A stretch of 64,000 nucleotides of DNA from contig OZ251992.1 of NCBI GenBank assembly GCA_965246885.1, positions 2,752,001 to 2,816,000 on the forward strand, in the 5' to 3' direction. The translations under genes and the position numbers were made by a program. The notes under the pieces are model-generated. The model was given only the letters and a program-made list of their open reading frames with translations. It did not search any database and was not told the origin of the DNA. Positions 1 through 64,000 of the stretch are shown here, in pieces; positions within the stretch are counted from its first letter, which is position 1; each line of letters opens with the position of its first letter. The stretch comes from Abditibacterium sp. Lineage in GTDB: Bacteria > Armatimonadota > Abditibacteriia > Abditibacteriales > Abditibacteriaceae.

Positions 1-116
1 TAAAAGCGGGCTGCTTTCGACCACGCGCAACTCGCTCACCGTCCACGACTTGCCCGCACTGTGCGCCTTGTACCCGCGCACGCTCGAAACGGCGCCGTTT
101 GCACCCCGGCAACGCG

Positions 117-2639
117 CTACGGGTTCGTCGGCGTAACGCGGCACGCTTGCGCCTCGCACTCCACCGACAGCGCGCCGTCCAAATCGGTGCGAAAGAGGGG
201 AATCTTGCGCTCCGTTAGCGCCCGCAACACTGACGGGGCCGGGTCGCTCAGGCGGTTGTAGCGCCCGCACGATATAATCGCCGCCCCCGGCGAACACGCG
301 CGCAACCATTCTGGCGAGGACGACGTGCCTGCCCCATGCCGCGCCAGCACGAGCGCATCCGCCCGCAACGGCGCCGCCCGCTTAACTAAGCGCCGCTCGC
401 CCACCGCTTCCAGTTCGCCGCCAATGACCACCGCCCGCGCATGCCACTCGACGCGCAGCGCAAGCGAGTTGTCGTTGAGTGACGCTCCCAATGGCAGCAA
501 GGGATTGAGAACGCGGATGCTCGTTGCGCCCAAGGGAAACAGTTCGCCCGCGCGCGGCACCACGACCGGAACGCCCAGCCGATCCGCTTCGCGGCGCACG
601 TTTTGGAGTTGCGCTTGGCCCAGAGCGTCCAGCAAGTCCGTCTTCTTCGTTTGCGCCGCGCGCGGGCCGTCCACAAACTGCCCCACCGGTATCTCGCGCA
701 AGACGCGGCGCAGTCCGTTGCAATGATCATCATCCGGCGAAGTCAAAAACACTGCGTCCAAGCGCGAGATGCCCAAGTTTTGCAGCGCCGGAACGAGAAG
801 ACTCGCGCCCACATCGGCCCGCTCGTGCCCATCGAGCGAGCCGCCGTCTATCAAAGCCGCGTGGCCGGATGGGTCTTGCACCACGATACTTTGCCCCTGC
901 CCGACATCTAATACCGTGACACGAAGCGTCTTGGGCGCGGGCCGAAACGCGCTCCACGTGAGCGCCGCCCCGCCTACCGCGAGCAACGCGCACACCGTCT
1001 TAGGGTGCCACGCCGCGATTTGGGCGCGCTTGCGTGAGAGCCAGAGCGCCGCTTCTGCGCGCAGTTCGGGCCACTCGTCGGCGAACGGGAGAACTGCCAG
1101 CGCCAGCAACGCGTAACACCCCAGCGCCCAACTCGCCGGAAGCGACACACCTTCGACGAGAGCACCGAACGGATGCGCCGCACCCGACGCGAGGGCACCC
1201 ACTGCGTCCGTCAAACGGTAAAGCACCCCGCCGATGGGCAGCACGAGCGCCAGCGCGCCAGCGAAAACTAACAAACCCGCAAGCGGAATGGCCAGAAAGT
1301 TAGCGCCTATCCCTGCCGCGCTCGACGTGCCAAAGTGCAACACGGAAAGCGGCCACGTCGCGGCCTGCGCTCCCAGCGACAGCGCCGCCAATTGTCCCAC
1401 AGTGCCGCCGTTCACCCGCCGAATCACCCGCAACGCGCGCGGCGCTATCACCACCAAGCCCCACACGGCGGCAAAGGTGAATTGCAGCGACAAGCTCCAT
1501 GCGAGCGCCGGGTCGAGAACCAATAAACCCAACAGCGCCGCGCACAGGAGCGACAGCCCATCCATGTCGCGCCCGCGCGCAAAGCCCAGCACGGCGAAGG
1601 CGCCGCAAGCGCCCGCCCGCCAAATCGAAGGCGTCAGGCCCGCCAGAAGCGCATACGCTACAACCCCCGGAACAACAACGACGCCCAGCCACGCGCGTCG
1701 CACCCGAAACAAACGCGCCAACCACAGTAGCCCCACCACCGCGAGCGAGATTTGCGTCCCGCTCGCCACCAACAGGTGCGACAACCCCGCCGCGCGGAAA
1801 TCGGCGCGCGTTTGGTCGGGCAAAGGCGCCGTTAGGCCGCTTTCGCCCCACACCATCGCCGTCAGTAGCGCCGCGTTTTGGCGCGGAAACGGGCGCGTTC
1901 GCAGCGCCTCTTCGTCACCCGCGAACAGCGCCTCGTAGCGCAAAAGTAGCGCCCGCCGCACCGCTTGCACGCGCCGCGCAAACGGAAACGCTGCGCCCGG
2001 TCGCAGCACGTTCAGCCGCAGCACCGGCCCGTTTTGGCACCAGCACCCGGCGATGATGTCCGACCAGAACGCATCGCGCTCGCCGGGGTTGCGCGGGCGC
2101 GCGAGGGGGCGCAAGTCGGTTTGCAGTTCCAGCCGGTCGCCGATGTCGAGCGACGCATCGAAGGGAAGAGACACCGCCACCCGCCCCGTTGCGCCCTGCC
2201 CGTCGAGGGTCTCGACTTCGAGCGGAAAGCGCGTCGCATAGCGCGACGAGCGCGGGTAGTCGGCGACCACGCCCACGACTTTCGCGGCTACAGGATGGAG
2301 CGGCTCACCGCGCGGCGCGGGCGCGGCGGTTAAGCGCGACACATCCCCGCGCGGCGGCAACAAGCGGCGCGCGGTGGTGCCAGCGAAAAAGGTCGCTAAC
2401 GCGAGCGCCCACCCCGCGCGACTTGCCCATTCATGGCGCCGCTTCGCCCACGCCAGCGCCAACCCCATCAGTAGAAACGGTGCCAGCCAAACGAGCGGCG
2501 CGTTCTCGCGCGCCAAACCTGCCCATGCCCGCGCGCACAGTCCGCCGAGGGTTACGCCCCCAAGAGCCGCCGCGCACATCCACAACAACGGGCGCAGCAA
2601 AAGCGGCGCGAAGAGCGACTGAAAAGGCCGGAGCGACAT
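117..2639 (-). CDS. comEC: ComEC/Rec2 DNA-uptake competence protein
   Basis: N-terminal TM helices, OB-like region (RPRNPGE), competence domain (FRAAGLSHLLVASG...PSIWRA...LSLQFTFAA) and C-terminal beta-lactamase fold (LDVGQG, LIDGG, NDNSL, RTDLDG). ATG at 2639 chosen; the ORF is open to 2732. Confidence 0.92.
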   Translation of the reverse strand: MSLRPFQSLFAPLLLRPLLWMCAAALGGVTLGGLCARAWAGLARENAPLVWLAPFLLMGLALAWAKRRHEWASRAGWALALATFFAGTTARRLLPPRGDVSRLTAAPAPRGEPLHPVAAKVVGVVADYPRSSRYATRFPLEVETLDGQGATGRVAVSLPFDASLDIGDRLELQTDLRPLARPRNPGERDAFWSDIIAGCWCQNGPVLRLNVLRPGAAFPFARRVQAVRRALLLRYEALFAGDEEALRTRPFPRQNAALLTAMVWGESGLTAPLPDQTRADFRAAGLSHLLVASGTQISLAVVGLLWLARLFRVRRAWLGVVVVPGVVAYALLAGLTPSIWRAGACGAFAVLGFARGRDMDGLSLLCAALLGLLVLDPALAWSLSLQFTFAAVWGLVVIAPRALRVIRRVNGGTVGQLAALSLGAQAATWPLSVLHFGTSSAAGIGANFLAIPLAGLLVFAGALALVLPIGGVLYRLTDAVGALASGAAHPFGALVEGVSLPASWALGCYALLALAVLPFADEWPELRAEAALWLSRKRAQIAAWHPKTVCALLAVGGAALTWSAFRPAPKTLRVTVLDVGQGQSIVVQDPSGHAALIDGGSLDGHERADVGASLLVPALQNLGISRLDAVFLTSPDDDHCNGLRRVLREIPVGQFVDGPRAAQTKKTDLLDALGQAQLQNVRREADRLGVPVVVPRAGELFPLGATSIRVLNPLLPLGASLNDNSLALRVEWHARAVVIGGELEAVGERRLVKRAAPLRADALVLARHGAGTSSSPEWLRACSPGAAIISCGRYNRLSDPAPSVLRALTERKIPLFRTDLDGALSVECEAQACRVTPTNP

Positions 2640-2811
2640 CGCGCCGCAAAGTAAGCGCGGATGAGCGCGGAAGCGCAAGGGGGCACGCGGAGCCGCAAAC
2701 AGAGTGAGGGGCGCCCACACCGCATCCGTCACACTGAGTTAGTTTTTAATAAGGCGCCTAATCAAAGGCGAGGATTTTGCTCTCCATCCTGCCCACGCCA
2801 TTCACTTTCCA

Positions 2812-4929
2812 ATGCAAACGCCCGAACAAACCAAGGTTTCTGATTCCGAACTTACCCGCGCGCGCGGCGGCGCGACGCCTCCCAAGAAGACGCCCGCGTG
2901 GATTCCCATCGCCCTCGTCGCCGCGCTTCTTGGGGCGGGGTTGTTCCTTAAAGGGCGCTCTGGCAAACAAGCCGACACCGACCGCCAAAGCAGCGCCCCC
3001 AGCATTAAGGCCGTGCGCTTCGTGCCCGTGACGCGCGGCACCCTCGTCTCGAACGTCCTCATCACCGGGCAATTGCGCTCGAATCAGGACGTGAATCTTG
3101 GCTCGAAAATATCGGGCATCGTGGCGCGCGTGTTCGTGGACGAGGGGCAACGAGTGCGGCGCGGGCAACTGCTGGTGCAGTTGGACGACGCCGACCTGCG
3201 CCAGCAAGTGGACGCGGCGCGCGCCTCGGTCGCGGCGGCGCAAGTGCGCTTGCAGCAAACCCAACTCAACCTTCCCTCGCGCGTGGCGCAACTGCAAAGC
3301 GCCGTTGACCAAGCTCAGGCGCAGTATCAAAACGCGCTGTCGGCCATTCAGTCCGCCCAAGCCCGTTACCAACAAGCCCTGCTTCAGGAACCCGCGAGCA
3401 TCAGCGTGACGCAGTCGCAACTCGCGGCGTCCAAAGCGGGCGTGCGCTCGGCACAAGCGGCGCTGCGAACCGCCCGCGACACCGCGCGCCAAACGCAGGG
3501 TAGCGTGAACGCCGCCATCGCTTCGGCGCGCGCGGGCCTCGCCGGAGCGCGCGCGCAGTTGGAGCAGACCCGCAACGGCGCCCGCGCTCAGCAAATCGCG
3601 GCAGCCCAAGCGCAGGTCAACCTCGCCCAAGCCCAGTTGGAAAACGCCCAAACCAACCTGACCCGCCAACAAACCCTCTTCGCGGGCGGCGCAACCGCGC
3701 AGGCCAACGTAGACCAAGCGCAAACCAACTTCAACGTCGCGCAGGCCACCCTCGAAGCGCAGCGCCAAAACCTTTCGCTTGTGCGCGAAGGCTCGCGCAC
3801 CGAAGAAGTGCGCGCTGCCGAAGAGAACGTGCGCGGGCGCGAAGCGGCGCTGCAAAGCGCCCTCGCCGACCAAAACCGCGCGCTCGCCGCGCAATCGGCA
3901 GTCACGCAATCGCTCGCGGGCGTGTCGAGCGCGCGCGAGCAAGAAACTCAAGCCTTCGCCAATCAAGCCAACATCCCCGTCGTGCGCCAGTCCACGCGCG
4001 CCGCCCTCGAAGCCCTCAACCAAGCGCGCGCGCAGGCGAACTTGCAAGCCGCCCTGCTCCGCCAAGCGCGCGTGAATTTGTCGCAAGCGCCCGGATTTCG
4101 CGCCGACGTGCCCGCTTCGCGCGCCGCCCTTGCCCAAGCGCAGGCCCAGTTACAGCAAGCGCAGGTCAACCTCGGCTACGCGCGCATCACCTCGCCGGTC
4201 AACGGCGTCGTCGCCACTAAGTTCACCGACGCCGGACAAGGCGCCGGGCCGGGCATCACCCTCATGAACCTTGTCGCGCTCGACAACGTGGTCTTTGAAG
4301 CGCAAATCCCCGAATCGCAAATCGCGCAAATCAAAGTCGGGCAGCCCGCGCGCGTAACCGTCAGCGCCATCTCGGACGCGCCCCTCATCGGCTACGTCAC
4401 CGACATCATTCCCGTCGCCGACGCGCGGCTTCGCCAGTTCCGCATCCGTATCCGCTTGCCGCAAGACGGACGCCTCACCCCCGGCGCGTTCGCGCGCGGC
4501 AGCTTGCAAACGCAGGTCATCACCGACGCCCTGCTCGTGCCGGACGAGGACATCCGCACCGACCAAGACCAGCCCTACGTCTATGTCGCTTCCGGTGGCG
4601 GCGACAACGCCAAAGTCGAAAAGCGCGTCGTCAAAGTCGGCCCGTCGGCGCGCGGCAAAACCCAGATCATCGGCGGCGTCCAAGAAGGCGATAAGATCAT
4701 CGTCGGCACTTCCACCTTCGAGGACGGCGACCGCGTCAAACCGACGGACGACGCAAGCGACGGCGGCGCGGGCGCGGGTGGCGCAACGGGAAGCAGTGGC
4801 ACGGCTGGTTCGGGCACCGGCGGCGGCAGGTCGGCGGCGGGCGGCGGCTCCTCATCGGGCGGAAGCGGTTCGGGTGGAAGCGGTTCGGGTGGAAGCGGCT
4901 CAGGCGGAAGTGGCTCAGGCGGCGGTTAA
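2812..4929 (+). CDS. Efflux periplasmic adaptor (membrane fusion protein) with a very long coiled coil and Gly/Ser tail
   Basis: One N-terminal TM, lipoyl-like halves (VFVDEGQRVRRGQLLVQLD ... ITSPVNGVV), beta-barrel (LTPGAFARG), long Q/A-rich heptads, (GGSGS)n C-terminus. Confidence 0.85.
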   Translation: MQTPEQTKVSDSELTRARGGATPPKKTPAWIPIALVAALLGAGLFLKGRSGKQADTDRQSSAPSIKAVRFVPVTRGTLVSNVLITGQLRSNQDVNLGSKISGIVARVFVDEGQRVRRGQLLVQLDDADLRQQVDAARASVAAAQVRLQQTQLNLPSRVAQLQSAVDQAQAQYQNALSAIQSAQARYQQALLQEPASISVTQSQLAASKAGVRSAQAALRTARDTARQTQGSVNAAIASARAGLAGARAQLEQTRNGARAQQIAAAQAQVNLAQAQLENAQTNLTRQQTLFAGGATAQANVDQAQTNFNVAQATLEAQRQNLSLVREGSRTEEVRAAEENVRGREAALQSALADQNRALAAQSAVTQSLAGVSSAREQETQAFANQANIPVVRQSTRAALEALNQARAQANLQAALLRQARVNLSQAPGFRADVPASRAALAQAQAQLQQAQVNLGYARITSPVNGVVATKFTDAGQGAGPGITLMNLVALDNVVFEAQIPESQIAQIKVGQPARVTVSAISDAPLIGYVTDIIPVADARLRQFRIRIRLPQDGRLTPGAFARGSLQTQVITDALLVPDEDIRTDQDQPYVYVASGGGDNAKVEKRVVKVGPSARGKTQIIGGVQEGDKIIVGTSTFEDGDRVKPTDDASDGGAGAGGATGSSGTAGSGTGGGRSAAGGGSSSGGSGSGGSGSGGSGSGGSGSGGG

Positions 4930-4941
4930 ACCTCCGGTAAA

Positions 4942-4987
4942 CTGGCGAGCGTGAAACCCCTCCTCTGGCGAGCGTGAAACCCCTCCT
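4942..4987 (+). repeat. Perfect 23-bp tandem duplication spanning the WD40 gene start
   Basis: ctggcgagcgtgaaacccctcct at 4942-4964 and 4965-4987. Confidence 0.95.
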
Positions 4988-7232
4988 TTTGGCGCTCGCG
5001 GGCGCGTTGGCAACCTTGGCACCGGCGCACGCTCAAGCCCAAGGGCCGACGCCGCAACTCGTCGTTCAAACGGGGCACAAACCCGACAGTTACGGCTCCG
5101 TCGAGGGCTTGGCGTTTTCGCCCGACGGCCAGTGGCTCGCGTCGGGCGCGGGCGGCGAAGGCACCGGCGTCGGCCAACTCTTTATCTGGAACCGCGCAGG
5201 GCAGTTATGGGCGCGCGAGGATGGCGTCGCCGCCGTTCAAGACTTGGCGTGGTCGCACAACAGCCGCTTTGTCGCCCTCGCCGACACAAGCGGCGCGACG
5301 GTCTTCGAGCGCGCAAGTGCCCGCGTCGTCGGACACGTCGCATTTGGGAACGGCAACCCCCAAACCACCAACGGCGCATCGCGGATTCAGTGCTTGGACG
5401 ATGGCCGCGTCGCCGTGCTCATTGACGGCTACGGTGGCACTCAACAGGCCCGCGTGTTCCTGTGCGATTGGCGAACTGGCGCCAAAACCGAACTCTGGCG
5501 CGGCGTTAACGTGCCGTACGGCCCCATTTTGCGCCTCTCGCCCGACGGCAGCTTGCTCGCTTTGGCCACGCGCGAGGCGCTGTTGGTCTTCGACCTCCAC
5601 AAAGGCGGCGCGGCGCGCGTGTTGAAGCACCCGTTCAGCCTCCACACTGGAATGGACACGTTCTTCGCCCCCTTCCCCAACTGGTCGCCGGATGGCCGCT
5701 TCGTCGGCGGAGTGAGCGAAGATCACATCGGCGTGTGGGACTTGACGAGCGGGGAACTGCGCTTAGAGCCGACTCCCTCCGACTATCGGTTGCCTTCCGG
5801 TCTGGCGCTCGACAACGAGGGCCGCGTCGTGTGGGAATGGAAGGCCGACCGGGACAAAGACGCCGACCGGCTCGAACGCTTCGGCGCGGACGGCAAAAAG
5901 TCCGTCGTGCTGCGCGCGCCCTCGCCGTTTGAAGGTCAAAGCGAAATGGCGACGGCCTTTGACGAGGGCGCACGGCGCTGGGCCGTTGCTGGCATCGAAG
6001 GCGACATTTCCCTTTACGACGGGAACACCGGGCAACTCACCAAAATCCTACCGAACGGAAAGCAGTGGGCCAACGCCGTCTCCTTTTCATCCGATAGCGC
6101 GCACCTGTGCGTCGGTTACGGGCGCCGCACTTATGGCGGCTCCTTCGGCGAACTGGCTGTTTACGACCTACACACCGGCGATTTAGTAACCGGTCTTGCG
6201 GTGGACGCCGATGAGTCGGGCGAAACAATGGGCGTCACCGACGCGAAGTTTTCGCCCGATGGTCGCTTCTTGGTTTGCACCGGCCAAACGCGCGACGACT
6301 ACGCTGCGCTGTCCATCTTCGACGGGGATGATTTGCGCCGCCTCACCAACGCGGCGTTGCTGTCCGGGCGAGGCTGCAAAATCGCGTGGTCGGGTGACGG
6401 GCGCTCCTTTGCAGTGGGTTCGTATGGCGGCGAGGTTTCGTTTTACCACGATTTCGGGCGCGTGACGGAGGGCAAGATCAACCCCGATTGGACGACCGCG
6501 CTCATCCCACGCGGTTCCGACGTGACTGACTTAGTGATGGGGCTGGCCGTCTCTCCTCGCAATCACCTCGTCGTCGCCGGACTCGACACGCGCGGCACGC
6601 GCCGCTTGATGGCGTTAAACGACACCACTGGCAAGGTCATCAAGACCCTGCCCGCCCAAGCGGATGTGTTCGACGTGGTGTTCTCTCTTGATGAAACCCG
6701 CTTCTGGACGGGCGAAACGAGCGGCGAGGTGAGCGAGTGGGACGCGCGCACGCTCCAGAAGACGCGCACGCTGCAAAAGGCGGGCGACTTCTGCCCGTCT
6801 CTCGCGCTGGCGGCGGATGGGCGCTCGCTGTTCGTGGCCCGCAATGCGGGCGTCGCGCAAATCGCGCTCGATTCGGGGCGCGTGCTGCGTTTGTTCCCGC
6901 CCGCTTCGCGCGAACTGAACCAAATCGCCGCGTCCAAGGATGGGCGTTGGCTGGCGGGCGCGGACGAGATGGGAACGGCGACGCTGTGGAACGCCCGAAC
7001 CGGCGCGCGCGTCCTCGCTTTCGAGCGAGTGCGGGTGGCCCGCACTCCCAAGGGCGACGTCCAAACGCAAGCCCTCACGCGCACCCCGGCAGGCGCCGTA
7101 TTGACTTCGGGAGTCAAGGAGCCGTTGGCGCTGTGGCGGCTGGGCGAGGAGCTACTGACGCAGGACGAACTGGCAAAGCGGGGCTTTCACGGCTTTGCGG
7201 GGGCGGACGTGGTGGGAGCGCTAAACCCGTAG
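4974..7232 (+). CDS. Secreted WD40/beta-propeller repeat protein
   Basis: Signal peptide (MKPLLLALAGALATLAPAHA) and repeated blades such as LAFSPDGQWLASG, FSPDGRFLV, ASKDGRWLAGAD, LWNARTG. Confidence 0.85.
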   Translation: MKPLLLALAGALATLAPAHAQAQGPTPQLVVQTGHKPDSYGSVEGLAFSPDGQWLASGAGGEGTGVGQLFIWNRAGQLWAREDGVAAVQDLAWSHNSRFVALADTSGATVFERASARVVGHVAFGNGNPQTTNGASRIQCLDDGRVAVLIDGYGGTQQARVFLCDWRTGAKTELWRGVNVPYGPILRLSPDGSLLALATREALLVFDLHKGGAARVLKHPFSLHTGMDTFFAPFPNWSPDGRFVGGVSEDHIGVWDLTSGELRLEPTPSDYRLPSGLALDNEGRVVWEWKADRDKDADRLERFGADGKKSVVLRAPSPFEGQSEMATAFDEGARRWAVAGIEGDISLYDGNTGQLTKILPNGKQWANAVSFSSDSAHLCVGYGRRTYGGSFGELAVYDLHTGDLVTGLAVDADESGETMGVTDAKFSPDGRFLVCTGQTRDDYAALSIFDGDDLRRLTNAALLSGRGCKIAWSGDGRSFAVGSYGGEVSFYHDFGRVTEGKINPDWTTALIPRGSDVTDLVMGLAVSPRNHLVVAGLDTRGTRRLMALNDTTGKVIKTLPAQADVFDVVFSLDETRFWTGETSGEVSEWDARTLQKTRTLQKAGDFCPSLALAADGRSLFVARNAGVAQIALDSGRVLRLFPPASRELNQIAASKDGRWLAGADEMGTATLWNARTGARVLAFERVRVARTPKGDVQTQALTRTPAGAVLTSGVKEPLALWRLGEELLTQDELAKRGFHGFAGADVVGALNP

Positions 7233-7270
7233 CCCGTCCGTCGGGCTTGATTTTGCACTACAAAGCCGCG

Positions 7271-7726
7271 ATGCAAAGAACTCAATGGAACGACAAAATC
7301 AGTATCGGCGCCGCTTTGGAAGCGGGCGACGCGCAAGGCTTGCACGACGCGGGCGTGCGCACGGTCATTGACCTGCGAACCGAGGACGAAAAGAGTGCGC
7401 CCGAAAAGGAGTGGGTCGAGAGCGTCGGCATGGACTATGAACCCCTGCCCACCGCGCCTGACCTGCTCGACGACGTGGCTGTCGCGCGCTTCGTGCAAGA
7501 AGTGGACTCCAGCGTTGGCCCTGTTTATGTCCATTGCAAATCGGGTGGGCGCGCGGGCATTATGACGCTGCTCCACGACGCCATTACGCACGGCTGGACG
7601 GTTGAGCACACGATGCAAGTCGCCGGAGAGAAGGGCGTCAAATTGAGCGGCGACTCGCCCTACACCGCTATTGTCGAGGATTACCTGCGTCGCCACAGCG
7701 CGGGCGAGCGGCTCAAGCAGGGGTAG
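7271..7726 (+). CDS. Cys-dependent phosphatase/sulfurtransferase-like protein (DUF442-type)
   Basis: GVRTVIDLR and VYVHCKSGGRAG (CX5R) motifs; ATG at 7271. Confidence 0.8.
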   Translation: MQRTQWNDKISIGAALEAGDAQGLHDAGVRTVIDLRTEDEKSAPEKEWVESVGMDYEPLPTAPDLLDDVAVARFVQEVDSSVGPVYVHCKSGGRAGIMTLLHDAITHGWTVEHTMQVAGEKGVKLSGDSPYTAIVEDYLRRHSAGERLKQG

Positions 7727-7873
7727 GTCGGCGAACGAATTCGGGATGGCGGTGACACGCTCACCGACCCTCCCAGAACCGTCAGAGACGTCTGTCGGCG
7801 ATTCCCGCATGTCTGTCGGCGATTCCCACGTGTCTGTCGCCGAGTCGCCGACGTCGGTGGACGACTGACGGAC
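7727..7873. repeat. 21-nt-period degenerate tandem array (7 units)
   Basis: Core units gtctgtcggcgattcccgcat / gtctgtcggcgattcccacgt / gtctgtcgccgagtcgccgac; begins directly after the stop codon at 7726. Confidence 0.85.
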
Positions 7874-8006
7874 GTTCGTTTCCCCGTCGCGTGCGTCTCT
7901 CCTGTGCGCGTGCCGTAAATTTGAAAGTTGAACTCATCAAAAAATCCCCCTTTATCTTTCTCTGGGGCGCGGTAAGATGAAGAGAAAGCGCGTCGAGGCG
8001 CGCGAC

Positions 8007-8642
8007 ATGGACATTTATCTTTCTCTTTTCGTGGTCGGCGCGGCGGGCTTGACACTGATGGCCGCGCTGGGGGCGGTTGGTGGGCATGGCTCGCACGGGC
8101 ACGCGCACGGTAGCCCTGCGCTTCGTCACTCGCCCGCTTCGCACGCGGCACCGACGCACGGACACACGCACCACGCGCTCCCCGCTCCGGGCCGCGTCAA
8201 CCTGCGCGCCGCGCTTCTGGGCTGGCTGTCGCCGCGCGTTTTGCTCACGCTTTCGATGGGCGCGGGCGCGACGGGCGTGCTTTTGGCCAACGTCCTTCCG
8301 ACTGAGCCACTGCGGGCTTTCGCTTCGCTGGGCGGCGCGATTGCCCTCGAAAAACTCGTCGTCGCCCCGCTCTGGAAAGTGTTGACCGGCTTCGCTTCCA
8401 AACCGGCACGCACGCTCGATTCCGCCGTCTTGGAAGAAGCGACTGCCCTCGCCCATTTTGATGCGCAGGGCTATGGACTGGTGGCCATAAACCTCGACGG
8501 CCACGAAATGCGCTTGCTCGCGCGGCTGTCTCCCGAACACGCCGGAGAAGCGGTGCGAACCGGCGACAAACTGCTCGTCGAAAGCGTGGACGGCGCGCGC
8601 GGACGGTGCGTCGTGTCGCCCGTTCGCTCTCCAATTTCCTAA
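8007..8642 (+). CDS. NfeD-like membrane protein (flotillin partner) with His-rich loop
   Basis: Three hydrophobic segments, C-terminal OB-like region (GYGLVAINLDG...VRTGDKLLVESVD), directly upstream of an SPFH gene. Confidence 0.7.
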   Translation: MDIYLSLFVVGAAGLTLMAALGAVGGHGSHGHAHGSPALRHSPASHAAPTHGHTHHALPAPGRVNLRAALLGWLSPRVLLTLSMGAGATGVLLANVLPTEPLRAFASLGGAIALEKLVVAPLWKVLTGFASKPARTLDSAVLEEATALAHFDAQGYGLVAINLDGHEMRLLARLSPEHAGEAVRTGDKLLVESVDGARGRCVVSPVRSPIS

Positions 8643-8672
8643 CAACCCGCCCCACCGGGCACCCATAAACCC

Positions 8673-10166
8673 ATGATCCCTTACGTCTTAGCCGCGCTCG
8701 CCCTCGTGATTTGCGTCGTCATCCCAGTGATGATCACCTCCTTTCTTCGCAACGTCGAAGCGGGCACCATCCGCCTCGTCACCCGCTTGGGCGGCACGTC
8801 GTCCATTTATCGCGGGCCGGGCAAGTCGCTCGAAGTTCCGCTCTTTACAACCGGCACCACCATCTCTTCCAAGGCCATCAACCTCGATTTGGACATCGCC
8901 GACCAAACCGCCGACGTGGACGCGCGCGGCGTTCCGGCGCCCATTAAAGTCCGCGTCCTCGCGTCGGCCATCGTGTCGGTTGGCGAATCGGACGCCATGA
9001 TTCAGACCGCCGCCAACCGCTTTTTCGCCAAGCCCGCCGCAGAGCAACTCAACATCCTCGTGGACTTGCTGTCCTCGTCGGGGCGCCGCGCGGTCAACTT
9101 GCTCACGCACGACCAACTCTTCTCGGCCAAAACGCAAACCCCGCAAGGCCGCGCCATAGAACAGGCCGCGCCCGCCTCGACCGCCATCCAAGCGCGCGCC
9201 GCCGAGGATGACGACGACCCGCTCGCCATCATCATCCGCAAAGCCTGCTCGCGCGAGCTTACCGACCTCGGCCTGTCGTTCAATTCCTTGAACATTAAGG
9301 TGGTTATGTCGGATGTCGCCGAGGCGCGCCGCCGTCAAAGCGCCGCCGAAGCACAGGCCAACGCCGACATCGTCGCCGCCCAACAAGCGCGCCGCACGCA
9401 GGAAGCGCAAATCGAAGCGCAGCGCGCCATCAACGATTCGCAGCGCGCCTTCGAGGAAACCAAAGCGCAAAACGCGGGCTTAATCGCGGCGGCGGACATC
9501 CTCCGGCAGCAGTCGCTCGAAGTCGCCGAAGCGGGGCGCCGCCAAGTCGCAACCGAAGCCCAAGCGGGCGCCGACATCGTCGCGGCTCAGCAAAACTTGC
9601 GCGCCCAACAAGCGCAACTCGAAGCGCAAAGGAGCATCTCGAACGCCCAGCGCGAATTAGAACAAACCCGCGCCCAGAACGCCGCTTTAGTGGCGCAAGC
9701 CGAAGCCCTGCGCCAAGACGCCCTCGCCGTCCAACGCGGCGCCGAACTGCGCGCGACCGAAATCGCCCAAGCCAGCGCCGACGCCGAGCGCGTCAAAATC
9801 GAAGCCATCGCCCAAGCCGAAGCGCACGCCGTCAACATCGAGCGCGTCGCCCACGCCCAAGCCACCAGCATCCGCCAAGTCAACGCCGCCATCGCCGAAG
9901 GAGGCGAAGCGTATCTACGGTTGCGCCAATTAGAACTCGTGCCGCAAATCGCCCCGCAAATCGCCGCCGCCCTCGCCCAAGCGAAGATGGTCACCATCTC
10001 CGGCGGCGACCATGCCGACGCCGCCGGTGGCACCACCAACCAAATCTCCGGCGTCATCCAAACCGTTTTAGCCGCCCAAATGGTGGCCAAAGGCGACTTC
10101 CTCGGCGGGTCGAACGGCGTCCCCGTCGTGCAATCGAACGGCAACGGCGCGGCGAAAGCGGGCTAA
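8673..10166 (+). CDS. SPFH/flotillin family protein
   Basis: N-terminal TM, Band-7 domain (IKVRVLASAIV...ELTDLGLSFNSLNIK), AE/AQ-rich coiled coil, flotillin-like C-terminus (LELVPQIAPQIAAAL). Confidence 0.8.
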   Translation: MIPYVLAALALVICVVIPVMITSFLRNVEAGTIRLVTRLGGTSSIYRGPGKSLEVPLFTTGTTISSKAINLDLDIADQTADVDARGVPAPIKVRVLASAIVSVGESDAMIQTAANRFFAKPAAEQLNILVDLLSSSGRRAVNLLTHDQLFSAKTQTPQGRAIEQAAPASTAIQARAAEDDDDPLAIIIRKACSRELTDLGLSFNSLNIKVVMSDVAEARRRQSAAEAQANADIVAAQQARRTQEAQIEAQRAINDSQRAFEETKAQNAGLIAAADILRQQSLEVAEAGRRQVATEAQAGADIVAAQQNLRAQQAQLEAQRSISNAQRELEQTRAQNAALVAQAEALRQDALAVQRGAELRATEIAQASADAERVKIEAIAQAEAHAVNIERVAHAQATSIRQVNAAIAEGGEAYLRLRQLELVPQIAPQIAAALAQAKMVTISGGDHADAAGGTTNQISGVIQTVLAAQMVAKGDFLGGSNGVPVVQSNGNGAAKAG

Positions 10167-10173
10167 ACCCGAA

Positions 10174-10237
10174 GATTGGAAGAGGGCGGTAGCCCCGCCT
10201 CACTTTCTAGGAGCGGGGCTACCGCCCTCTTCCAATC
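10174..10237. repeat. Long palindrome (25-bp perfect arms); REP-like element or terminator
   Basis: gattggaagagggcggtagccccgc ... gcggggctaccgccctcttccaatc. Confidence 0.8.
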
Positions 10238-10263
10238 AACCCCTCGTCTGCCAAACTGGGCGT

Positions 10264-11208
10264 ATGTTTTCCGTTGCGCCTTGGGAAGTGGAATCGGATG
10301 CTTGCGAGGTAGTGGGGTTTGACTCGCCTGAGTGGAACGGCGAGGAGTGGGAATTGGCTCTTGTGGACTGCGGGGATCGGTTTAATCATACCGTTTTGTT
10401 CCGACGTTCAGGCGGGCCATTTCTTCGGCTGACATGGACAATACCATTCCAAAAAGAGAGTCGCGCTGTTGAGCCGGATGCTATGCGCCGAACCTTTATT
10501 GAGTGCCAAAACAAAGGGCGTTCCGAAAGAGATTTGTTTCTCGATGGGGCGTTTAGTCTGCGCGGCGAAGGAGAAAAGGCGGCGCACCGAATCATTTTGC
10601 ATCCCGAAGGTGAAGGCTACTTGCTCACCTTAGATGATCGCCGTTCCTATCCGGGGATATTTAAGTGGGAACCACCGACGGGAGCGTGGTTGACGGAAGC
10701 CACAGCCAATGAAGTGATGAGCAGCCTTGAGGAAAACGCTGACTTCCAATATGCTCGCCGCTTTCTCTCGATGTCATACAAGGAACGGTGGCGTGAAGTC
10801 TGGACGTGGAAGCGCGGCAATCAGAGAGAGTTGAAGCAAGTTCTTACATGGGCGCTTCTGGCGCAAGAGGACTTGTGGCAACAGGAAACCAACATCAGAT
10901 TGGATGTGGACTTGTTCCATCTGGACAGGAACTCTGGGGTGATGCTCTACTCCGACCAATTCGCCGTTCAAAGCGCGGAGAATCCGCGCCCTTTACCCAC
11001 TGCGCTCGCACAGGGCATAAACAAGGCGCTTGAGTGGTTCGGGCCTACGATGAACACGCCCCACATTGAGGCGCACCTTTCTTTGGGTCAGCTTCTCGAT
11101 GAAGGCCCTTGGGTTCTCTTCATGGAGCCAAAAGACCCAACCGCCCACGAGCGTCTCGAAGCCGCGCTCTCTTGGCGGGAGTGGTTGGCGCAAACTGGGA
11201 AGCCATGA
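10264..11208 (+). CDS. Hypothetical protein, lower GC than flanks
   Basis: 314-aa ORF whose stop overlaps the purE start (ATGA); no family motif recognised; ends [17 protein letters not shown]. Confidence 0.7.
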
Positions 11209-11696
11209 ACGAACCACTCGTTGGCGTCATTATGGGGAGCCGGAGCGACTGGGAGACGATGCGGCATTGCTGCGAGACGCTCGAATCGCTTGGCATCGCG
11301 TTCGAGACGCGGGTCGTATCGGCGCACCGCACGCCCGATTTGCTCTTCGATTACGCGAAGTCGGCGCAAGGGCGCGGCTTGCAAGTCATCATAGCGGGCG
11401 CGGGCGGCGCGGCGCACTTGCCGGGGATGTGCGCGGCCCGAACCCCGCTCCCCGTATTGGGCGTGCCCGTCCAATCCAAAGCGTTGAACGGCCTCGATTC
11501 GCTGCTCTCCATCGCGCAAATGCCCGCCGGAGTGCCGGTCGGCACGCTGGCGATTGGTCGCGCGGGCGCCGTTAACGCCGCGCTCCTTGCCGCTTCGATT
11601 TTGGCGTTGCACGACGTGGACATTGCCGCGAAGTGGGAGGAGTTCCGGGCGAAGCAAACACAGGACGTGCTGGATAACCCCGACCCGCGCCCCTGA
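11205..11696 (+). CDS. purE: N5-carboxyaminoimidazole ribonucleotide mutase
   Basis: [53 protein letters not shown]. Confidence 0.97.
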
Positions 11697-11697
11697 G

Positions 11698-11726
11698 TTG
11701 CGCGTGCGCCGGAGATTCCGTATAAT
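11698..11726 (+). promoter_or_regulatory. Sigma70-type promoter for tRNA-Ala
   Basis: TTGCGC-17 bp-TATAAT ending 13 bp upstream of the tRNA. Confidence 0.7.
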
Positions 11727-11739
11727 CTCTTGCGCGCAG

Positions 11740-11812
<73 letters not shown>

Positions 11813-11817
11813 TATCG

Positions 11818-11849
11818 AACCGCCCGCTTCGGAAGAAGCGGGCTGTTTT
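11818..11849 (+). terminator. Intrinsic terminator after tRNA-Ala
   Basis: gcccgcttc-ggaa-gaagcgggc followed by tgtttt. Confidence 0.7.
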
Positions 11850-11860
11850 CGTTTGTCTCC

Positions 11861-11934
11861 CCGTAGGGACGCTGCTGGCCGCGTCCGCCGTGCGGAATAA
11901 TCTGGCGCGGACGCGGCCAGCAGCGTCCCTACGG
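11861..11934. repeat. GTAG-type REP-like palindrome
   Basis: ccgtagggacgctgctggccgcgtccgc ... gcggacgcggccagcagcgtccctacgg, 28-bp perfect arms. Confidence 0.8.
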
Positions 11935-11943
11935 AGGGCGAGA

Positions 11944-12252
11944 TTAGACCAGCACGGAGGAGTCGGTGTCGCCGGTGTTGTCGCCGCGCTCGGCTATTTC
12001 GCCGGGGAGGTCGCGGGGGTTGAGTGGGACGCCCCGTTCCACGTCGCGCGGGGTTTGGTCGGCGTTTTCGACGCCCTGCCAAAACTCGTCTTGCGGGACG
12101 ACGTGCGGCGAGTGGGGGCCGTTGGGGGTGAGGACTTGCGCGCCGTCCGAAGCGAAGGAGGTGGTGTCGCCGCGCTCGTCGGCGGGAAAGGTGTGGGCAC
12201 GCAGTTCGGCGTTTTCGCCGGGGTTCGATTGTTCGGGTTTGATGTCAGCCAT
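11944..12252 (-). CDS. Small acidic, probably disordered hypothetical protein
   Basis: ATG at 12252 (MADIKPEQSN...), about 102 aa, fills the gap between the palindrome and the atpG terminator. Confidence 0.55.
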   Translation of the reverse strand: MADIKPEQSNPGENAELRAHTFPADERGDTTSFASDGAQVLTPNGPHSPHVVPQDEFWQGVENADQTPRDVERGVPLNPRDLPGEIAERGDNTGDTDSSVLV

Positions 12253-12294
12253 TGGGTTTCTGGCGGCTTGCGGTTGCACGTTTCGGGCCTTGAA

Positions 12295-12336
12295 TCCAAA
12301 AACGCCCCGCAACGGGAAGTTGCGGGGCGTTTTGGA
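12295..12336 (-). terminator. Intrinsic terminator after atpG (likely bidirectional)
   Basis: aaaacgccccgcaac-ggga-agttgcggggcgtttt hairpin. Confidence 0.75.
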
Positions 12337-12345
12337 AGGGGCGGC

Positions 12346-13236
12346 TTAGCCGTTGAGAGCTTCGGCGCCGCCGATGATGTCGAGCAGTTCCTTGGTGATG
12401 CCCGCCTGACGGGTGCGGTTCGCCAAAAGCGTCAGGGCGTCTATCTGCTCGCCCGCGTTTTTGGTGGCGTTGCTCATCGCCGTCATACGCGCGCCGAACT
12501 CCGAAGCGGTCGCTTCGAGCAGCAATTGATAGACGCGCGTTTCAACGTAGCGCGGAAGAAGGACGCCCAGTAGCTCCTCGACCTTCGGCTCGAAGATGAA
12601 CTGCGAAGAGGCGCCGCTCGCGTTTTGCGCGGCTGAGGCGTCGGCGGCGGGCGGCTCGATGGGCAGAAACTTCACGTTCTGCGGGCGCTGCACCAGAGGC
12701 GACACGAACTCGGAATAGCAGATATGCACTTCGTCCACTTGGCCCGACGCGAACAGGCCGGTGAGGGTGTTCGAGATGGCGCGGATTTGCTCGTAGGGCG
12801 TTTCCGGCCCGATGCCGCCGAAGTGTTCGACGGGCTTGTAGCCGCGCTTGTTGAAATACTCGCCCGCCTTCTTGCCAACAGTGACGAGGGACACGTTGCC
12901 CGCGCCGTAGCGCGCCAGTTCCGCGTCCACAAAACGGTGCCCCAAGCGCAGGATGTTGGAGTTGTAAGCCCCACATAAGCCCTTGTCGCCCGCGATCACC
13001 ACAACCAGAACGCGGCTGACGTCGCGCGTCGTCAGAAGCGGGTGCGAGAAATCCTTGACGTTAGGCGCGAGCGCCCCGACCAGTTCCGCCATCGTGTTGG
13101 CGTAGGGCTTGCCGCGCTGCACGCGCTCTTGCACGCGCCGCAACTTGGCGGCAGCGACCATTTTCATGGCCTGCGTAATCTGCGCGATGTTTTTCACTAC
13201 GCGGATTTTGCGTTTGATGTCTCGAAGTGATGCCAT
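12346..13236 (-). CDS. atpG: ATP synthase F1 gamma subunit
   Basis: ITQAMKMVAAAKL, DKGLCGAYN, SEFGARMTAMSNAT, RQAGITKELLDIIGGAEAL. Confidence 0.97.
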   Translation of the reverse strand: MASLRDIKRKIRVVKNIAQITQAMKMVAAAKLRRVQERVQRGKPYANTMAELVGALAPNVKDFSHPLLTTRDVSRVLVVVIAGDKGLCGAYNSNILRLGHRFVDAELARYGAGNVSLVTVGKKAGEYFNKRGYKPVEHFGGIGPETPYEQIRAISNTLTGLFASGQVDEVHICYSEFVSPLVQRPQNVKFLPIEPPAADASAAQNASGASSQFIFEPKVEELLGVLLPRYVETRVYQLLLEATASEFGARMTAMSNATKNAGEQIDALTLLANRTRQAGITKELLDIIGGAEALNG

Positions 13237-13247
13237 TGAAAATCAGT

Positions 13248-13463
13248 TTAAGCGAATGCCAAGCGCCGCCCTTTTGGTTCAGGGATGGGGACGCCCATTT
13301 CGCGCGCCGTATCTAACCACAACTCCAGCGCGTCTTGCACGTGCTTGAGCGCCTCTTCCCGCGTTGGCCCGTGCGCTGCGCATCCCGGAAGTTCGGGGAC
13401 TTCGGCGACGACGACGCCGTCTTCTGCGCTCCAGTAGAGAATGATTTCGTAGTGCTGGTTCAT
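13248..13463 (-). CDS. hicB: HicB family antitoxin (short form)
   Basis: YEIILYWSAEDG...VPELPGCAAHGPTREEAL...GVPIPEPKGRRL. Confidence 0.9.
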   Translation of the reverse strand: MNQHYEIILYWSAEDGVVVAEVPELPGCAAHGPTREEALKHVQDALELWLDTAREMGVPIPEPKGRRLAFA

Positions 13464-13717
13464 TCTTCGTCCTCCTGAGGAACAAGGTTATTATTCACTA
13501 ATGCGGCTCTCACTTGGCGAACCTGATAGGACTTCGCGTGTTGCCCATCCCGTTGCAAGTTAACTAAAACCGCCCTTGATACAAAGATGTGGTGGCTACC
13601 GCGCGAACGTTCCGCAGAGCCGAGTCGCAAGAGCAGGTTTCGCAACTCGTTGAAGGGAATGTTCGCGTCGGCGTTACCCGCCAGAATGCGACTGAGAAGG
13701 GCATCGCGTTTACTCAT
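13460..13717 (-). CDS. hicA: HicA family toxin (mRNA interferase)
   Basis: IPFNELRNLLLRLG...RGSHHIF...NLQ...AKSYQVRQV; start overlaps the atpA stop and its stop overlaps the hicB start. Confidence 0.88.
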   Translation of the reverse strand: MSKRDALLSRILAGNADANIPFNELRNLLLRLGSAERSRGSHHIFVSRAVLVNLQRDGQHAKSYQVRQVRAALVNNNLVPQEDEE

Positions 13718-15252
13718 CACACACTCGGTTTGAACTGCCCCAAGAACTCGCCCGCCGCGCTTTTGAGGGCGGCTTCCGAGTCTTTGGAGATGGCTTTCTC
13801 CGACGCGATGGCGGCGACGAGTTCGGGGTAACGCTCGTGGACGTAGGACAGGTATTCCTTTTCAAAGCGGCGCACGTCCTCGACGGGGACGGTATCCATG
13901 AAGCCGTTGGTGGCGGCGAAGATGGACAACACTTGGTCGTTGACGGTATAAGGCGCGTAGTTGGTTTGCTTCATCAGTTCAGTCAAACGTTGGCCGCGCG
14001 CGAGTTGCGCTTGGGTGGATTTGTCCAAGTCCGAGGCGAACTGCGCGAACGCCGCGAGGGAGCGGTACTGCGCCAGTTCCAGTTTCAGCTTGCCCGCGAC
14101 CTGCTTCATCGCTTTGATTTGCGCTGCTGAACCCACGCGCGACACGCTCAGCCCCGCGTTGATGGCGGGACGGACGCCCGCGTTGAAAAGGTCGGTCTCC
14201 AAGAAGATTTGGCCGTCGGTGATGGAGATGACGTTAGTCGGGATGTAGGCCGAAATGTCGTTGGCCTGCGTTTCGATGATCGGGAGCGCGGTTAAGCTGC
14301 CGCCGCCGAGCGACTTGTGCAGCTTCGCGCTGCGCTCCAACAAGCGTGAGTGCAAGTTGAACACGTCTCCCGGATACGCTTCGCGGCCCGGAGGACGGCG
14401 CAAAAGCAGCGACATGGCGCGGTAAGCGACGGCGTGCTTCGAGAGGTCATCATATACGATGAGCGAGTGCATCGAGTTGTCGCGGAAGTATTCGCCCATT
14501 GCGGTTCCGGCGAAGGGCGCGATGTATTGAAGCGGGGCGGAATCGTTGGCCGAGGCGACGACGATGATGGTGTATTCGAGCGCGCCCGCCGCTTCCAACT
14601 GCGAAACGAGCGCGGCGATGGTGGACTGCTTTTGGCCGATAGCGACGTAGATGCAATACACGTCCTGCCCTTTCTGGTTGATGATGGCGTCAATGGCGAC
14701 GGCGGTTTTTCCGGTTTGGCGGTCGCCGATAATCAGTTCGCGCTGGCCGCGCCCAACGGGAATCATGGCGTCAATGGCCTTAATTCCGGTTTGCATCGGC
14801 TCTTTGACGCCCTCGCGCTCCATCACGCCGGGAGCGCGCACTTCAATCAAGGCGCGTTGGTCGGTGACGACCGGGCCTTTGCCGTCAATTGGTTCGCCGA
14901 GGGCGTTCACGACGCGGCCAAGCAACGCTTTGCCAACGGGAACATCAGCGATGCGGCCCGTCGTTTTGACGACGGTGCCTTCCTCAATGTGGTTGTAATC
15001 GCCCGCGATAACCACGCCGACGTTGTCTTCTTCGAGGTTGAGGGCGATGCCCATCGTGGGCAAACCCGTCGCGGGCGAGGGCGGAAATTCGAGCAATTCG
15101 CCCGATTTGGCGCCCTGCAAGCCGTAGACGCGCGCGATGCCGTCGCCCACTTCGAGGACGGTGCCGACATCCACCATTTGCAGGTCGGTGTCCAGTCCGC
15201 CTTCCAACTCGCGTTGGAGGATAGAGGTAATTTCTTCAGGTCGAATTGCCAT
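13717..15252 (-). CDS. atpA: ATP synthase F1 alpha subunit
   Basis: [42 protein letters not shown]. Confidence 0.98.
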
Positions 15253-15306
15253 GATGGGTTCAAGTGTCTACTTTTTACTTTAGTCAGAGGGGTTAGTTCT
15301 CTCCTC

Positions 15307-15858
15307 TCACGTCACCTTCACGCGCTTCAAGCGTTCGCCGATGCGCTCTATCTGGGTTCGCACGGTCGCATCCAGCAGTTTGTCGCCCACCCGCACGCGG
15401 ACGCCGCCCAGCACTTCGGGGTCAACGCGCGCGCGCAGGCGGGCTTTGACGCCGAACTTTTGCAGGAGCGCGGCTTGCAGTTGGGCGACTTGCTCCGATG
15501 AAAGCGGGGTGGCCGACACAACTTCCGCGTCGGCCTCGCCCCGAAACTCGTCGGCCAACCGATTGAACTCGCGCACGATTTGCGGGAGCATGACGGCGCG
15601 GTTCTTTTCGACGACGAGAAAGAGGAACTTCTCGACATCGGGCCGAATTTGCGCGCCAAACACCTGACGGAGGATGCTCTTCTTCTTATCGAGTGTCAGA
15701 AGCGGATGGTGCATGACGCCCATCAGGTCGCGCGAATGGGCGGCCACATCCGCGACTTCGCCCAAGTTCTGCGCAACCGCTTCGACCACGCCGCGCTTCT
15801 GGGCCATGCCAAACAGGGCGGCGGCGTAGCGCCGCGCGACGGAAATATCGCCGTTCAT
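15307..15858 (-). CDS. atpH: ATP synthase F1 delta subunit
   Basis: VARRYAAALF, VVSATPLS, VDPEVLGGVRVRVGDKLLDA; operon position. Confidence 0.95.
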   Translation of the reverse strand: MNGDISVARRYAAALFGMAQKRGVVEAVAQNLGEVADVAAHSRDLMGVMHHPLLTLDKKKSILRQVFGAQIRPDVEKFLFLVVEKNRAVMLPQIVREFNRLADEFRGEADAEVVSATPLSSEQVAQLQAALLQKFGVKARLRARVDPEVLGGVRVRVGDKLLDATVRTQIERIGERLKRVKVT

Positions 15859-15861
15859 GAT

Positions 15862-16371
15862 TTAGTTCAGCGCCCCGATGCGTGCGATGGCGTCATCTAT
15901 CAACGCGGTTTGGCCGTTCGCGCTCACGTTTTGGCGGGCCGCTTGGGTGGCCATCATCGTCGCCAAGTCCACGATTTGGTTGCGCGACTCGGCGAGCGAT
16001 TTGGCGCGCTCCGCTTCCGCTTCGGCGTGTCCGCGCGCCACAATCGCGGCGGCGTCCTCGTGCGCGCGGGCCACCATTTGGTCGCGCGCGGCTTGAGCTT
16101 CGCGCACGGCGACTTGGATTTTGTCGCGCGCTTCGTCTTCGATGGCCGCTAACTTTTGCTCGTAGTCACGCTGAAGCGAAATCATGCGGTTGCGCGAGGC
16201 TTCGGCTTCGTCCAAGTCGCCGCGAATCTTGTCTTGACGCGCGTTAAGCGTGCCCACGAGCGGTTTGAACGCGAAGTTCATCAGCACGTACAGCAGAATG
16301 AGAAAGCCGACGAGCGAAACGAGGATAAAGCGCGGGTCAATGCCGAGCGTTTGGAGGATGGATGAAAGCAT
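15862..16371 (-). CDS. atpF: ATP synthase Fo b subunit
   Basis: N-terminal TM, FAFKPL...RQDKIRGDLDEAE, coiled coil; operon position. Confidence 0.93.
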   Translation of the reverse strand: MLSSILQTLGIDPRFILVSLVGFLILLYVLMNFAFKPLVGTLNARQDKIRGDLDEAEASRNRMISLQRDYEQKLAAIEDEARDKIQVAVREAQAARDQMVARAHEDAAAIVARGHAEAEAERAKSLAESRNQIVDLATMMATQAARQNVSANGQTALIDDAIARIGALN

Positions 16372-16446
16372 GTTTCTGGGTCGCGGGCGAGAAAGAGGCG
16401 GCGAAAAGCGCGGCGCCGGGGTCGCGCTTTTCGCAGTTGTAGCCGC

Positions 16447-16719
16447 TTATTTGGTAGCGATGTGCGAAAGCACGTCGGCGGCAGCCGGGAGCTTGCCTTG
16501 CAAGATGAAAAACATGAGCAGCGCGTAAATGACGAGCGACTCGATGAGCGCCAAACCGATGATCATCGCGGTTTGGATGGTGCCCGCCGCTTCGGGTTGA
16601 CGGGCCATGCCCTGAACGGCGCCGTAGATGGCGATGCCCTGTCCCAGACCCGCGCCGATAACGGCGATAGGCAAACCGAGGCCAGTGGCGAGTGCGAGAT
16701 GTCCGAAATAATTTTCCAT
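16447..16719 (-). CDS. atpE: ATP synthase Fo c subunit
   Basis: GAGLGQG...ARQPEA...LALIESLVIYALL. Confidence 0.97.
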   Translation of the reverse strand: MENYFGHLALATGLGLPIAVIGAGLGQGIAIYGAVQGMARQPEAAGTIQTAMIIGLALIESLVIYALLMFFILQGKLPAAADVLSHIATK

Positions 16720-16803
16720 AGTGATGGTTCCTGTCTATAAGCCCAGCCCAAGGCCGGGATTTTAACGCGCACGAGGCGCGGTAAAAACAAAGTCTGTCCT
16801 CTC

Positions 16804-17901
16804 TTACCCTACAATCGCTTCAGCCGGATGGCCAACGAGGACGTGCTTGCCGTTCAAATCAGTCGCGTGCTCGGTCGAAGGATGACCGTGCCCGTCCTCG
16901 TGGTGCGTGGCGAAGATGGAGATGTAAATTGAAAGCAGCGTCGAGAAAACGAGCGCTTGCAAAAAGCCAAAGAAGGTTCCGAGGAACAGCATTGGCAGTT
17001 GAAACGGAATCGGCAACCACGCGGGCAAGAACGCGAGCGCCAAGCCCACCAGCGTCGCCACGACCGCTTCCTCACCGAACACGTTGCACAGCAAACGCAA
17101 GGAAAGCGAGAGCGGCTTGATGAGTTCGCCGACCAAGTGGAGCGGGAAGTTCAATGGCGCGAGCCAAAGCGGTTCACCCACGAAGTGCATGAACCACGAC
17201 TTAAGGCCAGTTTCCTTGATAGCGATGACGTGCACCGACACAAAAGCGACGATGGCAAGCGAAATCGGAATGGCCGGTTGCGCCGAAGCTGCGAGCATCC
17301 CCGGAATTAACCCAAGCCAGTTGGAAACGAGAATGGTAAAAAAGAAAGAGGCAATGAGCGGCGTGTATTTGCGGGCGAGGTCGTTGCCCATTACGCCAAT
17401 CAGATAGTCCTGAAAGGCCGCGACCGCCGCTTCGACCAAGTTCGCCGACGAAGCGGGCTTACCTTCGGGCCGAATCTTGGCTTTGCGCGCCGCCCCGACC
17501 AGAAGAAGCGCGAGCAAACCCCACAAAAGCGGCGTATAAAGCAGGAAGTCGTATTTGGCGACGTAGTGCGCTTCCTTGCCGGGAGCGGGGCTTTCGCCCG
17601 TGAGCCGGTCGGCTTTTTCCTGCTCCGATTCAAAGAGCGGCGCGATGAAGTGGCGCGCGGGATAGTTAAACCACGTGCCGTGTTCCGGCTCGAAAACAGG
17701 GCGCGGGCCTTCGGCTTTTTCGCTTGTTGCATGGCCACTCGCTTCGCCGCCACTTTCGGTCTCAGTCGCCGAAGCGACAGCGCCGCCGCTTTGCCCTTGC
17801 ACGGGCGCGGCGGAATTTTGCGCCCACACGCGCGGCGCGGTCAACGTCAGCATCGCCCACAATAGCGCGCCCAAAACTCCCGAACGAAAAAAGCGATTCA
17901 T
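16804..17901 (-). CDS. atpB: ATP synthase Fo a subunit with N-terminal signal-like extension
   Basis: FFTILVSNWLGLIPG, KPLSLSLRLLCNVFGEE, GFLQALVFSTLLSIYI; ATG at 17901 follows the atpI stop. Confidence 0.93.
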   Translation of the reverse strand: MNRFFRSGVLGALLWAMLTLTAPRVWAQNSAAPVQGQSGGAVASATETESGGEASGHATSEKAEGPRPVFEPEHGTWFNYPARHFIAPLFESEQEKADRLTGESPAPGKEAHYVAKYDFLLYTPLLWGLLALLLVGAARKAKIRPEGKPASSANLVEAAVAAFQDYLIGVMGNDLARKYTPLIASFFFTILVSNWLGLIPGMLAASAQPAIPISLAIVAFVSVHVIAIKETGLKSWFMHFVGEPLWLAPLNFPLHLVGELIKPLSLSLRLLCNVFGEEAVVATLVGLALAFLPAWLPIPFQLPMLFLGTFFGFLQALVFSTLLSIYISIFATHHEDGHGHPSTEHATDLNGKHVLVGHPAEAIVG

Positions 17902-17903
17902 GT

Positions 17904-18389
17904 TTATTTGCGATTCAACGTGCGCCGAAGCAAAAGCCCCGCGACTTGGCACAGTAAAACTAACTGCCCTGCGAAAAAGCCTAAGCCGAACGGCGCCAGT
18001 TTGAGCCATCCAAGCGAATTGGCGGCCCACAAAGCGGCTCCGACCGCGATAAACTTGAGCGGCAAGAGCAAAACTACCAGTAGTTTTGCACCCAACCCGC
18101 CCGTTTCCGTCGCGGGCCTCAGGAGCGAGCGCACCGACGCTTCCTGCGCGCGTAGCAACAGCGCCGCCAATCCCATACCCGCCGCGAACGACCCAGTGGC
18201 CACCAACGTGCCGAAGCCAAACCCCGCTATCACCGTCATGAGCAGGCCAAACAAGAACATCGCCCGATACACGCGGCGCAAAAAAGCGGCGTCGAAAGGC
18301 GAGGCCGCCCTTGGCGCCGGAATATAGGTATTTGGTTTTTCCTCGCCCACCGTCTGACCAAAAAGCGGGGGCGGAACTAAGGTTTTCAT
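17904..18389 (-). CDS. atpI: ATP synthase subunit I-like membrane protein
   Basis: Four hydrophobic segments; lies between the atpZ-like gene and atpB. Confidence 0.7.
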   Translation of the reverse strand: MKTLVPPPLFGQTVGEEKPNTYIPAPRAASPFDAAFLRRVYRAMFLFGLLMTVIAGFGFGTLVATGSFAAGMGLAALLLRAQEASVRSLLRPATETGGLGAKLLVVLLLPLKFIAVGAALWAANSLGWLKLAPFGLGFFAGQLVLLCQVAGLLLRRTLNRK

Positions 18390-18880
18390 TTGTCTTTCGC
18401 GTCACCGTCCCCTTCTTCGAGCAAGCGTTTCAGAATCTCTTCGGTGCTTTCCCCGCTCTGCGCGCTCTTGGGCGGTGCCCCCGACTCCTCGAAAGGCGGC
18501 GGCGGCACTTGGAAGATGCGCTCGCGCTTGGGCAGCGGCGCCTGCTCCTCCAAAGAGGAAGGCGCCGGAGCGAGCGGCGTGGACGCGATCTTCTCTTTGC
18601 GGCGTTGCTCCTCGCCTTTTTGCACTCGCTGCAACACCACCCACATTTCCCGGAACCCCGCCCCGACGCCCACCAAAAAGAGGAGGGGCAACCAGTAGCT
18701 CGTTTTAAAGTGCGAGTCGAGCAAAAAGCCCGCGCCCGCGCCCGCCGCGATGCAACCGACGAGGGTGAAACCGACCGTATACGCTTCCCAGCCGCTCGAC
18801 CCCATCGCTTGGGTTCGCACCAGAAACGGCAGTTTCGATGGCTTGGGGTCGCGCTTTTCGGAATTGTCGTCGGACGGCAT
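18386..18880 (-). CDS. atpZ: AtpZ/AtpI family protein with charged Pro-rich C-terminal extension
   Basis: VGFTLVGCIAAGAGAGFLLDSHFKT.YW...LVGVGAGFREM motif; first gene of the atp operon. Confidence 0.8.
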   Translation of the reverse strand: MPSDDNSEKRDPKPSKLPFLVRTQAMGSSGWEAYTVGFTLVGCIAAGAGAGFLLDSHFKTSYWLPLLFLVGVGAGFREMWVVLQRVQKGEEQRRKEKIASTPLAPAPSSLEEQAPLPKRERIFQVPPPPFEESGAPPKSAQSGESTEEILKRLLEEGDGDAKDK

Positions 18881-19035
18881 CGCAGGGTATCGGGAAAATC
18901 GCCATTTATTTTGCCCGTGTCTGCCTCTCAGGTCAAGGCAAAAGCGCCCAAAAACCGGAGTTATAAAGAGAACCCGCGTAGTGCGGCCCGCTTTCGGCGC
19001 CCTTCGCGGGTGGAAAGCGGAGCGCCGTTCCCCAT

Positions 19036-19200
19036 CCGCCGAGTCGCGGCGAGGAAAAAATTAACCGTGCCGCCCGGCCGCCGAGTCGCGGCGAGGAAAA
19101 AATTAACCGCGCCACCGAGTGACCGGGTTGATTCTTTCGGTCGCCCATGCGCGCCGACGAAAGAATTAACCCGGCGGACGGTTCGCCCACGTACGCCGGC
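19036..19200. repeat. Mosaic array of 21-nt modules (42-bp direct repeat plus hairpin)
   Basis: ccgccgagtcgcggcgaggaaaaaattaaccg at 19036 and 19078; hairpin ccgggttgattctttcg...cgaaagaattaacccgg at 19123-19174. Confidence 0.85.
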
Positions 19201-19242
19201 CACTAACTGGGGCGCGTTTTCGGCTAAACCAAGGGGGTGGAA

Positions 19243-20142
19243 ATGCTCGCTCCTCCCCGCTTTGACCCGTTTCCCGACCGCGCCGCCGCCCTCAAGGAAG
19301 CGCGCGCCATTTTGCGGCATCACGGCAAGTCGTATTACTTTTCGACGCTGCTCTTTCCGCGCGCCCTCCAAGAAGCGACCTGCGCCGTGTACGCGTTCGT
19401 GCGCTTGCCCGACGAAATCGTGGACAACTCGCCCCAAACCACGCCCGAAGACATCGAAGCGATCAAAGTCAAAATCAACGGCTTTCGGGAACAGTGGCTC
19501 CGCGCCTACCAGACCGGCCAAAGCGAGTCGGGCGTGCTGCGCTTGGCCGCGCAAACGTGGCACGACTACAAAATCCCCTTTGAATACTCGCTGTCGTTTC
19601 TGGAAGCGATGGTGCAGGACACGTGGAAGACCGATTACGCCGACTACGCGGATTTGGAAGGTTATATGTACGGCTCGGCGGCGGTCATTGGCCTGATGAT
19701 GAGCCATTTGGTTGGCTTCCGCGACGCCGGAACGCTGGAGCACGCCAAGGCGCTGGGCAACGCCATGCAGCTAACAAACTTCCTGCGCGACATAGACGAA
19801 GACTTTCAAACGCGCGGACGGGTCTATTTGCCGGAAGACGAGCTATCGCACTTCAATCTGAGCCGTGACGACATCGCCGCGCGCCGTTTTTCGGACGATT
19901 TCCGCGAGTTCATGCGCTTCCAAGTGGCGCGCACTGACGCGATGTATGAGTTCGCCAACGGGGGCATCAACCAACTCGCGCCCGAAGGCCGCTTTGCCGT
20001 CGCAATGGCCTCGACCCTTTACCGCGCCATCCTGCGCAAGTTGGAAGCGCAAGACCTCAACCCCTTCGCCCGCCGCGCCTCCACTTCCCTGCCCCACAAA
20101 CTCGTTTTAATGCGCCCCGCCTTTAGGCTCAGCCGTCAGTAA
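19243..20142 (+). CDS. crtB: Phytoene synthase
   Basis: KSYYFS, VYAFVRLPDEIVD, YMYGSAAVIGLM, LGNAMQLTNFLRDIDED...GRVYLP. Confidence 0.93.
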   Translation: MLAPPRFDPFPDRAAALKEARAILRHHGKSYYFSTLLFPRALQEATCAVYAFVRLPDEIVDNSPQTTPEDIEAIKVKINGFREQWLRAYQTGQSESGVLRLAAQTWHDYKIPFEYSLSFLEAMVQDTWKTDYADYADLEGYMYGSAAVIGLMMSHLVGFRDAGTLEHAKALGNAMQLTNFLRDIDEDFQTRGRVYLPEDELSHFNLSRDDIAARRFSDDFREFMRFQVARTDAMYEFANGGINQLAPEGRFAVAMASTLYRAILRKLEAQDLNPFARRASTSLPHKLVLMRPAFRLSRQ

Positions 20143-20366
20143 CCCATCTCTCCTGTTAAAGCGATTCTCGAAGCGACCGAGCAACTTGCGCGGCGCCCTC
20201 ACTGTCCTCGGTCTTCGCCCGCCTCGTTCAAGATTGAGCGTTCCTTCCCGCTTTCGTCAAGGAGTTTTTTCATTTGTACGGGAGGTATGTTATTTGCGGC
20301 CATTCCCGTTGTAGTAGGGAGCAAGCGCGGGAATCAGTTCTCGACGCGCCTCCCAAGGGAAACCAT

Positions 20367-20966
20367 ATGAACACCAACAAATCACGCCGCATCCTGTCGT
20401 TGCTGGCCATCTTGAGCGCGTCGGGCGCTCTCGTCTTGTCCACCCCCACCGTCGCGCACGCCAAACACCGGCACGGGGGAATGGGTGGCACCGTCGAAGT
20501 GGGCGGCGCCGCGATGTATCCCACCAAGAACATCATCGAGAACGCGGTCAACTCCAAAGATCACACCACCCTCGTCGCTGCTGTCAAGGCCGCCGATTTG
20601 GTGGACACGCTGTCTGGCCCCGGCCCTTTCACCGTCCTCGCGCCGACCAACGAAGCGTTCGCCAAGTTGCCTGCCGGAACAGTTGACACCCTCGTCAAGC
20701 CCGAAAACAAGGCGACGCTGACCTCGATTTTGACATACCACGTCATCGCGGGCAACTACAGCGCGCACGATATTCGCAAGCTCATCAAAGACGGCAAGGG
20801 TTCCGCGCAACTCAAGACCGTGCAAGGCGAAACCCTCACCTTCACCAAAAAGAAGAAGAAAATCATCGTTACCGATGCCAAGGGCGGCAAGTCCACCATC
20901 ACCATCGCCGACGTCAATCAGTCGAACGGCGTCATCCACGTGGTGGACACCGTGTTGATGCCGTAA
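20367..20966 (+). CDS. Secreted fasciclin (FAS1) domain protein
   Basis: Signal peptide, TTLVAAVKAADLVDTLSGPGPFTVLAPTNEAF, ILTYHV, SNGVIHVVDTVLMP. Confidence 0.93.
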   Translation: MNTNKSRRILSLLAILSASGALVLSTPTVAHAKHRHGGMGGTVEVGGAAMYPTKNIIENAVNSKDHTTLVAAVKAADLVDTLSGPGPFTVLAPTNEAFAKLPAGTVDTLVKPENKATLTSILTYHVIAGNYSAHDIRKLIKDGKGSAQLKTVQGETLTFTKKKKKIIVTDAKGGKSTITIADVNQSNGVIHVVDTVLMP

Positions 20967-20988
20967 GCGGAAGCGCGCTCCGCCCTTG

Positions 20989-21019
20989 CAAAGCCCGACG
21001 CCTTCGCGTCGGGCTTTTG
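20989..21019 (+). terminator. Intrinsic terminator after fasciclin gene
   Basis: aaagcccgacg-cctt-cgcgtcgggctttt. Confidence 0.7.
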
Positions 21020-21104
21020 CCTTTTGCAAATGGGTAATGCGCTATGATTGCATTTTGTCTTTCTCGCCGCTTTGCGCGCACCCGCGCGTCAGGAAACTCC
21101 TCAC

Positions 21105-22625
21105 ATGGAAAAAATCATCGTCATCGGCGGCGGCATTGGCGGACTCGCGTTCGCTAACCTCGCGGCTAAACGCGGTCACGCGGTCACGGTCATCGAAAAA
21201 AACGACCGTTTAGGCGGCGTCGCCAACTGGTTCGAGGCGCCAACGGAAGTGGGCACTTTTCGCTTTGACATGGGGCCGTCGTGGTATCTGATGCCCGACG
21301 TGTTCCAAAGCTACTTCGACCTGTTGGATGAGCGCGTCGAAGACCACCTCGATTTGGTGCGGCTCGACCCGTCGTATCGCATCTTCTTTCAGGGGCGCGA
21401 GCGCTCGATAGATTTCTACTCCGACATCGCGCGCGACGCGCCCACCTTTGAGTCTCTGGAGCCGGGTTCGACACCGGTGCTGGAGAACTATCTGGAAAAG
21501 TCGAAGTATCAATACGAGATAGCGATTCGCGGCTTTATGTATAAAAACAACGACACGGTCTTTGACTTCCTCAACAAGCAGGTCGCGGTCGAGGGGCGCG
21601 AGTTGGAAGTGTTCTCCAAAATGAGCGATTATGTGAACAAGCACTTCAAGACGGACGAAGTGCAGAAGGTGATGCAGTATTCGCTCGTCTTCCTCGGCTC
21701 GTCGCCGTATAACACGCCCGCGCTGTATAACATCATGAGCCACATTGACTTTAACATGGGCGTGTTCTATCCGCAGGGCGGCATCCACGAGATACCCAAG
21801 ACGCTCGTCAAGATAGGCGCGAAGCTGGGCGTGGAGTACCGGACGCGCACGTCGGTAGCGTCTATTCAGACCAAGCGGGGGCCGAGTGTGAAGGGTGTCG
21901 TGTTGGAATCGGGAGAGGAGTTGGAAGCCGACATCATCGTCTCGAACGCCGGGATAGCGCACACGGAGTCGCTGCTTCCGAAGCCGTACCGCGACCACTC
22001 GCAGAAGTATTGGGACGGGCGCACCTTGGCGCCTTCGGCGCTCATTATGTATCTTGGCTTGGACGAGAAGGTGCCTTCGCTCACGCATCACAACCTGCTC
22101 TTTTCGACTGATTGGAAGAAGAACTTCGCCGAGATTTTCGACGCCCCGCAGTGGCCGTCCGAGCCGTCGCTGTATATCTGCGTGCCCTCGAAGACCGACC
22201 CCAACGTGGCGCCCGAAGGCTGCGAGAACCTTTTTGTGCTCGTCCCCATCGCGGCGCGCACGCAGTACACGCCGGAGGAGTTGGAAGTGCAGGCCGACCG
22301 GATGCTGCGCATCATCGAAGAGCAGATGAACTGTCCCGGCCTGCGCGACAAGATTGTTTACAAGAAACTGTTCTGCGTGAAGGACTTCGCCGCGAAATAT
22401 AACAAGCAGGGCGGCACGGCGCTGGGCTTGGCGCACACCATGAACCAAACCGCCATCCTGCGCCCCAACAACCGCTCGAAAAAGGTGGAGAACCTGCTGT
22501 ATGTGGGGGGCGACACCAACCCCGGCATCGGGATGCCGATTCAACTCATTTCGGCGGAATTGGCCCTGAAGCGCATCATCGGCGACCGGTCGTCGGGGCA
22601 CTTGGCGACGGTGGCGGCGAATTAA
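21105..22625 (+). CDS. crtI: Phytoene desaturase family (CrtI-type) oxidoreductase
   Basis: VIGGGIGG FAD motif, FRFDMGPSWYLMPD, GTALGLAHT, TNPGIGMP. Confidence 0.9.
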   Translation: MEKIIVIGGGIGGLAFANLAAKRGHAVTVIEKNDRLGGVANWFEAPTEVGTFRFDMGPSWYLMPDVFQSYFDLLDERVEDHLDLVRLDPSYRIFFQGRERSIDFYSDIARDAPTFESLEPGSTPVLENYLEKSKYQYEIAIRGFMYKNNDTVFDFLNKQVAVEGRELEVFSKMSDYVNKHFKTDEVQKVMQYSLVFLGSSPYNTPALYNIMSHIDFNMGVFYPQGGIHEIPKTLVKIGAKLGVEYRTRTSVASIQTKRGPSVKGVVLESGEELEADIIVSNAGIAHTESLLPKPYRDHSQKYWDGRTLAPSALIMYLGLDEKVPSLTHHNLLFSTDWKKNFAEIFDAPQWPSEPSLYICVPSKTDPNVAPEGCENLFVLVPIAARTQYTPEELEVQADRMLRIIEEQMNCPGLRDKIVYKKLFCVKDFAAKYNKQGGTALGLAHTMNQTAILRPNNRSKKVENLLYVGGDTNPGIGMPIQLISAELALKRIIGDRSSGHLATVAAN

Positions 22626-22680
22626 AAGCTGACTTGAGTCGCCGGGCACAAAGGCTAAACTGCGCGCACCGCCCCGCGCG

Positions 22681-24009
22681 GTGTTCCTTCTCGTGAAACG
22701 CTTTCTTCTAACATCGGCGCCGCTCGTGGCGGCGTTTTTAGCGGGTTGTCCCGCGTCGCCGCCCGTTAATCAAACAGCTTCGACTAACTCCGCGTCCCCC
22801 CCCTCGACGACTGGGGGCAACGCCGCCAAAGTCGTGACTGTTATCTCGCCGCACAACAACGAGATTCAAGAGGAGTTTGGGAGCGCGTGGGACAAAGCGC
22901 ACCCCGACATGCCCGTCAAGTGGATCAACCAAGGCGGCACGCCGCAAGATTTGCTGTTCGTCACGCAGGGCTTCAAAGGCCGCTCCAAAGCGCAAGGCGT
23001 CGGGGTGGATGTCTTCTTTGGCGGGGGAGGCGAAACGTTCACCGAACTGCAAAAGGGCGGCATGCTCGCGCCCTTCGCGGGCAAGTCGGACGTGCCCACC
23101 GAACTTAACAAGGTGCCGCTACGCGCCAAGGATGGCACTTGGGTCGCGGCGGCGCTGTCGGGGTTCGGGATGCTGTATAACAAGCAGATCGCCGCGCGCG
23201 ATGGCTTGCCCATCCCGAAGACGTGGGCCGACTTGGGCAACCCCAAGTTGCAAGACCGCATCGAACTGGCAGACCCGCGCCATTCCGGGTCGGCGCACGC
23301 GGTGTATGAAATCATCCTGCAAACCAACGGCTGGGACAAAGGCTGGAGAATCCTGACGGCAATGGCGGGCAACTCGCGGCGCTGGATGACTTCCTCCAGC
23401 GAGCCGCTTCAAGATGTCGGCAACGGCGAAGCCGTCTTTTGCACCGCCATTGACTTCTACGCCACCAACGCCATCCACAAAGCCGGGGCCGAAAAGCTCG
23501 GCTACATTCAACCGACCGGGCAGAACCTCATCACGCCCGACCCCATCGCCGTGCTACAAGGCGCCCCCAACGCCAAGGGCGCGCAAGCGTTCATGGAGTG
23601 GGTCTTGTCGCCCGCCGCGCAAAAGCTGTGGAGCGCCAAAGTTGGCACCCCCGGCGGCCCGCTCAAGTCCACCCTATCGCGCCTGCCCGCCTTGCCCGCC
23701 GCGTATGGCGACCCAAACGCCTTTACCGACGCCAATCCCTACAAGGAAAAAGTGACCGCCACCTACGATTCGGACAAAGCCGCGCGCCGCCACAAAGCCT
23801 TGGACGAACTTATCGGCGCCGCGCTCGTGGACAACGCCGACGCCGTCGTCGCCAAGTGGAAGCAAAGCCCCACCCCCGACGCAAGCGGCTACGTCCCCTT
23901 GCCCGAAAAGGAGTTCGACGCCCTCGCCGACAAATGGGGCGACGCCGCCAAAGACAACGTCACCAAGCAAGCGTGGAGCGCGAACGCGGCGAAGTTCTTT
24001 GGGGCGTAG
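22681..24009 (+). CDS. ABC transporter substrate-binding lipoprotein (Fe3+/thiamine-like class)
   Basis: Lipobox FLAGC, DVFFGGG, PKTWADL, ADPRHSGSAH, PDPIAVLQGAPN. Confidence 0.85.
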   Translation: MFLLVKRFLLTSAPLVAAFLAGCPASPPVNQTASTNSASPPSTTGGNAAKVVTVISPHNNEIQEEFGSAWDKAHPDMPVKWINQGGTPQDLLFVTQGFKGRSKAQGVGVDVFFGGGGETFTELQKGGMLAPFAGKSDVPTELNKVPLRAKDGTWVAAALSGFGMLYNKQIAARDGLPIPKTWADLGNPKLQDRIELADPRHSGSAHAVYEIILQTNGWDKGWRILTAMAGNSRRWMTSSSEPLQDVGNGEAVFCTAIDFYATNAIHKAGAEKLGYIQPTGQNLITPDPIAVLQGAPNAKGAQAFMEWVLSPAAQKLWSAKVGTPGGPLKSTLSRLPALPAAYGDPNAFTDANPYKEKVTATYDSDKAARRHKALDELIGAALVDNADAVVAKWKQSPTPDASGYVPLPEKEFDALADKWGDAAKDNVTKQAWSANAAKFFGA

Positions 24010-24014
24010 TTTCT

Positions 24015-25115
24015 ATGCTCTCCCTTTCCTTCCAGAACATCTCCAAGCGCTTCGACAAGACGGTGGTCATCCGCGACCTGTCGTTTGACATCCGCGCGGG
24101 CGAACTGTTCTTTCTGCTTGGCCCGTCGGGGTGCGGCAAAACGACGTGCTTGCGGATGGTCGCCGGGTTCTACAAGCCCGACGGCGGGGAGTTGCGCTTT
24201 GGCGAGCGCGTCATCAACGCCGTGCCGCCGCACAAGCGCAACACCGGCATGGTCTTCCAAAACTACGCGCTGTGGCCGCACTTGAGCGTGCGCGGCAACG
24301 TCGAATACGGCTTAAAAGTGCGCCGCGTGCCCAATCCGGAGCGCAAGCGGCGCGTGGACGAGGCGCTCGAAATGGTGCGCTTGAGCCAACTGGCCGACCG
24401 CTTTCCGTCGCAAATGTCGGGTGGGCAACAGCAGCGTGTGGCGCTCGCTCGCGCGCTCGTGGTGCGGCCCGACGTGCTCTTGTTGGACGAGCCATTGTCC
24501 AACCTCGACGCGCAGCTACGCCTCGAAATGCGCGCCGAAATCAAGCGCTTGCACCGCGAACAACAAACGACGGCGCTTTATGTCACGCACGACCAAGAGG
24601 AAGCTCTAAGCATCGCTGACCGCGTGGCGATTCTCAAAGACGGCGACTTGATGCAAATCGGCGCACCGCGCGAACTGTATCGCGCGCCGCGCTCGCGCTT
24701 TGTGGCGGAGTTCATCGGCGAAACCAACTTCCTACCGGGCCAAATCCGCGCCGTCTCCGCCGATGCGCTCGTCGTCGAAACGCCCGTTGGCCCCATCCGC
24801 GCCGCCAAACCGGTGGGCGCTTGGCAGGAGGGACAAACCATCTGGTGTTCGATTCGCCCCGAATCGTGGCGCATCTTGGCCGAAGGGCAGAATACGCCCA
24901 ACGAGTTCCGCGCGACACTACGCGACGCGATGTATTTGGGCCAAGCCGAGCAACTGTCGCTCCTGTTAACCGGCGGGCGCGAAGGCGTCGGGGCAGACGA
25001 AGCGTGGCGCACCCTCAAAGTAGCCGTTGCCAACCCCGACGCGCGCCCGCCCGCTATTGGCGGGACTGTGCGCGTCGGCGTGGATGTCGAAGATGTCGTG
25101 GTGTTGGCGGACTAA
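24015..25115 (+). CDS. ABC transporter ATP-binding protein (FbpC/PotA-like)
   Basis: GPSGCGKTT, MSGGQQQRVALARAL, LLLDEPLSNLD, YVTHDQEEA, C-terminal TOBE-like region. Confidence 0.93.
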   Translation: MLSLSFQNISKRFDKTVVIRDLSFDIRAGELFFLLGPSGCGKTTCLRMVAGFYKPDGGELRFGERVINAVPPHKRNTGMVFQNYALWPHLSVRGNVEYGLKVRRVPNPERKRRVDEALEMVRLSQLADRFPSQMSGGQQQRVALARALVVRPDVLLLDEPLSNLDAQLRLEMRAEIKRLHREQQTTALYVTHDQEEALSIADRVAILKDGDLMQIGAPRELYRAPRSRFVAEFIGETNFLPGQIRAVSADALVVETPVGPIRAAKPVGAWQEGQTIWCSIRPESWRILAEGQNTPNEFRATLRDAMYLGQAEQLSLLLTGGREGVGADEAWRTLKVAVANPDARPPAIGGTVRVGVDVEDVVVLAD

Positions 25116-25116
25116 G

Positions 25117-25284
25117 CCGTTGGCCCAACCCGGCCAACGGCTCACGCAACCGCGCGAACGGCTCACGCAACCGCGCGAACGGCTCACGCAGGTGCGCGAG
25201 TCGTTCATTTAGTTGCGCGAGCCACAAAATTAGCTGCGCGAGTGACTCACGTAGCCGCGCGGACGGCTCACGCGGGAAGCTGAG
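25117..25284. repeat. 21-nt-period degenerate tandem array (8 units)
   Basis: cggctcacgcaaccgcgcgaa perfect at 25138 and 25159, with diverged units in the same register on both sides. Confidence 0.85.
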
Positions 25285-25325
25285 CCGTTCTCCATTTGGC
25301 CAAATCGCGGCATTAAGGCCGGGAA

Positions 25326-25931
25326 ATGGAGTTCTTTTTCCGCCATCTCACCTCCACGTCCATTGGTCTTGCGCCCGTTGGCAACCTTTTGTGTGACGCG
25401 GTGCTGGCTCTCTTCCTCGCCTACTGCGCATTCACCGATGGCACGCGCGGCAAGATTCTCAACCATGCCACTTTCCCCGCGATGGGCGTGGGGCTGTTGC
25501 TGCACTTGGTTTTCGGCGGCGGCACCGGCTTCGGGTGGGCGCTGTTGGGTTTGGGAGTGGGATTGACGATTCAGTTCGTGCCTTGGCGCCTCAATCTCGC
25601 CAAAGCGGGGGATGTCAAATTGCTTATGGCCGTTGGCGCACTCAAGGGCTGGGCGTTTTGCGTGTTCGGTTTTTTGTATGGCGCCGCCGCCTTTGGGGTT
25701 CTGATATTGCCTTGGCTGGCGCGGCGCGGGGAGTTGGGCGCGGTTGGACGCAACATCAAGAACTACGCGCACCTCGCGCTCGTCACGCACACCGCCGATG
25801 CCCCGGCGCCCGTCGTGACGAAGAAGTTCGTGCCTTGGGGCGTGGGGCTTTCGATTGGGTTCGGCATCGCCCTCGCGTTGGAGTTGATACTAAAGCAGCC
25901 GATTTGGTGGAGTTGGACGCTTCCCTCCTAA
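25326..25931 (+). CDS. A24 family prepilin peptidase (CpaA/TadV-like)
   Basis: AFTD..GKILN, AGDVKLLMAVGA, C-terminal VPWGVGLSIG; multi-TM. Confidence 0.85.
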   Translation: MEFFFRHLTSTSIGLAPVGNLLCDAVLALFLAYCAFTDGTRGKILNHATFPAMGVGLLLHLVFGGGTGFGWALLGLGVGLTIQFVPWRLNLAKAGDVKLLMAVGALKGWAFCVFGFLYGAAAFGVLILPWLARRGELGAVGRNIKNYAHLALVTHTADAPAPVVTKKFVPWGVGLSIGFGIALALELILKQPIWWSWTLPS

Positions 25932-25958
25932 GTTTTCTGGCCGCACGCGGCCCTTGCA

Positions 25959-27665
25959 ATGCAAGCCATCATTCTCGCCGGAGGCATGGGCACGCGGCTT
26001 CGCCCCCTCACTTACACGCTCCCCAAGCCGATGCTCCCCGTCGCGGGGCGGCCCGCTTTGGCACATCTGGTCGAGGCGCTCGCCTTGGCAGGGTGCCGCG
26101 AGGTCATCATCACCACCAACTACCTCGCCGAGAGCGTGGAGCTTGGCCTATCACGCCTCAACTTGCCCATCCCCGTCGCGTGCGTAAAAGAAGACAAGCC
26201 TCTTGGCACCGCCGGTTGCGTGGCGAACCTCTTCGACCGCTTGGACGACCGCTTCCTCATTATCCAAGGCGACGCGGTGTCGGACATAGATTACGCCGCG
26301 TTTTGGGCCTCGCACGCCGCGCAGGAAGCGGACGTGTCCATCGCCGTGATGCGCGTCGCCGACACGCGCGAGTTCGGCGTGTGCGACGTGGACAGCACGG
26401 GCCGCATCCGCCGCTTTCAAGAAAAGCCGCGCCCCGAAGAAGCGTTCTCTGACCTCGCCTCGTCGGGCATCTACGTCCTCGAAAAGCGCCTGTTTGAAAA
26501 CGTGCCGCGCGGCGTCCCCTTCGATTTCGCGCGCGGCTTGTTCCCCGACCTGATGGGCGCGGGCGCCCATTTTCAGGCATGGCGTATGAACGGCTTTTGG
26601 CTCGACATCGGCAAGAACGAAACGTATGTCGAAGGCAATCTCAAGCTCATCGAAGGCAAGACCGCCATCGCGCCGGATGCGCACATCGCGCCCGGAGCCA
26701 CTTTGGTAGCTCCCTACTCCATTGGCGCGAGCGCCAGAATCGGGAGTGGCGCGCGCGTGGGGCCGGGCGCCGTCGTGGGCGCGCGCACCGTTGTGGGCGA
26801 GGGCGCGCACGTCGAGAAGTCCGTGCTGTTTGACGACGTGTCAGTCGGGCCGGAAGCGCAGTTGTCGGGCTGTATACTCGCTACGCGAGTTCGGGTGGGC
26901 CGCGCCGCGCGCGTCGAAGCGGGCGCCGTTGTGGGCGAGGGCTGCGATGTCGGAGCGGGCGCCATCGTCTCGACCGGCACGCGGCTCGGCCCGCACACCC
27001 CGCTTGCTGCGGGCGCGTTCTTGGAGGGCGTGTTGGAGCCGCGCGCTTCCAAATTGGGAGCTTTGGTGCGCGTCTTGGAAGCGGGCGCCACGCTCGACGC
27101 CCGCACGCTCGACGAGCGCGAAGCCTACGCGACACTCGCCGAAGGCGGCGGTTGGGGCGCCCGCGAAGTCGCCGATGCCACCAACCTCCCGCTTTACCGC
27201 GTGTTGGCAGCGCTGCACGGATTGGAGCGCGCCGAACTTGTCGTTTCCAACGCCTCGCACCCACCGATGTATCTGTTAGCTGGCGCCGAGCACGCCCTAC
27301 CGCGCCGCTTGCTCATCGTTCACCCGACCGAAGTGGGCCGCGAAACGCTGCGCGCCGCGTTTACCGCCGATGGTCATTCCGTGCGCGTCGCGTGCGACGG
27401 CATTGAGGCCGTCGAAGCCGTGCGCGACGAACGCTTTGACGCCATCCTGATGAACGCCGACCTGCCGTCGTTGGGCGGCTGGGACGCGACGCGCCTCATT
27501 CGCGGCATGGCCAATGGCCGCACCGTCGCCGTCATCATGTTCTCCTCCCACCCCGGCGCCGACGACCAAACCCGCGCCCAAGAAATCGGCGCTACGGGCA
27601 TCCTCTCGGCAACGGAACTCCCCGAATCCGTGCTGCCGCAAGTGATGGAATTGCTGGAACGGTAG
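25959..27665 (+). CDS. NDP-sugar pyrophosphorylase (mannose-1-P guanylyltransferase-like) fused to left-handed beta-helix, wHTH and receiver-like domains
   Basis: ILAGGMGTRLRPLT..PKPMLPV, PLGTAG, FQEKP, WLDIG; hexapeptide repeats; AREVADATNLP..RVLAALHGLE; ACDGIEAVE...DAILMNADLPSLGG. Confidence 0.85.
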   Translation: MQAIILAGGMGTRLRPLTYTLPKPMLPVAGRPALAHLVEALALAGCREVIITTNYLAESVELGLSRLNLPIPVACVKEDKPLGTAGCVANLFDRLDDRFLIIQGDAVSDIDYAAFWASHAAQEADVSIAVMRVADTREFGVCDVDSTGRIRRFQEKPRPEEAFSDLASSGIYVLEKRLFENVPRGVPFDFARGLFPDLMGAGAHFQAWRMNGFWLDIGKNETYVEGNLKLIEGKTAIAPDAHIAPGATLVAPYSIGASARIGSGARVGPGAVVGARTVVGEGAHVEKSVLFDDVSVGPEAQLSGCILATRVRVGRAARVEAGAVVGEGCDVGAGAIVSTGTRLGPHTPLAAGAFLEGVLEPRASKLGALVRVLEAGATLDARTLDEREAYATLAEGGGWGAREVADATNLPLYRVLAALHGLERAELVVSNASHPPMYLLAGAEHALPRRLLIVHPTEVGRETLRAAFTADGHSVRVACDGIEAVEAVRDERFDAILMNADLPSLGGWDATRLIRGMANGRTVAVIMFSSHPGADDQTRAQEIGATGILSATELPESVLPQVMELLER

Positions 27666-27683
27666 AAGACTGGGCGCGTGCTG

Positions 27684-28382
27684 TCATTGGGCCGCCGCGA
27701 ACTTCAGCCCGTTCCAGCGCAGGACTTCTTCATGACTGCTCTGCGAGGTGCCATACGACACCCGCACTTGAAACACCCCATCGCCCCCACGCTCGAAGCG
27801 CGCGCCCTTAAAGTCGTAATCCGAACTTTGATCCGTACCATAGCCGAACGCTTGCACAGCCGCAGCCTTCCTCCAACCGTTGGGGAAGACAACATACACC
27901 CAATCGCCATAGTCCCCATACATCCCGTCGCCGTAGCAGTTGAGGCGGAGCATGGGCGCGGACTTCTTCTTCTCATCGAGCCACAAAAAGCTGGCCCCAA
28001 ACTTTATGGGAGCGTAATGTTCGTGACTTTCATAGCTTACGTCAGCCGAGTTCAAGAGACGCCACTGCTTCCTCCCCTTCGCACGCTCCCATACATCTAA
28101 ATGGAAAGGCTGGACAATGAAACGGTGGTTAATGTCTCTGGCGGCGTCTTTATCCGGTTGGGAATAGAGGTGAATGGCCCGTTCCGTCTGGCCTTTGAGA
28201 TGAACGATCCCGAAGAACAAGGAGTTAAAGGGCTTATGAGCGCCCGCAAGAATGGAAGCAGGAACCGCACGCACGTAGGGAATCGGCGTTGCAACGGCTT
28301 CCGGTAGCTTGTTGGCGTTCTGCGCGCCCGCGCTTACGGCGCTCAGCGCGAGCATTAAAACGAAACACAAGTTCTTCAGCAT
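27684..28382 (-). CDS. Hypothetical secreted protein
   Basis: Signal peptide (MLKNLCFVLMLALSAVSAGA); 232 aa; fills the gap downstream of secA. Confidence 0.7.
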   Translation of the reverse strand: MLKNLCFVLMLALSAVSAGAQNANKLPEAVATPIPYVRAVPASILAGAHKPFNSLFFGIVHLKGQTERAIHLYSQPDKDAARDINHRFIVQPFHLDVWERAKGRKQWRLLNSADVSYESHEHYAPIKFGASFLWLDEKKKSAPMLRLNCYGDGMYGDYGDWVYVVFPNGWRKAAAVQAFGYGTDQSSDYDFKGARFERGGDGVFQVRVSYGTSQSSHEEVLRWNGLKFAAAQ

Positions 28383-28394
28383 GGAGAAATAAGA

Positions 28395-28424
28395 AAAGCC
28401 CGCAGCGTTTCCGTTGCGGGCTTT
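28395..28424 (-). terminator. Intrinsic terminator after secA
   Basis: aaagcccgcagcg-tttc-cgttgcgggcttt. Confidence 0.7.
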
Positions 28425-28430
28425 GTTGGT

Positions 28431-31400
28431 TTAGTTCTTTCCCTGCGCGCGCCGTTGGGCGCGGTTGAGGGATTCGCGGTTGATGGCGGCGGGGGCGTGG
28501 ACTTGGATGTTGCCTTCGCCGCTCCCGTCATCGGTGGTATCGAGTTGGACGCCGTCGTCTACGCCGTCGTCGTAGGGCAGCATTTGCAGGAGGCGGCCTT
28601 CTTCGAGTTCGGAGTAGTCCATCGTCGGGTCTTCGTTCTCGAAGTCGGGCAGGTCGTAGGCGAAGATGCGCTCGGTCACTTCGCGGCGGATTTCGCCGAG
28701 CATCTTCTGGAAGAGCGCGAAGCCCTCTTGCCGGTAGACGCCGATGGGTTCTTTTTGCGCGTAGCCCTGTTGCCAGATGGCGTCGCGCAAGTAGTCCATT
28801 TCGGCTAAATGTTCCGTCCAGTGTGAGTCAATGGACTTCATGACCTGCCAGCGTTCGAGGCCGCGCACTTGATCCGTCCCGACGGTGTTCTCGCGCTCCT
28901 CATACAGCTTCTCGACCGCTTCCGAAAGGGTGCGTCCGTCGGCCAAGATGAAGTCGTATTCCTCGGCGCCGATGGTGCCGCCCGCGCGCTCTTGCCATGT
29001 CGCGCCTTCGAGGTCGTCCTCTTTGAGTTGGGAGCGCACGGCGGTGAGGCCGAACAAGCGGCCCAAGCCGATCCACAGTTTGTGCGTGTCCCACTCGTCG
29101 GGGCGCACGTCGCGCGGGCAGTGCTTTTGGGCTTCGGCGAGCGCGGCTTTGCCAGCCATATCCAGAACCGTGTCGCGGATGTCCTCTCCCTGCAAAGCGC
29201 GGCGGCGTTCGCGGTAGATGACCTCGCGCTGCACGTTCATTACGTCGTCGTATTGAAGCGTCTGCTTGCGGCCCTCGAAGTGGTTTAGCTCGACCTTCTT
29301 TTGCGCGCGCGCAATGGACGCGGTAATCATCTTCGCTTCGACGGGTTCGTCCTCGTCCCAGCCGCCGAGCAAGAAGCCGCCGCGCGCGCCGAACAAGCGC
29401 CACAGTTCGTCATCGAGCGAGATGTAAAAGCGCGAAGTGCCCGGATCGCCTTGGCGTCCGGCGCGACCGCGCAACTGGTTGTCAATGCGGCGCGACTCGT
29501 GCCGCTCCGTGCCGATGATGTGCAAGCCGCCGTGCCCGGTCACTTCGTCGCGCTCCGATGTGTGCGCGATGTCTTCGGGGCGCGCTTCCGATTCGAGAAC
29601 GATGTCCGCGCTTTGCCCCGCGACGCCGGTTTCGATGCGCACGATACCCGACTCCTCGGCACTCGCCAAGGCCGTCGCGTCCGCTTCGGTTGGCGCGGCG
29701 GGCAAGGCGGGCGTTTCGCCTACCACGCTCGCCAGCCACTTCTCGTCGGTGAAGTGCGCCACCCAAGGCGCCACGTTTTGCAGAGCGCCAAAAACTTGCT
29801 CCGGCTCTGACCCAAACTCGCGCGCGGCGGATTGCACGACGGGTTTGATGGCGTCCAGCATGCGCGCGAGCGTGGTGCGATAAACGACAACATCTATCGG
29901 TTGCACCGATTCGACGCCATTCTCGTCTTGGACTTGCGCCATCATCTGCGCTTGGAAGGCGTCGTTTTCGCCGATGAGCGCGAGGTTGGTGAGTTCTCCG
30001 TGCAGCCACTGCGGTTCGAGGAACGGCTGTTGCCCCATCATCTGCGCCATTTCGCCCAGAAGGACGAGGTTGGGCATTTCGGCGGCGATGAACTCGCGGC
30101 GCCGTTCAGGCAAGGCCCAGCCCTTCACCTTCAGGCCGACCATCTTCGGGTTCAGACGCAGATGCACGTTCATCTGGTCTTGCAACGCCATCTGCATCTC
30201 TTCGGTTCCCTCGAACGGCGAAGCGTTGGCGACGACGCCCCACTCGCTCAGCCGCGCGCGGAGCCACGCGGCGCCGGGGAAGCTGGTGCCCTGCGCGGCG
30301 AGTTCTTCCTCCGACAGTTCGGGGTTGGCCTCGCGCAGTTGCTTCTGAAACAGTGCGCCCATTGCGCGCGCAATGGCCCACTCGTTGGTTTCGATGGTTT
30401 CTTTGTCGAGGTCGCCCAAGCGGTCGCGCGCCGCGTCGGAGTTGGGCACGTTCAGTTCGGTTAAACGTGCCGTCACCCACGCGGGCGTCACGACTTCCAG
30501 ATTGGCGGCGAGCGTGTCGGGCTTGAGGCCCGCGCCGGAGACAATCAGTTCAAGCAGTTGCTTGTCCAAGTCGGGCAGTTGCGGCAGCACTTCGAGCAAT
30601 CGCTCGCACGCTTGCGCCGAGAACGCGAGGGGTTGGGCGAGCGCCATCATGAGGGCCAACTGTTCGCCGGTGCGCCCCATGTCGTTGCCTTGCGAGTCGG
30701 CGGAGCCAAAATCTTGCGCGGGCAAGCCGTTTTGGATGTGCGCGGCGACTTCCATCTGGTCGTAATCGCGGCCCATCAGGGTGCCCAGTTGCTGCGTGAA
30801 CGCGGGCAGAATCTCGCCCGATGTCGGCGCGGCGTCAACGGGTAGCTTATCCAACAAGTTGAAGCGGCGCGCGCGCGAACGGACGCGGTTGGCAAAGTCC
30901 GGCGCCGTCAGATCGGAGCCAAGCGCGTCGCGGATTTCCTTGGCGGCTTGGCCCGTTAGAGCTTTGGCGCGCTCCATTTCGTCCACTTCGCGGCTCAAAG
31001 TCGTGGCCCATGCCAGCATTTGCAAGGCATCGGGCGAAAGGCGCGACACCATCTTTTGCGTCGCTTCGCCGTTGCGCGAGCGGACGTGAACGCCCTTGCC
31101 CTCGACTTGGCGGGCGAGGGTTTGCATCGTGATGACGCGCCAGCGCGACTCGCCATCGAGCGAGCCGCCGAGGATGATGTCCACGCCGCGTCCGGCCATG
31201 TTGGTGGCGATGGTAACGGCGCCGGGGCGCGCGGCTTCGGCGATGATGCGCGCCTCGTTGCGGTGGTTTTTGGCGTTGAGGACGTTGTGCGGCAGACCCT
31301 GCTTGAGCGCCGTCGTCAGCAGTTCGCGGTCGGGCGTGCCGAGCGTGAACGCCGCGAGCATAGCGTCGAGGTTCTCGCTCGCTGTCGGGTCGGGGTTGAG

Positions 31401-34400
31401 GCCCAACTGCTTCGCCAGTCCCTTGACTTGCACCGGGTTAATGCCCAGAATCGGCCCGCGCAAGAAGCCGATTAGCTGCGCTTTGTCCGCTTCGGGCACC
31501 GTCTTGTCGCCGTTGAGCCGCTCCTTGATGAGGTGCGACAGCACTAAGGTTTGCAGGCTCGCCGCGCTCAAACGCCGCGCCATCTGCTCGCTCATCTCAA
31601 CCGAGCGCGTGCCCACAAGGACGGGTTGCCCCGCGCAGTGATGCTCCAGCACGTCGAAGGTAATCGCGCGCCACTTCGCTTCCGCCGTCTTGTAAACCAC
31701 GTCGGGCGCGTCTTTGCGGCGGACTTGCTTGTTGGTCGGCACGGTCACGACTTCCATGCCGTAGGTCTTGGCGAACTCGGTTTCCTCGGTTTTGGCGGTT
31801 CCGGTCAGGCCAGAAATCTTGTTGTAAAGCCGGAAGTAGTTCTGAATCGTGATGGTCGCCACCGTTTGGGATTCGATTTGCACTTCGAGGTCGTGCTTGG
31901 CTTCGAGCGCCTCGTGCAAGCCTTCCGAAAAGCGGCGGCCCGGCATGGTGCGGCCCGTGAACTCGTCCACGATGACGATGCCCTGCTTGCCCGACTCCTC
32001 GCGCCCGATAACGTAGTTGACGTTGTACTCGAACAAGGCGTGCGCTTTGGTGGCTTGGTCGAGGACGGGGTTGACTTCCTGCAACTTGGCTTCGGCCAAG
32101 CGGCGGCGGCGTTCGGCGGGCAAGCGGAGCACGCGGTCAATGGTAGCCGTCAACGACTCGCCGCCCGCTTCGGCTTGCGCGCGTTGCGCCAAGACCGCTT
32201 CCTCTTCCGTCAGAATGTCGGCTTGCAGGAGGGTTTCGAGGAAGTTTTCCGGGTCGGAGAAGGCGGGGTTGGCCGCTTCGCGCTCGGCGACGAGCGTGCC
32301 CATGTCCGTCAGGGCAGCCGTGCGGCGCTTCTCGTCCTTTTCGGCGAGCCAGCCCAAGTTCTTGGCGACGCGCACCAGATACTGTTCGGGCGCCATCGTT
32401 CCCGGCGGCGTCGCCGATACACTCACCTGCGCCAAACGGCGCAGGGCGCGCGCTAACTGATCCGCCGATTTGCCGACGAACTCGGACGGCGGCAGATTCT
32501 TCGCCAAGTCCTTGGGCAGAATCAGGCGGCGCTTGATTTCTTCCGTAAAAGCGCGCGCGTTCTCCTCGGTCAGGAGCGGCTCCAAGTGCCGCGCGACGAC
32601 ATCCGCCGCCAACACGCCGAAAATGGCGTGGTCGAGGGCACCCGACAACGGCTGGGCCAGTAGTTCGCCAAGGGCATCGTGCGCGTCGCCGGAGATTTCC
32701 AGCGCCTTTTCGATTTGCGCGACCAGCCCCGCGTTCGACTCGCGCTTGAACTCGTTCCACGCCTTCCCGTAGTCGTCAATGGCCTTGGCGAGCGGGGCGA
32801 TGGCGGGAGACGTAGTTAACTGCGCGCCGACGAAAGTGTCCAAGCCGCTCGCGCCAAATTCGCCGTCCTCGACCGCGCGCTGAATGGCAGCGCGGGCCTC
32901 TTCAGGCAAGGGCACGAGGCCGTTTACTTTGTCGGCGAACGCGACCGATTGCTCCTGACGCCACGTTTGCAAGCGCGCGGCGCCGTCGGTTGCGATAGCG
33001 GACAGTTCGCCGCCATCTCCCGGCAAGTCGCGCACGACGGCGACCAAGCGGTCGGCAACGGCGTTCTGCCGTCCACCCTCGGCGAGTAAGGAAACGAAGA
33101 CTTTGTTCGCTTCGCGCGGCATTTCTTCGACCCACTGCGCCATTTCTTCGACCATGTGCGCGGCGATTTGCTCGTAAGTCTTACCCTGCTCGCGCTGAAG
33201 CGTCGCGGCGGCTTTGACGGCGAGCGCGAATTGGCCGGATTTGCCCAACTCCTTTTGCAAGGCGGCCTGCAACGTGGGCGCGTCCTCGCCTTGGAGGGCT
33301 AACTTGGCGACGACTTTATTGGGGCCGAGCGCACTTTCCAAGGTGCGGCTCTGCTCCGCCAAAAACGCAGTGCGGCTCGCGCTGTACTCTTTGGTCAGGG
33401 CAGAAATTTGCGTCGCCGCCTCGCCGCCTTGGGCCTCAATGGTCTTGACGACTTCGGCGCGCAATTGCTCACGGGAAAGCGGCAGTTTCGCGGTGTTCCA
33501 CAGCGTTTCTAACGACTCGAACGGCAAGAGCGCATTTTGCGTGAGCGTTTCCAACGCGGCGACCAGCTTACGGACGGAGGCGGCGTCTATACTCCCTCTC
33601 CCGCTCGCGGGAGAGGGGGACGGCGCGTTATCGCGCAGCACTTTGTCCGCCGCCGCGAGGTTGCCGCCTTGCTCCAAGCACGCGAGGACGAAGGCATCGT
33701 GTCCGCTTTGCAGGGCGCTCGCAACGGCTTCGACGGACTCGGAATCCACCAGTTCGCGGTTGCTCATCTCGTCGGCGATAAGGAGCGCGACGGTGCGGCC
33801 CTTGTCGTCGGAGTCAGAGATTTGCCCTTCCAAGTCAATAGCGGCGTCTTCGGGAAGCGTCAGGTCGTGCGCGAGGAGCGCGGCGTTGCTCCACTCGGAG
33901 TCTTGCGCGTTGAGCCACGCGGTCTCGAACGGCGCCAAGAGGCGCCCGATTTCTTCGCGCCACGCTTCGTGCAAGCGTCTGGCATCTACGGCTCCGAGGG
34001 CAAGCGCGTCCAAGTGGGCCTTGCCATCGGGGGAAATAAGTTTGTCGTTCGCCAGTTCGTCGCTCGCATCCAACAAGCGCGCGGCGTTGCTCAAACGGGC
34101 GCTTTCTTCCGATTGGAGATAGGCCGAGATGAGGTAGCCCATCGCTTGGGTGAAGGCGCCGCGCGCCAGAATCGCTTCGGTGAGGCCCGCGATGTCCACT
34201 TGCTTTTTGGTGGAGAAGCGCTCGATGAAGGTTTCGACTTCGCGGTCGGTGACGGCGGGCATGAGGACTTTCGCCACGCCGTCGCAGGTCTTGCTCATCC
34301 CTTGGCGGCGCAGGGCGCGGTCGGTTTTGGCGACTTGGGCGGAAATGATAAGCGGCGTGCGCGCTTCGTCAATGAGGATGTTGTCCACCTCGTCAATGAT

Positions 34401-35183
34401 GGCGAACGACAAAGGCTTTTGCACCATGTCGTCGGGCGAAGCGGCCATGTTGTCGCGCAAGTAATCGAAGCCAAATTCCGAGTTGGTGCCGTAGAGGATG
34501 TCGCAGGCGTAGCACTCTTGGCGCTCGGCGGCGTCCATATCGTTCTGCAAGAACGCGACACTCAGCCCCAGAAACTCATAAACGGGCCGCATCCAGTTGG
34601 CATCGCGCTCGGCGAGGTAGTCGTTGACCGTGACGACGTGAACGCCGCGCCCGGTCAGCGCGTTGAGATAGGCGGGAAGCGTGGCGACGAGCGTTTTGCC
34701 TTCGCCGGTGCGCATTTCGGCGATTTTGCCGCCGTGCAACACCATGCCGCCGATTAGCTGAACGTCGAAGTGGCGCAAGCCGATGGTGCGGTCGCCCGAT
34801 TCGCGGCACAGCGCGAAGGCTTCGGGAAGCAGCAGGTTCAGCACTTCCTTTTCGGCGGCGAGGCGGGCGCGCACGTACGCATCCGTCCACGAGAACTGGG
34901 TTTCCAGTTCCAGCCATTCCAAGCCCTGCTTTTGCAGGCGCTCGGTGACTTCGACGCCAAAGCGCTCGCGTAGCGCGAGGGAGCGGGCTTTGAGTTCTTC
35001 GTCGGACAGCGCCTTGATTTCGTCGGCGAGGGCGCCAATTTGCTCGACGATGGGGCGGAGTTTGGCGACCTCTTTCTCGTTTTTGTCGAAGAGTTTGGAA
35101 ACGACGCCTAAGACGCCCTCGGCTTCTTGGGACGAGCCGGAAATATCGGACTTAGAGCCGAACAGTTTTTGTAAGAGTGACAT
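28431..35183 (-). CDS. secA: Giant (2250 aa) preprotein translocase ATPase SecA with large insertions
   Basis: [120 protein letters not shown]. Confidence 0.95.
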
Positions 35184-35200
35184 GATGTAAGTGCAAACCA

Positions 35201-35286
35201 GAACACAGATAAACGCGGATGGGACACAGAGGAGCCGCAGATGAATAGTTGGATTTCATCTGCGTCAGTGGGCGTTTATCTGCGGT
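35201..35286. repeat. Imperfect palindrome between leader ORF and secA
   Basis: Outer arms aacacagataaacgc ... gcgtttatctgcggtt; inner arms cgcagatgaa ... ttcatctgcg. Confidence 0.75.
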
Positions 35287-35679
35287 TCAATTCAAACGAA
35301 CTTGGGTTTGCACGCCCGACAAGCGCGCGATGACCGTCGCGGACAACTCGTGTGTCCGACGCGCGCGAATGATTTGCGGGGTGGGAGGCGACGGGGAATC
35401 TGAAAACGCGCCCAGATGCGCCGTCGCCGTCGAAACCCAAAGCGGCGATGGGGAAGTGGTGGGGGGCGTTTCCGCGACTGTCGGGGAACCAAGGTGTGCC
35501 GTTTGCGGCGCGCTCGCTTCGGCGGAAAGGAGCAATAGCACCGACTCGACCGAGGGCGTTCCGGGCGCTGTTGCCCACTGCGCCACTGGCATCGCCCACA
35601 ACGCAAGCAACGCCGCGACGAAAAACAGCGAAGCGTCGGGGCGGCGGAGGCGGGCGAACTGGGCCAACAAGCGAAACAT
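35287..35679 (-). CDS. Putative secA leader protein (SecM-like architecture)
   Basis: Basic N-terminus plus hydrophobic signal/TM segment (SLFFVAALLALWAMPVAQWA), Pro/Ser/Thr-rich linker, co-oriented about 100 bp upstream of secA. Confidence 0.55.
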   Translation of the reverse strand: MFRLLAQFARLRRPDASLFFVAALLALWAMPVAQWATAPGTPSVESVLLLLSAEASAPQTAHLGSPTVAETPPTTSPSPLWVSTATAHLGAFSDSPSPPTPQIIRARRTHELSATVIARLSGVQTQVRLN

Positions 35680-35778
35680 CGGGCGGAGAACTGCCAAAGA
35701 TTTTAACAGCGATGCCCATAGACGACCGAACGGAGCGCGAGGTTTTGTGGAATTCCCCGGCGGGCGGCGGGCGAAGAA

Positions 35779-35850
35779 CGGGTTAATTCTTTCGTTCGCC
35801 CATGCGCGCTAGCCGCTCACCGGCCCCGGCGGACGGTCGGCGCGCATGGG
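35779..35850. repeat. Second copy of the element at 19124-19182
   Basis: cgggttaattctttcgttcgcccatgcgcgc (2 mismatches in 31 bp versus 19124-19154) and ccggcggacggt at the same +47 offset. Confidence 0.8.
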
Positions 35851-35935
35851 TGGGCGGGCGGCGCACATGCGCCAATCGCCCGCCGAGAGCGCTGACGCGA
35901 AGAACGGCATCCGTCCTTGCTAACCTTTCCGCGCT

Positions 35936-36742
35936 ATGAGCAATCCTTATCAATGGAACGAAAACGAAGTCAAACAATTGGGCACCGGCGTGTGGATGCG
36001 CGTCGCGGTAGACAACATCGCGTGGTATGACTTGGGGCGCGGCGCCGCCGTCATAGACGCGCTCGAAGAGGCCGACCAAGCCGACGTGGTGCGCGGCCTC
36101 ATCAGGCAGACGACCGGGCAAGACCTGAAATATGTCGTCACGACGCACTGGGACACCGACCACATCGCGTGCAATCCGCAGTGGCGGCGCGAGGGCGCCC
36201 CCGTTATTGCCCACCAAAGCTGCGCGGATTCGGCAGGCGATTGGGAAGGCAAACCCGACATCGTCTATCCCGACATCTTGACGCTACGCGGCGAAGAAGA
36301 CCGCGACATTCATATGCGCTGGGTCGGCGGAACGCACACGGAGTGGGACACCATCCTCTACTTCCCCGCCGCGCGCACCCTGCATATCGCCGACTTGTTC
36401 GGGTGGGGCCTGATTCCTTGTAAGCCGACCCCCGAAAAGATCGAGCGGCTGCGCGAAATCCTGCTCATCATCCAATCGTATGAGGCCGATCACGTCATTT
36501 GCGGGCACGGCCCCTCCACCGATTTGGCGTGCATTCTCCGCTTTCAATCGTATCTCGAACAGATGCTCGCGCAAGTCCCGCTTCTGATTAGCGCGGGCAA
36601 GACCGACGAGGAAATCGCCCAACTCGTTCCACCGCCCGCCGATATGAGCGAGTGGTTCCGCTTCGTCGCGTGGAAGCACGCCAAGAACATTGCGCTTATC
36701 CGCGAGCATTATCACGGCGCCGCGCTGCATTTGGGAACGTAA
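35936..36742 (+). CDS. MBL-fold metallo-hydrolase
   Basis: VVTTHWDTDHIACN, GGTHT..D, ADLF, VICGHG. Confidence 0.85.
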   Translation: MSNPYQWNENEVKQLGTGVWMRVAVDNIAWYDLGRGAAVIDALEEADQADVVRGLIRQTTGQDLKYVVTTHWDTDHIACNPQWRREGAPVIAHQSCADSAGDWEGKPDIVYPDILTLRGEEDRDIHMRWVGGTHTEWDTILYFPAARTLHIADLFGWGLIPCKPTPEKIERLREILLIIQSYEADHVICGHGPSTDLACILRFQSYLEQMLAQVPLLISAGKTDEEIAQLVPPPADMSEWFRFVAWKHAKNIALIREHYHGAALHLGT

Positions 36743-37999
36743 TCAGCCCTTCATCAGCGCGAGCGATGCGAACGAGACGACGATGTTTTGGTCGGGGTGG
36801 TAGGCTTGGTCGTAGTCTAAGAAGACGCCGCGCAGAGCGGGGAACGCGGCCATGAGGGTATACACGGCGGGGTGGGCGTCCACGTGGAAGCGGTTGAAGT
36901 CGCGGGCGAAGTGGGCGTGAAAGGCGGCGCGGTCACCGCGTTCGAGAGCGCCCATCCACTCGCGGTCAGCGTTTTGGATGTCTCCCAGAGTCTTGGCCGT
37001 GAGAGGCGTCGCATCGCCGAACTGCGTGCCGACGTGCGCGCCGTCCACCGACGCGATGAAGCCGACTTTCTTGCCTTGCCCTTCCCACTGCGCGACGGCG
37101 CCGCGCAAGGCGAGGACGAAGCGGGCGACTTCCGGCTCGGCCTCTTCGGGCGCGCGCTTCGTTTTCAGGGCATCCCAAAAGCCACCGACGGCAAAGGGAG
37201 CGATTTTGGCCGACGCCAACGAGGGGTGGAAGCCGAGCAGGACGGCGGCAAATTCAAGCGAGTGTTCGTCGCCATGCACCCAACTCTCCGCGAAGAGGTC
37301 GTCTTCGGGCGGGAGTTGTTCCGCAATGGCATGGAGGAAAGCGCGGTCGGTTTCGACAACGCCAAAGGGCGTCCCGAAGTCCTGCTTAGTGGCCGCGAAG
37401 GGGTAGGACACGCCTTTGTGGGCGATGCCCAAGACGACGAACAAATCGAAGGGTTTTCCGGTCGCTTCGACGTTCTTAACGAGGGGGATGTAGGACGCCG
37501 CTTCGGTGTGTCCGCCCCGGTGAAAGTCAATGTGGGGCGTGACGATGCCGACCACGCGCGACGCGTCGAGGGTGACGGCGGGCAAGCGTTTGGCGCCGTC
37601 GCGCAGTTTGTCGTTGAGGAAGGCGCGTAGTTCCCCGGCTTCGGCGGGATAGGAGCGTCCCGCGAAACGCGCGCGGCGCACGCCGCCTTCATCCTCGCCC
37701 TCCCCTGCCGCTTGGGAGCGAAAGCGCGGCGAGTCGAGAAACAGCAAAGTGTCGAGTTGTTCGACGAACGAATGGGCGAAGTCGCGCCCATCGTCAACGC
37801 CGCGCTCTCGCAGCCATCCGGCTAAGTCGCGGAGCGAGCGGGAGCCGTCGAGAAGCGCGAGAAAGGCGCCGTACTCCGGCTCCATCGCCACTTCCGGCGC
37901 AAAGCCGCGCGGGTCGGAGAGATGGAGCTTGGGGCCACCGTCGCCTGCGATGACCTCGGCGCGAAGCGCGCGCAGTTTGGGGCGGAAGTCGTCGTTCAT
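36743..37999 (-). CDS. MEMO1 family protein (AmmeMemoRadiSam protein B) with N-terminal extension
   Basis: RRARFAGRSYP, IVTPHIDFHRGG, VVLGIAH, TPFGVVETD, HGDEHSLEF, IASVDGAHVG. Confidence 0.85.
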   Translation of the reverse strand: MNDDFRPKLRALRAEVIAGDGGPKLHLSDPRGFAPEVAMEPEYGAFLALLDGSRSLRDLAGWLRERGVDDGRDFAHSFVEQLDTLLFLDSPRFRSQAAGEGEDEGGVRRARFAGRSYPAEAGELRAFLNDKLRDGAKRLPAVTLDASRVVGIVTPHIDFHRGGHTEAASYIPLVKNVEATGKPFDLFVVLGIAHKGVSYPFAATKQDFGTPFGVVETDRAFLHAIAEQLPPEDDLFAESWVHGDEHSLEFAAVLLGFHPSLASAKIAPFAVGGFWDALKTKRAPEEAEPEVARFVLALRGAVAQWEGQGKKVGFIASVDGAHVGTQFGDATPLTAKTLGDIQNADREWMGALERGDRAAFHAHFARDFNRFHVDAHPAVYTLMAAFPALRGVFLDYDQAYHPDQNIVVSFASLALMKG

Positions 38000-38062
38000 C
38001 TCTTGGAGAGCGTGGGCGACGGGCGTTGTATGAGTGATGCCCGTCGCTCACGCTCTGGGTTC

Positions 38063-38656
38063 TTATTCGCCGCGCTTTTCTTTGTGCAGGATGTGGTCAA
38101 CCATGCCGTAGGCTCTGGCTTGTTCGGCGCCCATCCACTTGTCGCGCTCGGAGTCGGCGAGCACGGTTTCAAGCGGCTGGCCGGTGTGCGAAGCGATGAT
38201 CTTGGCGAGGGTGTCCTTGAGGGTCAGCATCTCGCGCAGGGTGATTTCCGCGTCCGTCGCTTGGCCCTCGAAGCCGCCCGATGGCTGGTGAATCATCACG
38301 CGCGCGTTGGGCGTGATGTAGCGCTTGCCGGGAGCGCCCGCGCACAAAAGCAGCGCGCCATAGGACGCCGCCATGCCGGTGCAGATGGTGGCGATGGGGC
38401 ACCGCACGGTCTGCATCGTGTCGTAGATGGCGTTGCCCGCATACACGGAGCCGCCGGGCGAGTTGATGTAAATGTCTATCTCGCGTTCGGGGTCTTGCTT
38501 TTCAAGCCAGAGCAACTGCGCTTGAACGACGGTGGCGAGGGCGTCGGTCACTGGCTCGTGAATGAAGATGATGCGCTCTTCCAAAAGGCGCGAGAATAGG
38601 TCGTAGCCGCGCTCACCGCGCGCGGTCTGTTCGATGATGGATGGAACGAGTGGCAT
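38063..38656 (-). CDS. clpP: ATP-dependent Clp protease proteolytic subunit
   Basis: [45 protein letters not shown]. Confidence 0.97.
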
Positions 38657-38785
38657 TGTGGTTAAACAAAACGCCGCGCTTGGTCGAACGACGGCGGGCG
38701 CGGCGGTTTATGCACTTCTGGACTATTAGGTTGGGGGCGCGGTTCCGGCTTCGGAGGAAGCGCCCCCGTTCGTCTTACTCGCGAC

Positions 38786-40300
38786 CTACGCCAGCGTCAG
38801 CCCCGGCGCGTGGCCTTCTTCTTCGGCGTCGCCGCCTTCGGCCATGACCAGTTCGCCGTCCTCGTCTAACTCGCCGAGCATGGCTTCTTGAGCGAGGGCT
38901 TCCTCGATGACTTCTTCGTTCTCGTCGTCCAAGGAGTTGGCCGCCATTTGGACGGGCTGACCCGCTTCGTCGGTGATGACGGCGTGTTCGGTCAGGAAAT
39001 CAATGGCTTTGCGCTGGAGAATGCTCGTCACGACGGACTGGTAGGGCACCTGCTTGACAAGTTCTTCGGGCGGCGTTTGGCTCATCTGCGCCATCATCAT
39101 GTAGTGGTTGCCCACTTCGTCCTCGGAAACGGGGAACTTTTGGCCGCGCGCAATTTCGTCCAACACCAGTTCCGTTTTCAGTTCGTTCTCGATTTCCTCG
39201 CGCAGGTCGGCTTCCAACTGCTCTTGCGTGGAGTTGATGGCTTGCAAGTAGGCTTCGATGGTCGCGCCGTTCTGGGAGAGTTCCTGTTGGATGCCCGCCA
39301 CGCGGTCGGTCACGCGAGCGCTCACAAGCGCGCTGGGGACTTCGACGACCGACTTGTCCACGACCTGCTTGACGACTTCTTCGCGGGCTTCTTTGCGCGA
39401 CTCGCGCTCGCCGACTTGGGCGAGGTAGTCGCGCAGCTTGGTGTGAAGGTCAGCGACGTTCTCGGCGCCCGAAATTTGCGCGAACTCGTCGGTCACTTCG
39501 GGGATGACGCGCTCCTTGATGGCGGTGACTTTGACCTCGAACTCGGCGCTTTTGCCCGCCAGTTCGGGGTCGGGAAAGTCTTCCGGGTAGGCCTGCGTGA
39601 AGCGGCGCGTTTCGTCCAACTTTTGGCCGACCAGTTGGTCGTCAATGGCGGGCACGAAGCCGGACTCGCCCAAAACGAAGCCGCGCAGTTTGGCGGGTTC
39701 CTCGGAGCGCGGCTGGCCGTCCACGAAGACCTGCACGTCGGCGAAAATCACGTCGCTCATTTGCGCGCTCACTTCGCCACTGCCGCCTTCGTCCTCTTCT
39801 TTCTTGTTCTTGAGATAGGCGCGCTCCTCTTGCATTTGCGACAGAGCCTGTTGCACGTCTTCGTCGCTGATGTTGACGGTGCGCTTGGTGGCGCTCAGGC
39901 CTTCGGTGGAGCCGACGGTGATGTCGGGGCGCACGACCACGCGCGCGACGAAGGTGAAGGGCTTGTCGCCGTCGAAAGCGTCGAAGGAAAGTTCGTCCAC
40001 TTGAGCTTGGTCGAGGGGCACGACGCCCGCTTGCTGCACGGCGGCTTGGTAGGCGGCGGGCACGAGTTGGTCAGAGACCTCTTGGGAAATCGCCTCGTCG
40101 CCCACGTTGCGGCGCACGATGCCAGCCGGGATGGAGCCGGGGCGGAATCCGGGGATGCGGATGCGCTTGGAGAACTCTTTGATCGCGCGGTTGCGCGCGT
40201 CTTGCACTGCCGCAGGTGCGACTTCGATATGGAGCGACACGAGGCCGCCGTCCTGTTTTTCGACCGAGAGGTTGGAAAGTTGAATGCCGTTAGGTTGCAC
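38786..40300 (-). CDS. tig: Trigger factor
   Basis: IPGFRPG ribosome-binding signature, FKBP-like domain (FVPAIDDQLVG, YPEDFPDPELAGK), upstream of clpP. Confidence 0.93.
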   Translation of the reverse strand: MQPNGIQLSNLSVEKQDGGLVSLHIEVAPAAVQDARNRAIKEFSKRIRIPGFRPGSIPAGIVRRNVGDEAISQEVSDQLVPAAYQAAVQQAGVVPLDQAQVDELSFDAFDGDKPFTFVARVVVRPDITVGSTEGLSATKRTVNISDEDVQQALSQMQEERAYLKNKKEEDEGGSGEVSAQMSDVIFADVQVFVDGQPRSEEPAKLRGFVLGESGFVPAIDDQLVGQKLDETRRFTQAYPEDFPDPELAGKSAEFEVKVTAIKERVIPEVTDEFAQISGAENVADLHTKLRDYLAQVGERESRKEAREEVVKQVVDKSVVEVPSALVSARVTDRVAGIQQELSQNGATIEAYLQAINSTQEQLEADLREEIENELKTELVLDEIARGQKFPVSEDEVGNHYMMMAQMSQTPPEELVKQVPYQSVVTSILQRKAIDFLTEHAVITDEAGQPVQMAANSLDDENEEVIEEALAQEAMLGELDEDGELVMAEGGDAEEEGHAPGLTLA

Positions 40301-40436
40301 GCCAAGTCCTTATGGAACAGAGATTTCGCGCGGACACGCGCCAAAGGCGCGCGACGCGAGTGAACTGCCGGAAGCCACAAAAACGCCCCGCTCACGAGGA
40401 GTGCGCGGGGCGGTCAGGGGAATCCAAACAGAAAAA

Positions 40437-40509
40437 AGCGGAAGACGAGACTCGAACTCGCGACCCTCACCTTGGCAAGGTGATGCTCTACCAACTGAGC
40501 TACTTCCGC
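40437..40509 (-). tRNA. tRNA-Gly (GCC)
   Basis: Reverse complement GCGGAAGTAGCTCAGTTGGTAGAGCATCACCTTGCCAAGGTGAGGGTCGCGAGTTCGAGTCTCGTCTTCCGCT. Confidence 0.96.
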
Positions 40510-40543
40510 ATCTAAAGCCCCCTTTGTCTGGAAGGCAGGAGAG

Positions 40544-40573
40544 ATTTTAAGGGATTCGCGCCCCCCTTGGCAA
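40544..40573 (-). promoter_or_regulatory. Sigma70-type promoter for tRNA-Gly (and possibly tig)
   Basis: TTGCCA-18 bp-TAAAAT on the minus strand. Confidence 0.55.
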
Positions 40574-40634
40574 GGGGGCGCGGTAGAATTTCTTTTCTGG
40601 CGGCGAACTGCCTACACTCCCGGCGCCCTCAACC

Positions 40635-42005
40635 ATGAAAAAGCTCTTCGGTAGCGGCGGGCCGCTTGGCGTGTTTTCCCAATATCCGGCGCTCGCGCAA
40701 CTCGCCCTCGTTTCAACGTGCGCCGAGATGACGTGGGCGACCCTCTTGCTTGTCCTCGAATACTACTTCAAGGACGAACTGCTCGTCGGGCAAAGCTCGC
40801 AGTTCATCGCGTCCAAAGTCGCCCTCGCGTTTCTGGCGTTCACCGGCGCCGAAACGCTCTTCAAGTACCCGATGGGACGGCGCGCCGACCGCTACGGGCC
40901 GCGCCGCTTCGTGTTGATGGCCCTCGCCATCGGCGCGACCACGCCGCTTCTCATGTGGGGGTTCGGCGCCCTGCTGCGCCACTCGCACTACAACTGGGTG
41001 CCCTTCATCCCGCTCCGCATGGCCGACGGCTTTGCCGCCGCCGCCCTATGGCCCGCCATGTCCGCCCTCATGAGCCGCGCCGTTCCGCGCGAAGCCAAGG
41101 CAACGGCGATGAGCTTTTTCAACATGGCTTACATCGGCGGCTTGATTTTGGGGCCGCCTATTGGCTTGGCGTTGGGGCTGTTGTTCCACACCAACTTGTT
41201 TGTCTTCCCGTTTATGGCGGCCATCATGTGGGTCGGCTTTTTCCTCGCGCTTCGCATCATCCCACACACCGCGAAGATGGAGGGAGAGGGCGAATCGCTC
41301 GCCGAAGACATAGCGATGCTACGCAGCAAGCCCGTTCTGCTGCGCATGATGGCCTTGTATGCCCTGTCGCAAGTAGGCGTCGGCTTACTTGCTCCCACGC
41401 TCCCGCTTTACGTGGGAACGCAGTTCGGCATCGGACAAGCGGAAATTCCCAAACTGCTCCCGATTCCGGCGTTTATCCTGTTGGTCATCTCACTTCCCTT
41501 GGGGCGCTTACCGGACACCTTGGGCCGCGCCAAAAGCATCTGGATTTCCTATGCGCTCGCGGTTGCGGGCATGATCGGTATCGCGGGTTCGTCGCTGTTC
41601 CAACCCACAACCGGGCTAAACCACCTCTCGCTTGCCATTTTCGGCGCGGGCATGGGCGCGATGGTCGTCTCTTACATCCTCGGCACCCCCGCTTGGTTGG
41701 GCCTAACGTCGCTGCAAGTGGACGATTCCCAACAAGCGCGAGCGTTCTCGCTTATGCAGACCGCGCAAGGCGTGGGCGTCGTGATGGCGTATATCACTGT
41801 CGCATCGGCGGGGCATTTTCTGACCAAGGTTTCCAAGGGACTCAGCAAGTTGCACCACGCCGCCACTTCCAAGAACTACGACACCATTCCGCTTTCCATC
41901 TGGTTCTGGATTGCCCTCGGCGTTTTCGCGCTCTGCTTGGCGGGCACCCTCTTCTTCGTCAAAGAACCCACAGACGGACAGCAGGCAAAGGTTGCAAGCG
42001 AATAA
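40635..42005 (+). CDS. MFS transporter
   Basis: Motif A copies GRRADRYGPRR and GRLPDTLGRAK; about 12 TM segments. Confidence 0.9.
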   Translation: MKKLFGSGGPLGVFSQYPALAQLALVSTCAEMTWATLLLVLEYYFKDELLVGQSSQFIASKVALAFLAFTGAETLFKYPMGRRADRYGPRRFVLMALAIGATTPLLMWGFGALLRHSHYNWVPFIPLRMADGFAAAALWPAMSALMSRAVPREAKATAMSFFNMAYIGGLILGPPIGLALGLLFHTNLFVFPFMAAIMWVGFFLALRIIPHTAKMEGEGESLAEDIAMLRSKPVLLRMMALYALSQVGVGLLAPTLPLYVGTQFGIGQAEIPKLLPIPAFILLVISLPLGRLPDTLGRAKSIWISYALAVAGMIGIAGSSLFQPTTGLNHLSLAIFGAGMGAMVVSYILGTPAWLGLTSLQVDDSQQARAFSLMQTAQGVGVVMAYITVASAGHFLTKVSKGLSKLHHAATSKNYDTIPLSIWFWIALGVFALCLAGTLFFVKEPTDGQQAKVASE

Positions 42006-42113
42006 ATTCGCAGCCAGCGAGGTCGTCGGCCTTCGCCGACAGATGGCTGTTTCTGCATGCATCGCGTCGGCGAAGGCCGACGACCTCGCTGGCTGCGAAT
42101 TTATTCGCTTGCA
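41993..42113. repeat. Palindromic element with 48-bp perfect arms; contains the MFS stop codon
   Basis: tgcaagcgaataaattcgcagccagcgaggtcgtcggccttcgccgac and its exact reverse complement at 42066-42113. Confidence 0.92.
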
Positions 42114-42130
42114 GCAAAAGGAGTTGCAAC

Positions 42131-44095
42131 CTACCCCACATGCACCCCCGGACGCCGCGCAGGAATCGGCTCCGCTTCGCGCAAGACTTCCCTCGTAACG
42201 GGCGGCACATCTCCCCCGCCGAACAACAAGTAGCGAAACATGGCGGCGACGGGGTTCTCTTCGCTCCACGAGAAGTAAATTTGCGGCAAACGGCCCCCGT
42301 GCGTGTCGCGGATATGCAACAGGAGGGCGGCGAGGGCGTTGGGGATGGTGGTCGCTTCCACGCGGAGAATCTTGTGGCCAAAACGCTCCTCGCCCGTTAC
42401 CTTCACGACGCCGCCGAAGTCGCTCGCGTCGCGCACGGTCACTTCCACGAAGATGATGGCGTCACCGGGTAGGATGCGGTGGTCGTGCTGTTGCTGCGCC
42501 AGTTTCTCCTCGTATTCGGCGGCGTCGCGCGCGTCGGGTTCGTTGGCAATCAGGCGCACGATGCCTTCGGCGTGTTCTTGCGATTCGTCAATAAATTGCT
42601 GCGCGAGTGGGTCAATGTCAAAGCGCTCGACCCGCAGTTCCGTCGTGCGATAGATGCGCGACAGGATGGACACCGCAATGATGGACAGGATGAAGAACGA
42701 CGCGACGACCAGACCTTCGGGCCGCTCATGGATGTTCTGCACCGTCGTGTACAAGAACACGAGCGCTACGACCGCGAAAAACGCGGCCAAGGCGTTTTGC
42801 CCCTTGGAGCGCGCCGACAGCGCCGCCGCAACCGAAGCCGAAGTAATCAGCACCAGCACTCCCGTCGCGTATGCGGCGCCTTGCGCATCCACGCTCGCGT
42901 GGAAGTATAACGTGACCGCAAACGCCACAATCGTGAACACCAGCGCCAAAGGGCGCGACGCCTTGGCCCAATCGGGCGCCATGCCATAACGCGGTAGGTA
43001 GCGCGGCACCAGATTAAGCAGCGCCGCCATCGCCGACGCCCCGGCGAACCACAAAATGGTGATGGTGGAGATGTCATACAGCGTGCCGAAGCCCCGCCCA
43101 ACGTAGTGCTCCGCCAGATAAGCCAGCGCGCGCCCATTCGCTTCGCCCGCCGGAAGGTTCTTGACCGGGTCGGCGGCGGCAAATTCTTCGGGCTTGATAA
43201 GAAAAATGGTGGCGACGCTCGACGTAAGCAAGAAGACGCTCATCGTAAGTGCGGCGGCCATCAATAATTTCTTGGTATTTGCGACACGCAATGCGAGGTC
43301 TTCGCCCTTGGAACGCACGAGCGGCATCACGGCCACACCGGTTTCAAAACCGGACAAGCCCAGCGCCAGCGCGGGAAACACGAGAACCGACTGCTTAAAG
43401 CCGCCCAACCACGAGCCGCGCTCCAGCAGCAAACGCCCTTGCCAGTCCGCCACAAAATGCGGGTGGTGGAACAGATACACCAGCGCCGCCCCAATCGTCA
43501 CCACGTTCAGCGCCAGATAAAGCAGCACCAGCACCACCGCGATGCCGATGGCTTCCTTGAATCCTTTCAAGAACACCCCGCCCAATAAGCCGATCAGCAC
43601 GAGCGTAATCAAAATCTCGTGCCCTGCCACATAGGGCTTGGCGTAGTGGTTCTCGGCCATGTGCGCCGCCGCGTCCGCCGCGCTCAGTGTGATGGTGATG
43701 ATGAAATCGGTCGCCGCAAAGCCCAGTAATACCAGAACGAACAGCTTGCCTTTCCAGCCGGACAGCAAGCGCTCCAACATCGCCACCGACCCTTCGCCGT
43801 GCGGCGATTCGCGCGCCACCCGCGAATACACCGGCACGGCGCCAAACAGGGTAATGAGCACCAGAATGAAGGTCGCAATGGGCGCCACCGCCCCCGCCGC
43901 CAGTGCCGCGATGCCCGCTTGATACGCGAGAGACGAGAAATAGTCCACGCCCGTCAAGCACATCACCTGCGGCCAAGGATGCGTTTTGTGCTCGCCCTTG
44001 GGCGCGACATAGGCGCCCTCAAAATCGCCCGCCGTTTTGGGCGATTTGGCGTGCGCAGAGGAATCGGTTTCCAATAACCAACTTTTTAAAGACAT
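42131..44095 (-). CDS. APC-superfamily permease (amino acid/K+ transporter, YdaO/KimA-like) with cytoplasmic C-terminal domain
   Basis: [42 protein letters not shown]; multi-TM plus soluble tail. Confidence 0.8.
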
Positions 44096-44139
44096 GAGGC
44101 GCCGCCCAGTGTGGACAAATATCGCGCCACCGCCGGGGC

Positions 44140-44248
44140 CAGACGTCCCGCACGCGCCGACAGACGTCTGGCAGTCAGTGACAGACGTCCGGGAATCGCC
44201 GACAGACGTTTGGGAATCAATGACAGACGTCCGGGAATGAGTGACAGA
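44140..44248. repeat. 21-nt-period tandem array (5+ units), reverse-complement relative of 7727-7873
   Basis: cagacgt recurs at 44140, 44161, 44182, 44203 and 44224; unit cagacgtccgggaatcgccga matches the reverse complement of the 7790 units. Confidence 0.9.
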
Positions 44249-44289
44249 AGGCGGCGGCGGCGCGGGGGAAGGAGTAAACCTTTCGGCAG

Positions 44290-45555
44290 ATGCTTGAATT
44301 CTACCGCGCGCGGGGACGCGAGTGGGGCCGCACGCTCGCCATCGTCCTGCCCATTGCGTTGGTGACGGGCGCGGCGTGCGCGCTGTTTTTGCGCTTGCTC
44401 GATGGCGTGACCCGCGCGCGCTTTGTGCATCCGGCGCTGTTGTGGGCGCTCCCCCTCGCGGGCGTGGGCGTCGCGTATCTGTACGAGCGGCACGGCAAGA
44501 ACGCGGCCGAAGGGAACAACCTGATACTCAGCGCTATCCATAGCGCGCGAAGTGAGGCGCCTGATGACGACTCCTCGCTGGTGCCGCGCCGCATGGCGCC
44601 GCTCATTCTGCTGGCGACGCTGGTCACGCACCTTTTTGGCGGCAGCGCGGGGCGCGAAGGAACGGCGGTGCAAATGGGTGGGGCGCTCGCGGCAAGTTGG
44701 GCCAGAGTGCTCCGTTTGGACGCGCGAAGCAAGCGGCTCGCGCTGCTATGCGGATTGGCGGCGGGGTTCGCGGGGGTGTTCGGGACGCCGCTTGCGGGAG
44801 CCGTCTTCGCGCTGGAAGTGCTGTGGCGCGGGCGCTTGGAAACCGAGGACGCGCCGATGTGTTTGCTCGCGGCGCTGGGAGCGGACTGGTTTTCGCGCGC
44901 GTTGGGGACGCACCACGAGACGTATGTGCTGACGTGGGTGCCATCGGCGGGCGTGGGCGAGATTACGTTGGCCGTGAAAGTGGCGCTCGCGGCCATCGCG
45001 TTCGGCTGGGCGGCGCGCGGCTTTATCGAGCTAACCGAGCGGCTCGCGCACCTGTTCAAAACCCGCCTCAAAAACCCACTCGCGCGCCCATTCGTCGGCG
45101 GCATCGGGATAATTTTGCTGACGGGAGCCATAGGCACGCGCGATTATTTGGGGCTGTCCGTCAGTTCGCCCGACCCGCGCGCGGTGACGCTCGCATCGGC
45201 GTTTGGGGGCGGGGGCGTGCCGCCGTTCGCGTGGCTGGGAAAATTAGTTTTCACGGCGTTAACGCTTGGAAGCGGCTTCAAAGGCGGTGAGGTGACGCCG
45301 CTCTTTTTCGTTGGCGCGACGTTGGGCCATGCGCTCGCAGGGCCGTTAGGTGTCCCGGTTGCGCTTCTCGCGGCCATCGGTTTTGTGGCGGTCTTCGCGG
45401 GCGCCTCGAAAACGCCGCTCGCTTCGACGCTCCTTGGCATCGAGCTATTTGGTGCGCATGGAGCGGCCTTGTTCGCAGTTGCCTGTTTCGTGGCAACGCG
45501 GGCCGGTGGGTCGCGGGGGTTGTATGGGGCGCAGGTAATTGCAGCGAGCGAATGA
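44290..45555 (+). CDS. eriC: CLC family transporter, CLC-F (fluoride/H+ antiporter) clade
   Basis: GNNLI, GREGT and GEVTP, the established CLC-F signature motifs. Confidence 0.88.
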
Positions 45556-45644
45556 ATTCGCAGCCAGCAAGAGCGTCAACCTTCGTTGACGGGATTTGTC
45601 GGCGAAGGTCGACAATCTCGCTGGCTGCGAATTCATTCGCTCGC
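45544..45644. repeat. Palindromic element of the same family as 41993-42113; contains the CLC-F stop codon
   Basis: gcgagcgaatgaattcgcagccagc ... gctggctgcgaattcattcgctcgc. Confidence 0.9.
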
Positions 45645-45695
45645 CCATACCACTCGTAAAGCTGGCCCCGGAGTTGCGCCACTGCCCGACGAAAT

Positions 45696-48292
<2,597 letters not shown>

Positions 48293-48294
<2 letters not shown>

Positions 48295-48374
48295 GTGCGG
48301 AATGTGGAGTGCGGAGTGCGGAATAGCTGAGGTTGTTCCTTCATTTCGCACTCCGCACTCGACGCTCCGCACTC
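48293..48374. repeat. Inverted block of 7-bp tandem repeats between atpD and atpC
   Basis: gagtgcg-type units (gagtgcg gaatgtg gagtgcg gagtgcg) followed by cgcactc-type units. Confidence 0.8.
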
Positions 48375-48378
48375 GAAA

Positions 48379-48789
48379 ATGGCTACCTACTCTTTATCCA
48401 TCGTCACGCCCGAACGGGAGATATTCGCGGCGCCCGTCGAATCGGCGCAGATGCCCGGCATGGAAGGCTCCTTTGGCGTCTTGTCCAACCATGCGCCGCT
48501 CGTCGCCGCGCTTTCGCCCGGTTTAGTGCGCATCGGCGACGCCGATGGCCGCGAACTGCGCCTTTTCATCGGAGGCGGCTTCTTCCAAGTCTCGAATAAC
48601 CAAGCGCAACTTCTCGCGGACAGCGCCGAGTTCGCGTCGGAAATCAACGTCGAGCGCGCCAACGCGTCACTCGACCGCGCCCAGTCGCGCTTGGCGGGCC
48701 GCATGGACGGCGAAATCCTCCAACGCGAACGCGCCGAAGCCGCCCTCAGCCGCGCCCGCGCAAGGGTGCGCGTCGCGTCAGGAAGTTAA
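48379..48789 (+). CDS. atpC: ATP synthase F1 epsilon subunit
   Basis: LSIVTPER, PGMEGSFGVLSNHAPL, IGGGFFQV, ALSRARARV. Confidence 0.96.
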   Translation: MATYSLSIVTPEREIFAAPVESAQMPGMEGSFGVLSNHAPLVAALSPGLVRIGDADGRELRLFIGGGFFQVSNNQAQLLADSAEFASEINVERANASLDRAQSRLAGRMDGEILQRERAEAALSRARARVRVASGS

Positions 48790-48826
48790 ACCAAAACTGC
48801 CCCGCCATCAGGGGCAGTTTTGGTTT
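48788..48826 (+). terminator. Intrinsic terminator after atpC
   Basis: aaaccaaaactgcccc-gccatca-ggggcagttttggttt. Confidence 0.8.
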
Positions 48827-48860
48827 GTCGGGCACCCGATTCGCAAACGGGCGGAGTGCC

Positions 48861-49352
48861 ATGAGCCAATCATCCAGCAGTTCCAGTTCCTCATCGAGCG
48901 AGACCGCTCACCGCGACTTCGAGTCGTCGCTCCAAGTCAACGCCAGTCCCGAACAGGTCTTCGATTTCATCGCGGACATTAACAACTTGCCCAAATATCT
49001 GCCCACCACCAAAGCCGCGCAGTCGCAGGGGCCGGAGCGCGTGCGTGTCCAAGGCGAAGCGAACGGCCACCCATACGACGGCGACGGCTACTTGCGCCCC
49101 AACCGCGATGCCCTGCGCCTCGAATGGGGCGCCGATGAGGATTATTATTCCGGTTGGATGCAGGTCGAAAAAGCGGGCGACGGCGCCAAAGTCACCGTCC
49201 ACATCGGCTTCAAAGGCTCGCCTCCAGGACGCAGTGACGAGGACGCCCCGCCGCCTTCGCAAGTGCAAGAAGGCTTGGACAAAGCCCTCCAATCCATTCA
49301 GAACTATGTTGAGGGAAAAGGCGGCAAAGAAGAACCCAGCGCCGCGACTTGA
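48861..49352 (+). CDS. SRPBCC (START/polyketide cyclase-like) family protein
   Basis: VNASPEQVFDFIADINNLPKYLP; ATG at 48861. Confidence 0.8.
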   Translation: MSQSSSSSSSSSSETAHRDFESSLQVNASPEQVFDFIADINNLPKYLPTTKAAQSQGPERVRVQGEANGHPYDGDGYLRPNRDALRLEWGADEDYYSGWMQVEKAGDGAKVTVHIGFKGSPPGRSDEDAPPPSQVQEGLDKALQSIQNYVEGKGGKEEPSAAT

Positions 49353-49361
49353 ACGTGGGGC

Positions 49362-49395
49362 GCCCGCCGCAACTCCCGTTGCGGCGGGCTTTTTT
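49362..49395 (+). terminator. Intrinsic terminator
   Basis: gcccgccgcaac-tccc-gttgcggcgggc followed by tttttt. Confidence 0.85.
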
Positions 49396-49544
49396 ATACG
49401 CGCGACACTACAGATGCCTGATTTGAGGCATACACCGACAGGGACAAGGAGCGTAAAGCGTTATACTGCGGCGGTTTTCGAGGCAACACGCGGGCCGTCA
49501 GGCTCGCTTCCCGCCCCACATCGCAGCTCGCATCGAGGCCCACA

Positions 49545-50861
49545 ATGAACCAAGACTCTATGTCCCTTTCCAAGAGCGAAAAAACGCGCGCCTGCTTTCT
49601 CATCGAAGGCGGCTACCGCTTGCAAGGCGAAATCAACGTGTCCGGCTCGAAGAACTCGTCCCTTCCGATTCTCACCGCCGCCCTGCTCGCTTCCTCTGGC
49701 CAGTGCGTGTTGCACAACGTGCCGCGCATCTCTGACACCGATTTGATGTGCCAGATGCTCGAATCACTTGGCGCCCGCGTTCACCGCGAAGGAAACGCCG
49801 TTGTGGTGGATGCTTCCCATCTTTCGACGCACGTCGCGCCCGATGGCTTGGTGCGCGCCATGCGCGCTTCGTTTTATGTCGCCGCCCCGCTTTTGGCCCG
49901 CTTGCACAAGGCCGAAGTGCCACTTCCCGGCGGGTGCGTGTTGGGGCCGCGCCCGGTCAACTACCACATAGACGCGTTCACCGCGATGGGCGCGGAGATT
50001 CAAATCGAACACGGCGCCATGATCGCCAACGCTCCGGAATGGAACGGCGCCCGCATCTACTTGGAGCCGAAAAACTCCAGCGTGGGCGCCACCGTCAACA
50101 TCATGATGGCCGCGTGCTTGGCGAAGGGCACAACGACCATCGAGAATGCAGCCCGCGAGCCGGAAGTGTTGAACTTGGCCGAGTTCCTCAACAAAATGGG
50201 CGGCAAAGTCTGCGGCGCGGGCACCTCCACGATCCATATCGAGGGCGTCGAAGCCTTGCACGGCGCCGAGCACGCCGTTTATAACGACCGCATCGAAGCC
50301 GGAACTTTCTTGGCGGCGGCGGGCCTGACGGGAGGCGACGTGACCGTGCGCGGACTCAACGCTTCACACCTGCCGATTTTCCTTGACAAGCTCTCCGAGG
50401 CGGGCGTGTTCATCCAATCGGGCGACAACTGGATTCGCGCTTCGCGCAACTCGCACTCCCTGCGCGCCGTTGACGTTTCGACCGCCGCTTTCCCCGGCTT
50501 CGCCACCGACTTGCAGCCGCCTTTCGTCGCCATGATGTTGCGTGCCGATGGCCGCGCCGCCATTCACGAGAACCTGTATGACGGGCGCTTCAACTATATC
50601 CCCGAATTGCAACGCATGGGCGCCGATATAGACCTCGACGGCACGACGGCCCTCATCCAAGGCGTGCCGCGCTTATCCGGCGCCGAAGTGATGTCGACCG
50701 ACCTGCGCGCCGGTGCCGCCCTCGTGCTTGCGGGCCTCGTTGCCGAAGGCGAAACGCGCGTCTCGAAGATTCACTACATAGACCGGGGCTACGAAGACTT
50801 TGCCGGGAAACTCAACGCGCTCGGCGCGCATATTTCACGCGAAGCCGTGAGCGTGAGCTAA
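49545..50861 (+). CDS. murA: UDP-N-acetylglucosamine 1-carboxyvinyltransferase
   Basis: [64 protein letters not shown]. Confidence 0.97.
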
Positions 50862-50873
50862 AGCGCGCGAGCC

Positions 50874-51890
50874 ATGCTTTCCCGCGACCTTGGCGTTGAC
50901 ATCGGCACGTCCAACCTGCGCGTGTTTCAGCGCGGGCGCGGCATCGTCGTGCGCGAGCCGTCCGTCTTGGCTTATGCCAATGGCACCGCCGCGCCACGCG
51001 CTTATGGGGGTGAAGCCGCCAAACTCCTTGGCCGCGCGCCGGACACGCTCGACATCGTGCATCCTATGCGCGGCGGAGCCATTGCCTCATACGTGGGCGC
51101 CCAAGCGTTGCTTTCGCACTTCCTGAGCGAGTTTGGCGGCGGACGTTCTTTTCTCAAACCGCGCGTGGTAGTGGGCGTGCCGTCGGGTATCACGCCCGTC
51201 GAGCGCCAAGCGGTTCTCGATGCTTGCCGTTTGGCGGGCGCGCGCGACGCGGTTTCGGTCGAGTCGCCAATGGCGGCGGCGCTCGGCTTGGGCCTTCCCA
51301 TCGCTGACCCGCAGGGGCACCTCATCGTGGACATTGGCGGCGGCACGACCGATGTCGCCGTCATCTCGCTGGGCGGCATTGTGGTTTCCCAATCGGTGCG
51401 CGTGGGGGGCAACGATTTTGACGAAGCCATCCACCGCTCCATCAAGCGCAATCACGCCATCGTCATCGGCGAGCGCACGGCGGAGGAAGTCAAAATGGCC
51501 ATCGGCGGCGCGTGGGAGTTGCCCGAAGAACTTGAATTTGAAGTGCGCGGGCGCGCCATGAGCGACGGGATGCCCAAGATCGTGCGCGTGTCGAGCATCG
51601 AAACGCGCATCGCCATCTACGACCTCGTCGGGCAAATCGTCACGTGCATCCGCTCGGTCTTGGAAGAAACCCCGCCGGAGTTGGTCAACGACATTGCGAT
51701 GGGCGGCCTCTGGCTGTCGGGCGGGAGCGCTCTGCTGCGCGGCTTGCCCGAACGCCTCCACTTCGAGACCGGCTTGGACGTGCACCATTCCGACGCGCCC
51801 GATACCAACGTCATCAACGGCTTGGGCATGGTGCTCGAACACATCGGCGCCCTGAGCGAAACGCACCTGCCGCTCGTCAAAGCAAGCTAA
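50874..51890 (+). CDS. mreB: MreB/Mbl-like rod shape-determining actin homolog
   Basis: DLGVDIGTSN, EPSV, VPSGITPVERQAV, VDIGGGTTDVAVISLGG, IGERTAEEVK, ETPPEL. Confidence 0.9.
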   Translation: MLSRDLGVDIGTSNLRVFQRGRGIVVREPSVLAYANGTAAPRAYGGEAAKLLGRAPDTLDIVHPMRGGAIASYVGAQALLSHFLSEFGGGRSFLKPRVVVGVPSGITPVERQAVLDACRLAGARDAVSVESPMAAALGLGLPIADPQGHLIVDIGGGTTDVAVISLGGIVVSQSVRVGGNDFDEAIHRSIKRNHAIVIGERTAEEVKMAIGGAWELPEELEFEVRGRAMSDGMPKIVRVSSIETRIAIYDLVGQIVTCIRSVLEETPPELVNDIAMGGLWLSGGSALLRGLPERLHFETGLDVHHSDAPDTNVINGLGMVLEHIGALSETHLPLVKAS

Positions 51891-51910
51891 ACGGCGACGC
51901 CTCGCCCCTG

Positions 51911-52040
51911 AGAGACGGAAGCCGAATAGTGAGGGACGACGGCGAAACAGTGGGAAACAACAGTTGTACAAGGGGGGACAGCCGCCGTTCCCTACTCCGC
52001 AACCGCCGTCCCCCACGCCATGACTGCCGTCCCCTACCTT
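51911..52040. repeat. Highly degenerate 21-nt-period array between convergent genes
   Basis: acagccgccgttccctactcc / gcaaccgccgtcccccacgcc / atgactgccgtcccctacctt, and gagagacggaagccgaatagt / gagggacgacggcgaaacagt. Confidence 0.6.
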
Positions 52041-52054
52041 GAGAGGTTCGGCCT

Positions 52055-54067
52055 TTAGTAGGCGAGTTCAATCATCTGGTGAATGTAAACGCGCGGGACG
52101 GTGAAGGTAGTGGCGCCGTTGTTGGTTTGGAAATCGAGGTCGCGGCCTTCGGGGACGAGGCGAACGCCCGTGACGGGGCGGTCGAGGCGCACGGATACGG
52201 CGACATCGTGGAGCGGGACGGGGTCTTCGATGACTTCGACCATCAGTTCCGGGCCGCCCCACCCGGTGTGGTCGGCGCCGCGCTTTTGGGGTGTGGCATA
52301 GAGCAGGTGCAAGACGGCGCGGTTTTCGTCGGCTTGTTCGTTGAGATAAACGCGCGCCGTCGAGGGCAATTGCGCTTCGACGCGCGGATGGGGGAGGAGC
52401 GAAGCGAGGGCGTCGCGCACCAAATCGCGCAGAAGCGGCTGGCCAATGTTGCGGTAGGACGTGAAGATGGGATGCGCCAGATACGCGATGCGCCCGTTGG
52501 AAACGGCGCCGGGGAAGTCGCTGTCCCGCGCGTCGGGCGTGTGCTGGTGCGAGCAGAAGTGCGCCCATGTCCGGTTGAAATAGGGGTCGCGGCGCGTGGC
52601 GAGCGTGTGCCAGTCCTCGCCGACGGTTCGCACGTTGTGCGCGCCGCCGTGCGCGACGAGCGGGCCGCGCACTTTGACCGTCGGAGCATGCTCCGACGGA
52701 ACGAGGTAATCGGGGTTCCACTCGCTCGGCGCGACGTATTCCAAGCCGATGAAGGGCGCGAATTTCGCGGCGCCCTCTTCCAAGCCGCTTTGCCCGCTCA
52801 GGAGCAACTTGCCGCCGCCTTGGACGTAGGCTTCCAACTGGCGGGCGAGCGCGTCGTCAAGGGTGAACACGTCCGGCAAGACGAGGACTTTGTAGCGGCT
52901 CAGGTCGGCCCGCGCGTCCACGACCTCGAAGGCGGCGTGCATTTCCAACAACATTCGGGAGGCGCCCTCGTCTGGCTTGGAGTCGCGCGCGGCTTGGCCT
53001 CGTCCCGTAAGAAGCGCTTCTGCCGACAAGAGGGCGATGTCGGCGATGGGAGTGGCGGCAACGCACCACGCTTGTTTGGCCTCGACTTCGGCATAAGCGG
53101 CGCCGATTGAGTCGTAGGTGTCGGGGTTCATGGCGCCGCGCGGGTGGAGTTGGTCGCCGATGGAGCATTTGGCGCCCAAGGCGATCATGGCGGCGCACTC
53201 GTATTGCAACGCTTCGGGCCGTTTGAAGCCGCCGAACTCGCCCCACGTCGTGTGGAATTTGCCGGTCATGCCCAGAAAATCGAAGCCCGTCGTGCCCACA
53301 TACAGGGCCGACAAGGGGAAGTGGTCGTAGCCCCAACCGCCCGTCGGGAGCGATTCTAATTCGAGGTGCGAATTCCAATTCATCGCCTCATAATCGCCCT
53401 TGTAGATGTGCCCGGCGTTATGAAAGACGCGGCGCTCGGCGTTGCCGTCCTTGCAAGCGGCGGTGGTGCGCTCGAAGTAGCGCGTCAAAACCCGCTCGTT
53501 CCACGCCTTGACCTGCGCGTCGTCGAGCGGGTCAACGCCCACGTCGCGCATCCCTTTCATGCCAAGCGGCGAGAAGTTGTCGCGCGGGCCGATGATGTCG
53601 AGAAAGATGCCGTCAGAGGCGTCGAGGGTGCGCACGACTTCGAGGATTTGCTCGCACAGGTAGTCGAGATAATCCGTGTCGAAGCCGATGCCGCGCCAGC
53701 CCGCTTGGAGCGGATCGTGAATCTTCCCTTCGCGGGACATGGCGATCCATTCGGGTCGCGTTTGCGCGATGTATTCGTCCAAGCCCGCCGAAATGTAGAT
53801 GGGACACTTGACGTCAATGGCGCGGCACGCTTCGATTTGGCGCGGGAGCAGTTCAAAATCGAGGTGCGGATGGCGCTTGCCAACCTTTGTGGAGTGGTAA
53901 CTCATCCCGTGATGGCACTTGGAAAAGAGGGTCACGGAGTCCACGTGCCCGCGCTTAAGCGCTTCTTGGAATTGGCGGGCATCGAAGTCGGCGCCGACAC
54001 CTTCAATGTGTTCGGACGTGTGGAAGTCAAGGTGGACTTGGCGAAAGCGGAGAAAGTTGGGACGCAT
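52055..54067 (-). CDS. Glycoside hydrolase (GHL6/GH151-like) with beta-galactosidase trimerization-like domain
   Basis: RQVHLDFHTSE, FSKCHHG, DGIFLDI, ELESLPTGGWGYDHFP, GMTGKFHTTWGEFGG, IGDQLHP. Confidence 0.8.
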   Translation of the reverse strand: MRPNFLRFRQVHLDFHTSEHIEGVGADFDARQFQEALKRGHVDSVTLFSKCHHGMSYHSTKVGKRHPHLDFELLPRQIEACRAIDVKCPIYISAGLDEYIAQTRPEWIAMSREGKIHDPLQAGWRGIGFDTDYLDYLCEQILEVVRTLDASDGIFLDIIGPRDNFSPLGMKGMRDVGVDPLDDAQVKAWNERVLTRYFERTTAACKDGNAERRVFHNAGHIYKGDYEAMNWNSHLELESLPTGGWGYDHFPLSALYVGTTGFDFLGMTGKFHTTWGEFGGFKRPEALQYECAAMIALGAKCSIGDQLHPRGAMNPDTYDSIGAAYAEVEAKQAWCVAATPIADIALLSAEALLTGRGQAARDSKPDEGASRMLLEMHAAFEVVDARADLSRYKVLVLPDVFTLDDALARQLEAYVQGGGKLLLSGQSGLEEGAAKFAPFIGLEYVAPSEWNPDYLVPSEHAPTVKVRGPLVAHGGAHNVRTVGEDWHTLATRRDPYFNRTWAHFCSHQHTPDARDSDFPGAVSNGRIAYLAHPIFTSYRNIGQPLLRDLVRDALASLLPHPRVEAQLPSTARVYLNEQADENRAVLHLLYATPQKRGADHTGWGGPELMVEVIEDPVPLHDVAVSVRLDRPVTGVRLVPEGRDLDFQTNNGATTFTVPRVYIHQMIELAY

Positions 54068-54097
54068 AGCGGGCCACCCTGTTTAACATGTCTGGGC

Positions 54098-54574
54098 CTA
54101 CTCGCGGCGCGCGGCGAAGAACTCGCGGAGCAGGGCTTGACTCTCCTCTTCCAACACGCCGCCGCGCAGTTGGGGACGATGGTTGAGGCGGGCGTCGCGC
54201 GCGATGTCGAAGACACTCCCGCACGCCCCCGCTTTGGCGTCAAAAGCCCCGAAGACAATGCGCTCGACGCGGCACAGCCACAGCGCGCCCGCGCACATCG
54301 CGCACGGTTCGAGGGTGACGTACAGCGTTGCCAAGGAAAGTTCGGTGGGCGAGCCGGAGGCGTTACGAAGCGCGTCGCGCGCGGCGACCATTTCGGCATG
54401 GAGCGTCGGGTCGCGCCGGAGCACCACTTCGTTGCGCCCGCGCCCGATGAGTTGCCCTTGCGCCACGACAACGGCGCCAACGGGCACATCGTCGCCCGCC
54501 CCGTCCCCGCCGCGCAAACACCTGCGCGCTTCGTTCAGGGCTTCGCGCATCCACTGTTCGTCGTCGCGCTGCAT
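54098..54574 (-). CDS. tadA: tRNA adenosine(34) deaminase
   Basis: VPVGAVVV, DPTLHAEM, LYVTLEPCAMCAGA, DAKAGACGS, LNHRP, LLREFF..RR. Confidence 0.93.
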   Translation of the reverse strand: MQRDDEQWMREALNEARRCLRGGDGAGDDVPVGAVVVAQGQLIGRGRNEVVLRRDPTLHAEMVAARDALRNASGSPTELSLATLYVTLEPCAMCAGALWLCRVERIVFGAFDAKAGACGSVFDIARDARLNHRPQLRGGVLEEESQALLREFFAARRE

Positions 54575-54613
54575 AAACAAAAAGCGAAAACCAGCGCGGT
54601 TTTCGCTTGGACG

Positions 54614-54685
54614 TGCCCTCACAGGGAATCGAACCCCGATCTTACCCTTAGGAGAGGTCTGCTCTATCCATTGAGCTACAAGGGC
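54614..54685 (-). tRNA. tRNA-Arg (CCT)
   Basis: Reverse complement GCCCTTGTAGCTCAATGGATAGAGCAGACCTCTCCTAAGGGTAAGATCGGGGTTCGATTCCCTGTGAGGGCA. Confidence 0.92.
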
Positions 54686-54775
54686 AGACCAGAAAGGGAG
54701 AAGAGGAGCCAAGGAGAAGAGGAAAGGTTGCCCGCTCCTCTTTTCCCCGCTCCTTCGCTCCTCTTCTGGAGTTGC

Positions 54776-54848
54776 TGCGCTTGGCTGGAATCGAACCAGC
54801 GACCTTTTGCTTCGGAGGCAAACGCTCTATCCCCTGAGCTACAAACGC
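54776..54848 (-). tRNA. tRNA-Arg (CCG)
   Basis: Reverse complement GCGTTTGTAGCTCAGGGGATAGAGCGTTTGCCTCCGAAGCAAAAGGTCGCTGGTTCGATTCCAGCCAAGCGCA. Confidence 0.95.
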
Positions 54849-54863
54849 GATACCCTTTCTATT

Positions 54864-55682
54864 TTAGCAAAGTCGCCCGCGCGCCCGAAGCGCACACAGG
54901 CCCGCGATGCTCACGCGCTCGCCGCGCACTTCGAGTTGCAAGGCGCCGCCGCGCGCTGACAGTTGCACCGCGTTCAAGTGCTGCTTTCCCAAACGCGCCG
55001 CCCAAAACGGTGCGAGGGCGCAGTGCGCGCTTCCTGTCACCGGGTCTTCGGGGATGCCTACGCGCGGCGCAAAGAAGCGCGAGATGAAATCAGTTTCTCC
55101 GGCAGGCGCTTCGGGTTGGGAAGTCACAATAATGCCGCGCGCGGGGATGGCACCCAGCTTGGCGAGGTTGGGGCGAAGATTCTTCCACGAAGTCGGCTCG
55201 ATGCGCAGCAACCAATCTTCCCCAGCGCGCCCGCAAAACAGGATCGGCTCGCTCAACAAGCCCAAAGCCGCGCGCAACGAGGAGGGCGTGGCGCACTCCT
55301 CGACTTCCTGCGCCGGAAAATCTAACTCGACGCGCTCGCCGTCCACTCGCGCCGATAGCTCGCCGGAGCGCGTCGCAAAACGCGCGGTCTCGCCATCGCG
55401 CAACAACCCGGCATCCAACAGCGCCCGCGCCGCCGCAAGCGTGGCATGGCCGCACAAGTTCACTTCGGTTAGCGGCGTCATCCAGCGCAAATCGAACGCG
55501 CCCGCGCCGCGCGGCACGACGAACGCGGTCTCGGCGAGGTGGAACTCATTTGCGCGCTCCTGCAACTCCTCATCGCACGCGAACTCGGATAGCAGCACGA
55601 CGGCAGCCGGGTTGCCGCGTAGTGTCCGCCCCTGCCATGTCCCCACAAAAGCGTCCACAATCCAAAACGGCGCCAGTTCCAT
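54864..55682 (-). CDS. PhzF family isomerase
   Basis: VDAF...GNPAAV, LAETAF, EVNLCGHATLA, SRFFAPRVGIPEDPVTGSAHC, QLSARGG; ATG at 55682. Confidence 0.92.
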   Translation of the reverse strand: MELAPFWIVDAFVGTWQGRTLRGNPAAVVLLSEFACDEELQERANEFHLAETAFVVPRGAGAFDLRWMTPLTEVNLCGHATLAAARALLDAGLLRDGETARFATRSGELSARVDGERVELDFPAQEVEECATPSSLRAALGLLSEPILFCGRAGEDWLLRIEPTSWKNLRPNLAKLGAIPARGIIVTSQPEAPAGETDFISRFFAPRVGIPEDPVTGSAHCALAPFWAARLGKQHLNAVQLSARGGALQLEVRGERVSIAGLCALRARGRLC

Positions 55683-55692
55683 CCTCTTTAGC

Positions 55693-55721
55693 TTGCCATA
55701 AGGCGCGGCATCGAGTAGAAT
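55693..55721 (+). promoter_or_regulatory. Sigma70-type promoter for tRNA-Glu
   Basis: TTGCCA-17 bp-TAGAAT. Confidence 0.7.
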
Positions 55722-55741
55722 TTCCCATTGCCTTTTTGCAC

Positions 55742-55815
55742 GGCGCGTTCGTCTAGAGGCCCAGGACATCTCCCTCTCACGGAGAAGATCAGGGGTTCGA
55801 ATCCCCTACGCGCTA
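55742..55815 (+). tRNA. tRNA-Glu (CTC)
   Basis: GGCGCGTTCGTCTAGAGGCCCAGGACA-TCTCC-CT-CTC-AC-GGAGA-AGATCAGGGGTTCGAATCCCCTACGCGCTA. Confidence 0.94.
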
Positions 55816-55821
55816 TTTTCC

Positions 55822-55850
55822 CTATTGCCCGCTTTATAAGCGGGCAATAG
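55822..55850. terminator. Hairpin between convergent tRNA-Glu and uvrB
   Basis: ctattgcccgctt-tat-aagcgggcaatag. Confidence 0.7.
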
Positions 55851-55865
55851 TCGTTTTAGTGCCCT

Positions 55866-57935
55866 CTACCCCTTGGCCAACTCCCGCAGCGTGAGCAGTT
55901 CGTCGCGCAGTTGGGCGGCGCGCTCGAAGTCGAGGGACTTGGCGGCGGCCTTCATCTCGGATTCCAGTTCTTCGAGCAACTTGGGCAAGTCCTCTTTCTT
56001 GGGCTTGGCCACAATTTTTCCGGGCGCAAGTTCGCTTTGCACGTCGGCCAAAAGCTCCGTCAGCAAGTCCTCCCGAATCGCTTTCTGAATCCCCTGTGGC
56101 GTGATGCCGTTCGCCTCGTTGTAGGCGAGTTGCAGCGTGCGGCGGCGGTTAGTTTCATCTATGGCGCGCTGCATCGAGCCAGTCACACGGTCGGCGTACA
56201 TAATCACCTGACCCTCGACGTGACGCGCCGCGCGGCCAATGGTCTGGATGAGGCTGGTTTCGCTCCGCAGGAAGCCCTCTTTGTCGGCGTCAAGAATGGC
56301 CACCAGCGACACTTCGGGCAAGTCCAAACCTTCGCGGAGCAGGTTGATGCCCACCAGCACGTCGTACTTGCCCTGCCGGAGTTCGCGCAGAATTTGGCTG
56401 CGCTCCATCGTTTCGATGTCGGAGTGGAGGTAGTTCACCTTCACGTCTATCTCCTTGAGGTAGTCCGTCAAGTCCTCCGCCATGCGCTTCGTCAGAGTTG
56501 TGCAAAGGACGCGCTGACCTTTGGAAGTGCGGCTCCTAATTTCGGCGAGCAGGTCATCTATTTGTCCGCGCGTCGGACGAATGGAGATTTCGGGGTCAAT
56601 GAGTCCCGTCGGGCGGATTATCTGCTGGGCGAGGCCGTCATAATCGCCTTCGGGGAGCGTGAACGCGCCGAGCGAGGCGCCTTTGTGCTTGCTTTCCACG
56701 ACGGCGCGCTCCAAGCCGATGTGTTCCAACTCATACGGGCCGGGAGTCGCCGAGATATAGGTCGTTTGCCCCATGCGCGCCTCGAACTCCTCGAACTTGA
56801 GCGGGCGGTTATCGAAGGCCGAGGGCAAGCGAAAGCCGTAGTCCACAAGCGTTTCTTTGCGCGCGCGGTCGCCGTTGTACATGGCGCGAATCTGCGGCAT
56901 GGTGACGTGCGACTCATCCACCATCAGCAGGTAGTCGTCCGGGAAGTAGTCAATCAGCGTGTATGGTGCGTCGCCCGGAATGCGGCCATCGAGATAGCGC
57001 GAGTAGTTCTCGATACCATTGCAATACCCGACTTCGCGCATCATTTCCATGTCGTACCTCACGCGCTGCCGCAGGCGCTGCGCTTCGAGGAGCTTGCCGA
57101 CGGACTCGAAGTAGGTGCACTGCTCCTCTAAGTCGCGCTCGATGTGCTCCAAGGCGGCGCCCATCCTATCTTCCGAGGCGATAAAGTGCGTGGCGGGAAA
57201 GACCGTCGTAAATTTGCGGTTCTCGACCACATTGCCCGTCAGGTTGTTCATCAGTTGGATGGATTCTATCTCATCGCCGAAGGTGTCTATCCTCACTACG
57301 TTGTCCGAATCGCGCGGGTGGATTTCGAGCACGTCGCCCCTCACGCGGAACGTGCCGCGCACGAGGTTAATGTCGTTGCGCGCGAACTGCATCGCAATCA
57401 GCCGCTCCAACGTCGCGCGCCGGTCTATGGTGTCGCCCACGCGGAAGTCGAGCGAGAACTGCTTGTAAAGTTCCGGCGTGCCCAAGCCGTAGATGCACGA
57501 CACCGATGAGACGACGATCACATCGCGCCGCGAGGTGAGCGACTGCGTCGAAGAGTGCCGCAAGCGGTCTATCTCGTCGTTGCGCGATGACTCCTTTTCG
57601 ATATAGGTGTCGGAGTGCACGACGTAGGCTTCGGGCTGGTAGTAGTCGTAATACGAGACGAAGTACTCCACCGCGTTGTCGGGGAAGAACTCCCGTAGCT
57701 CCTGACACAGTTGCGCCGCTAAAGTCTTATTGTGCGCCACCAGAAGCGCCGGACGCTGCAACTCCTGAATCACCTGCGCGGCAGTGAAAGTTTTGCCCGT
57801 TCCCGTCGCGCCCAGCAAAACTTGGTGCGCGAGGCCATCACGGGCGCCTTTGACTAACTTCTCTATGGCTTGAGGCTGGTCGCCTTTAGGGGAAAACGGC
57901 GCGTGCATTTGGAAGGGCTTGTTGTCGCGGGGCAT
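55866..57935 (-). CDS. uvrB: Excinuclease ABC subunit B
   Basis: [61 protein letters not shown] domain ([11 protein letters not shown]). Confidence 0.98.
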
Positions 57936-57993
57936 AATCTTTGGGGTTTAGTTTAAGACGCGCGAAGTGCCAATTCGCGCACACTTTCCGGCC

Positions 57994-59118
57994 ATGAGCG
58001 AATTGGAAATGAGTGCGGCGCGCTTGCAAGGCGCGGTCGCGGGTGCGTCGAAGAACTTGGTCGAGCGCGCGCCTTTGGTGGAGGCCGTCGTATTGGCGGC
58101 GGTAGCGGGCGAGCACCTACTTGTCATCGGGCCGCCGGGGACAGCGAAATCGCAAGCGGTGCGGCGCATCTCCTCCGCGTTGGGCGGGCGCTACTTCGAG
58201 TATTTGTTGGGCCGTTTCTCGGAACCGTCTGAGATATTCGGGCCGATTGACCTGCGACGCTTGCGCGAAGGCGTTGTCCAAACGCAGACCGATGGCATGC
58301 TCCCGGAAGCGGACATCGCCTTCTTGGACGAGGTGTTTCAAGGCTCGACGGCCATCCTCAATACGCTTCTGGGCCTGCTCAACGAGCGCGTCTTTCGTCG
58401 CGGCCACGACGCCATCGCCGCGCCCTTACGCACGTGTTGCGCCGCTTCCAATGCCCTACCCGACGACCCCAACTTAGCCGCGTTCGCCGACCGCTTCTTG
58501 CTCCGGCTGTGGGTGTCACCCGTCCCCGACGCGCAGTTGGAAGAGCTTTTGGAAGGCGGCTGGCGAAGCGACGAAGCGCCGATGGGGTTAGCCACAATGA
58601 ACGACGTGGACACCCTCGCGCGCGCCGCCAAAAGTGCCGATATGTCGCGCGTTCGCTCGCACGTCGCCGAGTGCTTGCGCTTGCTTCGCGGGGCGGGCGT
58701 CGAACTGTCCGACAGGCGCGCCGTGAAAACGCAAAAGTTAATCGCGGCGGCGGCAGTTTTGGATGGGCGCGTGCTCCCCGATGACGGCGACTTATGGCCC
58801 ATCGTCTGGGCTGTTCCGACACTCGAAGGGCAGACCTTAGCGCGCGAAGTGCTGCGCGACAAGTTGGTGCGCACCCGCAACCGCGCCCTGCCCGCCGCGT
58901 CGGAAGAGGCCTCGAGCGGCCCGCTTGCCCGCGCGCTCCGCTTGGAAAGCGCCGCGCGCGAGTTGCTCGCCGTCGCGGAGCGCGACGCCGCATGGCGGCT
59001 CCGTTTGGAAGGCGTCGCGCGCGAGATGGACGCCGCGTTTGCCCCGCAAAGCCGCCCCGCGTCGCTGGAAACTGTGCGCGGCCAAGTCGTCGCCGCCCTT
59101 GGGGGAGAAGCGCCGTGA
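57994..59118 (+). CDS. MoxR/RavA-like AAA+ ATPase
   Basis: GEHLLVIGPPGTAKS, YFEYLLGRFSEPSEIFGP, FLDEVF, LNER, ASNALP, DRF, SDRR. Confidence 0.9.
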   Translation: MSELEMSAARLQGAVAGASKNLVERAPLVEAVVLAAVAGEHLLVIGPPGTAKSQAVRRISSALGGRYFEYLLGRFSEPSEIFGPIDLRRLREGVVQTQTDGMLPEADIAFLDEVFQGSTAILNTLLGLLNERVFRRGHDAIAAPLRTCCAASNALPDDPNLAAFADRFLLRLWVSPVPDAQLEELLEGGWRSDEAPMGLATMNDVDTLARAAKSADMSRVRSHVAECLRLLRGAGVELSDRRAVKTQKLIAAAAVLDGRVLPDDGDLWPIVWAVPTLEGQTLAREVLRDKLVRTRNRALPAASEEASSGPLARALRLESAARELLAVAERDAAWRLRLEGVAREMDAAFAPQSRPASLETVRGQVVAALGGEAP

Positions 59119-59534
59119 TTGGGTGGAAGGCGCGCGCGGCCCCGCTCGAACCCCACGCAGTTGCCGCGACGGGCGAGGCGGCCCGCGCCCTCGCTCGCCG
59201 CCTTCTGGCGATGAATGACGAAGAGTTGGCCCTTTTACGCGGACTCCAGTGGGCGGATGGCCTCGCTCTCGAAGGCGCCGAAGGCACTCTGCCTTGGGCC
59301 GACGGCGCCCTTTACGTGGGCCGCGATGCCCGCGCGCCCAAACTCCTCCTGCCGTGTGCGCTCGAACCGGACGCGCCCCTCGAACTGTGGGCGCGCGCCT
59401 TTGAGCGTGCCCTCCCGCGCGAACTGGCCGCGCCCATTTTAGTGCTTCCCGACAGTCGCTCCGCCGTCTCTTTGGCTGGCGCGCGCAACGTGGAACGCGC
59501 GAAGGTGGAGGAGTGGCTACGCGCGCTCCCCTAA
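59115..59534 (+). CDS. bpX5-like domain protein (MoxR-vWA-beta-propeller ternary system component)
   Basis: W..R..PLEP.AV.A.G.AA..LARRLL, LPWADGALYVGRD..AP.LLLP..LEPD.P pattern; GTGA overlap with the MoxR stop. Confidence 0.7.
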   Translation: MIGWKARAAPLEPHAVAATGEAARALARRLLAMNDEELALLRGLQWADGLALEGAEGTLPWADGALYVGRDARAPKLLLPCALEPDAPLELWARAFERALPRELAAPILVLPDSRSAVSLAGARNVERAKVEEWLRALP

Positions 59535-61931
59535 CACCTCCTCAAACACCCGCTCCCACTGCCGCACGACGGCGCTTGCTGCATACTCCCGTTCGACTTT
59601 GGCACGAAGAGCGGCGCCCAACCGGGCGCACAAGGCAGGGTTATCCATCAAGCGCAGGAGCGCTTGAGCGACCGATTCGGGGGACTCATGGGGCACGAAC
59701 AGGCCCGATATTTCGTCTTCGATTTGCTCTAACGTGCCGTTGTCGCGCGTCGCAACAACCGGGAGGCGCGCCGCGCCCGCTTCGGCGATAATATGGGGCA
59801 TCCCTTCGCCCCTCGCCACGAAGCAAAGCGCGTCCATGCCTGCCAAGAGGCGCGCAACGTCGGGGCGGTCGCCTGTCCACGTGACGGCGGATTCTATTCC
59901 TAACTCGCGTGCGAGTTTACGCAATTCGTCCTCGTATTCGGGCATAAACGCATCCGGCCCCCCAACCACCACAAAGCGCGCCTCGCCTCGCTCCGCATGC
60001 ACCAAAGCGGCGGCAGCGAGAAAGTCTTCCACCCGCTTTTTCCTGTCCAAGCGCCCGACCCACCCCGCGACGAAGTGGTTCTCCTCCCAGCCGAACTCCG
60101 CGCGCACCCCGCCCCGGTCGAGCGGCGAAAACTCTTCCAAATCCACCATCGAAGGCAACATCAGCGCGTCATGCTCGCGGCCCGCCATGTGCCGCGCGGC
60201 TTCGGCGCGAATCGCGTCGCACACGCCGATATAACGGGAAGTGAAGCCTTTTGGCCCGCGCGCTTCCTCGACCAGACCGCCGTGCTCAATCAGTGGCGGC
60301 ACCCTCCGGCCCAGTGCCGCCATGCGTTCCAGAGCCGGAAGGACGTCCGGCACGTTCTGCGACGCAATCACGATGTCCGCACGGGCCAAGCGGTCGGCCA
60401 GAAACTTCACCGTGTCCTCGAACGGCAGGTCGTAGGCCGTGCGATCCACTAGCACGCCCGCCGCTTCGAGTTGAGCGTGCGTTTGCTCGCTCATGCCCGC
60501 ACGCCGAAAGCAGGCGACGACTTCCAACTCATAGCGGCTCGCATCCAGATGGCGGGCGAGCAAGCGGGCTTCGGTTTCCTCGCCGCCCACGACGAGCCAC
60601 GCGAACACCCAAATTATCTTTTTGCGCGCCCCAACTCGCTTGGAAGAGGACGACAGTCCCGCCGTTACCAAATGGCGGGCGGGACTGCCGTCCTCTTCCA
60701 AGCGGGGAAGTGTTGTGTCACTCCAAGCTCGGCGATAGGCGGCGTCGTGGCGCGCGGCCATCCGTTCACCGGTGAACTCCCGGCAAAAGCTGGCGTATCC
60801 CGCTTCGCCCCAGCGTTTCCCTTCGGCTCCAAGCGCGCGGCTCAGCCCGTGCGCCAGCGCCGCAACGTCGGCAACCGGAGCCAGAAAGCCCGTGACTTCG
60901 TGCGTCACGCAGTCACGGATGCCGTCGGCGTCGCAGCCCACAACCGGCAAGCGCGCCGCCATCGCTTCGAGCGCCGCGAGCGGTAGCCCCTCGAACTTCG
61001 AGGGCAACACAAAAGCATCGGCGGCGGCATAAAAGCGGGACATGTCCGCCCTTTCGCCCGCAAAATGCGCGCGCCCGCCGAGGCCGTTTTCCCTCGCGCG
61101 CTCCTCGCATATCCCGCGCAGATGCCCACCGCCCACAACGAGGAGGTGCGCATCTTTCCGTTCAAGGCGGGCGAACGAATCGAGAAGCGCGAGCGGATCC
61201 TTTTGCTCGGCCAAACGCCCACAAAACAGCGCGAGCGGCGCCGCGTTGGGGATGCCGAACTCCGCGCGAACGCCGTCCTCACTTCCACCCCATCGCGGCG
61301 CGTTCACGCCGTTCTCGACCGTCCAAATGCGCTCTGGCGGCGCCAACTCCGCCCGAACCAACGATTCGCGCACCGACTCCGACACGGCCAATACCGCGTC
61401 CAATTCGGCGCAGACCGCGCGTTTTTCGCGCACTTCCCAAGGGTGCCGCACCAAGTTCGGCGTGTGCTCGGTCGCTACCACGCACGGCACCCCCGCCGCT
61501 CGCGCCGCCCGCGTGCCGAAGTGCCCTTCCCACGTCGCGCCGATGTGGTTGTGGAACACCTCCACTTTCCACGCCCGCAGCAGTTCGGTAAGCCGCGCCC
61601 GCGCCGCATGTTCGTGCGCCTCCCGAAGCGTCAAGCGCGCCCCGTCGCAGACAAGAGGCCGCAACCGCTCCCATACCCCATCCGCGCCGGGGTGGTCGGC
61701 GACAATTAACAACAGTTCATACCCTCGCCCCGGCAAATGGCAGCCGAGCGTTTCCATCACGCGTCCGACGCCCGACGGTTCGAGGGAATCGCAAAAGAAA
61801 GCGACGCGCGTGGGCCATTCGCCGGGTCGCGTGGACAAATCCCGTAGCCCGGCGAACGACTCCCGCGACCCGGCGGACAAATCCCGTAGCCCGGCGGACG
61901 ACTCCCGTAGCCCGGCGAACACTTCCCTCAT
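59517..61931 (-). CDS. Tandem double GT4 glycosyltransferase
   Basis: Two GT-B units: CGRLAEQK...PSKFEGLPLAALEAMA and VGRLDRKK...GEGMPHIIAEAGA; ATG overlaps the upstream stop. Confidence 0.88.
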   Translation of the reverse strand: MREVFAGLRESSAGLRDLSAGSRESFAGLRDLSTRPGEWPTRVAFFCDSLEPSGVGRVMETLGCHLPGRGYELLLIVADHPGADGVWERLRPLVCDGARLTLREAHEHAARARLTELLRAWKVEVFHNHIGATWEGHFGTRAARAAGVPCVVATEHTPNLVRHPWEVREKRAVCAELDAVLAVSESVRESLVRAELAPPERIWTVENGVNAPRWGGSEDGVRAEFGIPNAAPLALFCGRLAEQKDPLALLDSFARLERKDAHLLVVGGGHLRGICEERARENGLGGRAHFAGERADMSRFYAAADAFVLPSKFEGLPLAALEAMAARLPVVGCDADGIRDCVTHEVTGFLAPVADVAALAHGLSRALGAEGKRWGEAGYASFCREFTGERMAARHDAAYRRAWSDTTLPRLEEDGSPARHLVTAGLSSSSKRVGARKKIIWVFAWLVVGGEETEARLLARHLDASRYELEVVACFRRAGMSEQTHAQLEAAGVLVDRTAYDLPFEDTVKFLADRLARADIVIASQNVPDVLPALERMAALGRRVPPLIEHGGLVEEARGPKGFTSRYIGVCDAIRAEAARHMAGREHDALMLPSMVDLEEFSPLDRGGVRAEFGWEENHFVAGWVGRLDRKKRVEDFLAAAALVHAERGEARFVVVGGPDAFMPEYEDELRKLARELGIESAVTWTGDRPDVARLLAGMDALCFVARGEGMPHIIAEAGAARLPVVATRDNGTLEQIEDEISGLFVPHESPESVAQALLRLMDNPALCARLGAALRAKVEREYAASAVVRQWERVFEEVLGERA
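61829..61920. repeat. 21-nt-period array inside the 5' end of the glycosyltransferase gene
   Basis: tcccgtagcccggcggacgac-type units; translate as FAGLRES-SAGLRDL-SAGSRES-FAGLRDL. Confidence 0.85.
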
Positions 61932-63076
61932 GCCGCTCCTTGCCCGCCACGCTCCCGGAAGGTGAGCGCCACCTGCAATGTCGTGTCGGGGTAGTTGTCG
62001 AGCAGTTGGAACCCCTTGGGCGCTTCCTCGAACGGGAGTTCCTGCGTGATAAGCGGCAGCAGTTCCAAGCGCCCCGCCGCTTGCAATGCCATGACGGTGC
62101 GCTCCAAGCGCGGCACGTCCCAACGCTGCGACAGTTCCGGCGGCACGTTGAATATCTGCGAGCAGATGATGCGCACGCGGTTGTGGTGGAACTCTTCGCC
62201 CAGCGCCAGCCCGCCGGAGTTGCCTTGATAAAAGCCGAGCGAGACGACTTTCCCAGCATACGCGACGGTGCGGATGGCCTCGGCGAGCGCGTGGTAGTTG
62301 CCGGTGGCTTCAATCACCACATCGGCGCCGCGCCCGTTCGTCCACTCTTTGGTTTTGAGGGCGGCGTCGTTGGTGATGAGTTCATCCGCGTAGCGCGCGG
62401 CGGCTTTGAGGCGGGCGGGGTTGGTGTCAACGGCATAGACCCGCGCGCCGGATAAGCGGGCGAGGGCCATGCAGATGAGGCCGACCATGCCCGCACCGAA
62501 GACCACGACTGTTTCGCCGACGTTGATTTGGGCGTCGAGGATGCCGTTGAGGGCAATGGCGCCAATGCGCGCGAAAATGCCACAGCGCGGGTCAATGCCT
62601 TTGGGCAGGATGTTCCCGCGCGCGACGTCGCCGTGTTGCACGAACTCCGTGCGATGCCCCCACGACCCCCACACCATGTCGCCGACTTGCACCCCTTGAA
62701 CGTCGGCGCCAACGTCGGTAACGACGCCCACTTCCTCGTAGCCCACGACGGCGGGGTAGAAGTGCCCTTCACCGGCTTCGGGCAGAAAGAGCTTGAGCGT
62801 GGTGTCAAAGCGTTTGTGGGCGTAGGGGTTGGAGCCGCGATAGATCGTCATTTCCGTGCCCGCCGAGATGCCGGAATACAGCGTCTTGCCGCGCACTTCC
62901 CACGCCGGAATCGGGCCGGGGCGGTAGCGGTCAAAGCCAATGACCCCCGGCTCGCGGATGACCATGACTTCCTCTTCGCCATCGGCCAAGGGCGGGCGGA
63001 AGTGCCGCTCCCCGGCGCGGCGAGCGGGGTGGATGGTGGTGGCTTCGGTGGGCGGGGCAGTGGGTTCGGGTTGCAT
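61928..63076 (-). CDS. Medium-chain dehydrogenase/reductase (Zn-ADH-like fold)
   Basis: YSGISAGTE, GYEEVG, VFGAGMVG, GADVVIEATG, EFHHNR. Confidence 0.85.
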   Translation of the reverse strand: MQPEPTAPPTEATTIHPARRAGERHFRPPLADGEEEVMVIREPGVIGFDRYRPGPIPAWEVRGKTLYSGISAGTEMTIYRGSNPYAHKRFDTTLKLFLPEAGEGHFYPAVVGYEEVGVVTDVGADVQGVQVGDMVWGSWGHRTEFVQHGDVARGNILPKGIDPRCGIFARIGAIALNGILDAQINVGETVVVFGAGMVGLICMALARLSGARVYAVDTNPARLKAAARYADELITNDAALKTKEWTNGRGADVVIEATGNYHALAEAIRTVAYAGKVVSLGFYQGNSGGLALGEEFHHNRVRIICSQIFNVPPELSQRWDVPRLERTVMALQAAGRLELLPLITQELPFEEAPKGFQLLDNYPDTTLQVALTFRERGGQGAA

Positions 63077-63082
63077 GAGAGT

Positions 63083-64000
63083 TTACTCGTAATTGGGCGC
63101 ACATTCGAGCACCACTTGGAGCGCGTCGCCGCCACTCGCCAACAAGTCGAAGGCGCTCTGGGCGTCGTGGAAAGCGAAGCGGTGCGTGAAGAGGTGCCGC
63201 TCGATAGTTTCGCCGTCCGAGCCGAGAAAGTCGAGGGTTTGCGCGGCCAAGCGGCGCCTGTCCCAATGCGGGGCGAGCTTGCGCGGCACACGGCCAATTT
63301 GTGCGCAGATGTGTTTGAGGCCGTTGTGGTGAAACTCGCGCCCGAACCGGACGTTGGCGGCGCCCTCTTGATAAAAGCCGAGGTCTATCACAGGACTTTG
63401 CGGCGCCAGAACGCGCAAGCAGTGCGTCAGCATTTCGTCGGAGCCGGTGCACTGAAAGGCGACATCAACGCCGCGCCGCCCGGCGCCGTCGTGATAGCGC
63501 ACCTTGGCCCAGTCGCCCGGATCGGTGTGGGTCGTGTCAACGGGCACCATCCCCAACTGCCGCGCGACTTCCAACTTCGCCGCGTTGCGGCCCGCAATCG
63601 CCACTTCCGCCGCGCCCGCGCGCAGACACATCAGGCCCGTCAGCATGCCGATGACGCCCGTTCCGCCGACGAAAACGGTCTTGCCGCGCACGCCACAACC
63701 GAAGGTTTGCGCGGCGTCTCCCCACGCTTCCTCGTCGGCGTGCAAGATGCCATTGGCGCAAATCGGCCCCATTTGCGCGACGTAAATGCCAAGTTCCGGC
63801 GCGATGCCTTCGGGCAAGGGAAACCACAACTCCTCGGCGGCATGGACAGTGTGCCCCGACTTGTGGCCATACGTCATGCCGACGATTTCCCCTTCGCGCG
63901 CGGCGTCGGTGCGAGACGCCACAACGCGCCCGACCTGCATATAGCCGGAAAAGCGCATCGGGTATTCGTCGTGCCCGTCATTGTCCACGAAGAGCTTTTT
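63083..64000 (-). CDS. Medium-chain dehydrogenase/reductase, 5' end outside window
   Basis: GYMQVGRV, VGGTGVIG, GVDVAFQCTG, EFHHNG; paralog of the adjacent gene; frame open to the window edge. Confidence 0.8.
   Translation of the reverse strand, partial: KKLFVDNDGHDEYPMRFSGYMQVGRVVASRTDAAREGEIVGMTYGHKSGHTVHAAEELWFPLPEGIAPELGIYVAQMGPICANGILHADEEAWGDAAQTFGCGVRGKTVFVGGTGVIGMLTGLMCLRAGAAEVAIAGRNAAKLEVARQLGMVPVDTTHTDPGDWAKVRYHDGAGRRGVDVAFQCTGSDEMLTHCLRVLAPQSPVIDLGFYQEGAANVRFGREFHHNGLKHICAQIGRVPRKLAPHWDRRRLAAQTLDFLGSDGETIERHLFTHRFAFHDAQSAFDLLASGGDALQVVLECAPNYE

What the first reader, a model, noticed from the sequence alone, without database searches (positions are those of the whole stretch)
28431..35183. 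Giant 2250-aa SecA, about 2.5 times normal length, with all motor motifs intact
Seen: one uninterrupted ORF with Walker A (TGEGKT), DEVD, motif V (TNMAGRG), motif VI ([10 protein letters not shown]) and scaffold/wing/two-helix-finger motifs in order, but with roughly 1300 extra residues. It ends [11 protein letters not shown] with no SEC-C zinc motif. Established: housekeeping SecA is typically about 800-1100 aa. Inference: this is a functional translocase with lineage-specific added domains, possibly a built-in chaperone or substrate-holding module. It sits in housekeeping context with its own leader ORF, not in an accessory secA2/secY2 locus.
Basis: partly seen in the sequence, partly recalled or inferred. 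Interest (0 to 1): 0.85.

Follow-up and report, generated by a model that had tools for sequence, protein, structure and literature searches.

The report
Giant SecA with two inserted domains
The only protein-export motor (SecA) of this soil bacterium is 2.5 times the normal size because two large extra domains sit in the two jaws of its substrate clamp, a form shared by its whole bacterial class and seemingly never described.

Summary
Window 28431-35183 (-) is one uninterrupted 2250-aa ORF that passes NCBIfam's SecA equivalog cut-offs, with all motor motifs in order and no SEC-C zinc finger. It is the only secA in a 3.55-Mb genome, which has one ordinary secY.

The size is not an artefact and not unique to this genome. 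22 of 28 sampled genomes of the same class (Abditibacteriia, by the record titles of relatives) have secA frames of 2143-2338 aa. The 12 genomes from other classes of the phylum have 980-1153 aa.

The extra ~1270 residues are two inserts:
- Insert A (~aa 290-1035) lies in the first part of the preprotein-crosslinking domain. It is all-helical, holds three ~72-aa repeats, and is an orphan: 15 hits among 1.84 billion proteins, all giant SecAs or short records I read as their fragments.
- Insert B (aa 1345-1869) lies between motifs V and VI. It starts as a partial tandem duplication of NBD2 (hhalign 97.9%) and encloses a new ~335-aa alpha/beta domain.

Both inserts are under purifying selection (dN/dS 0.07-0.18). 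No intein signs were found. Their function is not shown. I infer regulatory or substrate-handling additions to the clamp. I found no description in print.

The parts
28431..35183 (-). secA, 2250 aa plus stop. It is the sole secA of the genome.
35112..35183 (-). aa 1-24: N-terminal extension ([11 protein letters not shown]...) that looks like a second copy of the canonical N-terminal motif found at aa ~25-40 ([14 protein letters not shown]). The 7 normal SecAs of the phylum lack it.
   Evidence: direct reading; weak because it is short
34320..35111 (-). aa 25-288: first part of NBD1 with Walker A (GEGKT at aa 160) and DEVD (aa 264).
32343..34259 (-). Insert A1, aa ~309-947: orphan all-alpha domain in the N-terminal part of the PPXD.
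32649..33296 (-). Inside A1, aa 630-845: three tandem ~72-aa helical repeats (630-703, 702-774, 772-845).
   Evidence: hhalign: first vs third repeat prob 79-91%, E 1.7e-5 to 8.4e-7; the middle repeat is weaker, E 3e-4 to 0.01
32241..32342 (-). aa 948-981: conserved PPXD piece ([11 protein letters not shown]..) that aligns with normal SecAs and splits insert A into two parts.
32079..32240 (-). Insert A2, aa 982-1035: a second, 54-aa helical insertion in the PPXD.
31152..32078 (-). aa 1036-1344: rest of the PPXD, second part of NBD1 (TGTAKTEE at 1127), and first part of NBD2 up to motif V (TNMAGRG at 1327).
31152..31682 (-). aa 1168-1344: the NBD2 segment that served as template for the duplication.
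29577..31151 (-). Insert B, aa 1345-1869, between motif V and motif VI. E. coli residue ~513 aligns with aa 1343.
30684..31151 (-). Insert B N-part, aa 1345-1500: degenerate duplicate of NBD2 aa 1168-1300.
   Evidence: hhalign prob 97.9%, E 3.5e-13; alignment shown; the same signal appears in 10 other giant SecAs by hmmsearch
29679..30683 (-). Insert B middle, aa 1501-1835: new alpha/beta domain found only inside giant secA genes.
29589..29645 (-). aa 1847-1865 ([19 protein letters not shown]): degenerate copy of the motif V strand ([18 protein letters not shown]). It holds 7 invariant columns among 15 giants.
   Evidence: the hhalign signal is weak, E 0.005-0.007
28638..29576 (-). aa 1870-2182: rest of NBD2 with motif VI ([10 protein letters not shown] at 1903), then scaffold, wing and two-helix finger (GYAQKEP at 2140).
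28434..28637 (-). aa 2183-2250: acidic C-terminal tail that ends in a basic stretch, with no SEC-C zinc finger.
28395..28424 (.). 13-bp-stem palindromic, terminator-like hairpin just after the secA stop codon.
35287..35679 (-). Upstream 130-aa ORF (from the ATG at 35679) with a signal-peptide-like N-terminus and a conserved C-terminus (LSGVxTxVRLN). It is conserved next to secA within the genus only.
35191..35297 (-). Stable nested hairpin in the 103-nt gap between the upstream ORF and secA.
   Evidence: -36.7 kcal/mol, z -4.4; no Rfam family; the sequence is not conserved in relatives

Best explanation
This is the single, working housekeeping SecA motor of an Abditibacterium-type bacterium (GTDB class Abditibacteriia, phylum Armatimonadota, judged from the record titles of close relatives). 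The canonical machine is complete: NBD1, PPXD stem and C-terminal half, NBD2, scaffold, wing and two-helix finger. So it should bind SecY and push preproteins by ATP hydrolysis like any SecA. On top of this, two class-specific modules have been built into the two domains that form the polypeptide clamp. (1) Insert A is a ~640-aa orphan all-helical domain, plus a 54-aa second piece, in the N-terminal part of the PPXD. It replaces about 47 residues of B. subtilis SecA (233-279) and contains three ~72-aa tandem repeats. (2) Insert B is 525 aa at the site between motifs V and VI of NBD2. It arose by tandem duplication of NBD2 residues ~1168-1344. The copy lost the catalytic motif V residues and took up a new ~335-aa alpha/beta domain. 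Shown: the anatomy, the single gene copy, the class-wide conservation, the purifying selection, the duplication origin of insert B, and the orphan status of both inserts. Inferred: the inserts are folded, functional accessories of the clamp. They most likely tune the PPXD swing and nucleotide turnover (as is reported, from my recall, for the small VAR element at the same NBD2 site in E. coli) and/or give extra surface for preproteins or partners. They do not change the basic transport mechanism.
For: SecA identity. Sole secA in the genome. One normal secY per genome in 40 of 41 relatives, with frames of 428-504 aa. Motifs in order.

Class-wide size: 27 of 28 class genomes other than G000 have a match, and 22 of these have open frames of 2143-2338 aa. 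Five are shorter or split; G001 and G024 run to the contig start by arithmetic, and the other three were not checked. The 12 genomes of other classes have 980-1153 aa. Relatives' record titles name Abditibacterium or Abditibacteriaceae. 59 protein clusters of 1887-2350 aa are of the same type.

Insert positions and lengths are conserved in 14 other giants: insert A region 730-791 aa, insert B region 374-507 aa. Identity to the four most distant giants (L036-L039) is 48-63% in the core, 27-35% in insert A and 23-30% in insert B.

dN/dS in five genus-level pairs is 0.07-0.18 in the inserts against 0.04-0.11 in the core.

AlphaFold2 models: insert A is all-alpha, with 10-residue block means of pLDDT mostly 85-95 over model residues ~90-650. 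Insert B is alpha/beta, mostly 75-92.

Duplication: hhalign gives prob 97.9%, E 3.5e-13, and the order of secondary-structure elements is the same in the template and the copy.

Orphan status: the insert A profile hit 15 of 1.84 billion representatives. Two are full-length giants, one is a 901-aa SecA N-terminal piece, and the rest are short records that I read as fragments. The profile of the new part of insert B hit 20 of 201 phylum genomes, all in the class (f1 18/18, f3 1/1), once per genome, in the same contig region as the secA match where one is listed.

A core-only tree separates giants from normal SecAs with support 1.0.
Against: No experiment or expression data exist. No RNA run was listed. 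The function of the inserts is inference only. No fold or family match gives a clue.

The models were built from alignments of only 15 sequences and from pieces, not the whole protein. The PPXD core came out with low confidence in the piece model. I could not superpose the models on a SecA-SecY structure, so I do not know whether the inserts face the membrane, SecY or the cytosol.

The match of the degenerate motif V copy is weak (E 0.005-0.007). The middle 72-aa repeat is also weakly supported.

dS is near saturation for pairs that include the window (0.7-1.7). The inserts evolve faster than the core, which also fits looser, less specific roles.

The VAR function and its coordinates are recalled, not checked in a paper here.
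Confidence: 0.55

Rival explanations
1. Built-in holdase: the helical insert A, sitting on the signal-peptide-binding PPXD, keeps preproteins unfolded. It would stand in for SecB-type chaperones.
For: Insert A sits in the PPXD. No SecB was detected in the genome, which is 92.7% complete. The genus has lost the SEC-C zinc finger, which from recall binds SecB and ribosomes. Insert A is a large repeat-containing helical surface.
Against: No similarity to any chaperone family or fold was found. Most bacteria lack SecB without enlarging SecA (established knowledge). Relatives with the same inserts keep SEC-C, so the two traits are not linked. Insert A is acidic (net -31, pI 4.8) with no marked hydrophobic segment: the highest 19-aa Kyte-Doolittle mean is 1.5.
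Confidence: 0.15
2. Docking platform: the inserts bind a lineage-specific partner such as the ribosome, the membrane, an envelope assembly factor or another SecA protomer, and place the motor at particular sites.
For: Both inserts are folded, conserved and surface-type additions. They always occur together in the class.
Against: No partner is suggested by gene neighbourhood. The neighbours are unrelated and not conserved beyond the genus. SecY is of ordinary size. There are no transmembrane-like segments.
Confidence: 0.15
3. Tolerated expansion: the inserts arose by duplication and accretion at permissive surface loops. They are now kept only because they must fold without harming an essential protein, with no function of their own.
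For: The same loops are insertion hot spots in other long SecAs. Among 14 other long SecAs aligned, unrelated inserts of 232-389 aa at the motif V/VI site occur in 3. Insert B began as an internal duplication. The inserts evolve about twice as fast as the core. One sub-lineage lacks ~130-150 aa of insert B.
Against: dN/dS is 0.07-0.18, and lengths are kept at 730-791 and ~490-525 aa across the sampled families of the class (f1-f4). The cost is 1270 extra residues in what is usually an abundant essential protein. There are invariant Trp, Arg and Gly columns inside the inserts.
Confidence: 0.15
4. The inserts are inteins or other elements removed after translation, or the ORF is a misassembly or pseudogene.
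For: Insert B sits right after a highly conserved motif, as inteins often do. There is a weak Foldseek row to the LAGLIDADG endonuclease I-OnuI (E 0.036, prob 0.20).
Against: No Hint, intein or LAGLIDADG Pfam match, even at E up to 10. The junctions, read directly, have no His-Asn plus Cys/Ser/Thr. The frame is open in 22 class genomes and 59 protein clusters. Contigs of two runs bridge all four junctions. Purifying selection acts on the inserts. The start of insert B is homologous to NBD2 itself.
Confidence: 0.02

Closest known systems
Canonical housekeeping SecA (T. thermophilus 2ipc, B. subtilis 1m6n/1tf5, E. coli 2fsf)
   Same: All domains and motor motifs are present in the same order. 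The best PDB match is 2ipc at E 1e-196. The protein passes the NCBIfam SecA equivalog cut-offs and is the sole copy. Like T. thermophilus SecA, NBD2 has about 90 aa more between the PPXD and motif V than in B. subtilis or E. coli (coordinates).
   Different: It is 2250 aa, against 780-997 aa for the SecA (non-SecA2) chains listed. About 740 aa replace B. subtilis residues 233-279 in the PPXD. 525 aa follow E. coli residue ~513 in NBD2. There is no SEC-C.
VAR (variable) subdomain of E. coli SecA NBD2 (Das et al. 2012, J Bacteriol; recalled, not read here)
   Same: Same insertion site, just after the motif V strand and before motif VI (one search gives the E. coli numbering; the VAR coordinates 519-547 are recalled).
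   Different: VAR is about 30 aa. Insert B is 525 aa, is a partial duplicate of NBD2, and holds an extra domain. VAR's reported role in ADP release is only an analogy here.
Lineage-specific conserved inserts of SecA in thermophiles (Khadka, Persaud and Gupta 2019, PMC7023208; abstract read)
   Same: Surface-exposed, clade-specific inserts in the ATPase domain of an otherwise conserved SecA, with independent origins in different lineages.
   Different: Those inserts are 50 and 76 aa. These are ~740 and 525 aa with domains of their own.
Giant housekeeping SecAs of KSB1-type bacteria
   Same: A housekeeping SecA of ~2060-2080 aa, enlarged in the PPXD, standard in its clade and not found in print.
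   Different: According to those notes, the growth there is by tandem copies of a PPXD bulb piece and of the wing domain. Here insert A shows no similarity to the PPXD or to any other SecA part (hhalign prob up to 1.5%), the second insert is in NBD2 rather than the wing, and the lineage is different.
Other long SecAs in metagenomes (1240-1707 aa)
   Same: Extra domains at recurrent loops, including the motif V/VI site.
   Different: Their inserts do not match the insert A or insert B profiles. The only hits (P0064, P0074, P0116) lie at aa 454-717 and cover the duplicate part of the profile (hmm 1-153), which I read as the native NBD2 segment. None of the 14 examined has a PPXD insert at this position.
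SecM-secA leader of E. coli (recalled)
   Same: A small ORF with a signal-peptide-like start lies directly upstream of secA, with a conserved C-terminal motif and a stable hairpin in the gap.
   Different: There is no sequence similarity to SecM, no RAGP-type motif, and no visible Shine-Dalgarno sequence to be masked. It is conserved only within the genus. Arrest is untested.

Membership tests
SecA (housekeeping preprotein translocase ATPase) | Score above the curated equivalog cut-offs | tested here: met
   PRK12904 scores 928.8 against 814; TIGR00963 scores 871.5 against 800
SecA (housekeeping preprotein translocase ATPase) | DEAD-type motor motifs: Walker A, DEVD, motif III, motif V and motif VI with arginines | tested here: met
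   GEGKT at 160, DEVD at 264, TGTAKTEE at 1127, TNMAGRG at 1327, [10 protein letters not shown] at 1903; aligned to solved SecAs
SecA (housekeeping preprotein translocase ATPase) | PPXD inserted in NBD1 | tested here: met
   SecA_PP_bind E 2.5e-17, but only profile positions 47-110. The stem side and the DEK strand align with normal SecAs. The N-terminal part of the domain is replaced by the insert.
SecA (housekeeping preprotein translocase ATPase) | Scaffold, wing and two-helix finger | tested here: met
   SecA_SW profile positions 1-198 of 200, E 7.6e-56; GYAQKEP at 2140 (its role as the fingertip is recalled)
SecA (housekeeping preprotein translocase ATPase) | C-terminal SEC-C zinc finger (common but not universal) | tested here: not met
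   No PF02810 match and no CxCGSGKK motif. It is present in 8 of the 14 other giants and 6 of 7 normal relatives examined, so it is a secondary loss.
SecA (housekeeping preprotein translocase ATPase) | ATP-driven translocation through SecYEG | not testable with these tools
   Needs biochemistry.
Accessory SecA2 / SecY2 system | Second secA paralogue beside a housekeeping one, often with secY2 and accessory genes | tested here: not met
   One secA and one secY. All five SecA2 models score below their cut-offs, e.g. TIGR03714 at 573.6 against 930.
Intein | Hint splicing domain, with or without a homing endonuclease, and nucleophile / His-Asn junction residues | tested here: not met
   No Pfam match in either insert at E up to 10. 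The junctions were read directly. The start of insert B is homologous to NBD2.
E. coli VAR-type NBD2 insertion | Insertion between motif V and motif VI | tested here: met
   aa 1343 aligns with E. coli ~513. This shows site identity only. No sequence relation was tested, and the VAR coordinates are recalled.
SecM-type monitoring leader | Secreted small ORF upstream of secA with a C-terminal arrest motif that controls secA translation | tested here: inconclusive
   An ORF with a signal-like start and a conserved C-terminus is present in 4 genus-level relatives, and a hairpin lies in the gap. Arrest and regulation are not testable here.

The most novel reading that the evidence does not exclude
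The two inserts are not decoration but a new working part of the export motor. A degenerate third RecA-like half-lobe (the NBD2 duplicate with its nested domain) and a large helical repeat arm on the PPXD would together lengthen the polypeptide clamp, or act as a built-in holdase or unfoldase. In that case a whole bacterial class would run Sec export with a mechanistically modified motor.
Probability: 0.15. Interest if true: 0.85.

Novelty: new variant of a known kind. Interest (0 to 1): 0.6.

Why it matters
SecA is one of the most conserved and best-studied bacterial machines, and its clamp (PPXD against NBD2) is central to current transport models. Here a whole class of free-living bacteria carries, as its only SecA, a form with about 1270 extra folded residues placed in exactly these two domains.

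This offers a natural experiment on how much load the clamp and the motor can bear. It also gives a clear case of how a giant essential protein grows: partial internal duplication, a nested new domain, and a repeat-built orphan domain. And it supplies two orphan domains whose function could be tested by deletion, in a lineage with a cultured representative.

It also shows that very long SecAs recur in uncultured lineages (this scan noted others in KSB1), a pattern that I could not find described.

Tried and rejected
- Pfam on each insert alone at E up to 10 gave only noise (OSR1_C at 0.39, DUF2406 at 0.2).
- Foldseek against PDB found nothing for the insert A model (best E 0.023, TM under 0.11). 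The insert B model matched only SecA NBD2, plus a weak I-OnuI row.
- VIA-align wide search: for the insert B model the top hits were SecA and helicase RecA lobes (Z 11), and rows covering the insert proper had Z 6.2 or less. For insert A the best Z was 8.5, within the noise range for helical models. Both models exceed 400 residues, so single-domain matches may have been missed. I had no folding jobs left to fold the domains alone.
- ESM Atlas gave no usable hit for insert A or for the middle of insert B.
- Complex prediction of insert A against insert B aa ~1495-1855 returned 'no answer', score 0.00. This says nothing either way.
- hhalign of insert A and of the middle of insert B against all other SecA parts and against each other gave no relation (prob 7.3% or less).
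- An HMM of the 72-aa unit found no further significant copies and nothing in normal SecAs.
- No RNA holder was listed, so there is no expression evidence.
- The leader region has no Rfam family.
- The upstream intergenic sequence is not conserved among relatives.
- Searches of this scan's notes by place and by sequence found nothing on this genome or on look-alikes.
- Literature searches found no paper on a giant SecA or on SecA of Abditibacterium. PMC7203096 holds both words, but the passages I read concern taxonomy only. The Abditibacterium description paper and the Del Val and Bondar SecA diversity paper (both recalled) were not in the searchable library and were not seen.
Full report
**The observation**

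Window 28431-35183 (minus strand) is a single ATG-started ORF of 2250 codons without stops.
- Pfam finds SecA_DEAD, SecA_PP_bind (profile positions 47-110 only), P-loop_SecA and SecA_SW, and no SEC-C domain.
- NCBIfam places it above the cut-offs of both housekeeping SecA equivalogs (928.8 against 814; 871.5 against 800). It falls below all five SecA2 models.
- The best solved relative is T. thermophilus SecA (2ipc, E 1e-196), matched in separate blocks with large gaps in the query.
TGTAKTEE lies at 1127 and GYAQKEP at 2140. The protein ends [11 protein letters not shown].

**It is not an artefact**
- GC content is even along the gene.
- Contigs of two public runs (one study, possibly the source sample) tile the gene with no indels. 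They bridge all four insert/core junctions.
- The stronger argument is conservation, described under "Where the giant form occurs".

**Copy number and partners**

The genome (3.55 Mb, 2 contigs, 92.7% complete) holds only this secA. It has one secY of normal size, as do 40 of 41 genomes searched (frames of 428-504 aa). No SecB was detected. So this is the housekeeping motor, not an accessory SecA2.

**Where the giant form occurs**

Record titles of close relatives name Abditibacterium, Abditibacteriaceae and Abditibacteriia.

Among the 40 relatives searched:
- 27 of the 28 genomes of the same class have a SecA_SW match. The one without is 63% complete.
- 22 of these have open frames of 2143-2338 aa.
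- Five are shorter or split (786, 1034, 1578 and 1929 aa, and one split into 308 and 336). Two of them (G001, G024) run into the contig start by arithmetic. I did not check the others.
- All 12 genomes of other classes of the phylum have 980-1153 aa.

A search of 5.8 billion proteins listed 59 clusters of 1887-2350 aa of this type. The next SecAs in that list were 1242-1707 aa (best 120 of 6690 hits shown).

A tree on 929 shared core columns separates the 15 giants from the 7 normal SecAs with support 1.0. This is consistent with one origin at the base of the class.

**Anatomy of the extra residues**

A MAFFT alignment of 15 giants and 7 normal SecAs of the phylum shows two large inserts.

Insert A lies in the PPXD.
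- aa 240-289 align with B. subtilis 183-232, and aa 1031-1100 with B. subtilis 280-344. So about 740 aa stand where B. subtilis has 47.
- A short conserved PPXD piece (aa 948-981, [11 protein letters not shown]) splits the insert into A1 (~309-947) and A2 (982-1035).
- The region is 730-791 aa in the 14 other giants, against 51-71 aa in normal relatives.

Insert B (aa 1345-1869) follows the motif V strand.
- aa 1343 aligns with E. coli residue ~513.
- It ends about 30 residues before motif VI.
- It is 486-507 aa in 13 of the other giants and 374 aa in one order-level relative. Normal relatives have 0-55 aa there.
- From recall, this is the site of the small VAR element of E. coli SecA.

There is also a ~24-aa N-terminal extension that resembles a second copy of the canonical N-terminal motif (short, so weak).

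**Nature of insert A**
- AlphaFold2 on an alignment of 15 sequences (aa 275-1125) gives mean pLDDT 79. Block means are mostly 85-95 for model residues ~90-650, and the fold is entirely helical.
- Foldseek found no match. The wide VIA search gave Z 8.5 at best, within the noise range for helical models.
- Pfam and the ESM Atlas gave nothing.
- A profile of aa 310-944 searched against 1.84 billion representative proteins found 15 proteins. Two are full-length giant SecAs, one is a 901-aa SecA N-terminal piece, and the remainder are short records I read as fragments.
- Inside it, aa 630-703 and 772-845 are related (hhalign prob 79-91%, E 1.7e-5 to 8.4e-7). The unit between them, 702-774, is weakly related (E 3e-4 to 0.01). 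That makes three tandem ~72-aa units.
- An HMM of the unit found no further significant copy and nothing in normal SecAs.
- Insert A shows no relation to any other part of SecA.

**Nature of insert B**
- Its first ~150 residues are a diverged duplicate of NBD2 residues 1168-1300. hhalign gives prob 97.9%, E 3.5e-13, with the alignment shown.
- hmmsearch finds the same internal match in 10 other giant SecAs.
- The predicted secondary-structure elements follow the same order in template and copy.
- Its last ~20 residues ([19 protein letters not shown]) mirror the motif V strand ([18 protein letters not shown]). The statistics are weak (E 0.005-0.007), but this stretch holds 7 invariant columns of the insert.
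- I therefore read insert B as a tandem duplicate of aa ~1168-1344 that lost the catalytic motif V residues. It then acquired, inside the copy, a ~335-aa alpha/beta domain (aa 1501-1835).
- That domain has no fold, Pfam or Atlas match.
- Its profile occurs in 20 of 201 genomes of the phylum. All are in the class, once per genome, in the same contig region as the secA match where one is listed.
- Protein searches for shorter or longer carriers found only SecA fragments.
- One sub-lineage lacks about 130-150 aa of this domain.

**Selection**

Identity to the four most distant giants (L036-L039) is 48-63% in the core, 27-35% in insert A and 23-30% in insert B. Pairwise dN/dS among five genus-level pairs is 0.07-0.18 in the inserts and 0.04-0.11 in the core. 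dS is 0.4-0.8 for the three closest relatives compared with each other, and near saturation for pairs with the window. So the inserts are coding and constrained, under looser constraint than the motor.

**Other properties**

Both inserts are acidic (net -31 and -27) and have no transmembrane-like segment. No intein or homing-endonuclease domain is present, the junctions lack intein residues, and insert B starts with SecA's own sequence.

The SEC-C zinc finger is ancestral. It is present in 8 of the 14 other giants and 6 of the 7 normal relatives examined. It is lost in this genus and in two other giants.

**How it most likely works**

Shown: a complete SecA motor that is the only one available to the cell, with two conserved, folded, clade-restricted modules in the PPXD and NBD2.

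Inferred: the basic mechanism is that of SecA. The PPXD rotates around its stem and meets NBD2 only in the closed state, forming the clamp (passages of PMC11610655 read). Modules in these two domains are therefore placed to influence clamp movement, nucleotide turnover or substrate contact.

I give about 0.35 to a regulatory or clamp-accessory role. The holdase, docking-platform and tolerated-expansion rivals get about 0.15 each. Artefact or intein gets about 0.02, and the rest is unassigned. The confidence of 0.55 given for the best explanation is for the whole statement, whose shown parts (identity, anatomy, origin of insert B, class-wide spread) I hold at about 0.9. A co-folding test of insert A with the new domain of insert B gave no answer.

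I could not superpose the models on a SecA-SecY structure. The orientation of the inserts toward the membrane is therefore open.

**Comparison with what is known**

This is a member of the SecA family by every tested defining feature except the optional SEC-C. It differs from all solved SecAs (non-SecA2 chains of 780-997 aa) by its two inserts.
- Small lineage-specific inserts in SecA are known: 50 and 76 aa in thermophiles (abstract of PMC7023208) and the E. coli VAR element (recalled).
- Other long SecAs in metagenomes carry unrelated inserts at the motif V/VI site, the wing and the N-terminus.
- Earlier notes of this scan report ~2060-2080-aa SecAs in KSB1-type bacteria, built from repeated PPXD and wing pieces (not checked by me). 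The present case is in another lineage and has a different construction.

Eight literature searches found no description of a giant SecA or of SecA in Abditibacterium. Subscription papers not in the library could hold one.

**The 'leader ORF'**
- A 130-aa ORF (35287-35679, minus strand) ends 103 nt before secA.
- It has a signal-peptide-like start and a conserved end (LSGVxTxVRLN).
- It is conserved at 57-58% identity beside secA in three relatives with 81-85% identical SecA, and at 37% in a fourth. tblastn found no match in four more distant, family-level loci.
- The gap folds into a stable nested hairpin (-36.7 kcal/mol, z -4.4), but its sequence is not conserved in relatives.
- It matches no Rfam family.
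- A SecM-like monitoring role is an untested idea.

**Verdict**

The interpretation as a functional translocase with lineage-specific domains is supported. The chaperone idea is untested. The form is standard for a whole class and is apparently undescribed. I rate it a new variant of a known kind, with interest 0.6.

Noticed in passing
window 35287-35679 (-) and gap 35184-35286: A small ORF with a signal-peptide-like N-terminus and a conserved C-terminal motif (LSGVxTxVRLN) lies directly upstream of secA. It is conserved in 4 relatives (three with 81-85% identical SecA, one more distant). The gap holds a stable nested hairpin (-36.7 kcal/mol, z -4.4). It could be a Sec-monitoring leader, or just a neighbouring gene with its terminator.
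   Followed up: partly
window 35112-35183 (-), aa 1-24: Giant SecAs start with an extra copy-like version of the N-terminal motif ([11 protein letters not shown]..., then ...[14 protein letters not shown]). The 7 normal SecAs of the phylum have only one.
   Followed up: partly
C-termini of secA in L017-L041 and the window: The SEC-C zinc finger (CPCGSGKKYK.CC) is present in 8 of the 14 other giants and 6 of the 7 normal relatives examined. In this genus and in L022 and L026 it is replaced by short basic tails. L020 is cut at the contig end.
   Followed up: yes
proteins P0060-P0120, mapped: Many metagenomic SecAs of 1240-1707 aa carry unrelated inserts at recurrent sites: after motif V (232-389 aa), in the wing region (130-310 aa), at the N-terminus (~257 aa), and in NBD2 (~160 aa). 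Their lineages were not determined.
   Followed up: partly
L038 (G025) and proteins P0051-P0054: One order-level sub-lineage of giant SecAs lacks about 130-150 aa from the middle of insert B (profile positions ~171-318 of A4).
   Followed up: partly
window 25959-27665 (+): A 568-aa fusion protein combines a sugar-nucleotidyltransferase with a hexapeptide-repeat domain, a TrmB-like helix-turn-helix (weak, below cut-off) and a C-terminal response-regulator receiver domain. This is an unusual combination.
   Followed up: no
window 38063-40300 (-): Trigger factor (tig) and clpP lie about 3 kb upstream of secA on the same strand, separated from it by a Memo-like gene, an opposite-strand metallo-beta-lactamase-fold gene and the small upstream ORF.
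   Followed up: no
G023:C12:519176-519863: In one family-level relative the SecA_SW region is split over two frames (308 and 336 aa). This may be a frameshift or an assembly error.
   Followed up: no
L041, ~130 nt upstream of secA: A run of about nine tandem CCCAACA heptamers lies just upstream of secA in this relative.
   Followed up: no
window 31084-31340 and 34425-34938: Summed contig depth in the two runs spikes 3-14-fold over the motif V region and the Walker A region. This probably reflects shared words with SecAs of other organisms in the same samples.
   Followed up: no
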